Origin: Candidatus Methylomirabilis oxygeniifera
Lineage (GTDB): Bacteria; Methylomirabilota; Methylomirabilia; Methylomirabilales; Methylomirabilaceae
NCBI GenBank assembly: GCA_000091165.1
Contig: FP565575.1
Span: forward strand, 1,710,001 to 1,742,000
Length of the DNA stretch: 32,000 bases
Direction of reading: 5' to 3'
Below are positions 1 through 32,000 of the stretch, piece by piece; position 1 is the stretch's first letter; every line of letters begins with the position of its first letter. Under the pieces are notes generated by a model, which was given only the letters and a program-made list of their open reading frames with translations, did no database searches and was not told the origin of the DNA. The position numbers and the translations under genes were made by a program.

Positions 1-1
1 T

Positions 2-388
2 TTCCTTGCGGTCACCCATCGACGTACCCTGCTCTTCCTCATGGACCCTGCTATGGCCGCGGCGGTGGGAATGAACGTCACTCGCTGGGCAGCGCTCATC
101 TCAACCTTACTCGGGCTAGCCGTGGGGTTGTCCATCAGATCTTCCGGGATGTTGTATACGTTTGGATGCCTGGTACTGCCCGCCCTTATCGCAAAGAATC
201 TCTGCCGCGAGGTTCGCCCCATGTTCATTGTCGCCCCGCTCGTTGCCCTCATGACCGGCGCGATAGCGTTCGTGCTCGCAAACCATTATGATTATCCGCC
301 GGCGCCGATGACGGTTGCGCTGCTGAGCCTGCTGCTAACGATCGCGTGGCTATTCCGGCGGCTGCGTCAGGTGAACGGGATATTCTGA
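2..388 (+). CDS. ABC-3 family (ZnuB/MntB-type) metal ABC transporter permease, C-terminal part; 5' end lies outside the window
   Basis: The frame is open from base 2. The hydrophobic C-terminal segment (FLMDPAMAAAVGMNV...GMLYTFGCLVLPALIAKNL) resembles the conserved ...FDPEFA.A.G.NV... / ...LV.A.LI.PAA.A region of ABC-3 permeases. Confidence 0.6.
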   Translation, partial: FLAVTHRRTLLFLMDPAMAAAVGMNVTRWAALISTLLGLAVGLSIRSSGMLYTFGCLVLPALIAKNLCREVRPMFIVAPLVALMTGAIAFVLANHYDYPPAPMTVALLSLLLTIAWLFRRLRQVNGIF

Positions 389-464
389 CCGACTCACAGG
401 CTCAAGCACCGCCGGATCGACGCGTTGCGCAAGAAGCTGAAGGCTGGGAGATCATAGAGAGGGA

Positions 465-1109
465 ATGGAGACGAAGAAACCCTTCGATGTCTTGAAACCC
501 CTTCTGTACGTGGGATGGTTGGCGGCGCTGCTGGGTCTCACGATGGAAGCCATTCTCGTCGCGCTCGCGGCCGGCTTTGGGACGCTGAAAGGCGCGAATC
601 CGGTTCTGGCCGATCTCGTCCAGAAGGTGTCCTGGTCAACCATCGTGTGCGTGGGCCTAGCCGTCGGCGCCACGGCAAAGAAGGCGCGGGGGCCGGTGAT
701 GGGACTTGCGGGCCTGTTCGCTGCGCCCCTCGCGTTTATGGTTGCGCGCTCGCTGCACGACGGCGCGAAGGAGGCGCTCTCGGTCGCGGCGGACGCCGGC
801 CCCGGCCCATCACTCATTCTGATCGCCATCCTCAAGGGATTCCAGTATGGCAGCTTTGGTCTGATGCTCGACTGGGTCGCGAAAAAGCCGTGGGGAGGAT
901 TGTCGGCGCACCTCGCGACGGGGCTCGCCGTGGGCGTCGTGTTCGGCGGTGCGATGGTGGCCTTCTTCGTCCAGGCCGCGCCCCAGACGCCGCCGATGTC
1001 CTCGCTTGTCTCCCGCGCCGCTAACGAGTGTCTTTTTCCCGTCGGCTGCGCGTTCGTGGTCTATGTCTCGAAGGTCCTGAAGAAGCTGAGCGGGCGACCG
1101 GAAGAGTGA
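465..1109 (+). CDS. Hypothetical integral membrane protein (several predicted TM helices)
   Basis: 214-aa ORF preceded by GAGAGGGA just upstream of the ATG. Ala/Gly/Leu/Val-rich hydrophobic stretches throughout. No family recognised. Confidence 0.5.
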   Translation: METKKPFDVLKPLLYVGWLAALLGLTMEAILVALAAGFGTLKGANPVLADLVQKVSWSTIVCVGLAVGATAKKARGPVMGLAGLFAAPLAFMVARSLHDGAKEALSVAADAGPGPSLILIAILKGFQYGSFGLMLDWVAKKPWGGLSAHLATGLAVGVVFGGAMVAFFVQAAPQTPPMSSLVSRAANECLFPVGCAFVVYVSKVLKKLSGRPEE

Positions 1110-1165
1110 GTATAGATTAATCCGCTTAGCCAAAAAATCGTTGTTCGCGCACGGCGAACTATCGA

Positions 1166-1180
1166 TTACAATAATAGTAA
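1166..1180. promoter_or_regulatory. Candidate Fur-family (PerR-like) 7-1-7 box, TTACAAT-A-ATAGTAA, upstream of the peroxiredoxin gene
   Basis: Inverted repeat with 6/7 complementary positions. It matches 12/15 positions (11 of the 14 specified bases) of the B. subtilis PerR consensus TTATAATNATTATAA as I recall it. It lies ~100 bp upstream of the prx ATG in an AT-rich intergenic region. Confidence 0.3.
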
Positions 1181-1186
1181 AGTACC

Positions 1187-1198
1187 ATATCCGGATAT
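1187..1198. repeat. Perfect 12-bp palindrome ATATCCGGATAT in the prx upstream region
   Basis: Read directly from the sequence, ~80 bp upstream of the prx start. Possible operator; function unknown. Confidence 0.5.
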
Positions 1199-1279
1199 AC
1201 GAGGGTTGGGCTGATTGATACGAGGAGCGCAAGGCTCGATTCTGACAACTCCATCAACGCAGCTTTAAAGGAGGTCACC

Positions 1280-1888
1280 ATGGTCAAGATCGGATCAAAA
1301 GCGCCGGATTTCACTGCCAATACCACCAAGGGCCCCATTACCCTGTCCCAGTTCCGCGGGAAGTGGGTCTTACTCTTTGCTCACCCGGCCGACTTTACAC
1401 CGGTCTGTACGACGGAGTTCATCGAATTCGCCAGGCGGCACAAGGAATTCAAGGACCTCGGATGCGAGATCGTCGGCCTGAGCGTGGATAGTATCTACTC
1501 GCACATCGAGTGGCTCCGCCATATGGAGGAGTCGGCCAAAGTCAAAATTGATTTCCCGGTGATCGCCGACCCCGAGAAAGAGGTCGCTAACCTTTACGAT
1601 CTGATCAACCCTGAACTCAAGCTCACCGTCCGCGGTGTCTTCTTCATCGATCCTGAGGGGATCGTCCGTTTCGCTATGTACTACCCGATCCCATTCGGGC
1701 GCAACATCGACGAGATCTTGCGGAGCCTACAGGCATTACAAACCGTGGACAAGTATGGGGTCGCCTGCCCGGTCAACTGGCAGCCGGGCCAGGATGTCAT
1801 CGTGCCTCCGCCGCAGACGATCGACGAGGCCGACAAGCGCGCCAAGGCCGGCGCCGACCGCTGGTACATCATGCGGAAAAAGATCTAG
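1280..1888 (+). CDS. Peroxiredoxin (1-Cys Prx / Prx6-like thiol peroxidase)
   Basis: Strong SD (AAAGGAGG) 6 nt upstream. Contains KAPDF...GKWVLLFAHPADFTPVCTTEF, the classic peroxidatic Cys motif, and DSIYSHIEWL. Confidence 0.9.
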   Translation: MVKIGSKAPDFTANTTKGPITLSQFRGKWVLLFAHPADFTPVCTTEFIEFARRHKEFKDLGCEIVGLSVDSIYSHIEWLRHMEESAKVKIDFPVIADPEKEVANLYDLINPELKLTVRGVFFIDPEGIVRFAMYYPIPFGRNIDEILRSLQALQTVDKYGVACPVNWQPGQDVIVPPPQTIDEADKRAKAGADRWYIMRKKI

Positions 1889-1928
1889 CGTAAGCCTCCA
1901 ATCCTGGAACGTGGTCGAGGACAGGCCG

Positions 1929-2171
1929 ATGCGGCGTATTGTGGTCCGTGCGCTTACGTGTAGTGCGGATATCATTACCTTCTTAAAGGGCACCCTCCGA
2001 ATCCATGCCGAGGAGCTTCAGCCGGGCGAGCCGGTAGAATTTGCGTTTGACGCCAGCCGATTCCCGTTTGCGATTGCGATCTTCGAATCGTTGCTGGCCG
2101 GCGTCGGCATGAAACTCCTCTCAACTCGAGAGGAGGACGGGATGAGGCTCTTCAAGGTTGAGAAGCTGTAG
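1929..2171 (+). CDS. Small TusA/SirA-like protein (tentative)
   Basis: 80 aa from an internal ATG of the 1635..2171 ORF, which upstream overlaps prx. The pattern RALTCSADIITFLK...QPGEPVEFAFD...GMKLL...DGMRLFKVEK follows the TusA layout (D.RGL.CP.P.L..K...G..l.v..d...G..ll...dg...f.i.K). CS replaces CP. Confidence 0.4.
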   Translation: MRRIVVRALTCSADIITFLKGTLRIHAEELQPGEPVEFAFDASRFPFAIAIFESLLAGVGMKLLSTREEDGMRLFKVEKL

Positions 2172-2195
2172 CGAGCAGATAGAGAAAGGAGATCA

Positions 2196-2678
2196 GTGAC
2201 CAAGCTGCTGGGTAACTGGCAGATAGAAACAAAGCTGTGGTATATCGCGCTCCTGCGCATCTTTTTCGGTTATTACTTTCTGCGAGACGGCCTCGGGAAG
2301 TTGTCCGGTGGCTTTACCGGCGCCGGCGCACTGGAAAAGTGGCTCACCGCGAAGACCGCCGACGCATTTGGCTGGTATAAACCGTTCCTGACCGACACCG
2401 TGATTCCCCATCATCAGCTCTTCGCCGCACTCGTCACCTGGGGGATGATCCTGGCCGGTCTGGCGCTTCTGTCTGGGCTCTTGACGCGTCCGGCTGCGCT
2501 GGCAGGAATCTTCCTGACGCTTAATTTCTATCTGGCCAAGGGGGGCGGGTCGCCGGCCACCACCTCGGACCAGGCGTTTATGGCCGGTCTGCTGGTGGTC
2601 TTCCTCACGCGCGCCGGTCGCTCCTTTGGATTCGATCGCTGGTTAGCTCGGCGCTATCCACGCTCCCCGCTCTGGTAG
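2196..2678 (+). CDS. DoxX family membrane protein
   Basis: GTG start with AAGGAG 6 nt upstream. Four hydrophobic helices and an LLRIFFGYYFLRDGLGKL N-terminal motif typical of DoxX/DoxD-like proteins. Confidence 0.7.
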   Translation: MTKLLGNWQIETKLWYIALLRIFFGYYFLRDGLGKLSGGFTGAGALEKWLTAKTADAFGWYKPFLTDTVIPHHQLFAALVTWGMILAGLALLSGLLTRPAALAGIFLTLNFYLAKGGGSPATTSDQAFMAGLLVVFLTRAGRSFGFDRWLARRYPRSPLW

Positions 2679-2770
2679 GTCAACGAAGGGAATCCTTCAG
2701 CCGACCGGCCTCACGTGAGGAAGGCGGCTGGCGCTGACAACAATACCATTAGCTTGAGGAGGAAGGGCAC

Positions 2771-3544
2771 ATGAGGCGCACGGCTCTCGTTACAGGGGCT
2801 GCACTCCTGTTCGTCACCATCACCTACGGCCTGACGATCACCCAGGAGCAGGACGCTGCTGCAGCGCCTCCGGCTCAAGACGACGTGGAAATGGTGGCCG
2901 TCCCGGCAGGCGAATTCATTATCGGCTCCGATGATCCAGAGGCCGACGATAATGAGAAACCGGCCACGAAGGTCTTTGTGGGGCCCTTCTCGATCGACAA
3001 GTTCGAGGTGACAAATGCTCGCTACCTCCGGTGCATCGAGGCGGGGATTTGCCCTCGGCCGCCCAACCGAGGATACGATGATCCCACGAAGGCCAACTTT
3101 CCGGCGACGGTCGTGAGTTACCAGGCGGCGGTGGCATACTGCCGATGGGTCGGCAAGCGCCTGCCGACTGAGGCGGAGTGGGAAAAGGCTGCCCGCGGCA
3201 CCGATGGCCGACGTTATCCATGGGGCAATACCTTCGAGGCTGAACGGGCCAACGTCGGATACTCGGTCGGGTCCGCCACCTCTGTGGGGAGCTACCCAAA
3301 AGGGGCCTCCCCTTACGGGATGATGGACATGGCCGGCAATGTCTGGGAGTGGACGTCGTCGCTCTACAATCCCTATCCCTATGATCCCGGTGACGGACGC
3401 GAAGACCCCACCGCCAGAGGCAGCAGGGTCGAGCGCGGCGGGGGGTGGTACACTCCCGAGTGGCATGCGCGGACGACCCGGCGGACCGCCAGCGGCCACG
3501 TCTATCGCCGCTTCAGCGACCTTGGGTTCCGCTGCGCCAAGTAA
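2771..3544 (+). CDS. Formylglycine-generating enzyme (SUMF1/FGE-sulfatase) family protein with N-terminal signal/anchor
   Basis: SD GAGGAGGAAGG upstream. Motifs VPAGEFIIGSDD, FSIDKFEVTNARY, YGMMDMAGNVWEWTSS, RGGGWY and GFRCAK are hallmarks of the FGE-sulfatase domain. Confidence 0.8.
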   Translation: MRRTALVTGAALLFVTITYGLTITQEQDAAAAPPAQDDVEMVAVPAGEFIIGSDDPEADDNEKPATKVFVGPFSIDKFEVTNARYLRCIEAGICPRPPNRGYDDPTKANFPATVVSYQAAVAYCRWVGKRLPTEAEWEKAARGTDGRRYPWGNTFEAERANVGYSVGSATSVGSYPKGASPYGMMDMAGNVWEWTSSLYNPYPYDPGDGREDPTARGSRVERGGGWYTPEWHARTTRRTASGHVYRRFSDLGFRCAK

Positions 3545-3630
3545 CGATCTCTGCTGGAGCTCGTCATGTCATCTCAGATGATTGATCAGTTGCTGGATGA
3601 CCGTGACTCAGTGACCCCTGTAGGTGCCTT

Positions 3631-4989
3631 ATGACCTATTCCCAGGCAATTACCTATCTTTACGGACTCCAGCGTTACGGCGTGAAGCTGGGTCTCGAGA
3701 ATATGAAACGGCTTCTTGGAGCCGTCGGCGATCCGCACCGTCGGTTCCCATCCGTCCTGGTCGGCGGGACCAACGGCAAAGGGTCTACCTCCGCATTGCT
3801 CTCATCGATTCTGAAGTCCGCCGGCTATCGAGTCGGGCTCTATACCTCCCCGCATCTCCTGGATTTCACGGAGCGCATCCAGGTGGACGGACAGGCCATC
3901 TCTGGAAGTGAGGTCGCAGCCCTCACCGATGAACTTCGACAGGTCATTGCCGAGCTCTTCCCAACATCCGACACCCCAAATCCCCCCGTGCCCCCCTTTT
4001 CTAAAGGGGGGGTGGGGAAATTTTGCATCTCGCACCCGACGTTTTTTGAGGTCACGACTGTCCTCGCTTTTCTCCACTTCGTTCGCAGCAAGGTAGACTA
4101 CGCGGTGGTGGAAGTAGGAATGGGGGGGCGGTTCGATGCCACCAATGTTCTCGACGCCCAGGTGGCGGTCATCACCAATATCGCCTTGGAGCACGAGGAA
4201 TATCTGGGAAAGACGCTGGGGGCAATTGCCGCAGAGAAGGCAGGGATCATCAAGGGGGCAACACGTGTCGTCACTGCCGTCGATGTCCCAGAGGCCCTGG
4301 CCGTCATTACCGACGCATGTCGAAAGCGTAGCGTGACCCTTTTCGATATCCGGAGCGCATACGACTGGCGGATTCACCGGTCAGATCTCTTCGGTCAGCG
4401 ATTCAGCATGGGTGACAAGGGGCAGCCTGCCGAAACCTTCGACATCCCCCTGCTCGGTCGACATCAGGTCGTCAATGCGATCGCTGCCATTGCAGTATCC
4501 CGACTTCTCCGGACCGCCGGCGCCGCCATCCCGGAGAGTTCGATTCGAGAAGGCTTATGTCGGACACGATGGCCTGGCCGTCTTCAGCTCTTTCCCGGTC
4601 GGCCCCTTCTGATCCTAGATGGCGCACACAATCCGGCGGGCGCCATCGCGCTACGCGCTTTCCTTGAAGAGCAACGGTTTGCCGGTCGGTTGACTCTCGT
4701 GTTCGGCGTGCTGCAGGATAAGAACTGGATCGCGATGCTGCAAGCGCTGGCGCCGCTGGCAAAACGGGTCATCCTCACGCGCCCGGAGAGCGAGCGCGCA
4801 GCGGATCCGCATCGTCTACTGGAAGCCGAACGCTTCTGTCCGAAGATCGAGATCCTTGAAGATGTAGCCGAGGCGATTGCGTTGGCCAGGACAGTGACCG
4901 ATCCGGAGGATACGGTCGTCATCACCGGTTCGCTCTTCGTCATCTCGGCGGCTCTACGCGCGCTCGGAGCACAGGGGGAGCAGACATGA
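3631..4989 (+). CDS. folC: Bifunctional folylpolyglutamate synthase / dihydrofolate synthase
   Basis: N-terminus YLYGLQRYGVKLGLENM, P-loop VGGTNGKGST, Mur-ligase-type middle and C-terminal domains (DGAHNP). Confidence 0.9.
   Translation: MTYSQAITYLYGLQRYGVKLGLENMKRLLGAVGDPHRRFPSVLVGGTNGKGSTSALLSSILKSAGYRVGLYTSPHLLDFTERIQVDGQAISGSEVAALTDELRQVIAELFPTSDTPNPPVPPFSKGGVGKFCISHPTFFEVTTVLAFLHFVRSKVDYAVVEVGMGGRFDATNVLDAQVAVITNIALEHEEYLGKTLGAIAAEKAGIIKGATRVVTAVDVPEALAVITDACRKRSVTLFDIRSAYDWRIHRSDLFGQRFSMGDKGQPAETFDIPLLGRHQVVNAIAAIAVSRLLRTAGAAIPESSIREGLCRTRWPGRLQLFPGRPLLILDGAHNPAGAIALRAFLEEQRFAGRLTLVFGVLQDKNWIAMLQALAPLAKRVILTRPESERAADPHRLLEAERFCPKIEILEDVAEAIALARTVTDPEDTVVITGSLFVISAALRALGAQGEQT
3991..4011. 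repeat. Homopolymer palindrome CCCCCCTTT-tct-AAAGGGGGG (9-bp stem, 3-nt loop) inside folC
   Basis: Read directly from the sequence. It translates in frame as PPFSKGG within ...PNPPVPPFSKGGVGKF... Confidence 0.7.
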
Positions 4990-5094
4990 GACAATTTTGT
5001 TGCTATGGGAAGGTGTGGTAGCATTGCATACTCGACACTATGATCCACCATCCAGACACAGTGGAGACCGCCACCTGAAAACGGGTGCTCACAC

Positions 5095-6483
5095 ATGAAC
5101 GATCTCTGTACGGTAATCTTGGCGGCCGGCCAGGGAACCAGGATGCGCTCGAAGCTCCCGAAGGTGGTGCATCCGGTAGCCGGTCTGCCGATGATCACCT
5201 ATGTCGTCGAAGCGTGCCGCTCCCTCCAGGCGAAGCGAACCCTTGTGATCACCGGCCACCAAGCCGACAGGGTGAGAGAGGCTATGGCGGGCGAGGTCAC
5301 CGAATTCGTTCACCAACCGGAGCAACACGGGACGGCTCACGCTCTCCTGCAAGCCCATGAGGCCCTCGCCGGCTTCGACGGCGATCTCCTGGTCGTGTCA
5401 GGGGATACGCCGCTCCTCACCTCACAGACCCTCGACGGTCTGCTGCGGGCGCACCGTGAGGCTCGCGCGTTGGCTACCGTGCTTACGGCTGAGGTGGCTG
5501 AGCCAATCGGCTACGGGCGGATCATACGGTCTACGACGGGGGAACTCCTACGAATCGTTGAGGAGTTGGAGGCCACACCACAGGAGCGGAAAGTTCACGA
5601 AATCAACGCCGGGGTCTACTGCTTTGCCGCGCGAGCGCTTTTCGAGGCGCTGCAGGCGATTCGTCCCTCTGCCGTCAAGGGCGAACTCTATCTTCCTGAC
5701 GCTATCGCACTGCTGCGGGATCGGGACGGAGGCGTACAGGCGTACCGAGCGCTCGACCCAGACGAGGTGCGAGGGGTCAACACTCGCGCAGAGCTGGCTG
5801 AGATCTACCGCTTGCTCTGGCGAAAAACCGCTCTGCGGCTGCTCGCTGAAGGGGTCACCTTTCTCGACCCCGAGCGTACCTACGTCGGCCCGTTCGTCAG
5901 GATCGGTCCCGATTCGATCCTCTATCCGAACGTGACGCTCGAAGGGCAAACGGTGATCGGAGAGGCGACCACAATCTACTCAGGCTGTCGGATCCGCAAT
6001 TCGACAATCGGCAATGACACCGTTATCCTGGATGGATGCATTATCCAGGAGAGTCAGATCGGCGACGAGTGCCAGGTCGGGCCATACGCACATCTGAGAC
6101 CCCACGCTCAGCTCCGACAACGGGCCAAGGTTGGAAACTTTGTCGAGGTCAAGAAGTCGGTCGTCGGCGAAGGGTCAAAGGTCCCGCACTTGAGTTACAT
6201 CGGCGACACCACCATCGGAGAGCGTGTCAATGTCGGCGCCGGGACAATTACGTGTAACTATGACGGCTTTACCAAGCATCAGACCGTCATCGAGGACGAC
6301 GTGTTCGTAGGCAGCGATGTGATCCTCGTGGCGCCGGTCTCAGTGGGACGCGGCGCGATCATCGCCGCCGGTTCGACCATCACCGAGAATGTACCGCCTG
6401 ATGCACTGGCATTCGGTCGGGCACGGCAGGTCAACAAGAGCGGCTCTGCTGGGGCATTTCGGTCCAAACACCGAAAGGGGTAA
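5095..6483 (+). CDS. glmU: Bifunctional UDP-N-acetylglucosamine pyrophosphorylase / glucosamine-1-phosphate N-acetyltransferase
   Basis: N-terminus VILAAGQGTRMRS.LPKV.H, a nucleotidyltransferase domain, and a C-terminal left-handed beta-helix with hexapeptide repeats (NFVEVKKS..G.GSKV.HLSYIGD). Confidence 0.95.
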   Translation: MNDLCTVILAAGQGTRMRSKLPKVVHPVAGLPMITYVVEACRSLQAKRTLVITGHQADRVREAMAGEVTEFVHQPEQHGTAHALLQAHEALAGFDGDLLVVSGDTPLLTSQTLDGLLRAHREARALATVLTAEVAEPIGYGRIIRSTTGELLRIVEELEATPQERKVHEINAGVYCFAARALFEALQAIRPSAVKGELYLPDAIALLRDRDGGVQAYRALDPDEVRGVNTRAELAEIYRLLWRKTALRLLAEGVTFLDPERTYVGPFVRIGPDSILYPNVTLEGQTVIGEATTIYSGCRIRNSTIGNDTVILDGCIIQESQIGDECQVGPYAHLRPHAQLRQRAKVGNFVEVKKSVVGEGSKVPHLSYIGDTTIGERVNVGAGTITCNYDGFTKHQTVIEDDVFVGSDVILVAPVSVGRGAIIAAGSTITENVPPDALAFGRARQVNKSGSAGAFRSKHRKG

Positions 6484-6487
6484 CGCG

Positions 6488-8323
6488 ATGTGTGGGATCG
6501 TGGGGTATGTCGGACACAAGAAGGTCGTCCCGGTCCTCCTGGAGGGACTGAAGCGGCTCGAGTACCGGGGCTACGATTCGGCCGGCCTGGCTATCCTTCA
6601 ACAGGACCGGATCGCCCTGTATCGCAGCGTGGGTAAGATCAAGGAGCTGGAAAATGCCTTGTGGGGTCGTGACCTCTCCGGAGAGATCGGTCTCGGCCAC
6701 ACGCGCTGGGCCACCCATGGCCGGCCCACTGAAAATAACGCCCATCCTCACAGCGATTGCACCGGCGATCTCGTCGTCGTCCACAACGGCATCATCGAAA
6801 ACTATCTGGCCCTGAAGGCCAAGCTTCAGCAGGAGGGACACCACTTTACGTCCGATACCGATACCGAGGTGATCGCCCATCTCATCGAGACGCAGCTTCG
6901 GGATACGACGGACCTGGAGCTGGCCGTGCGTCGGGCCCTGACCGACGTCGTCGGGACCTATGCCTTGGGCATCCTCTGGCGAGGTGATCCGCACCGGCTG
7001 GTAGCGGCCAGAAACGGCAGCCCGCTGGTGGTGGGGCTGGGTAACGGAGAGTTCCTTATCGCGTCCGACCTCCCCGCTATCCTTTCACACACCCGCGATG
7101 TCCTCTTTTTGGACGACCAGGAGATGGTCGTCCTCTCCCATGACGGCGTCAACGTCACAACCTTAGCCGGGGAACCGGTGGAAAAGAAGGTGGAGAAAAT
7201 CCTCTGGACGCCGCTCATGGCCGAAAAGAGCGGATACAAGCACTTCATGCTGAAGGAGATCTACGAGCAGCCTCGTGCGATTCGAGACACTATTCGTGGT
7301 CGTTTTTCGTTGGAGAGCGGTCAGCTTTATCTGGAAGGGCTCCAGGCGGTTGATAGCACCCTGCCTGCAATCGACCGGATCGTCTTGGTCGCGTGCGGAA
7401 CCTCCTGGCATGCCGGGCTGGTCGGTAAATTCCTCATCGAGGATCTGGCGCGCATTTCGGTCGAGGTTGACTACGGCTCCGAATTCCGTTACCGCGACCC
7501 GATTCTGGACGGGCGGACGCTGGTCGTCGCTCTCAGCCAATCCGGTGAAACGCTGGATACGCTGGTGTCGATGCGGGAAGCTCGTCGCCGTGGCTGTCAG
7601 TCCCTTGCCATCTGCAACGTGGTCGGCTCCACGCTCAGCCGCGAAAGCGACGGCGTCCTGTATACCCATGCCGGTCCGGAGATCGGCGTCGCCTCGACGA
7701 AGGCCTTCACGTCCCAATTGGTTGCGCTCTACCTGCTGGCATTGGCCCTGGGCCGAGCCAGAGGACGCCTCGACGGCGCGAGAACCCAGGAATTGCTCAG
7801 CGAACTGATCCGCTTGCCGCACCAAATGGAGCAGGTGCTCTCACTTGGGCCGACGCTGGAAGGATTGGCCGGGCACTTCCACACCGCCTCAAATTTCCTC
7901 TACCTGGGTCGCGGTATCAACTACCCCATCGCGCTGGAAGGCGCCCTGAAGCTCAAGGAGATCTCCTACATCCACGCCGAGGGGTATCCGGCTGGCGAGA
8001 TGAAACACGGACCCATTGCCCTGATTACTGAAGAGATGCCGGTGGTCGTTCTCGCGCCAAAAGATAAGACCTTCGAGAAGGTGTTAAGCAATATCGAGGA
8101 GGTGAAAACGCGCAACGGGATCGTCGTTGCCCTCTCCGACGAGACCGATGCTCGCGTCCTGGCAAAGGCCGACCATCTGATCAGTATCCCTCATACCTCC
8201 CTGCACCTGATGCCCCTGCTCCTTGTCGTCCCGCTGCAACTCCTGGCCTACCACATCGCCGTGCGAAAGGGATGTGACGTGGACCAGCCGCGCAACCTCG
8301 CCAAAAGCGTGACGGTCGAGTAG
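6488..8323 (+). CDS. glmS: Glutamine--fructose-6-phosphate aminotransferase (isomerizing)
   Basis: Starts MCGIVGYVG (Ntn amidotransferase Cys2) 4 nt after the glmU stop. Two SIS domains. C-terminus DQPRNLAKSVTVE. The longer track ORF from 6389 overlaps glmU and was not used. Confidence 0.95.
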   Translation: MCGIVGYVGHKKVVPVLLEGLKRLEYRGYDSAGLAILQQDRIALYRSVGKIKELENALWGRDLSGEIGLGHTRWATHGRPTENNAHPHSDCTGDLVVVHNGIIENYLALKAKLQQEGHHFTSDTDTEVIAHLIETQLRDTTDLELAVRRALTDVVGTYALGILWRGDPHRLVAARNGSPLVVGLGNGEFLIASDLPAILSHTRDVLFLDDQEMVVLSHDGVNVTTLAGEPVEKKVEKILWTPLMAEKSGYKHFMLKEIYEQPRAIRDTIRGRFSLESGQLYLEGLQAVDSTLPAIDRIVLVACGTSWHAGLVGKFLIEDLARISVEVDYGSEFRYRDPILDGRTLVVALSQSGETLDTLVSMREARRRGCQSLAICNVVGSTLSRESDGVLYTHAGPEIGVASTKAFTSQLVALYLLALALGRARGRLDGARTQELLSELIRLPHQMEQVLSLGPTLEGLAGHFHTASNFLYLGRGINYPIALEGALKLKEISYIHAEGYPAGEMKHGPIALITEEMPVVVLAPKDKTFEKVLSNIEEVKTRNGIVVALSDETDARVLAKADHLISIPHTSLHLMPLLLVVPLQLLAYHIAVRKGCDVDQPRNLAKSVTVE

Positions 8324-8357
8324 CCGGAGACACGTGAAGCGGAAGGGCGACCGACGA

Positions 8358-9101
8358 TTACTTGCCGGTAAGCTTACGGAGTAGCCGGAGAAGCGGGTCG
8401 TAGCAGTCGTCCATCACGCGCTCCTTCAGCGGGATGATGGCGTTGTCGGTGATCCGGATCTGCTCCGGGCAGACCTCGGTGCAGCACTTGGTGATGTTGC
8501 AGTAGCCGATCCCGGCCTTCGCTCGAAGCATCTCCGTACGTGAGTGAGTATCCAGCGGGTGCATCTCCAACGCCGCAATCCGAACGAAGAAGCGTGGCCC
8601 TGCGAAGTGCGGCTTATTTTCTTCGTGGTCCCGGATGACGTGGCAGACATTCTGACAGAGGAAGCACTCGATACACTTGTGAAACTCCTGAACCCGCTCG
8701 ACATCCGCCTGCATCATCCGGTAGGTGCCGTCGGAATCCGGCGGTCGCGGCCTGAAGGCAGGGATCGTCTTGGCGACCTCATAATTGAAGGCAACGTCGG
8801 TCACCAGGTCCCGGATCATCGGGAAGGTCCGCATGGGGGCAACGGTAATCGGTTGATCGGAAGGAAACAGGCTCATCTGGGTCATGCACAGCAACCGTGG
8901 CCGACCATTGATCTCGGCGCTACACGAGCCGCACTTGCCGGCCTTGCAGTTCCACCGGACCGCCAGGTCGGGCGCCTGTGTCGCCTGCAGTCGATGGATG
9001 ACATCGAGGAGGACCATCCCCTCCTCGGCCTCAACCCGGTACTCCGTAAAATCGCCGCTCCCCGCGTCGCCCCGGAAGAGCCGCAGCGTGACGACCGGCA
9101 T
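8358..9101 (-). CDS. sdhB: Succinate dehydrogenase / fumarate reductase iron-sulfur subunit
   Basis: 2Fe-2S motif CKAGKCGSCSAEINGRPRLLC, then CIECFLCQNVC and CNITKCCTEVCP cluster motifs. The start shares 1 nt with the flavoprotein stop (TAATG). Confidence 0.9.
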   Translation of the reverse strand: MPVVTLRLFRGDAGSGDFTEYRVEAEEGMVLLDVIHRLQATQAPDLAVRWNCKAGKCGSCSAEINGRPRLLCMTQMSLFPSDQPITVAPMRTFPMIRDLVTDVAFNYEVAKTIPAFRPRPPDSDGTYRMMQADVERVQEFHKCIECFLCQNVCHVIRDHEENKPHFAGPRFFVRIAALEMHPLDTHSRTEMLRAKAGIGYCNITKCCTEVCPEQIRITDNAIIPLKERVMDDCYDPLLRLLRKLTGK

Positions 9102-10903
9102 TACCGCTTCTCCTCAATGAGCTGTCTCAGCTCCTCCGGCATCTCGCGGATCGGCTCCAGCGTCGTGGTGATCGCCCCGTCACGCTTGCGGACAACGACG
9201 TTCACTGAGCCGAATCGTCGATCCGTAGACGGATAGTCCTCGCGTGCGTGGCCGCCGCGGCTCTCTTTACGTTCCAGCGCCGATCGCGTCACGCATTCCG
9301 CCACCGTGAGCAGCGCGCATAGGTCCAAGGCGGTATGCCAGCCTGGGTTATAGGCACGGCCGCCCTCGACGTGCACCTGCGGGAGCCGCTGCCGGTGTTC
9401 TCCGAGTCGTCCCAGCGCCTCTTGCAGCTCTGTCTCTGTCCGGATGATCCCCACGAGCGACTGCATCGTCTCTTGCAGTTCCGCCTGAAAGGCGTGCGGA
9501 TTCTCGGCGCCTGTTCTCTCAAACGGCATCAGGGCCTCGTACATACAGGCGTCGAGCTGACTCGCATCCGCCGTCGGCGAGCCGGAGAGGCTTTTCGCGT
9601 ACAGTGCCGCATGCTGTCCCGCGCGCCGGCCGAAGACCAGCAGGTCTGACAGGGCGTTACCGCCAAGACGGTTGCTGCCATGCAACCCACCTGCCACCTC
9701 TCCGGCCGCATACAAACCGGGTACGGCCGTCGCGGTCGTGTCTGCGTCGATCCGAATCCCCCCATTCATATAATGGGCGGTCGGGCCGACCTCCATCGGC
9801 TCTCTCGTGATATCTACGCCGGCCAGCTCCTTGAACTGGTGATACATCGACGGCAGACGCCGCATGATGTACTCTGCGGGACGCCGCGAGGCGATATCCA
9901 GGAAGACCCCGCCATGTGGACTCCCGCGTCCGGCCTTGACCTCCGAGTTGATCGCCCGCGCCACCTCGTCGCGCGGCAGCAGATCGGGCGTTCGCCGGTT
10001 ATTTTTCTTATCGGCATACCATCTGTCGGCCTCAGCCTCATTGTCTGCCGTCTCGGCCCTAAAGAACTCCGGGATATAACGAAACATGAATCGCTCGCCC
10101 CTGTTGTTCCGGAGTGTCCCGCCGTCGCCGCGCACCCCCTCAGTCACGAGGGTTCCCCGCACCGAGGGTGGCCAGACCATTCCGGTCGGGTGGAACTGAT
10201 ACGACTCCATGTCGATCAGCTCCGCGCCGGCCTCCAACGCCAGCATGACGCCGTTGCCGGTGCACTCCCAGGAGTTCGAGGTAAACTTCCACAGCTTACC
10301 GACCCCTCCGGTAGCCAGGATCACCGCCTTCGCCAGTAAGACAATGAAGCGACCGGTGTCGCGCCGGTAGCCGAATCCGCCGACTACACGATCGCCATCT
10401 TTCAGCAAGCGCGTTACAGTGCATTCCATGTGAACCTCGATCCCCTGAGCCACCGCATGCTGTTGCAGCGTACGGAGCATCTCAAGACCTGTCCGGTCGC
10501 CGACATGGGCCAGACGGGCGTAGCGATGACCGCCGAAGTCGCGCTGCAGAATGAGGCCGTCCCTGGTCCGATCGAATACCGCCCCCCATCGCTCCAGCTC
10601 CAGAACTCGGGCGGGCGCCTCCTGAGCGTGCAGTTGGGCCATCCGCCAGTTGTTCAGCATCTTGCCGCCTCGCATCGTATCGCGGAAGTGCACCCGCCAG
10701 TTGTCGTCGGGATAGACGTTGCCCAAGGCCGCGGCGATTCCGCCCTCGGCCATGACCGTATGAGCCTTGCCCAGGAGCGACTTACTGATGAGACCCACGG
10801 ACACGCCGAGCGCCCGCGCTTCGATGGCTGCCCGCAGACCGGCACCGCCGGCGCCGATGATCAGCACATCGTGCTCGTAGATCTCGTATGGCTCCTGCGC
10901 CAT
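9101..10903 (-). CDS. sdhA: Succinate dehydrogenase / fumarate reductase flavoprotein subunit
   Basis: FAD fold DVLIIGAGGAGLRAA. Motifs HTVMAEGGIAAA, FHPTG, RGDGG and HGSNRLGGNALSDLLVFG. Confidence 0.9.
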   Translation of the reverse strand: MAQEPYEIYEHDVLIIGAGGAGLRAAIEARALGVSVGLISKSLLGKAHTVMAEGGIAAALGNVYPDDNWRVHFRDTMRGGKMLNNWRMAQLHAQEAPARVLELERWGAVFDRTRDGLILQRDFGGHRYARLAHVGDRTGLEMLRTLQQHAVAQGIEVHMECTVTRLLKDGDRVVGGFGYRRDTGRFIVLLAKAVILATGGVGKLWKFTSNSWECTGNGVMLALEAGAELIDMESYQFHPTGMVWPPSVRGTLVTEGVRGDGGTLRNNRGERFMFRYIPEFFRAETADNEAEADRWYADKKNNRRTPDLLPRDEVARAINSEVKAGRGSPHGGVFLDIASRRPAEYIMRRLPSMYHQFKELAGVDITREPMEVGPTAHYMNGGIRIDADTTATAVPGLYAAGEVAGGLHGSNRLGGNALSDLLVFGRRAGQHAALYAKSLSGSPTADASQLDACMYEALMPFERTGAENPHAFQAELQETMQSLVGIIRTETELQEALGRLGEHRQRLPQVHVEGGRAYNPGWHTALDLCALLTVAECVTRSALERKESRGGHAREDYPSTDRRFGSVNVVVRKRDGAITTTLEPIREMPEELRQLIEEKR

Positions 10904-11664
10904 CAGAACAGTCTCATATCGCTGATGATGCCCATCGAGAGGAGACGGATATAGAGATCGGTTGATCCGACCGAAAAGAGACTCAACCAGAACCAGAGAT
11001 CGTGACGTTCGTTGAGACGGCTGACCTGACCCCAGACGGCGTGCCGGGTCGGGCAGTGTGAAAAACAGTCAAGCCGTCCGCCGACGAGATGTCGGAAGGA
11101 GTGGCAAGAGGTCAGGTAGAGACTGAGGAGGGCGACATTGGCCACCATGATGAGCGAGCCCATTCCTGCGCCAAGTCGCCCGTCGAAGACAACACTGAGG
11201 GCGGCGTGATACCACAGGATCATCAGCTCAACCGCAGCCAAGCAGAGAAAATAGCGATGGAGATTCATGAGGACCAGAGGGAATCGAGATTCGCCCGTAT
11301 AGCCGGCCCGCGCGTCCGCAACCGCGCAGGCCGGCGGCGTCAGCAAAAACGAACGATGGAAGGCCTTTCTGAAGTAGTAACAGGTGAACCGAAAGCCCGC
11401 TGGGGCCCAGATAATCAGGAGGGCCGGTGAGAGCGGCCACCATTCAGGTTTGGCAAACGTCGGATAGAAGGGCGAAAAGTAGTTCTTATACTCATAGTGG
11501 GTCCCCTGGAGGGCCGCCCAGGCCGTATAGACCATGAACCCGCCCAACGCCGACACGATCAGCATCGGCTGCAGCCACCAGATCTCTCTTCCCGAGGTCG
11601 GCGCCGCGATCTGTCCCCGCTGGTTGCTCAGCCGCTCTTCGATCATGGATCTCCCGAAAGCCAA
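10903..11664 (-). CDS. sdhC: Putative membrane anchor / cytochrome b subunit of the succinate:quinone oxidoreductase
   Basis: 253-aa polytopic hydrophobic protein directly upstream of sdhA, sharing 1 nt with it (TGATG). Several His residues lie in helices (NLHRY, CHSFRHL, NERHDLW). The assignment rests mainly on position and size, similar to single-subunit di-haem anchors. Confidence 0.55.
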   Translation of the reverse strand: MAFGRSMIEERLSNQRGQIAAPTSGREIWWLQPMLIVSALGGFMVYTAWAALQGTHYEYKNYFSPFYPTFAKPEWWPLSPALLIIWAPAGFRFTCYYFRKAFHRSFLLTPPACAVADARAGYTGESRFPLVLMNLHRYFLCLAAVELMILWYHAALSVVFDGRLGAGMGSLIMVANVALLSLYLTSCHSFRHLVGGRLDCFSHCPTRHAVWGQVSRLNERHDLWFWLSLFSVGSTDLYIRLLSMGIISDMRLF

Positions 11665-11687
11665 TGTTGTACCATTGACTACAACGG

Positions 11688-11960
11688 CTACTTTTTCTTT
11701 GCAGGTCGGCCTTTCGCCTTCATCTGCTGCTGCATCTGTTCCATCTGCGTCTTCAGCTCATCGACTTCCTTCTTCATTGCCTCATTCTCACCCTTCAACG
11801 CCACCGCCTCAGCCTTGAGATCGGTGTTCTCTTTCTGCAGCGTCTCTACCGTCTTCTTCAGTTGCTCATTTTCCTTCTTGATCTCCTGACCGCAGCCGGC
11901 GACCAACAGGCCCACAGCCAGCACCAAAGAGCCCAGATATCTGTTTCTCAGTCGCATCAT
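11688..11960 (-). CDS. Small coiled-coil lipoprotein
   Basis: Signal peptide with lipobox LVAGC. The rest is E/K/Q-rich heptad-like sequence (KKENEQLKKTVETLQKENTDLKAEAVALKGENEAMKKEVDELK) with a basic tail. Confidence 0.6.
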   Translation of the reverse strand: MMRLRNRYLGSLVLAVGLLVAGCGQEIKKENEQLKKTVETLQKENTDLKAEAVALKGENEAMKKEVDELKTQMEQMQQQMKAKGRPAKKK

Positions 11961-12006
11961 CGCCTATCCTCCTCCTGTTCAAAGTTTGCGGTGTACCGTC
12001 TACAGT

Positions 12007-12936
12007 TCAGAGCTTCAGGATATCGATCAACTCTTTCACCCCGGCCGCCGACCGGTTCAGAGCCGCCGCCTCATCAGGTGTCAGCCGGATTTCGATGATC
12101 TGCTCGACACCGGCTGCGCCTAGCTTGACCGGGACACCGACGCACAACCCGTGTATCCCATACTCCCCATCCAGATAGACACAGCAGGGCATGATCTTCT
12201 GCTTATCCTTCAGAATCGCCTCCACCATCTCGACGGCAGAGGCACCAGGAGCGTAATACGCACTTCCCGTTCCAAGCAGCGCCAGGATCTCTCCCCCACC
12301 ACCGGCCGTCCGCTTTACCAGCGCCTCGATTCGGTCGGGCGGCAGCAGTTCGGTAATCGGAATTCCGGCCACCGTGGAGAACCGAGGCAGGGGAACCATT
12401 GCGTCACCATGGCCGCCGAGCACACAGGCATGGATATTCTCAACAGAGACCCGCAGCTCTTGCGCGATGAAGGTCCGAAATCGCGCGGCATCCAGGACGC
12501 CCGCCATGCCGATGACCCGCTCCCGAGCAAAGCCACTTCGCTTGAACGCCAGTTGGGTCATCGCGTCAAGCGGGTTACTGACAATGATGAGGATGCAGTT
12601 CGGCGAATGGCCTACAACCTGCCCGATCACCTCACCGACGATCCTGGCATTCGTATGAAGCAGATCATCCCGACTCATCCCCGGCTTTCTGGCAATGCCG
12701 GCCGTCACAACCACAATGTCAGAGTCGGCAGTATCCTGATAGTGCTTTGTGCCGATGATCCGACTGTCGGATCCAAGGACCGGACCCGTCTCGAGCAGGT
12801 CCAGTGCCCGTCCATGCTGGACACTCTCTAGAATATCGATCAGCACCACATCGGCCAGTTCCTTCGCGACAAGATACTGGCCCACGGTGGCGCCGACATT
12901 ACCCGCGCCACCAACAACGGTCACCTTCGGTCTCAT
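12007..12936 (-). CDS. mdh: Malate dehydrogenase (LDH-like, NAD-dependent)
   Basis: Starts [17 protein letters not shown] (Rossmann GxGxxG). Catalytic-region motifs [18 protein letters not shown] and GGHGD. The start was chosen at the internal ATG at 12936; the longer ORF to 13011 overlaps icd. Confidence 0.9.
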
Positions 12937-12968
12937 CTGCTCCCCCGCACGTCTACGTCTCGACCCGC

Positions 12969-14387
12969 CTAGCCCATCCGCTCGATGACTGCCGTGGCGA
13001 ACTCTGAGCACTTCAGCTCCTTGACGTCGGTTGCCCCCTCAGCGCGCAGCAACCTGGCAAAGTCATAGGTGACCTGCCTCCGACCAATAGTCTCCTCCAG
13101 CCCACGGACCACCAGATCCGCCGCCTCGTTCCAGCCGAGGTGTCGTAGCATCATCTCACCGGAGAGGATCACCGAACCGGGATTGACCTTATCCATATCG
13201 GCGTATTTCGGCGCCGTCCCATGAGTCGCCTCGAAGATCGCGTGACCGGTGCGATAGTTGATATTTCCCCCTGGAGCAATCCCTATCCCGCCGATCTGGG
13301 CGGCAAGCGCGTCTGAAAGATAGTCGCCATTCAGGTTCAGCGTCGCGATCACGTCGAACTCATCGGCCCGTGTCAGGGTCTGCTGCAGTGTAATGTCGGC
13401 AATCGAGTCTTTGATCAACAGCTTGCGCCTCCACTGTCCATCGCCATGCGTCGGCCACAGCGCGAGGGCGGCCTCGACCTCCTCGCGAACCTTCGCCCGC
13501 CGGTCAGGCGTCATATCTTTGTAGCCGGGATCAATGGCCAGTGCATTCTCCTCAACCGTGAGGTTAGGTGTCCGCTCTTTGTTGTCGAGAACCCAGCTCT
13601 CTCGAAGGCTGACCGTCTCGTGACGGTATCTGCCGGCCGCCAGCGCATACCCCCAGTCCCGAAATGCGCCTTCTGTGAACTTCATGATGTTGCCCTTGTG
13701 CACCATCGTCACAGACCTGCGCTGGTGTCTGAGGGCGTACCGAATCGCAGCCTCGATCAGCCGCTCGGTCCCTTCCCGGCTGACCGGTTTAATCCCGATT
13801 GCCGAACTCTCCGGGAAGCGGATCTTCGTGACCCCCATCTCATTCTGCAGGAAGCGGATGACCTTGCCGACCTCCGGCGATTGCGCCTCCCACTCGATCC
13901 CGGCGTAGATGTCCTCGGTGTTCTCCCGGAAGATTACCATATCGACCTGTTCGGGGCGCTTCACGGGGCTCGGGACGCCGCGAATGTACCCGACCGGCCT
14001 GAGACAGACATACAGGTCGAGGAGCTGGCGAAGCGCCACATTCAAGCTTCGTATGCCGCCACCGACTGGCGTCGTCAGCGGTCCCTTGATCCCGACCACA
14101 TACGTACGGAAGGCCTGAACAGTCTCTTCAGGCAGCCAGGTCTTAAGGGTATTGAACGCCTTCTCGCCTGCGTAGACTTCAAGCCAGGCGATACGGCGCT
14201 GCCCGCCATAGGCGCGTTTCACTGCTGCATCAAACACGCGGACCGAGGCGCGCCAGATATCTCGTCCGGTCCCGTCGCCCTCGATAAAGGGGATGATCGG
14301 ATCGTCCGGAACGATCAATCGACCATCTTCCACGGTGATCGTATGACCCTCTTGCTGCGATTGAATCCCTTCCCACTGTTTCATCAT
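12969..14387 (-). CDS. icd: Isocitrate dehydrogenase (NADP-type homodimeric family)
   Basis: Motifs [71 protein letters not shown] and KCSEF closely follow E. coli Icd as I remember it. Confidence 0.9.
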
Positions 14388-14559
14388 CTATTTCCTCATC
14401 GGCAAGTAAGCGCAACGAGCGTCGCCACCGGCCAACATTGCGAAAAGATTATGTATAAGGACCACGCGAAGAGAGGATTCACGAGGATCTTCCGGTGCTT
14501 GACAGGCGCACGCTAACACGAACGCCGGAGGGGTGTCAAGTCATCGCGCCCCGCATCGT

Positions 14560-16569
14560 CTAGGGAATTGGTCCGGTCATCGAAAGATTATTTGTCTCAT
14601 CAAGTTCTGCGATCCTGTCGAGCGCATCGACGACGGCGAACAGATATTTGCCTGATGCGGTGATCCTCCTCCGTAGCCGCACTTTGACCTTGTGCATTGT
14701 GGCTCGCCCAAGCCGGAGCTTCCTGATGCGCAAGCCCTCCAGCACCGTATCATCGTTCGGATCCAGGACAGCATCGTCGGAAAGGAAGATCCGCAGACGG
14801 GAGGCATGAGCGGTCGCATCCCCCTGGTTAACGACCTGCACATCGCCTCGGAGCGTGCACCGATCCCGGTGACAGCTTTGGCTCACCGAGCTCCAGGTCC
14901 CGATAAGATCCGGACCGGTAGCGGATGCAAAGGTCGCAGTACAGTTCTTGTCGGTATCTATTGTCAATCTTCCATCGGCGCAGTCCGGGTCTCCGCTCCA
15001 GCCGACAAAGAGGGACCCGGGATTCGCCGTAGCATTGAGAGTCACTACGGCACCGCCATTATAGACCTCAGCACAATCCCCGGGACAGGCGATACCGTCG
15101 CCGGTCACGATGCCGCTGCCGGTCCCCGCCGTCGTAACGGTCAGAACGTACGGGGCCGAGGTAAAGCTGGTGATAGTAACCTGGAAGCCGGTCGCAGTTG
15201 CGGCATCAACAGTCACGCTGATCTGATTCGCTGAATCAGTAAAGGTCTCGCCGGGAGTCCACATCGCCGCGCTGTCATTCGGATCTCCGTTATCGTCCGG
15301 ATCAACAACCTGGGCCGAACGACTCCGTGTGATATCGACATCATGGATGACGACCGCTTCGCCGGGAACATTTTCATCATGACCCGCAAAATATCTGGCC
15401 TCTACGGTGTAGAATCTGGCGCGTGATCCGCCTATCGGGATCTGCGCCATAAGATAGTCGTCTGATACCGGTTGCGCAATCCGCTCTAAGGTGATCGTGT
15501 GGCTGCTTCCCACCGTATGCACATACGTGCGCGAGAACGGTATCCACCCGAGCATGTTCTTGTGATACGCGATGGTATGCGGCGCAACACAACCGTAGAC
15601 GGCATCAGAGGATGCGCAGGTCCCGATCCTCCGGCTCATGACATCCCACGAAGAGTCGTGCGAGACGCTATATGGGCCGGACGAATGAGGAAGCCCAAAG
15701 CCGTGTCCCATCTCATGAGCCAGCAGGCTCTGGGTGTGCCCCCACGACGCAATCCACGTCATCCCGTAAGACTTGGACTCCCCATCGCGATCTAACCGCA
15801 AGCCCCACGCACCCCAGGAACAGCAATCAAGGGTGTCGTTGAATACTAAATTGATGCCGGCAAAATTGGGGAAGAACACATCGGTATCGGCAACGGCGGT
15901 GCAGTCATCCTTTAACCTGCTCAAATTCGCCCCGGTGTCGTTCACATAATACGATCTTGGGTGGGGTAAATTGTACCACCCGAATACCGCACTCCCGGTC
16001 AGATTGAACTGTTCGTAGGACAATTCCCTCCAGTAGTGACCCAAATATGAGGAACCCATCAGCGTATTGAAGAAGCCGACATCATGGGGGGTCACACCGA
16101 TCGAATCGCTGAAACGGCACAGTATGGTTGCCCATGGCTGAGAACCTGTTACTGCCGAGGAAGGCATTTCGGCTGTGGCGGCTCCGGCTCCCTCGGGTAT
16201 CTCAAACTCGACAGAGCGCGCCTGAATGTCGGCGAACGGCCGCGCGTGACTCCCCTCGTAAGTTGCGTGCACCATTTCCCCGATGACCTTTACCCGTTTG
16301 CCCTGTAAAGCCTGCAGACCACCGAAAGACCTCGTAAGCGTCTCGTTCAATACTATTGGGGTCCATTCGTCCTGGTCGTCGATGATGGCAAACGCCTGCA
16401 CAGGTTCTGATCTCGAATCCGGACTCGGATCCCCCCATGCCACCTGCAATCGCCCGGACAACGATACCTGTTGCGCTATAGCCGGATGAAGTGTCACCGC
16501 CCACGTCAGGATCACAGACGTGATACCGGAGATCATCCATCTCGCTGCCAGCCGACCCCGCACCTTCAT
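14560..16569 (-). CDS. Secreted multidomain zinc metalloprotease (metzincin-type HEXXHXXGXXH)
   Basis: N-terminal signal peptide (MKVRGRLAARWMISGITSVILTWAV...AIAQQ). Active site LLAHEMGHGFGLPH. A Cys-containing beta-repeat domain (YVLTVTTAGTGSGIVTGDGIACPGDC...GWSGDPDC). A C-terminal CARDB-like module. The start is uncertain: the ATG at 16569 sits only 2 nt after GGGGAGG, and the track ORF extends to 16647. Confidence 0.75.
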   Translation of the reverse strand: MKVRGRLAARWMISGITSVILTWAVTLHPAIAQQVSLSGRLQVAWGDPSPDSRSEPVQAFAIIDDQDEWTPIVLNETLTRSFGGLQALQGKRVKVIGEMVHATYEGSHARPFADIQARSVEFEIPEGAGAATAEMPSSAVTGSQPWATILCRFSDSIGVTPHDVGFFNTLMGSSYLGHYWRELSYEQFNLTGSAVFGWYNLPHPRSYYVNDTGANLSRLKDDCTAVADTDVFFPNFAGINLVFNDTLDCCSWGAWGLRLDRDGESKSYGMTWIASWGHTQSLLAHEMGHGFGLPHSSGPYSVSHDSSWDVMSRRIGTCASSDAVYGCVAPHTIAYHKNMLGWIPFSRTYVHTVGSSHTITLERIAQPVSDDYLMAQIPIGGSRARFYTVEARYFAGHDENVPGEAVVIHDVDITRSRSAQVVDPDDNGDPNDSAAMWTPGETFTDSANQISVTVDAATATGFQVTITSFTSAPYVLTVTTAGTGSGIVTGDGIACPGDCAEVYNGGAVVTLNATANPGSLFVGWSGDPDCADGRLTIDTDKNCTATFASATGPDLIGTWSSVSQSCHRDRCTLRGDVQVVNQGDATAHASRLRIFLSDDAVLDPNDDTVLEGLRIRKLRLGRATMHKVKVRLRRRITASGKYLFAVVDALDRIAELDETNNLSMTGPIP

Positions 16570-16582
16570 CGCCTCCCCACCG

Positions 16583-17071
16583 TTATTCAAGAACGATCGA
16601 TAACACTCTGACTGACTCCGAGGGGGCGGCCATCCTCTCTCCCACAACTTTTGCTCGTTTATGGTTCAACGCCAGCGGCCCTCCGAGCGATTGAGCCATC
16701 TCCTCATCCAGGAGCAACTCAGTCCACCGACCTTGATCATCTGAGAGAATATAGTGAACCCGGTCGTTCCATATCACAGTAACCCATCCCGACAAAGAGA
16801 TCGCTTGCGTCTTGTTGGACTGCGTATGTCCGGAAGGAGCGTCCGCACTCCCTCCTGTGTGCGTCGAGGAAGCTGCGATAACAGGCCAGGAAGAGTAAGG
16901 AACGGCCATCGCCGGATTCGGCCTGTCAGGATCATGCCGCAGCCCCTCACGTACTGTTCCCGCAGCATCCGTCCTCGCGCTCAGCAGCCACAGGATGGTC
17001 GCAACTACAGGGCCGCCTCGACCCAACCTTCGCAATAGTCCGATCTCTCTTGCGATCATCACGTTGCCCAT
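16583..17071 (-). CDS. Small secreted protein paralogous to the N-terminal domain of the downstream metalloprotease
   Basis: Signal-like N-terminus. Its C-terminal ~70 aa (ISLSGWVTVIWND...ILSDDQGRWTELLLDEEMAQSLGGPLALNHKRAKVVGE) aligns by eye with protease residues VSLSGRLQVAWGD...IIDDQDEWTPIVLNETLTRSFGGLQALQGKRVKVIGE. Its stop is 14 nt from the protease start. Confidence 0.5.
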   Translation of the reverse strand: MGNVMIAREIGLLRRLGRGGPVVATILWLLSARTDAAGTVREGLRHDPDRPNPAMAVPYSSWPVIAASSTHTGGSADAPSGHTQSNKTQAISLSGWVTVIWNDRVHYILSDDQGRWTELLLDEEMAQSLGGPLALNHKRAKVVGERMAAPSESVRVLSIVLE

Positions 17072-17150
17072 CCCGTCATGACGCCGTCCATTCCACAGAA
17101 AGCACCTCAGCCCACTCCTGCGCGGTCAGGTGCTGTTTGCACACCGCACT

Positions 17151-17741
17151 TCAACGCTTGTCGGCAAGCAACGCGGTGTATATGGCAAGGTCGGCGGCAG
17201 AGAAGCAGATGAAGATTACCCCTTTTACCACCTGTTCTCTCGCCACACAATCGCGAACCGTTTCCGCAGCAACCCTCGCAGCCGGCTCCTTCGGGTATCC
17301 ATAGACACCGGTACTGATACACGGAAACGCCACACTGGTCAGCCCGGACTCGGCGGCCAGCCGTAACGATCTGGTATAGCAGGAAGCGAGAATCTCCTGC
17401 TCGCCATGAGAGCCCCCTCGCCATATTGGGCCGACGGTATGGATGACATACTTCGCAGGCAGCCGATAGCCCTTCGTGATCCTGGCATCGCCCGGTTCAC
17501 ACCCACCCAGCAAACGACACTCGGCCAGCAATCCAGGCCCGGCGGCTCGGTGAATTGCGCCGTCTACTCCACCTCCGCCCAGCAACGACGAATTTGCGGC
17601 GTTCACGATGGCATCGACAGCCAGTGTGGTAATATCGGCCTGCACTGCTCTGAGAATCGTCACTCTGACCTCCGTTACCGAAAGAGACTTCAACGAAGTC
17701 ACAGAATGGTAATTCCAGAACGTGCGAGTGTCAAGGCGCAC
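17151..17741 (-). CDS. Macro domain protein (O-acetyl-ADP-ribose deacetylase / YmdB-like)
   Basis: Motifs [44 protein letters not shown] and [14 protein letters not shown]. The true start may be an internal GTG near 17669. Confidence 0.85.
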
Positions 17742-17786
17742 GTGGGGACCGGCGACGACGGCAACCTCACCTTATCAACCGGACAT

Positions 17787-19331
17787 CTACGGCGCTTGAA
17801 GAACCGTATCGAGGAACTCCCGCGCGACCACTGCGACATCGCGGTGACTGACATCCACATCATAGTTCATCCGGCGCATCGAAGTCTCTGAAATCCGTCC
17901 GGCCAGTCGCTCGATGGCCGTTCGAAGCTCCGGATAATCGGCCAACGTCTCGGTTCGCACGACGGGGATGGCATGGTAGGGCGGGAAATAGCGCCGGTCA
18001 TCCTCGAGCATGGTCAGATCGAGACCCTTGATCAGCCCACTGGTCGCCTCTCCGGCGATCAGATCGACGGAGCCGCCGGCGAGCGCCCGATAGCTCAGCG
18101 TGAGATCCATCACATGCGGCGTCTCGGCGAATCGCAGCCCGTAGGTCCGCACCAGTCCCTTATAGCCGTCCTCGCGTTCCAGGAATTCATATCCGAAGGC
18201 AGCCTTCCAGCCCGGTGTATGCGGCGCCGCATCGCTGATCGTTGTAAGGTTGAGGCGCTGCGCGTCTGCCGCACGGATGAGGATCGCAAAGGTGTTGTTG
18301 AAGCCGAGCGGCGACAGCACCGTACGGCCGGTCGCCGCATAGGCTGCGGTGACGCGCTCAAGCACGTCCGCATGATCCCGCAACACCGGCTGATGGAAAA
18401 TCGCGGTCAGGGCCGTTCCCGTATACTCAACGTAGGCATCAATGGCGCCGGACTGCAGCGCCTGATCGCTGATAAACGTGCCGCCCAGATTGAGGCGGCG
18501 TTCGACGCTGAGATCGGTCGTCTGCTCGATCACCTGGGCCAACAGTTCGCCGAGAATCACCTGTTCTGAAAAATTCTTCGATCCGATGATGACCCGAGAG
18601 TCCCAGCGCCCAGAGACGGCATAGCCGCCCATGACGATCAGGGTCAACGCAATACCGGCGACCGTCAGTGTGCGGACCGTCACACGCTGCGATCTGGCGG
18701 CCCCAGGCGTCAAGGCGCGCTCCAGCCATCCGAGCGAGCCGTCCACCACAAGGGCCAGGAGCGCGGCCGGCACCGCACCCGCAAGGATCAGGGTCGGCTC
18801 GGTCATGGAGAGACCCCGGAAGATATAGTCGCCGAGCCCTCCCGCGCCAATGGCAGCGGCAATCGTCGCCGCCCCCACGCCGACCACCGCCGCCACCCGC
18901 ACCCCCGCCACCATCGTGGGCATCGCGAGCGGCAACTCGACCTGCAGCAGCAACTGTTGCGGCGTCATCCCCAGGGCCACACCCGCATCCCGCGCAGCCC
19001 GATCGATCCCCTGAATGCCCGCGACCGTATTGCGCATGACCGGCAGCAGCGCATACAGGATGAGTACGAGCAGCGCGCTTCGGGTACCGACCCCTCCAAT
19101 AAGGGGCAGCGCAACCAGAAACCCGAACATGGCGAGGCTAGGCACCGTCTGCGCGATATTGGCGAAGGTCAGCAGCACCGCACCCAGCCGAGGACGTCGT
19201 GTCGCCACGATCCCAAGCGGCACCGCGATGGCGATCGCCGCCGCAGTCGCGACCAGCGTGAGCAGCAGATGCTGAGCGATGGCGCTCAGCATGTCGGCCC
19301 GATGAGCGATCCAGAAGTTAAGCAGATTCAC
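17787..19331 (-). CDS. Fused ABC transporter permease + OpuAC/OpuBC-type quaternary-amine substrate-binding domain
   Basis: The N-terminal half has ~6 TM helices of the binding-protein-dependent permease type. The C-terminal half starts VIIGSKNFSEQVILGELLAQVIEQ, typical of betaine/choline-type SBPs. Start chosen at GTG 19331 (VNLLNFWIAHRADML), overlapping the ATPase stop by 14 nt. An alternative ATG is at 19292. Confidence 0.8.
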   Translation of the reverse strand: MNLLNFWIAHRADMLSAIAQHLLLTLVATAAAIAIAVPLGIVATRRPRLGAVLLTFANIAQTVPSLAMFGFLVALPLIGGVGTRSALLVLILYALLPVMRNTVAGIQGIDRAARDAGVALGMTPQQLLLQVELPLAMPTMVAGVRVAAVVGVGAATIAAAIGAGGLGDYIFRGLSMTEPTLILAGAVPAALLALVVDGSLGWLERALTPGAARSQRVTVRTLTVAGIALTLIVMGGYAVSGRWDSRVIIGSKNFSEQVILGELLAQVIEQTTDLSVERRLNLGGTFISDQALQSGAIDAYVEYTGTALTAIFHQPVLRDHADVLERVTAAYAATGRTVLSPLGFNNTFAILIRAADAQRLNLTTISDAAPHTPGWKAAFGYEFLEREDGYKGLVRTYGLRFAETPHVMDLTLSYRALAGGSVDLIAGEATSGLIKGLDLTMLEDDRRYFPPYHAIPVVRTETLADYPELRTAIERLAGRISETSMRRMNYDVDVSHRDVAVVAREFLDTVLQAP

Positions 19332-20085
19332 TGGCGACAACCGGTACCGGCGGCATGGCGTCGAGGAACATCCGAATCCTCGGATCGCCCGTGCGGGCGA
19401 CCGCCTCCGGCGTATCGAGGGCGACGAGGCGTCCCTGATCCAGGACGCCAAGTCGGGTGGCAAGCGCAAACGCTTCACCCATGTCGTGCGATACCATGAC
19501 GACGGTTTTGTGAAGCTGTTCCTGGATGCGGCGGAACTCGCGATGCAGTTCGGCTCGCGTCAGCGGATCGAGCGCGCCGAACGGCTCATCCATCAGGATG
19601 ACTGGGGGGTCGGCGGCAAGCGCCCTGGCGAATCCCACTCGTTGGCGCTGCCCGCCTGAAAGCTCGTGGGGAAATCGCCCCTCAAAGGTTGGGGGATCAA
19701 GCCCGACAAGCTCCAACAGCTCCCGGCAGCGCGCATCGATACGAGCTTCCGGCCACCCGTTCAGGTGCGGCACAACCCCGACGTTACGGCCGATGGTCAT
19801 GTGTGGAAACAGGCCGACCTCCTGCAGGACATAGCCGGTTCGGCGGCGTAAGGCGATCGGGTCCCACTCGGATGTCGCCCGGCCCTCGACCCGAACCTCG
19901 CCGGCACTCGGGACGAGGAGATGGTTGATCAGCCGAAGAATAGTCGTCTTCCCGACGCCGCTCCGGCCCACAAGGACCAGCACCGTGCCGCGCTCTACGG
20001 TGAAGCTGACATCATCAAGAATCACCGCGCCGCCTGGGGCTCGGTAATGCACGCGCGCAAACTCAATCACAGACAGGTCATTCAT
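19318..20085 (-). CDS. ABC transporter ATP-binding protein (no C-terminal CBS domains)
   Basis: Walker A GRSGVGKTT, signature LSGGQRQRV, Walker B ILMDEPFGALD, H-loop SHD. 255 aa. Confidence 0.9.
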   Translation of the reverse strand: MNDLSVIEFARVHYRAPGGAVILDDVSFTVERGTVLVLVGRSGVGKTTILRLINHLLVPSAGEVRVEGRATSEWDPIALRRRTGYVLQEVGLFPHMTIGRNVGVVPHLNGWPEARIDARCRELLELVGLDPPTFEGRFPHELSGGQRQRVGFARALAADPPVILMDEPFGALDPLTRAELHREFRRIQEQLHKTVVMVSHDMGEAFALATRLGVLDQGRLVALDTPEAVARTGDPRIRMFLDAMPPVPVVASESA

Positions 20086-20127
20086 AACTGAAGGGAAGAA
20101 ACGATTGGATCATCACAGGCGGGATGA

Positions 20128-21102
20128 TCAGGAGGTCAGGAACAGGCAAAATTGATCCTGAGGATCGGTAAAGCGACCAAGGACCTGAAAGCCGTGGCGG
20201 GTGAGCAGCCATTCCATTCCCGACCGGGAATACTTATGACAGTTTTCTGTATGGATGGTTTCACCCTGTCGAAGATCGACATCAAGGTCCAGATCGGCGA
20301 TCCTCACGCATTGATCGCGCAGACTGACCAGGTGCATCTCGATCCGGCTGCGCTCGTGATTCCACACTGCCCGATGTCGAAATGTCGCCGGATCGAAGTT
20401 TGCGGATAGCTCCCGGTTGAGCCGCACCAGAATGTTCAGATTGAACTGTGCAGTCACACCTTGGGCGTCATCATAGGCGGCTTCCAGGACGGCCGGGTCT
20501 TTGATCAGGTCGACGCCAAGCAGCAGCCGGTCTATCGGACGCAAATGACGACGGAGCATCGTGAAAAACCCGGCGATCTCGTCCTCCGCAAAGTTGCCGA
20601 TAGTCGAGCCCAGAAAGGCGACCAGCCTGGGGCTGCTCGCGTCTGTTGCGAGGTAGCCCAGCCCATCCTCAAATTCGGCCGCGACCCCCACAACGCACAG
20701 GCGCGGGTAGTCATGCAAGAGCTGTCGCGTCCCGTTCTCCAATCCGGCGGGTGAGATATCAACGGCGTAGTAGGTAAGCTCCTGCTGTCTGGCCAGACAA
20801 GAGTCGATCAGATATCGGATCTTTGTGGAGCTGCCGCTGCCAAGCTCGACCAGCGCAAGATCCAGTGGACAATGCCCGATAATGGAAGCAGCATCTCTCT
20901 TGAGAATCGCGGTCTCGGTTCGCGTCAGATAATACTCGGGCAGCTCGCTGATCTGCTCGAACAGCGCGTTGCCTTCAGGATCATAGAAATATTTACATGG
21001 AAGCCGCTTCTTCGACGCGGTCAGCGCCTGTCGGACTTCCTCAGCCAACGTACTCTGAGCATGCCTGAGCGCAATGCCGGTATATCGTTCATCGTCCATC
21101 AC
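20128..21102 (-). CDS. egtD: EgtD-like L-histidine N-alpha-methyltransferase (hercynine synthase family)
   Basis: LPCKYFYDPEGNALFEQISELPEYYLTRTETAIL...LVELGSGSSTKIRYLI closely parallels mycobacterial EgtD (LPPKWFYD..GS.LFD.IT.LPEYYPTR.E..IL...LVELGSG.S.KTR.LL) as I recall it. Confidence 0.8.
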   Translation of the reverse strand: MMDDERYTGIALRHAQSTLAEEVRQALTASKKRLPCKYFYDPEGNALFEQISELPEYYLTRTETAILKRDAASIIGHCPLDLALVELGSGSSTKIRYLIDSCLARQQELTYYAVDISPAGLENGTRQLLHDYPRLCVVGVAAEFEDGLGYLATDASSPRLVAFLGSTIGNFAEDEIAGFFTMLRRHLRPIDRLLLGVDLIKDPAVLEAAYDDAQGVTAQFNLNILVRLNRELSANFDPATFRHRAVWNHERSRIEMHLVSLRDQCVRIADLDLDVDLRQGETIHTENCHKYSRSGMEWLLTRHGFQVLGRFTDPQDQFCLFLTS

Positions 21103-21299
21103 GTCGCCTCACGTCCGCTGTCCGGGTGATACCGTTCTTTCGCCCCACTGTCAAGGAGAAAGAGATGGAAACTATGGTGATTGTACTGCTTTTATGCTAC
21201 AAGTACTACGGTACATAATGAGGTACGGTTGGTTTAAGCGATAGTCGGCCTCAGCCTGTCGGTTCTGAGGCGGATTGTCGCGCAAGAAAGGGAGAGCGC

Positions 21300-21569
21300 A
21301 TGGCGAAGCGCACCAAGCTCCAAATTGGTGTTGAGACTGTTGATGGGATCGATCTCGATTTCCGGACGCTGCGCGAGGAGTGGAACGAGTATGAGACGGA
21401 AGACGGTACCCGGGTTCGAGTGAAGCTTGTTGTAAGCGGCATCATCAGGACCGATCGATACGATCACCAGACAGACCAACCGATCTATGTGGTCCAATCC
21501 GGAAACATCGTCGTAACCAAAGCGCTGGACGAACTGAAAGAAGAGCTGCGCCGGCGGCAACCCGGTTAA
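21300..21569 (+). CDS. Hypothetical small acidic protein
   Basis: 89-aa ORF with AAGGGAGAG upstream. No family recognised. Confidence 0.45.
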   Translation: MAKRTKLQIGVETVDGIDLDFRTLREEWNEYETEDGTRVRVKLVVSGIIRTDRYDHQTDQPIYVVQSGNIVVTKALDELKEELRRRQPG

Positions 21570-21584
21570 GCGCGACGTGATCCT

Positions 21585-21671
21585 GCCGGGGTGGCGGAAC
21601 TGGGAGACGCTCGGGACTTAAAATCCTGCGGGCTTCGGCTCATGCGGGTTCGACTCCCGCCCCCGGCACCA
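21585..21671 (+). tRNA. tRNA-Leu (anticodon UAA), CCA encoded
   Basis: Manual cloverleaf. Acceptor GCCGGGG/CCCCGGC. Anticodon arm CGGGA-CTTAAAA-TCCTG (anticodon TAA). Long variable arm. T-arm GCGGG-TTCGACT-CCCGC. Discriminator A plus CCA. Confidence 0.9.
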
Positions 21672-21710
21672 TTCTGTTTGACAGCGCTCTAAAACCGCTG
21701 GCTGTATTGC

Positions 21711-21750
21711 AAAAAAAAGAGTTAGGCGAAATCGCCTAGCTCTTTTGATT
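21711..21750. terminator. Bidirectional rho-independent terminator-like hairpin (A8 - 12-bp stem - T-rich tail)
   Basis: AAAAAAAAGAGTTAGGCG-aaat-CGCCTAGCTCTTTTGATT. The 12-bp stem has one G.U pair and is flanked by an A-run and a T-run. Confidence 0.5.
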
Positions 21751-21898
21751 GTCTTGGTTGCGGGGGAGGGATGTTTTCAAACCGTTAGCCTTGCACCCAC
21801 TGAAGAATTAGTAACTTAGCTGCGCCTAAGAAATAAGTATAGCCCAATTCTGTAAGAAAACAATAGCTAATTTTCAGAAAGTAAGTTACGTCAAGCTT

Positions 21899-21946
21899 AA
21901 CGTTCAGGCTGTCAACCTTAACGTCGCAGACATTACGCTGAACGTT
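21899..21946. repeat. Perfect 9-bp inverted repeat AACGTTCAG ... CTGAACGTT (30-bp spacer) inside a cluster of TTAACG-like words
   Basis: Read directly from the sequence. Related words: gcTTAACGTtc (21895), ccTTAACGTcg (21917), gccTAACGCgc (21969), ttTAACGCca (22350). Confidence 0.6.
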
Positions 21947-22257
21947 GAGTCCGAACTTCTTAGCCAAGCCTAACGCGCCCACTCGCTCCTTTCTGGCGCA
22001 AGCAGTGCGCCTCTCTCTCGCTCGATCGCATCATCTCGATAGGCCGCGTCCCCCTTTGGTCGTCGTATAGTCCCACGGTCTCCTCGTTCGTTGCCTTGTC
22101 ACCCTCTTCCACGAAAATGGTGAGAGAGAGGAGCTACCTAAAATCAGTCACACTAAACAAAAAGCAGAGCAGATGTCAGCATAGGTCAATACTGTTCCTA
22201 AGTGCCTGGAGAAATAGTTAGTCTTGTAACCATGTGAAGATTTATTTAAAATGAGTG

Positions 22258-22286
22258 TTGACTTCTGAATCGCGATGTTTTATATT
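22258..22286 (+). promoter_or_regulatory. Candidate sigma70-type promoter TTGACT-N17-TATATT for the four-gene module
   Basis: Near-consensus -35 and -10 hexamers with a 17-nt spacer, ~120 bp upstream of the 22409 ATG in AT-rich DNA. Confidence 0.35.
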
Positions 22287-22408
22287 TGCCTAGATTCCTC
22301 GTAGCCTTCCCTTAATCAACACGCCACAGGCCTTCTGTTCTTCCACAAAATTTAACGCCAACCCTTTCACCTTTCCGCTGTACCCACCCCGATTAACTGC
22401 CCACCCCA

Positions 22409-23176
22409 ATGCGTTTAAAACAGGTCAAGATCCCCTCCTTTGCTTTTGATAGCCACTCCAAACTGGCCACCTACCCGAAGGCTTTGGCGTCAGACGGTCA
22501 GATCGTTACCTCTGGGGCGATGGACGTCCTTCTGCATGTGGCCAAGCACCCACCCACATTTGCAATGATCGATGGCCAAACCTACCTCATTTCTAACCTC
22601 CTAAGCTGGCATCTCATCCGGGAGGTACTCGACCGCAATGAATTCGTTGCAGCAATCTGCGATCCCTCGGAGTGCTCGCAGCACGCCGATGTCGAGCGTT
22701 TTGCTCGCTACGACGATGCGCTGCATATCGGACTTGTCAGGACACATACTTCAGCCGCCAAGAGCAGGCCCACTGACACCCGGAAACGGCACTTAGAAGC
22801 AGGACAGATTTGTCCAGTGTGCATCAATTACAGATCGGACAAGGTCAAGCCCCTCGAAGTGCCCATGTCTACTGATCAAAACTGGCGTGCTGTCCGTGCT
22901 CGGGGGCTCGACGGTATAGTCAAGTGTCACCGATGCAGATTCAGGCTCACGCTCAGCCATGAGGAATATAGCCGCTTTCTTGTCTACAGCCTTTCCACGT
23001 CCGAAATCGTCACCATGCGGCTTGACGGGAATCAGCCCGTGATCTGTCCCGTTTGCGCAGCACGAGGCAGGCGCGGGATCGTCCTGATGCGCTGGCACGA
23101 CGATTGTATAGTAACGCGTTGTTCTCACTGCCTCTATGATTTTGAGGCGTACTCGCTCCGCGCCGAGGCGGCATGA
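22409..23176 (+). CDS. Module gene 1: hypothetical protein with two CxxC...CxxC zinc-ribbon motifs
   Basis: 255 aa. C135-P-V-C138 ... C173-H-R-C176 and C213-P-V-C216 ... C238-S-H-C241. The N-terminal ~125 aa are unassigned. No obvious SD. The stop overlaps the next start (ATGA at 23173-23176). Confidence 0.6.
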   Translation: MRLKQVKIPSFAFDSHSKLATYPKALASDGQIVTSGAMDVLLHVAKHPPTFAMIDGQTYLISNLLSWHLIREVLDRNEFVAAICDPSECSQHADVERFARYDDALHIGLVRTHTSAAKSRPTDTRKRHLEAGQICPVCINYRSDKVKPLEVPMSTDQNWRAVRARGLDGIVKCHRCRFRLTLSHEEYSRFLVYSLSTSEIVTMRLDGNQPVICPVCAARGRRGIVLMRWHDDCIVTRCSHCLYDFEAYSLRAEAA

Positions 23177-25020
23177 ATCAGAATTATGTACTGACAGAAT
23201 TCCTCAATCGCACCGGCACTCGCACAGCTACTGAAACCTCTTACTGGAATAGTAATATCATCACCCACATTCGACCGCACCTACTCAACGCCCTGTCCGG
23301 ATTACCAGAGCACACGGTCAGACGCTGGCTTTGGGCACTTCTCAGCGCTGCTGACGTACCTTTCGAGTGTGAAGGGATTCTCGCAGGTGAGCATGTCCTG
23401 CGATATTTAGTCGACCGGCATCTCTCATCCACGCTCTCACTAACGCGCATTAACGCCCGCTCCACAACAGTTTCGTGGCAGCCCAACCCGCTTGACCCGA
23501 CAATTCCACACCAAGTTCTTGATGCACTCTTTCATGCCCTTCGCGGATTATCGCCCGAGCGCACGGCACCTCTCAACAGGCGTCCGCCTCAGAGGGAGGG
23601 AGAGATTTGGTCGTTTTACCTCCAAGCGTTCCCGTTCGGGAAAAAATGTCCCTCCGCACTGCTGTTCGCGACCTGCGGAATCCTCTTGGGTCTGCGACTT
23701 CAACTCTACCACCGGAATGAGCCAGAAACGCTCAAGTGGTACGCAACTGCAGCACGAATGTTGTTTAAGTACTTCAACCACAATAGACTCACCACTCCGA
23801 TTCAGCCACTCAACCGAAAAGACTTCCTGGCGATTGTTGAGTGGAGCCTCCAAGCTCTTACCAAGAACCTCCGGCGGAGCAATGATCCCAAAGCATTACG
23901 CGAACTATACCGCGTTCGCCTCAAGCGACTCTTTGACGGCCATCAAGCCAAAAAACACCCCCATGTGGGGCCAACCAAGAACAACATCAAGACTCCAGAA
24001 CCGGCGATAGCCTCCTACGAACATCGTCCCATGGACGACCTTCCCCCAGAGATGGCCGGCGATGATCCCGCTGCAGCGTCCCTCAACCCGTTACACATTG
24101 ACGAATGCGTCGGTTATGATACAGACGACGATGACGGCACAGCGGGCGATACTGTGATACAGGAGCGTGATCTCGCCATTCATCGCTCCGCGATCTATAC
24201 GCAACCCCCGACCCAGGACGTTGTCCCGCGTAAGCCCTCCCTCTCGTCGAGCGACGTATCACGCTTTATCCTTCACCAATTTCCCTTCTGGTGGGATCCT
24301 CTCCGTGGCGGGATTGGACCACACCGGTTGATCGCTTGGCATAGACAGATCGACGCATGGCTTCAGACCGGCGTCGCAGATGGCCGCCTCTTGGTTCCAC
24401 CCCTTTCCATGTACTACGGCTGGGCTGGGTTCGCCATCACTGAGATTCAGGTAGCTTCCTATCCCACTGACGAGGATGCTCCTACAATTCCTCGGGACTG
24501 CTTCCTCTTCGATCCGGTCCGATGGCTCTTTTTTTACTACCAGCAGACACTCCAAGGACGCTCCTCCTTCATCCCGAAGTCACCAGATGGGTGGAGGCCA
24601 TCGACTCGCTGGATTGCCGTCCCGGTCGCTCCTAGACTTTCACCACTTCTCGCAACTACCCTGAAGTTTCTGGATGCGCACAACGCCCTCGTCGAGGGAG
24701 CCTCGCTCCTGCAGATCCTTACCAGAGATGGAACCCTCACGCCGCTGACGCCACGCCGATTCAAACAGATCCATCGCTCAATACTGAAAAAGACTCAACG
24801 AGACCTGCCGACACCTCCTGCCCTCGCCAGAGCGTTTCATCCGCTTATCACTACCCTGTGCGGACTAGATGAGGTAAGCGCCCGCTACCTCTCACGCCGC
24901 ACGATCACTCGGGGATTCGTCCAATCTCACTATACCCACCTGACTTTCGATCGCTTCTTCCAGGTATGCTACCAGGCCTGGAACATCTTGGACAAATGGT
25001 TGTGCGGGTTCATGGAATGA
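23173..25020 (+). CDS. Module gene 2: large tyrosine-recombinase-like protein with a degenerate catalytic set
   Basis: 615 aa. The C-terminal ~210 aa align by eye to the integrase catalytic domain. GFAITEI (Ala at the Arg-I position); ALARAFHPLITT (Arg-II kept, preceding His lost); YLSRRTITRGFVQSHYTHL (Arg instead of His-III, Tyr in a classic YTHL context). Acidic low-complexity linker at ~aa 285-330. Confidence 0.65.
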   Translation: MNQNYVLTEFLNRTGTRTATETSYWNSNIITHIRPHLLNALSGLPEHTVRRWLWALLSAADVPFECEGILAGEHVLRYLVDRHLSSTLSLTRINARSTTVSWQPNPLDPTIPHQVLDALFHALRGLSPERTAPLNRRPPQREGEIWSFYLQAFPFGKKCPSALLFATCGILLGLRLQLYHRNEPETLKWYATAARMLFKYFNHNRLTTPIQPLNRKDFLAIVEWSLQALTKNLRRSNDPKALRELYRVRLKRLFDGHQAKKHPHVGPTKNNIKTPEPAIASYEHRPMDDLPPEMAGDDPAAASLNPLHIDECVGYDTDDDDGTAGDTVIQERDLAIHRSAIYTQPPTQDVVPRKPSLSSSDVSRFILHQFPFWWDPLRGGIGPHRLIAWHRQIDAWLQTGVADGRLLVPPLSMYYGWAGFAITEIQVASYPTDEDAPTIPRDCFLFDPVRWLFFYYQQTLQGRSSFIPKSPDGWRPSTRWIAVPVAPRLSPLLATTLKFLDAHNALVEGASLLQILTRDGTLTPLTPRRFKQIHRSILKKTQRDLPTPPALARAFHPLITTLCGLDEVSARYLSRRTITRGFVQSHYTHLTFDRFFQVCYQAWNILDKWLCGFME

Positions 25021-25832
25021 TCGACATGATGCCGCGGCCCTCACGGGGCGACACTCCACGCGATCGACTTGTCCTGTCTGTCCCGCCGCCTGGCGGTTTC
25101 GGATCGCCGGTCGTCCGCACGACGGCGGCCACGCGGGATATAATTCTGCAACTCGAAGATACGATTATCCGGACAGCCAAGCCCTGGAATCGAGAGGACG
25201 TTTTGATCCACCATACAAGCATGACCGCTTACACCATGCTTGCGGTTTTTCACCTGGGCATCCGCCCGCGCAACACGCCGCATATAGGTGGAGCGGACTT
25301 GACCGGCGCCACCGCCCACTGGGTAATACAAGACAAGAGCAGCAAGATCTACTTTGAAGAGCGTCTCCTGTATGTCCCACCAGTCGTTGTCCACCTAGTC
25401 CAACAACTCGGGACGTTTCGAGGGCGGCTGGAGCGTGAGATTCTGAATCACCTCGGCTCTTCTGCCATCGCCCGACTGCCGGCAGATCCCTTATTCTTTT
25501 TCGATACAACTGGGTCGGTAGTCCCGTTTTCTTTGAAGGCATTCTGGGCGGCGCTTTGTGCGTTACCTATCGGGTTCCCGGCCGACACGCCGAGAAACTT
25601 CGGCCGCCACTGGCTTCGCACCCGACTCGCCGAAGACGGCGTCGCGGATGACCTGATGAACATGTGGTTTGGTCACACCGCGGCCGGTCGCGAACCGCTC
25701 GCCAATCACGCCAGTACGTGTTACGGACCCGCCCTGGCTCAACTCAGAGACAGAATTGCCGAATATTTACGAGAACTCGGCTTCAAGCATCTTGAATATT
25801 TCCGCCCCACAACAAGGAGGAGGTTCCTATGA
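25017..25832 (+). CDS. Module gene 3: short tyrosine recombinase (essentially catalytic domain only)
   Basis: 271 aa from the ATG at 25017, which overlaps the gene 2 stop (ATGA). HLGIRPRNTPHIGGADL (Arg-I), IQDKSSKIYFEERLLYVPP (Lys strand), NFGRHWLRTRL (N-x-x-R-H in place of H-x-x-R-H), FGHTAAGREPLANHASTCY (His-III, Tyr). Confidence 0.7.
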   Translation: MIDMMPRPSRGDTPRDRLVLSVPPPGGFGSPVVRTTAATRDIILQLEDTIIRTAKPWNREDVLIHHTSMTAYTMLAVFHLGIRPRNTPHIGGADLTGATAHWVIQDKSSKIYFEERLLYVPPVVVHLVQQLGTFRGRLEREILNHLGSSAIARLPADPLFFFDTTGSVVPFSLKAFWAALCALPIGFPADTPRNFGRHWLRTRLAEDGVADDLMNMWFGHTAAGREPLANHASTCYGPALAQLRDRIAEYLRELGFKHLEYFRPTTRRRFL

Positions 25833-28132
25833 CGACCCCCGCCACCATGGATGATGCAATCAGTGATCTCGCCGCTCGCATGGATCGAAGGAGCCGCCAT
25901 GGCGAATCGATCGCCAAGGCTTGGTGGCGCATAAGGCTGCGAATCTTGGCAATACCGATCGGTTCCGACGGTATGCGACACCTGGCAGACGATGATGTCC
26001 GGGCCCTCTCCGCGCGCTTAAGTAAGCCGGATGACCCCCGAGTTCATCGTATTGAGCAAGACAAGCGTCTCAACGATATCCTGGCCGAACTCCAGCTCCA
26101 CAAGTTCCTGAAAAGCCCATTTATGAATCATCCGGTCCAGGTTCCTCGGCATCTCCTCCTCACCCTCGACGACCTCGACCCCGCAATGATCGAACGCGCT
26201 CAGAATTTCCGTCAACGCCTTCACGGCCGCTCGATGTTGCGACCTCCCGCAACTTGGCCGAAAAATGAGGAGGCGCTCTGGCACTTCTGTGTCTTCCTTG
26301 CCTCCCTCATCCTTGATACCGGCGTCCTCTTCCCGCAGATCCTCGGTGTTGTCCTCCATCTTGTCCATGAAGACTTCACCCCTGCGGGAACAATTAACCT
26401 TCCGCGCCGACGTCAGCGACGCGGCAAGCGTCCCATCGAAGCCACCGTCCGCCGAAGGCTCCACCCGGTGACAGTGCGGGCCTATACACGCTTCCAGCAT
26501 GCGCGTAGCCCCTTCCGTAAGGTGGGTGCCCCTTCAAAGACCGCTTTCGTGTGTCCTGACGAGTGGCGAACCCCAGAATGGATGCGTCAGGTCTTCCCGT
26601 CCCGATTGTGCGCCTTTCTCAACGCGTGTGACGCCCCCACAAAGCCCTTCAGCCCACGGCACCCCTTGAGGCAGCTCATGCGCTACGGCGCCGTGACGGC
26701 CGTCTTACGTGGCATCCCACCGTTTATCATTGATACCGCCATTGGGAATGTTCTCACGAGACTCGTCACCCCCAACAGCTACCGACGTATCTTTGAGAAC
26801 AAGCCACCGGCATGGATTCTCAACGCAGCCAAGGCCCCTGGCCCCGCTCGCCGTGGGCGAATCTCCGCTCGGACACGTATTCAGGGCACGGGCCTTGAAC
26901 TCTTCGAGAAGCTTGAGGCGCTCCGCTCTCGCCTGCGCCACAGTGAGGACAGTCGGAAAGCGCGGGATGCGTTTATTGATGAGATCACATCCCTCATTGG
27001 ATCCACTCCATTCCAGCCGATTCCAGGCCCGCTGACCCAAAAGGCGATCTTTGAAGCGAACGCCAGGATGTTCGGAGGCTTCATCGCGTTTCTTCTCCGA
27101 AGCAAAATTAAGATCAGTTCGGTGCTCACCCGGACCTCGGCCATCGCCGCCGCCTTCCCCGATCTCTTCGGCTCCAAGACTCTGTGGGCTTGGTCGGCCA
27201 GCGATTATACGAAGGCGTTACATTTCGGGATGGAGGAGCACGAAACTGATCACTTTCGCATCGCACTGAAGTGGCTCGTAGCTTTCCTGCATGACTTAGG
27301 GATTTCTACCCCGCGGATCTCCTGGTGCGATGACAATCTGCAGGAACCGCTCATCGTCACGCCTGCTCCGTTGGTGGGATTTAATGACTTCGACCGGGCC
27401 TTCGACACCTGCTTCATGCTCGACACCATCCCCGACGAACTGCGAGAGCTTCTTCAGATCATGCTCATCTTGGGTTTCTGGGTCGGCCTCCGCGCCAAAG
27501 AGGCATCCCTCCTGACTCTCCGCCATTACCATCCACATCCATTCCATCTGATTGAAGTGCGACACTCTAAGTTCCCGACCAGCACCAGGGATATGTACCT
27601 CCAATACATCGTCGCGCTGCCGTACCTCATGCGCCTCAACGCGTGGTACGCCAAACGTCTGGACGAGGCGAACGGCAATCTCGATGCGCCCCTTTTGGGA
27701 ACCGGCCGGAAGATGCGCTCTGCCTCCAAGAATCCGTTAGGCTTTTATGATTCCAGCTACCTCTCGGGACTGGCCGGCCTCGTCCTCCGATGCTCCATCG
27801 GCGAGCCGATATCGTTTCATGGCCTGCGTCATGCATTTGCGTCCTGGCTCCTCTTACGACTCCTCGCGACGGATCGTCGGATCACTGTCAAGCGCTCAAT
27901 ATACCCATGGGCGTCGCCGCTCGCATTTTCATCGGAGGCCTACGATTGCCTACGGCCGCTGCTGCATGGATTCGGTACGCCAAAACCCGGCCAATCGGAA
28001 TGCTCACACATCCTCATGGCGCTCTGCCGGTTGGTCGGTCATGCCAATCCGACGACAACGCTGGAAGAGTACTGTCACACCGTTGACGTGGCCCACGCGC
28101 TCATCGAGAGCCACTTGAGGGGTCGCGGTTGA
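25829..28132 (+). CDS. Module gene 4: giant tyrosine recombinase with complete catalytic signature
   Basis: 767 aa. SD AAGGAGGAGG lies 6 nt upstream of the ATG, which overlaps the gene 3 stop (ATGA). GLRAKEASLLTL (R555), FHGLRHAFASW (H664, R667, H668), LVGHANPTTTLEEYCH (H738, Y748). SAM-like core-binding-type helix FRIALKWLVAFLHDLGI at ~aa 476-492. The first ~430 aa are unassigned. Confidence 0.8.
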   Translation: MTTPATMDDAISDLAARMDRRSRHGESIAKAWWRIRLRILAIPIGSDGMRHLADDDVRALSARLSKPDDPRVHRIEQDKRLNDILAELQLHKFLKSPFMNHPVQVPRHLLLTLDDLDPAMIERAQNFRQRLHGRSMLRPPATWPKNEEALWHFCVFLASLILDTGVLFPQILGVVLHLVHEDFTPAGTINLPRRRQRRGKRPIEATVRRRLHPVTVRAYTRFQHARSPFRKVGAPSKTAFVCPDEWRTPEWMRQVFPSRLCAFLNACDAPTKPFSPRHPLRQLMRYGAVTAVLRGIPPFIIDTAIGNVLTRLVTPNSYRRIFENKPPAWILNAAKAPGPARRGRISARTRIQGTGLELFEKLEALRSRLRHSEDSRKARDAFIDEITSLIGSTPFQPIPGPLTQKAIFEANARMFGGFIAFLLRSKIKISSVLTRTSAIAAAFPDLFGSKTLWAWSASDYTKALHFGMEEHETDHFRIALKWLVAFLHDLGISTPRISWCDDNLQEPLIVTPAPLVGFNDFDRAFDTCFMLDTIPDELRELLQIMLILGFWVGLRAKEASLLTLRHYHPHPFHLIEVRHSKFPTSTRDMYLQYIVALPYLMRLNAWYAKRLDEANGNLDAPLLGTGRKMRSASKNPLGFYDSSYLSGLAGLVLRCSIGEPISFHGLRHAFASWLLLRLLATDRRITVKRSIYPWASPLAFSSEAYDCLRPLLHGFGTPKPGQSECSHILMALCRLVGHANPTTTLEEYCHTVDVAHALIESHLRGRG

Positions 28133-28390
28133 TCTTCGCCAGCCATCCTCTGGCATCTTGGGAGAGCGGTTGGGTAACGGCAACATGAGCCGCCAGCACT
28201 TGCCCTGTCGTCTCCATCACGACAGTGAAGAAGTTTCTTGCGAACTGCTGAAGAACACCATAGAATCCGCCCTAGACTCTATCCGAACACTCCCCTGTTC
28301 ACACGAGGGACGTAAGGCTGGTGATCTTGCCCGACATCGCGTAAGATTGCCTTATCTCGTTCGCACGATGAAGGGTAGGTCGAGATAACG

Positions 28391-28681
28391 ATGCCGGATA
28401 CTGGGAGTACAGGTCATCGACAGCGGTTGCGGGATCGCTTCGCGAGTGGCGATCAAAGCTTTCGCTCAGAGGGATCCCTGCTTGAGCTTCTGCTGACCTA
28501 TACGATTCCGCAAAAGGACGTACGGCCGCTCGCCAAGCACCTGCTCTCGGAATATGGCAGCCTCTCCTCCCTGCGGGCTACGCTCCATTGCAGCGCCGAA
28601 CAGACCCGGCATCGCTACGCTCACGACTTCCTACACACGAACCTGATGGCCAAACATTCTCTCGGGGAGATTTGGGAATGA
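28391..28681 (+). pseudogene. RadC-like N-terminal fragment (no JAB/MPN domain)
   Basis: GHRQRLRDRFASGDQSFRSEGSLLELLLTYTIPQKDVRPLAKHLLSEYGSLSSL matches the conserved RadC N-terminus. Similarity is lost after ~60 aa and the ORF ends at 96 aa (full RadC is ~220 aa). Its stop overlaps the next ATG (ATGA at 28678-28681). Confidence 0.55.
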
Positions 28682-28998
28682 ATGACAACAGAGAAAAAGC
28701 AGCACCCCGCACCACTACTGAAACCATAGTGCGACGAATAGCCGACATGCAAGAGGAGCTGCGGGAGCGGTTTACCGTAATCCGCATCGGTGTCTTTGGA
28801 TCTTTCGCCAGAGGGAGTCAAACTCCGGCAAGCGATGTGGATATCATCGTGGAGTTGGCCGAACCGACCTTCGATCACTACATGGATCTCAAATTCAGAT
28901 TGGAAGATGTCCTGGGCCGCCCGGTAGACTTAGTGATCGCGGACACCGTAAAACCTCGCCTGAAACCGATTATTGCGCAAGCAGTGGTCTATGCCTAG
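28678..28998 (+). CDS. MNT-type nucleotidyltransferase antitoxin (MntA-like)
   Basis: GVFGSFARGSQTPASDVDIIVEL is the GSxxRG...DxD minimal nucleotidyltransferase motif. 106 aa. Its stop overlaps the start of the HEPN gene. Confidence 0.85.
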   Translation: MNDNREKAAPRTTTETIVRRIADMQEELRERFTVIRIGVFGSFARGSQTPASDVDIIVELAEPTFDHYMDLKFRLEDVLGRPVDLVIADTVKPRLKPIIAQAVVYA

Positions 28999-29353
28999 AG
29001 ATTTTCGTCTTTATCTGGATGACATCCTGGAAGCGATATCTCAGATCAGAGCATACACCGAATCCATGGATTATGACGCATTCATGCGGGACCGTAAGAC
29101 GCAGGATGCCGTAGTGCGCAACCTCGAGGTCATCGGCGAGGCGGCCGGATGTCTGCCGGAATCTATCCAGACAGGCGCTGGAGATATTGAATGGCGGAAA
29201 ATCGTGGGGATGCGCAATATCCTGGCGCATGAGTATTTTGGTGTGAGCCTTCCCATAGTCTGGGATATCGTGCAAAACAAGTTGAGCCCGCTCGATGCTG
29301 CCTGCCGAAAACTGCTTGAGAGTGATTCGACCCCTTCAAAGGAACAGGAATAA
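28991..29353 (+). CDS. HEPN-domain (DUF86) toxin (HepT-like)
   Basis: 120 aa starting MPRDFRLYLDDILEAI. Rx4H motif RNILAHEY. Overlaps the MNT stop (ATGCCTAG). Confidence 0.85.
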   Translation: MPRDFRLYLDDILEAISQIRAYTESMDYDAFMRDRKTQDAVVRNLEVIGEAAGCLPESIQTGAGDIEWRKIVGMRNILAHEYFGVSLPIVWDIVQNKLSPLDAACRKLLESDSTPSKEQE

Positions 29354-29999
29354 AGCTATCGGGCGTCAGAAAGGGTATTCCGATCGCGAAACCCAGCGAA
29401 CACCGCAGACAGAAGGCGCTCGCACGGCAGAAAGCCAAGCGGAAGCACGCAAAGGGAACGGAAAGGGCCTCGTGCCGGCCTCGCACGCTCCAATCGATCA
29501 GTGCAAGATCCCGACGCGTCTGTTCGAACTCGGCATTGGAAATGTCGTGATCTCACGCCGACACCCCTCTGGTCAGATCAGCCTGGCGATCTTTCTCCTA
29601 GACGTGTATTGCCTGGGCGTCAAGGATGTGTTCCATCGTCTAGTTGATCCGAGTCAATACGCGAACATCATGGCAGGGTTGGCACGCGACAGTCCGCTTG
29701 AAGACATCGATCTCACGTGCGCGCGGAAACTGATCGAGGGGGCCGTCGAGTATGCGCGGCAATTTCAGTTGACACCCCACCCGGATTACAAGACGGCCCG
29801 GACGATCCTCGGCGAGGTCGATGCCGCAGCCTGTCCGCGTGACTTTGAGTATGGTCGTGACGGTAAGCCGTTCTATGTGGCAGGACCGAATGACTCTCCC
29901 GCGACGTCTCGTCGCATCCTCTCTCTCCTGGAACAGCAGTGCGGGCCTGACGGCTTCCACTACATGATCCCGACTGATCTGTCGCCTGAAGGCGTATGA
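29295..29999 (+). CDS. Hypothetical protein (start uncertain)
   Basis: Long ORF with normal, non-biased composition in its C-terminal ~175 aa. The ATG at 29295 overlaps the HEPN gene by 59 nt. A GTG at 29472 preceded by GGAAAGGG is an alternative start. No family recognised. Confidence 0.5.
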   Translation: MLPAENCLRVIRPLQRNRNKAIGRQKGYSDRETQRTPQTEGARTAESQAEARKGNGKGLVPASHAPIDQCKIPTRLFELGIGNVVISRRHPSGQISLAIFLLDVYCLGVKDVFHRLVDPSQYANIMAGLARDSPLEDIDLTCARKLIEGAVEYARQFQLTPHPDYKTARTILGEVDAAACPRDFEYGRDGKPFYVAGPNDSPATSRRILSLLEQQCGPDGFHYMIPTDLSPEGV

Positions 30000-30197
30000 A
30001 CCAGGAACACGCACATAGTATCCTCCGTCACTGAATGATAGGGCGAGACCCGGAAGCGATTTATGTGGTACGCTCAAACGATGAGGAAGGCGAGGGGGGT
30101 GAAATCAGATGCTCCTTCCTATCCCCCGCAAAAGGGGTGCTATATCATGCTCTCCGACAGGAAACGGAGTATCATGTCGAGACATGGAGGGAAGGTC

Positions 30198-30347
30198 ATG
30201 AGATTGATGGTGGAACAACAGACATATCCGTACATCACGACGAATCGGAGAATCGCGGGGGGCTCCCCCATCATCAAGGGGACCCGCATCACCGTCCGTA
30301 CTATCGCCGGCTACTACCAGATGGGAATGACTGTCGACGAGATATGA
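30198..30347 (+). pseudogene. DUF433-family gene, N-terminal part (cut off by IS insertion)
   Basis: GGAGG lies 6 nt upstream of the ATG. YPYITTNRRIAGGSPIIKGTRITVRTIAGYYQMGMTVDEI matches the DUF433 core (IT.dp....G.P.I.GTRI.V..I......G.s..EI). It ends at a TGA that is part of the IS junction. Confidence 0.6.
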
Positions 30348-30378
30348 CTGTCAAGACCCCCATTTTCTGTACCAGGTG

Positions 30379-31284
30379 CTATGAGAGTATCGGTTCCAGT
30401 TGGATGTTCAACTCGTCCTCCCAATGGTGGAGATCGGACGCTGTCGTGTCATCGAGCACAGAGGTAACTGGATGAGGCTGACGCCATGCGTGCTCGGTCG
30501 CAAACTCTGCCGGGGTGCGATAGCCCAGAGCACTGTGCGGCCGCTCGTGGTTGTAGCTCAGGCGGTACTGTTCGACGAGCACCTGCGCCTCGGTCACACT
30601 CGAGAAGCTCTCTCGGTTCAAGAGCTCGTCCTCGAAGCGGCTATTGAACGACTCACTGTACGCGTTCTCCCAGGGGCTTCCGGGTTCGATGTAGAGGGTC
30701 TGAACCCTCGAGAGGGCCAACCACTCCTTGACGGCGGTCGCGACGAACTCGGGTCCGTTATCGGAGCGGAGGTACGTCGGCTCGCCATGTACCCGGAACA
30801 GCGAGGCCAGCAGTTCGACCACATCCTCGGCCCGGATGCTGCGGGCTACCAGGATTGCGTGCGCCTCTCGAGTAAACTCGTCCAACACCGGCAACAGCTT
30901 CAGCCGTCGCCCGTCTTCCGTCTGATCCATCAGGAAATCGTAGCTCCAGACATGGTTCTTGTGCTCGGCACGCCGGCGTCGACAGCCCTGGTCGCTGCTG
31001 CCCAGGCGCTGCCGTTTCCGTTGCGCCTGCGGCACGCGAAGCCCCCCTTGTCGCCAGAGTCGCTGCACCCGTTTCCGATTCACGCGCCACCCTTCCCGCT
31101 GCAAGAGCGCCCAGACCCGCCGATACCCGTAGCGCGGATGACGTCGCGACAGCATGACGAGCCGCTCGCTCAAGGCCTGGTCCCGCTCCCGCTTGCGTCC
31201 CACAAACCGCTGGCTCGACCGCGGCTGGCCAAGCACCCGGCATGCCCGACGCTCGGCGACGCCCAGCCGCTGCCGCACATGCAC
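30379..31284 (-). CDS. IS3-family transposase OrfB (DDE / rve integrase domain); probably made as an OrfAB fusion
   Basis: HPRYGYRRVWALLQREGWRVNRKRVQRLWR, WSYDF, LRSDNGPEF and SPWENAYSESFN are typical IS3 OrfB motifs. The frame stays open upstream of the listed GTG start (GKLLSPTRRRAAVVHV...) back to the slippery site. Confidence 0.85.
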   Translation of the reverse strand: MHVRQRLGVAERRACRVLGQPRSSQRFVGRKRERDQALSERLVMLSRRHPRYGYRRVWALLQREGWRVNRKRVQRLWRQGGLRVPQAQRKRQRLGSSDQGCRRRRAEHKNHVWSYDFLMDQTEDGRRLKLLPVLDEFTREAHAILVARSIRAEDVVELLASLFRVHGEPTYLRSDNGPEFVATAVKEWLALSRVQTLYIEPGSPWENAYSESFNSRFEDELLNRESFSSVTEAQVLVEQYRLSYNHERPHSALGYRTPAEFATEHAWRQPHPVTSVLDDTTASDLHHWEDELNIQLEPILS

Positions 31285-31310
31285 GACAGCGGCCCGCCTC
31301 CGGGTCGGGC

Positions 31311-31589
31311 TCAGAAGTTTCCCTTCGTCACCTCGCGCAGGATACTGAGGTCGACCGCCTGCTCAGCGACGATCTTCTTCAAGCGCGCATTCTCTTTTTC
31401 GAGCGCCTTCAGCCGCCTCGCCTGGCCCGCCTGCATGCCCCCGTACTGGGCGCGCCAGCGATGGAAGGTGTTCTCGCTGATCCCTAAGGTCTTGCTCACA
31501 TCGGCGACGGTGGCGCCTGTGGCCAGGTGGGCGTCTGCGTCGCGCAGCTTCCGGATGATCTGCTCCGGGGTGTGTCGCTTCCGTTTCAT
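31311..31589 (-). CDS. IS3-family transposase OrfA (HTH)
   Basis: MKRKRHTPEQIIRKLRDADAHLATGATVADVSKTLGISENTFHRWRAQYGGM...LKALEKENARLKKIVAEQ is the classic IS3 OrfA: HTH plus leucine zipper. Confidence 0.85.
   Translation of the reverse strand: MKRKRHTPEQIIRKLRDADAHLATGATVADVSKTLGISENTFHRWRAQYGGMQAGQARRLKALEKENARLKKIVAEQAVDLSILREVTKGNF
31317..31323 (-). other. Candidate programmed -1 ribosomal frameshift heptamer G GGA AAC joining orfA and orfB
   Basis: On the minus strand, ACG AAG GGA AAC TTC TGA. Slipping -1 on G_GGA_AAC gives GKLLSPTRRR..., continuous with OrfB. This fits the X XXY YYZ pattern. Confidence 0.5.
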
Positions 31590-31660
31590 GGAGAGTCCTC
31601 CTGCCCGTGTGGGCGGTTGAGACTCCCATAATACCTGGATCTATTTTAGGGGGTCAGGTC

Positions 31661-31843
31661 ATGACCACCCTACAACACCTGTCGCCGTCACAGGTCCATT
31701 CAGCGTTAGCTTACTATTTCGACCATCAGAAGGAGATCGATCGCGAACTGGAGATCTCGTCTGATGTCAAACGGTGGAAACAACAGGTCGTTCCGCATCC
31801 CAGAGCGGCGACCACGCAGCAGCCAGCTCAACAGACTGCTTGA
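31661..31843 (+). pseudogene. DUF433-family gene, C-terminal part (downstream of IS)
   Basis: MTTLQHLSPSQVHSALAYYFDHQKEIDRELE matches the DUF433 C-terminal helix pattern (yP.Lt.e.i.aALaYy..h..Ei). Confidence 0.55.
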
Positions 31844-31928
31844 TCCCACCACCCACTCCGTTACGTTAGAGACACTGACCCGCGCGGCCCACGCCGTCGA
31901 ACGTCGGGTGAAGCTGGAACTGGTTTAG
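31764..31928 (+). pseudogene. Remnant of an XRE/HTH-type antitoxin-like gene (C-terminal ~45 aa)
   Basis: A 54-codon ORF below the track cutoff. ...RSSQLNRLLDPTTHSVTLETLTRAAHAVERRVKLELV resembles the helix-3 and C-terminal tail of XRE-family antitoxins. The N-terminal helices are missing and the ORF overlaps the DUF433 tail in another frame. Confidence 0.3.
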
Positions 31929-32000
31929 GACGCAAATATGCCCACTCTTGCCCAACGAATTACTGTCGCCTGCGCCAACCGACCGTTCAGCGCCTCAATG

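What the first reader, a model, noticed from the sequence alone, without database searches (positions are those of the whole stretch)
22409..28132. Four translationally coupled genes next to tRNA-Leu: a double zinc-ribbon protein plus three tyrosine-recombinase-fold proteins of unusual size
**Seen in sequence.** Four same-strand ORFs (255, 615, 271 and 767 aa) are joined by ATGA stop/start overlaps at 23173-23176, 25017-25020 and 25829-25832. That arrangement suggests one operon with coupled translation.
- The last three ORFs each carry recognisable pieces of the tyrosine recombinase catalytic signature (Arg-I, Lys, HxxR, His/Trp, Tyr).
- Gene 4 has the full set.
- Gene 3 has a near-complete set.
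- Gene 2 has a degenerate set.

**Established knowledge.** Tandem trios of tyrosine recombinases define RIT (recombinase in trio) elements. Tn554-type transposons use two tyrosine recombinases (TnpA, TnpB) plus a small TnpC.

**Inference.** As far as I recall neither family matches this layout: a zinc-ribbon first gene, then one pseudo-catalytic large subunit, one minimal subunit and one giant subunit. The module may therefore be an undescribed multi-subunit site-specific recombination or transposition machine. It could be what mobilises the island at this tRNA. I cannot show by eye that it is novel rather than a divergent RIT or Tn554 relative.
Basis: partly seen in the sequence, partly recalled or inferred. 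Interest (0 to 1): 0.85.

Follow-up and report, generated by a model that had tools for sequence, protein, structure and literature searches.

The report
Unnamed multi-protein tyrosine recombinase cassette
Four overlapping genes in a Methylomirabilis genome are a split version of a three-gene cassette found in several bacterial phyla, built around a large DNA-cutting tyrosine recombinase, that resembles the machinery of some mobile genomic islands but matches no named family.

Summary
The four ORFs (255, 615, 271, 767 aa) and their three ATGA overlaps are real. All four are under purifying selection (dN/dS 0.19-0.35).

- **Gene 4** is a genuine large tyrosine recombinase (YR). It has an invariant R-K-H-R-H-Y set, and its family profile hits solved Xer structures (E=2e-8).
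- **Gene 3** is a catalytic-domain-only YR. This is shown transitively: distant homologues hit PF00589 in the same register.
- **Gene 2** carries a degenerate YR-like domain that keeps only the Tyr. The evidence for this is weak.
- **Gene 1** has two CxxC...CxxC zinc ribbons.

Genes 2 and 3 are one ancestral gene. Six more distant lineages have them fused (786-906 aa). Two clades split them at borders 70 codons apart.

The cassette (small protein, middle protein, large YR) recurs in NC10, Desulfuromonas and other, unidentified metagenomic lineages, usually among defence genes and other mobile-element genes.

It has no sequence similarity to GInt GinA-D. Its layout differs from RIT, Tn554 and SE.

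The tRNA-Leu link is not supported. Conserved sequence starts 87 nt past the tRNA, and no other locus has a tRNA nearby.

Element ends and mobility remain unproven.

Best reading: the recombination module of an undescribed family of integrative elements that works like Tn554, SE and GInt.

The parts
21758..21952 (+). Conserved non-coding block upstream of the cassette. Its left edge (TTGCGGGGGAGGGATG) is where similarity to related loci starts, so it is a candidate left boundary or control region.
   Evidence: blastn and alignment against L005 (79% identity, L005 positions 71-265) and L004 (positions 22-85). It lies 11 nt after the terminator-like hairpin at 21715-21746 that follows tRNA-Leu.
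21896..21949 (.). Three copies of a 12-13 nt AACGT motif: CTTAACGTTCAG (21896-21907, +), CTTAACGTCGCAG (21917-21929, +) and CTCAACGTTCAG (21938-21949, -). Candidate protein-binding or recombination site.
   Evidence: Read directly from the sequence. The first two copies are largely conserved in L005. No further copy exists elsewhere in the window. Function not tested.
22258..22286 (+). Promoter-like site (TTGACT-17-TATATT) 123 nt upstream of gene 1.
   Evidence: Consensus scan, 10 of 12 matches. This is a consensus match only.
22409..23176 (+). Gene 1 (255 aa): accessory protein with an N-terminal domain of unknown fold and two zinc ribbons (C135/138/173/176 and C213/216/238/241).
   Evidence: Homologues in L001, L004, L005, L013, L011, L029 (E=3.6e-13) and L025 (E=6.6e-6). 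Only weak Pfam zinc-ribbon hits. dN/dS 0.26.
23173..25020 (+). Gene 2 (615 aa). It has a helical N-terminal domain (about aa 1-260), an acidic low-confidence linker (about aa 260-350), and a degenerate tyrosine-recombinase-like domain (about aa 385-615) that keeps only Tyr587.
   Evidence: No Pfam, NCBIfam, PHROG or PDB match. hhalign of this domain against the gene 3 domain gives E=7.7e-4 in the expected register. dN/dS 0.26-0.28.
24808..25017 (+). Movable 70-codon piece (gene 2 aa 546-615, including the invariant HYT Tyr587). It is the C-terminus of gene 2 here, but the N-terminus of gene 3 in the L001/L004/L013 clade.
25017..25832 (+). Gene 3 (271 aa): a tyrosine recombinase catalytic domain without its own core-binding domain. 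Catalytic set R83, K107, H198, R201, H220, Y236.
25829..28132 (+). Gene 4 (767 aa): large tyrosine recombinase. It has an N-terminal extension of about 400 aa of unknown fold, then a Xer-like core-binding plus catalytic region (catalytic domain about aa 505-767, nt 27341-28129). Catalytic set R555, K581, H664, R667, H738, Y748.
   Evidence: PF00589 E=0.009. phrog_1 integrase E=4.2e-6. The family profile hits PDB XerA 4a8e at E=2e-8 and XerH at 1e-5. Relatives hit PF00589 and XerC/D models. 465 cluster representatives at E<=1e-3. NCBI names the identical protein 'site-specific integrase'.

Best explanation
**What it is.** The block is the recombination module of an undescribed family of integrative mobile elements. 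It is a heteromeric tyrosine-recombinase (YR) machine.

**Parts**
- Gene 4 is a large, fully equipped recombinase. It has a Xer-like core-binding plus catalytic region behind a 400-aa extension.
- Genes 2 and 3 together are one ancestral 'middle' protein. That protein has an N-terminal domain, an acidic linker, a degenerate recombinase-like domain that keeps only its Tyr, and a second recombinase catalytic domain. Here it is split into two translationally coupled polypeptides.
- Gene 1 is a zinc-ribbon accessory protein that probably binds DNA.

**Inferred mechanism.** This follows XerC/XerD and the Tn554 (TnpA/B/C), SE (IntA/Tfp/IntB/Srap) and GInt (GinA-D) systems.
- The middle unit and the large recombinase bind the two half-sites of the element's ends.
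- They form a heterotetrameric synapse, and each kind of subunit exchanges one pair of strands.
- The degenerate domain and gene 1 help site recognition, assembly or directionality.
- The result is excision as a circle and site-specific integration of an island whose cargo is mostly defence and toxin-antitoxin genes.

**Shown:** gene structure, conservation, purifying selection, YR identity of gene 4, probable YR identity of gene 3, the gene 2/3 fusion history, and cassette synteny across phyla.

**Inferred:** the heteromeric complex, the strand-exchange roles, mobility and the DNA sites.
For: - ORFs and ATGA overlaps are confirmed.
- dN/dS is 0.19-0.35 for all four genes.
- Gene 4 family:
  - 465 representatives at E<=1e-3.
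  - An invariant R-K-H-R-H-Y set.
  - Profile hits to solved XerA and XerH structures, E=2e-8 and 1e-5.
  - Relatives pass PF00589 and align to XerC/D over the core-binding and catalytic parts.
- Gene 3: homologous C-terminal domains of the L024 and L026 middle proteins hit PF00589 in register. Its catalytic set has canonical spacing.
- Genes 2+3:
  - The natural fusion P0010 covers 99% of the concatenated query.
  - Fused middle genes are seen in L011, L024, L025, L026, L027 and L029.
  - Two different split points exist in two clades.
- The cassette keeps the order small-middle-large with overlapping or nearly abutting genes in all lineages.
- Its neighbours are typical island cargo:
  - IS elements.
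  - Toxin-antitoxin genes.
  - Thoeris-like TIR genes.
  - BREX genes.
  - DISARM-like genes.
  - A classical integrase.
  - A TraI_2/HD protein.
  - All.
- L001 and L013 share only the 6.7-kb recombinase block, with different DNA on both sides. This is expected if the block moves or sits at a recombination-prone border.
- Literature: SE and GInt need one ordinary YR, one large YR, one YR-fold protein without catalytic residues and one small auxiliary protein for attL x attR recombination (PMC10214605, PMC5385486).
Against: - No element ends, att repeats, empty site or circular junction were found.
- All M. oxyfera contigs recovered carry the block, so no presence/absence polymorphism was seen.
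- Fold evidence is weak.
  - The AlphaFold models have mean pLDDT 49 and 40.
  - Foldseek puts Cre first only at E=2.1.
- Genes 2 and 3 have no significant direct profile match to any YR.
- The gene 2 domain assignment rests on motif register and an hhalign E of 7.7e-4 with 25% probability.
- In some lineages (L024, L027) the middle protein's catalytic domain lacks Tyr and Arg-II. A two-enzyme strand-exchange model therefore cannot hold for the whole family.
- There is no sequence similarity to GInt proteins.
Confidence: 0.6

Rival explanations
1. The cassette is a resident site-specific recombination system that does not move an element. It could be a DNA inversion or phase-variation switch, or a resolution system, that rearranges or stabilises the neighbouring defence island.
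For: - Tyrosine recombinases also drive inversions and dimer resolution (established knowledge).
- The cassette is nearly always next to defence genes.
- No terminal repeats or empty sites were found.
- A divergent Xre-type regulator often accompanies it.
Against: - No inverted repeats flank any neighbouring segment.
- Neighbours differ completely between lineages, while the cassette itself is conserved.
- Known invertases and resolvases are single small proteins, not three-protein sets with an 800-aa enzyme.
- The company it keeps fits mobile DNA: IS elements, a second integrase and a TraI_2-like protein.
Confidence: 0.13
2. The window's copy is a decaying relic. The gene 2/gene 3 split is a frameshift in a formerly single gene, and the module no longer works in Methylomirabilis.
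For: - The ancestral state is a fused gene.
- The window's gene 2 has lost the box-I Arg kept by its closest relatives (GWAG versus GWDR).
- The accompanying regulator gene is gone from the window.
- L005-L009 carry a frameshifted gene 4.
- An IS element and indels mark the neighbourhood.
Against: - The same split, with an exact ATGA overlap, is kept in L003 and L005 at 77-92% protein identity.
- A different clean ATGA split is kept in L001, L004 and L013.
- dN/dS is 0.19-0.35 for every gene, including both halves.
- All catalytic residues of genes 3 and 4 are intact.
Confidence: 0.1
3. Only gene 4 is a recombinase. Genes 1-3 are unrelated partners, such as regulators, a scaffold or a DNA-targeting factor, and their recombinase-like motifs are coincidental.
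For: - Genes 2 and 3 have no significant direct hit to any YR profile or structure.
- Foldseek hits are not significant.
- Some family members lack the Tyr and Arg-II of the gene 3 domain.
Against: - Two independent distant homologues of the gene 3 domain hit PF00589 over about 140 profile positions in the same register.
- Arg-I, Asp-Lys, the His of HxxR and Gly-His are invariant in 11 divergent sequences, with canonical spacing.
- hhalign aligns box I and the Lys hairpin of gene 3 with those of gene 4.
- The top PDB structural neighbour among 350,542 chains is Cre.
Confidence: 0.1

Closest known systems
SE, strand-biased circularizing integrative elements (intA-tfp-intB-srap; Idola et al. 2023, PMC10214605)
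   Same: - The parts list matches: one ordinary YR, one large YR, one tyrosine-recombinase-fold protein without catalytic residues, and one small auxiliary protein.
- The genes are operonic and sit at one end of a cargo-carrying island.
- The island has no conjugation genes of its own.
   Different: - Gene order differs: here the auxiliary protein comes first, and the pseudo-recombinase and the ordinary recombinase are two domains of one ancestral protein.
- The auxiliary protein is a zinc-ribbon protein of 255 aa, not a coiled-coil Srap of about 140 aa.
- The large YR is 767-1043 aa.
- Hosts are NC10, Desulfuromonas and other lineages, whereas SEs were found only in Gammaproteobacteria.
- Sequence relationship not tested, because no SE sequence was available here.
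- Strand bias, termini and mobility are unknown for this cassette.
GInt, genomic islands with three integrases (ginABCD; Bardaji et al. 2017, PMC5385486)
   Same: - Four co-transcribed, overlapping genes: two YRs, one YR-like protein lacking part of the catalytic set, and one small accessory protein.
- All four are needed for excision and integration.
- They lie at the 5' end of an island with variable cargo.
   Different: - The order in GInt is A-B-C-D with the small protein last, and sizes are 400/434/624/128 aa in E. coli IAI1.
- There is no significant BLASTP similarity to genes 1-4. Only a generic box-I match links the gene 4 family profile to GinA.
- GinA and GinB pass standard integrase models, whereas genes 2 and 3 match none.
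Tn554 family transposons (tnpA, tnpB, tnpC)
   Same: One ordinary YR and one large YR plus a small accessory protein, acting together for site-specific transposition (as summarised in PMC10214605).
   Different: - Tn554 has no pseudo-recombinase.
- TnpC is small and comes last.
- TnpB is about 630 aa (from memory).
- Tn554 is found in Firmicutes.
- Sequence relationship not tested here.
RIT (recombinase in trio) elements
   Same: Three adjacent, co-oriented tyrosine-recombinase-type genes.
   Different: - As I recall, RitA, RitB and RitC are three complete recombinases of ordinary size with standard domains.
- They are flanked by long inverted repeats and have no accessory gene.
- Here the proteins are 615, 271 and 767 aa, two of them miss standard models, there is a zinc-ribbon gene, and no terminal inverted repeats were found.
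XerC/XerD heterotetramer, and Flp-type trans active sites
   Same: - The gene 4 relatives align best with Xer models.
- Xer is the precedent for two different recombinases each exchanging one strand pair.
- Flp shows that a Tyr can be donated to a neighbour's active site. That would fit the invariant Tyr of the degenerate domain.
   Different: - The proteins here are much larger.
- They have tandem domains and an accessory zinc-ribbon protein.
- They sit in an island context rather than a chromosome-maintenance context.
- Trans donation is conjecture here.

Membership tests
Tyrosine recombinase superfamily (Pfam PF00589): gene 4 | Catalytic domain with R-K-H-R-H/W-Y and a significant match to the family model or to solved members | tested here: met
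   - R555, K581, H664, R667, H738 and Y748 are conserved in 23 sequences.
- The family profile hits PDB XerA at E=2e-8 and XerH at 1e-5.
- phrog_1 integrase E=4.2e-6.
- The protein's own PF00589 hit is only E=0.009, but relatives reach 30-50 bits.
Tyrosine recombinase superfamily: gene 3 | The same catalytic domain and residues | tested here: inconclusive
   - Direct searches are negative.
- The full R-K-H-R-H-Y set has canonical spacing.
- Foldseek places Cre first, but at E=2.1.
- I judge membership about 85% likely.
Tyrosine recombinase fold: gene 2 C-terminal domain | Recombinase catalytic-domain fold, with or without catalytic residues | tested here: inconclusive
   - No profile or structure match.
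- The AlphaFold model is low confidence there, although its helix and strand order fits.
- hhalign against the gene 3 domain gives E=7.7e-4 at 25% probability, in the expected register.
- Only Tyr587 is conserved.
- I judge the assignment about 60% likely.
RIT elements | Three complete ordinary-size YRs (RitA/B/C) in tandem | tested here: not met
   - The sizes are 615, 271 and 767 aa.
- Gene 2 lacks the catalytic set.
- Genes 2 and 3 are one ancestral gene.
- An extra zinc-ribbon gene is present.
RIT elements | Long terminal inverted repeats flanking the trio | tested here: not met
   No flanking inverted repeats were found in the window, L001, L013 or L011.
Tn554 family | tnpA (YR), tnpB (large YR) and tnpC (small) in this order, with no pseudo-recombinase | tested here: not met
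   Here the order is accessory, then pseudo-YR/YR, then large YR, and a degenerate domain is present. Sequence comparison with TnpA/B/C was not done.
GInt | ginA-ginB-ginC-ginD order, with sequence membership in the GinC/GinD clusters | tested here: not met
   Compared with the E. coli IAI1 GInt (L023). There is no significant similarity for any of genes 1-4, and the order and sizes differ.
GInt / SE | Demonstrated attL x attR recombination giving a circular form; imperfect repeats at the ends | not testable with these tools
   No ends could be defined. This needs read-level or experimental data.
SE elements | intA-tfp-intB-srap order; membership in the Tfp/Srap clusters; gammaproteobacterial hosts | tested here: not met
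   The order and the host phylum differ. Sequence comparison with Tfp and Srap was not done, because no SE sequence was held in the collections I could reach.

The most novel reading that the evidence does not exclude
The cassette of a small accessory protein, a tandem pseudo-recombinase/recombinase 'middle' protein and an ~800-1000-aa tyrosine recombinase defines a new class of integrative elements present in several phyla.

In this reading, the active site of the middle protein is composite. The degenerate domain has lost Arg/His/Arg/His but has an invariant Tyr in all 11 lineages examined. It would donate that Tyr to the adjacent domain. The adjacent domain always keeps Arg-I, Lys, His and Gly-His but often lacks its own Tyr.

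The 70-codon Tyr-bearing piece can be encoded on either polypeptide. That fits a module which docks between the two domains.
Probability: 0.3. Interest if true: 0.8.

Novelty: new variant of a known kind. Interest (0 to 1): 0.62.

Why it matters
- **A new family of a rare element type.** Multi-protein tyrosine recombinase elements (Tn554, SE, GInt) are few, poorly understood and known mainly from Firmicutes and Proteobacteria. The cassette found here is a sequence-unrelated family of the same general design.
- **Breadth.** The large recombinase has 465 cluster representatives. The cassette was seen in NC10, in Desulfuromonas and in several unidentified metagenomic lineages.
- **Annotation gap.** It sits next to defence systems and is invisible to current annotation: three of the four proteins match no family.
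- **Practical use.** If it is mobile, it would mark the borders of otherwise unrecognised genomic islands.
- **A natural experiment.** The fused versus split middle gene, and the complementary pattern of retained catalytic residues, show how pseudo-recombinase domains might work inside recombinase complexes.

Tried and rejected
- **Direct family searches.** Pfam, NCBIfam, PHROGs and PADLOC gave nothing for genes 1-3.
- **PDB profile searches.** Searches for genes 1, 3 and 2+3 gave nothing significant.
- **AlphaFold2.**
  - The concatenated gene 2+3 model reached mean pLDDT 49.
  - The gene 4 model reached 40 and was too poor for fold search.
- **Fold searches.**
  - Foldseek against PDB and BFVD gave no significant match, with Cre first at E=2.1.
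- **Collection scans.**
  - Two scans of GTDB representative genomes found no relative.
  - The metagenome scan found one locus that was already known.
  - tblastn of gene 4 against plasmids found nothing.
- **hhalign of gene 3 against the gene 4 family.** Not significant; only box I and the Lys hairpin align in register.
- **ParB idea for gene 1.** I suspected a ParB-N-like N-terminal domain because L011 has a ParB_N gene next door. hhalign against that ParB protein gave E=0.46, so I rejected the idea.
- **att sites.**
  - I looked for a copy of the tRNA 3' end, terminal inverted repeats and further copies of the left-end motifs. None were found.
  - The left-end sequence loosely resembles the reverse complement of the tRNA T-arm. 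I judged this too weak to use.
- **Empty site.** Looking up the flanking 89-aa protein returned only M. oxyfera contigs that carry the block.
- **Rfam.** Only the tRNA was found.
- **Literature.** Searches found no description of this cassette.


Full report
**1.

The window comes from a Candidatus Methylomirabilis oxyfera-type genome: identical proteins are recorded under that name. Four + strand ORFs lie at these positions:

| Gene | Coordinates | Length |
|---|---|---|
| 1 | 22409-23176 | 255 aa |
| 2 | 23173-25020 | 615 aa |
| 3 | 25017-25832 | 271 aa |
| 4 | 25829-28132 | 767 aa |

- Each junction is an ATGA stop/start overlap.
- tRNA-Leu(TAA) is at 21585-21671.
- Between the window and relatives at 77-92% protein identity (L003, L005), dN/dS is 0.19-0.35 for every gene. 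All four are therefore real genes under selection.

**2. What each protein is**

*Gene 4*
- On its own it gives only weak integrase hits: PF00589 E=0.009 and phrog_1 E=4.2e-6.
- An exhaustive profile search of 1.84 billion cluster representatives found 465 relatives at E<=1e-3 and 25 at E<=1e-30. Most are 750-1200 aa long.
- Relatives pass PF00589. They align with XerC/XerD models across the core-binding and catalytic parts.
- A 23-sequence family alignment has invariant or near-invariant R555, K581, H664, R667, H738 and Y748.
- The profile of that alignment hits solved XerA (4a8e, E=2e-8) and XerH.
- Gene 4 is thus a large tyrosine recombinase with a roughly 400-aa N-terminal extension of unknown fold.

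*Gene 3*
- It has no direct hit anywhere.
- Its profile matches the C-terminal domains of the middle proteins of distant cassettes: L025 5e-20, L024 2e-13, L026 1e-13 and L027 2e-8, with E-values scaled to a million sequences.
- Two of those domains hit PF00589 over about 140 profile positions in the same register: L024 E=2.3e-5 and L026 E=0.0043.
- R83, K107, H198, R201, H220 and Y236 have canonical spacing. Arg-I, Asp-Lys, the first His and Gly-His are invariant in 11 divergent sequences.
- This region is the only well-predicted part of the AlphaFold model (pLDDT 70-89).
- The best PDB neighbour is Cre, though not significantly (E=2.1).
- I take gene 3 to be a catalytic-domain-only recombinase (about 85% likely).

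*Gene 2*
- It has a helical N-terminal domain, an acidic linker and a C-terminal region.
- The predicted helix and strand order of that region, and its local motifs, follow a recombinase catalytic domain. The motifs are box-I-like YGWDR (GWAG in the window), TPPALARAF in place of the HxxR box, LSRR in place of LGH, and then HYT.
- Only Tyr587 is conserved.
- hhalign of this domain against the gene 3 domain gives E=7.7e-4 at 25% probability, in the expected register.
- This is suggestive of a tandem duplication, not proof.

*Gene 1*
- It has two CxxC...CxxC ribbons.
- Recognisable homologues accompany the cassette in L011, L029 and L025.
- In L024, L026 and L027 the first gene is a different small protein.

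**3. Genes 2 and 3 are one gene**

- In the L001/L004/L013 clade the products are 543 and 336 aa, not 615 and 271 aa. The last 70 residues of the window's gene 2 are the first 70 of their gene 3.
- Both arrangements use an ATGA overlap.
- A search with the concatenated sequence found a natural fusion, P0010 (850 aa, 99% coverage).
- Fused middle genes of 786-906 aa occur in L011, L024, L025, L026, L027 and L029.
- The ancestral unit is therefore a three-gene cassette: a small protein, a middle protein and a large recombinase. The window carries a derived, split form.
- The movable 70-codon piece (nt 24808-25017) carries the invariant Tyr.

**4. Context**

- The cassette is syntenic in all lineages examined.
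- Its neighbours are mobile-element and defence genes:
  - Thoeris-like TIR genes and a methylase (L001).
  - A DISARM-like helicase/PLD/methylase set (L011).
  - NACHT, an IS element, BREX genes and DUF433/DUF5615 (L013).
  - A classical integrase and a TraI_2/HD protein in a Desulfuromonas genome (L026).
- L001 and L013 share only the 6.7-kb recombinase block, with unrelated DNA on both sides.
- In the window, similarity to other loci begins at 21758. That is 11 nt after the terminator hairpin following the tRNA.
- No other locus has a tRNA nearby. The tRNA adjacency is therefore not a property of the system.
- I could not find element ends, repeats or an empty site.

**5. Comparison with known systems**

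- SE elements (intA-tfp-intB-srap) and GInts (ginABCD) use the same parts list: an ordinary recombinase, a large recombinase, a recombinase-fold protein without catalytic residues and a small auxiliary protein. Tn554 uses TnpA, TnpB and TnpC (PMC10214605, PMC5385486).
- The present cassette works, I infer, like these.
- It is not a member of them.
  - Gene order, protein sizes and domain fusion differ.
  - Its hosts differ.
  - It shows no similarity to the GInt of E. coli IAI1.
- It does not fit RIT: it is not three complete ordinary recombinases, and it has no terminal inverted repeats.
- No paper in the searchable library describes it.

**6. Mechanism and its limits**

- The most likely reading (about 0.6) is a heteromeric recombinase that excises and integrates an island. 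Gene 4 and the gene 2/3 unit would bind different half-sites, and gene 1 would act as a DNA-binding helper.
- One observation does not fit a simple two-enzyme model. In L024 and L027 the gene 3-type domain lacks Tyr and Arg-II, while the degenerate domain's Tyr is invariant in all 11 sequences.
- This could mean that only gene 4 is catalytic in some lineages.
- It could instead mean that the middle protein builds a composite active site, with the Tyr supplied by the neighbouring domain as in Flp.
- Both ideas are untested.

**7. Verdict**

- This is a real, conserved and selected gene set.
- It is a new variant of the known kind 'multi-protein tyrosine recombinase module of integrative elements'.
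- Its function is inferred and its mobility is unproven.
Its interpretation is partly supported, with three corrections:
  - It is three genes rather than four.
  - The tRNA link is not supported.
  - The parts list is not unprecedented.

Noticed in passing
window 30349-31661 (orfB 30379-31284 -, orfA 31311-31589 -): An IS3-family insertion sequence (HTH_Tnp_1 plus rve) interrupts a DUF433 antitoxin-like gene. The interval is absent from L005 and L013, where DUF433 and DUF5615 are intact neighbours.
   Followed up: partly
window 28381-29065 and 28588-29353: A nucleotidyltransferase/HepT (MNT-HEPN type) toxin-antitoxin pair lies downstream of gene 4. The first 685 nt of this region are absent from the otherwise collinear L005.
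   Followed up: partly
window 30158-30348 and 31662-31932 versus L013 15327-16359: The DUF433/DUF5615 region is about 90% identical in DNA between the window and L013, although their recombinase genes are only about 62-70% identical. The cargo is mosaic and was exchanged separately from the cassette.
   Followed up: no
window 21896-21949: Three copies of a 12-13 nt AACGT-containing motif, two direct and one inverted, lie within the conserved non-coding block upstream of gene 1. Candidate binding sites.
   Followed up: partly
L011 7004-7981 (-), L025 464-1552 (-), L001 5653-6348 (-), L005 363-500 (-): A divergently transcribed Xre-type HTH gene precedes the cassette in distant lineages. A truncated 231-aa relative persists in the L001 clade, a remnant persists in L005, and nothing remains in the window.
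   Followed up: partly
L021 and L022 (ends correspond to window 22421 and 22399): Two short M. oxyfera assembly contigs end within about 12 nt of the gene 1 start codon. This may reflect strain heterogeneity or an assembly break at that point.
   Followed up: no
L005-L009, 4171-5628 and 5612-6421: In this lineage gene 4 is broken into 485-aa and 269-aa ORFs by a frameshift, in several independent samples, while genes 1-3 are intact.
   Followed up: no
L011 13098-13187: A 45-nt tandem duplication inside the gene 4 homologue gives a repeated 'QRQWIALPQHTP' peptide in the N-terminal extension.
   Followed up: no
window 20128-21102 (-): An EgtD-type histidine-specific methyltransferase (PF10017, E=8e-110) and an ABC transporter lie just upstream of the tRNA. 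This is ordinary chromosomal context on the left side.
   Followed up: no

Follow-up and report, generated by a model that had tools for sequence, protein, structure and literature searches.

In the window, by which we mean the whole 32,000-nucleotide stretch of Candidatus Methylomirabilis oxygeniifera DNA that was analyzed, a module of four forward-strand genes lies downstream of a tRNA-Leu gene (Table 1). The genes are tightly joined, as the stop of gene 1 overlaps the start of gene 2 and the ATG of gene 3 at 25017 overlaps the gene 2 stop as ATGA. Gene 1 has zinc-ribbon matches in Pfam, all of them weak, and the PF00589 and XerD matches of gene 4, at residues 651-675, are weak as well. Neither gene 2 nor gene 3 has a Pfam or NCBIfam match at E <= 1, and weak PF00589 matches were obtained for six of 27 members of their family. 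We considered whether gene 4 is a paralogue of genes 2 and 3 and rejected this on an hhalign probability of 0.8%.

Table 1. Features of the module and its flank, in window coordinates.
Feature	Coordinates	Strand	Description	Basis
tRNA-Leu(UAA)	21585..21671	+	740 bp upstream of module	ARAGORN
Gene 1	22409..23176	+	255 aa, two Cys4 zinc-ribbon units; opens module	ORF and translation
Gene 2	23173..25020	+	615 aa; front two-thirds of a split recombinase-like protein with two catalytic folds	ORF, homologues
Core-binding-like helical domain	23668..23952	+	gene 2, residues ~166-260	mapped from P0010 residues 148-238
Linker	23953..24297	+	~115 residues, acidic, Pro-rich, predicted disordered	pLDDT <50 for P0010 residues 239-350
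Catalytic fold 1	24304..25005	+	gene 2, residues ~378-611; degenerate pocket	VIA structural match, XerA profile match
Helix K-L-M-like segment	24793..25005	+	carries Arg553, Arg576 and Tyr587	L002 reading frames, P0040-P0043 N-termini
Tyr587 codon	24931..24933	+	sole catalytic-set residue retained in fold 1
Gene 3	25017..25832	+	271 aa from ATG at 25017; catalytic fold 2	translation, P0010 model, conservation table
Gene 4	25829..28132	+	767 aa; long N-terminus followed by a complete tyrosine recombinase motif set	PF00589/XerD

The original prediction held that gene 2 encodes a recombinase fold, and this is borne out by both profile and model. The catalytic segment of gene 2 is exactly where the family profile matches archaeal XerA (4a8e, E 1.6e-4) and another integrase-like chain (E 3e-6). 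Residues 355-615, modeled by AF2 with a pLDDT of 83 and a pTM of 0.82, adopt the catalytic-domain fold of tyrosine recombinases such as Cre, XerD and lambda Int, and align to the XerA 4a8e catalytic domain with Z 13.8 and an rmsd of 3.7 Å over 176 residues (VIA). Brujita Int, SSV1 Int, Cre and Tn1549 Int follow at Z 10-11.5 (10.8 for Cre) and lambda Int at Z 9.3, and all 47 of the structural matches listed for fold 1 are of the tyrosine recombinase, topoisomerase IB or protelomerase fold. The Foldseek E-values were weak (0.02-0.1), yet recombinases occupied every top rank; Z-scores and aligned ranges were taken from VIA. YopR and MrpR, the SPbeta repressors, and SroF are also among the structural neighbors, and gene 2 could on this basis be a recombinase-fold transcription regulator that is merely housed in the operon. 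These proteins nevertheless score below the true recombinases, and a stand-alone repressor would be poorly served by the covalent fusion to an intact-pocket domain that is found in most relatives, so we regard a regulatory identity as very unlikely.

Upstream of fold 1, gene 2 consists of helices at the N-terminus, a core-binding-like domain and a linker predicted to be disordered, the latter joining the core-binding-like domain to fold 1 and being the least conserved region of the family. That a core-binding domain precedes the catalytic domain is indicated indirectly by two models: residues 148-581 of a fused homologue (P0010) align to the whole of XerA, Cre, XerH, Tn1549 Int and lambda Int including the N-terminal domains, and the structural matches to the ESM Atlas model of gene 2 cover residues 95/137-612. 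The XerA/XerC/XerD-type enzymes, which provide both the best fold match and the best profile match, share this core-binding to catalytic order. Gene 2 differs from them in its 165-aa N-terminal extension and its 115-aa disordered linker, in the absence of their pocket residues, and in falling under every Pfam and NCBIfam threshold.

The state of the catalytic pocket in fold 1 was assessed from an alignment of 25 homologues (A2), with positions also called from the profile alignment to XerA. The three motif strings singled out by the original prediction all lie in gene 2 where it had placed them, with GFAITEI at residues 419-425 (Ala421, 24433-24435), ALARAFHPLITT at residues 550-561 (Arg553, 24829-24831) and YLSRRTITRGFVQSHYTHL at residues 572-590, which includes Tyr587 (24931-24933). 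Retention of the tyrosine was correctly foreseen: Tyr587 aligns with the nucleophile Tyr of XerA, is conserved in all 25 homologues and invariant in a further alignment (A5), and is kept even in the much more distant Aeromonas and Ketogulonicigenium relatives, both of which are fused. This HYT tyrosine is the only Tyr conserved at 90% or more over the whole family. The two histidines are missing as proposed, as no His occupies the HxxR His position and the His-II site is taken by Arg576, the family reading S-G-R against the canonical L-G-H with R, Q, E or K in this column across homologues. The loss of Arg-I also stands, since its column is never Arg in the 25 homologues and no Arg appears in any register, but the assignment of the position to Ala421 does not, because the conserved Gly of the family is G416 and the column accordingly falls at A418. 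The proposal that fared worst was the retention of Arg-II as Arg553. With I/L551, S/A554 and the invariant F555 as anchors, the profile register aligns Ala552 with Arg-II, and Arg553 follows as the next residue. Only 10 of the 25 homologues have Arg in the Arg553 column; it is unlikely that Arg553 represents Arg-II. From the full set of one domain (Arg-I, Lys, His-x-x-Arg, His/Trp, Tyr), gene 2 therefore has Tyr587 alone, and model and alignment together support the view that the fold was kept while the pocket was lost.

The relationship between genes 2 and 3 emerges from their relatives. Single proteins of 786-899 aa, colinear with gene 2 followed by gene 3, make up 20 of the 26 representative matches, and genes 2 and 3 are two pieces of one protein of ~850 aa with two tandem catalytic folds. 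A programmed -1 frameshift joining the two genes was considered and rejected, as the fused homologue aligns colinearly to the end of gene 2 and to gene 3 from the 25017 ATG, and the 51 nt of the gene 3 frame upstream of 25017 match nothing; gene 3 homologues of 268-271 aa share this start position. While the window has one split form (type A), a sister lineage (type B) is split 70 residues earlier into a gene 2 of 543 aa, an ATGA overlap and a gene 3 of 336 aa. The Tyr-bearing helices consequently belong to gene 3 in type B, which begins with the Tyr segment in the reading frames of L002, a metagenome locus, and at the N-termini of P0040-P0043. The helix K-L-M-like segment hence belongs to gene 2 in the window, to gene 3 in type B, and to the middle of the protein in the fused forms. 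As the type B split falls within a domain whose folding is modeled with confidence (pLDDT ~90 in helices K and L), its two chains have to come together again. Types A and B make up a single clade (support 100), which is nested within the fused forms. Conservation in the family is highest in the Tyr segment and fold 2, and distant homologues align from the Tyr segment onwards.

Fusion in most relatives, with splitting at a different place in the sister lineage, points to a partnership with gene 3 specifically. The original prediction had envisaged a partner for genes 3 and 4 or a supplier of the Tyr in trans; a partner or donor role remains the best reading, but the partner is gene 3. Gene 2 is no free-standing dead paralogue; it is half of a larger two-domain recombinase, and there are strong grounds to infer that the products of genes 2 and 3 associate physically. 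It could alternatively be supposed that gene 2 is an autonomous recombinase that cleaves DNA alone with an unconventional pocket, for instance of Arg580, His586 and Arg576, as Arg580 (20 of 25 homologues) and His586 (21 of 25) flank Tyr587 and are fairly conserved. We find this very unlikely indeed, because no conserved Arg pair or Lys can be placed in the pocket, because fusion with and splitting around gene 3 argue for dependence on fold 2, and because fold 1 of type B is spread over two chains.

Decay of gene 2, an outcome that the original prediction had kept in view, is largely refuted. The catalytic losses are family-wide rather than sporadic and are therefore not a product of decay, and intact gene 2 ORFs were found at 76%, 46-48% (48% in L002) and ~30% identity, which together with the shared substitutions supports, at the level of sequence, a gene under selection. 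The reading frame does change in a 421-aa variant (P0006, 98% identical), for instance through a 1-nt insertion near codon 541, as might be expected if gene 2 were a decaying paralogue and the gene 2/3 boundary a recent frameshift or assembly error. Against this stand the intact ORFs and the substitutions shared throughout the family, and both split points are clean ATGA stop/start overlaps that are maintained in diverged sequences, two for type A and four for type B, leaving decay or error extremely improbable.

The second catalytic fold presents the opposite pattern to the first. The gene 3 equivalent in the P0010 model (residues 608-800) aligns to the MRSA integrase 3nkh_A with Z 12.1 and an rmsd of 3.4 Å over 172 residues, and gene 3 itself carries Arg83, Lys107, His198-x-x-Arg201 and His220, together with Tyr236 at the canonical site, directly preceding the last long helix, and Tyr261 in the tail. 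The first Arg, the Lys and both His are present in 23 of 23 sequences and Arg-II in 19 of 23, with Lys in three more. Conservation in the two folds is complementary, fold 1 having its Tyr in 25 of 25 homologues without a pocket, and fold 2 keeping its pocket with a canonical-site Tyr in 8 of 23. We are highly confident in the combined picture of a recombinase fold, a degenerate pocket, fusion and fission, and complementary conservation.

This complementarity suggests to us that genes 2 and 3 make up a single unit and share an active site, in which Tyr587 is donated to the gene 3 pocket as in Flp, a statement that, taken whole, we place just short of an even chance. Trans cleavage is established for Flp. 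It has also been attributed to the SSV1 integrase (Letzelter 2004; Eilers 2012; both as listed in PMC8371274), which is among the best structural neighbors of fold 1 (Z 10.9-11.4). Under the shared-site reading, coupled translation of genes 2 and 3 would yield products that act as a unit mimicking a recombinase dimer on one core site, with fold 1 binding DNA and fold 2 and inserting Tyr587 in trans into the fold 2 pocket. Nucleophile and pocket would be permanently divided between the tandem folds, a shared site of the Flp and SSV1-integrase kind hard-wired through duplication and fusion and re-splittable at two points, which we hold to be almost an even prospect. The gene 2/3 unit, gene 4 as the complete recombinase and the zinc-ribbon protein of gene 1 might then together integrate and excise the island beside tRNA-Leu.

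Several observations count against donation. AF2 packs the Tyr segment of fold 1 in cis, at its usual position, and the presence of Tyr236 in gene 3 of the window, together with a canonical-site Tyr in 8 of the 12 near-group members, means that gene 3 could be self-sufficient. The tail residue Tyr261 (pLDDT 94 in P0010) could also be the nucleophile, and the invariance of Tyr587 can be structural, Phe555 being equally invariant. These points feed the main rival to the shared site, which accepts the same split tandem architecture but makes fold 1 purely architectural: it would, in the manner proposed for the dead-fold proteins Tfp and GinC, bind a half-site or a partner and control assembly, Tyr587 being kept for structure or DNA contact, while Tyr236 or Tyr261 of gene 3 performs the chemistry and gene 4 the other strand exchange. 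The canonical placement of Tyr236, the tail Tyr in 21 of 23 sequences, the packing of the Tyr587 segment in cis and the view that published dead-fold partners are DNA binders (PMC10214605) all fit such a role. It sits less easily with the 15 of 23 members that lack a canonical-site Tyr despite an intact pocket, or with the two members and the Aeromonas relative that have no tail Tyr, and it leaves unexplained why Tyr587 alone of the dead site survives in every member. We therefore treat a purely architectural fold 1 as a real though rather doubtful possibility.

Catalytically dead paralogues in an operon with active ones had been thought uncommon in the original prediction, yet such partners are not rare, and two are published, GinC of the GInts (PMC5385486) and Tfp of the SEs (PMC10214605). 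Like gene 2, Tfp (~614 aa) has a recombinase fold whose pocket does not work, and it belongs to a four-gene recombination operon that lies at one end of an integrative element and in which it is translationally coupled; recombination depends on that operon (PMC10214605). Tfp is described, however, as lacking the whole RHRY set including the Tyr (PMC10214605), which is invariant in the gene 2 family, and it is not reported to be fused to a second catalytic fold, whereas the gene 2 family mostly is. The SE operon also runs intA-tfp-intB-srap as opposed to zinc-ribbon gene, gene 2, gene 3 and gene 4, and no Srap-like last gene was seen in the module of the window. A relation of the family to the SE proteins was rejected on hhalign probabilities below 1% against pAQU1 Tfp, IntB and IntA, the value for A2 against Tfp being 0.1% with a single-sequence template of limited sensitivity.

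GinC resembles gene 2 in that its recombinase fold is partly degenerate; it is essential as the third such protein beside two complete ones and is often annotated as hypothetical (PMC5385486). It is set apart, by description only, in lacking mainly the first Arg and in having no tandem folds described (PMC5385486), and its operon differs in order (ginA-ginB-ginC-ginD), with GinC third after two complete recombinases and the small helix-loop-helix GinD last. Flp and the SSV1 integrase would exemplify the principle proposed for genes 2 and 3, a pocket from one fold and a Tyr from another, but each of their protomers has both pocket and Tyr, while in genes 2 and 3 these are permanently partitioned. 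In the RIT trios, as here, several tyrosine recombinase genes of one operon drive a single element, and RIT recombinases carry the RHRY motif. The same arrangement applies to Tn554 TnpA/TnpB/TnpC, where TnpA and TnpB carry this motif (PMC10214605); by description, neither group has the division into Tyr-only and pocket-only proteins that separates genes 2 and 3. Literature searches on tandem or pseudo recombinases yielded nothing specific, and the tandem, complementary, twice-split form appears to be undescribed.

Tyrosine recombinases are usually read singly, and proteins without the RHR set or the Tyr are written off as dead. Here, two seemingly incomplete neighbors are exactly complementary and are one polypeptide in most relatives, which suggests that Tfp and GinC should be re-examined for similar complementarity. 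If the Tyr is donated across folds, the family would offer a natural, hard-wired Flp-type shared active site, a direct handle on half-of-the-sites control, and a natural split-enzyme design for recombinase engineering. The family also represents unannotated integrative modules, hypothetical proteins under Pfam thresholds that are missed by annotation and by island-finding tools.

The island probably integrated at the tRNA-Leu(UAA) gene, and a 25-nt probe of the 3' end of this gene revealed no direct repeat nearby. The gene 2/3 family was not found in 19 genomes of the same genus, scans of genome contigs and of viral contigs gave no match to it, and neither did tblastn of gene 2 and gene 3 against plasmids; a search of 251 related genomes returned a single partial match, at a contig end. 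Genomic context beyond the window rests on three other loci. A search with P0023 identified two distant loci, and the metagenome contig search identified one, L002. In L002, the gene 1 homologue is 56% identical and occupies the same position, and gene 4 is likewise 56% identical and of the same length.

Genes 2 and 3 of the four-gene module match no Pfam or NCBIfam family, and gene 4, which carries a complete tyrosine recombinase motif set, returned only a sub-threshold integrase match from the same collections. All four genes lie on one strand, each overlapping the next. The C-terminal end of gene 2 is a recombinase fold with the tyrosine only (fold 1). It makes up one half of a two-fold recombinase that is split here, the other half being the catalytic fold of gene 3 (fold 2), and the catalytic residues of the two halves complement each other.

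Coordinates of the module genes and of domains within them (window positions; P0010 is a fused gene 2-gene 3 homologue)
Feature	Position	Strand	Description
Gene 1	22409-23176	+	255 aa; first in module; zinc-ribbon protein
Gene 2	23173-25020	+	ORF of 615 aa; second in module
Core-binding-like domain, gene 2	23668-23952	+	Mapped from P0010 148-238
Linker, gene 2	23953-24297 (residues 261-375)	+	Mapped from P0010 239-350
Fold 1, gene 2	24304-25005	+	Mapped from P0010 351-581
Gene 3	25017-25832	+	271 aa, counted from the ATG within the ATGA overlap
Fold 2, gene 3		+	Counterpart of P0010 608-800
Gene 4	25829-28132	+	767 aa; last in module
Insertion, gene 4	27830-28039		About 70 residues, between HxxR and His-II

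The recombinase fold that had been proposed for gene 2 is borne out by an AF2 model of its residues 355-615, which draws on 25 homologues and has mean pLDDT 83 and pTM 0.82. In VIA-align this model superposes on XerA 4a8e with Z 13.8 and an rmsd of 3.7 Å over 176 residues (model residues 13-257, 4a8e chain residues 99-279), followed by the Brujita (Z 11.5) and SSV1 (Z 10.9) integrases, Cre and Tn1549 Int (both Z 10.8) and lambda Int (Z 9.3), and all 47 structural matches listed share the tyrosine recombinase/topoisomerase IB/protelomerase fold. Foldseek ranked the same proteins highest, with weak E-values. Independently of the model, the family profile matched XerA (E 1.6e-4) and a second integrase-like chain (E 3e-6) over the fold 1 segment. 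The closest ESM Atlas neighbours were clusters of 'hypothetical protein' only. The linker ahead of fold 1, some 115 residues long, acidic, proline-rich and predicted to be disordered, is unusual among tyrosine recombinases.

Catalytic positions were assigned by profile alignment to XerA and by a family table of 25 sequences, which agree. The original prediction, that gene 2 is a pseudo-recombinase retaining Tyr and Arg-II with Arg-I and both histidines replaced, is partly confirmed, all of it holding but Arg-II; its proposal of a partner role for gene 2, or of Tyr donation in trans, is partly supported. Its motifs lie at the residues and codons it named (Ala421, 24433-24435; Arg553, 24829-24831; Tyr587, 24931-24933), and Tyr587 occupies the nucleophile column, a tyrosine in 25/25 sequences. 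Arg576 indeed replaces the GH histidine, the family S-G-R aligning with L-G-H, and the His-II column holds R in 13, Q in 4, E in 4 and K in 2 sequences. Loss of Arg-I likewise stands, with its position moved: Gly416 is the conserved glycine of the 'TG.R' turn, placing Ala418 rather than Ala421 in the Arg-I column, which is D, P, T or H across the family and never Arg; the Ala421 register holds no conserved Arg either. The retention of Arg-II is not supported, because I/L551, S/A554 and the invariant Phe555 of helix K match the L, S/T and F of 'H-x-L-R-H-S-F' and so anchor Ala552 at Arg-II, with Arg553 one residue later in a column that is Arg in only 10/25. Of the catalytic set, fold 1 therefore keeps Tyr alone. 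These substitutions are conserved family-wide, in sequences down to about 22% identity, and are therefore ancient and maintained, not the marks of a decaying gene.

A word-indexed search returned six relatives of gene 2, among them P0010 (850 aa), which continues directly into gene 3-like sequence. Of the 26 proteins returned by a profile search run exhaustively on 1.84 billion representatives, 20 are 786-899 aa long, and these long relatives align colinearly with gene 2 and, after it, gene 3. In the AF2 model of P0010 (pLDDT 81, pTM 0.60), residues 148-581 align to whole recombinases (XerA, Z 13.8; XerH, Tn1549 Int, Cre and lambda Int) and comprise the core-binding-like domain, the disordered stretch and fold 1, while a second catalytic fold, which matches the MRSA integrase 3nkh_A (Z 12.1, rmsd 3.4 Å, 172 residues), occupies residues 608-800.

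The one close locus examined, on a metagenome contig (L002), holds all four genes in the same order, with 56%, 48% and 56% identity for genes 1, 2 and 4. Its gene 2 ends 70 residues earlier (543 aa, ...QQDLP*), and the ATGA overlap opens a 336-aa gene 3 with the N-terminus MTERQIDLPTAAALARAAHPLL...HYTNL. The gene 4 insertion is kept there in length and mostly in sequence. The gene 2/3 protein thus exists in three forms: fused, mostly 786-899 aa; type A, as in the window (614-615 + 268-271 aa); and type B (543 + 336 aa), with four diverged examples of each half. In a quick maximum-likelihood tree with midpoint root, types A and B group in a single clade (SH-aLRT 100) that branches from within the fused forms, and therefore fusion appears to be the older state. 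A programmed frameshift joining genes 2 and 3 is not needed, as the fused protein is colinear with a junction at ATG 25017, and the 51 nt of gene 3 frame upstream of that ATG match nothing. In type B the Tyr-bearing segment is covalently joined to fold 2; since this split falls inside a domain that is confidently folded in the model, the two predicted chains must associate. A 421-aa gene 2 variant (P0006; 98% identical, on a 52-kb contig) has a 1-nt insertion after AAAAAGA (window ~24790-24800, codons 539-542), essentially at the natural type-B split point, and a further frame change near its N-terminus; these could reflect error-prone assembly or decay of the gene in a closely related organism.

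Conservation in fold 2, numbered on the 271-aa gene 3 and scored over 23 sequences, is complementary to that in fold 1. Arg83, Lys107, Arg197, His198 and His220 are present in all 23, and Arg201 is Arg in 19 and Lys in 3. Box II (R-H-W-L-R, 25605-25619) reads as an intact His198-x-x-Arg201 after the invariant Arg197, and not as NxxR. The tyrosine of the fold 1 HYT motif is the sole Tyr conserved at 90% or more family-wide, and is also kept in two much more remote fused relatives whose fold 2 motif sets are intact, one of 815 aa from Aeromonas caviae (hhalign 98.4%) and one of 738 aa from a Ketogulonicigenium plasmid (hhalign 99.6%). Conservation is highest in the Tyr-bearing K-L-M segment, where distant homology starts, and in fold 2 (mean top-residue fractions 0.48 and 0.47, versus 0.36 over the remainder of fold 1). 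The entry to fold 2 bears a G-x-G-S-P motif (GFGSP, 25095-25110) that is nearly invariant in the family; the G-W-W ahead of it is invariant in the near group but has been lost in the type-A split of the window.

The products of genes 2 and 3 very probably act as one working complex made by coupled translation. Within it, Tyr587 could serve the gene 3 pocket as nucleophile, a tentative reading of the conservation pattern to which we give nearly even chances; the site would then be of the kind found in Flp, in which the active site is shared. A shared active site has also been proposed for SSV1 integrase, in references listed by PMC8371274. The main rival, only somewhat less likely, is that the role of fold 1 is architectural alone and that gene 3 relies on one of its own two candidate tyrosines: Tyr236 (25722-25724) has the canonical place just ahead of the last long helix and occurs in only 8/23 sequences, and Tyr261 (25797-25799), in the tail, occurs in 21/23. 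Tyr261 belongs to a terminal LGFxxxxY(F/L)P motif, and the fused-homologue model positions it with confidence.

Dead-fold partners in recombinase operons have been published (PMC5385486, PMC10214605): in GInts, GinC is missing the first Arg and all four gin genes are essential (PMC5385486), and Tfp of SEs has the fold without RHRY, in an intA-tfp-intB-srap operon (PMC10214605). We located the SE of pAQU1, whose Tfp is 614 aa, and found no profile relation of the gene 2/3 family to its Tfp, IntB or IntA (probability <1%). Gene order, the kept Tyr and the tandem fusion set the gene 2/3 family apart; the module is an analogue of these systems, not a member.

The most likely role of the module, which begins 740 bp past tRNA-Leu(UAA), is integration and excision of the island. 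The gene 2/3 family is absent from 19 same-genus genomes. A probe of the last 25 nt of the tRNA (21647-21671) found no direct repeat near the island and did not reveal the usual tRNA-end attR, and its other matches genome-wide are distant tRNA genes only; at L002, no tRNA adjoins the module. On Ketogulonicigenium vulgare plasmid p1 (NZ_CP103998.1; L004:4000-10432), the 738-aa distant fused member lies in a four-gene 'hypothetical' operon (141, 738, 1014 and 248 aa) between IS3 and a HipA pair; in the 1014-aa protein the motifs are ordered much as in gene 4 (GLR...HxLR...long insert...GH...Y), its BLAST match to gene 4 being non-significant. In Aeromonas caviae KAM479 (NZ_AP026896.1; L003:3693-9886), the gene for the 815-aa fused protein lies in an unannotated stretch, with an overlapping 202-aa ORF ahead of it and an IS66 transposase downstream, beyond a gap, and this module may be interrupted.
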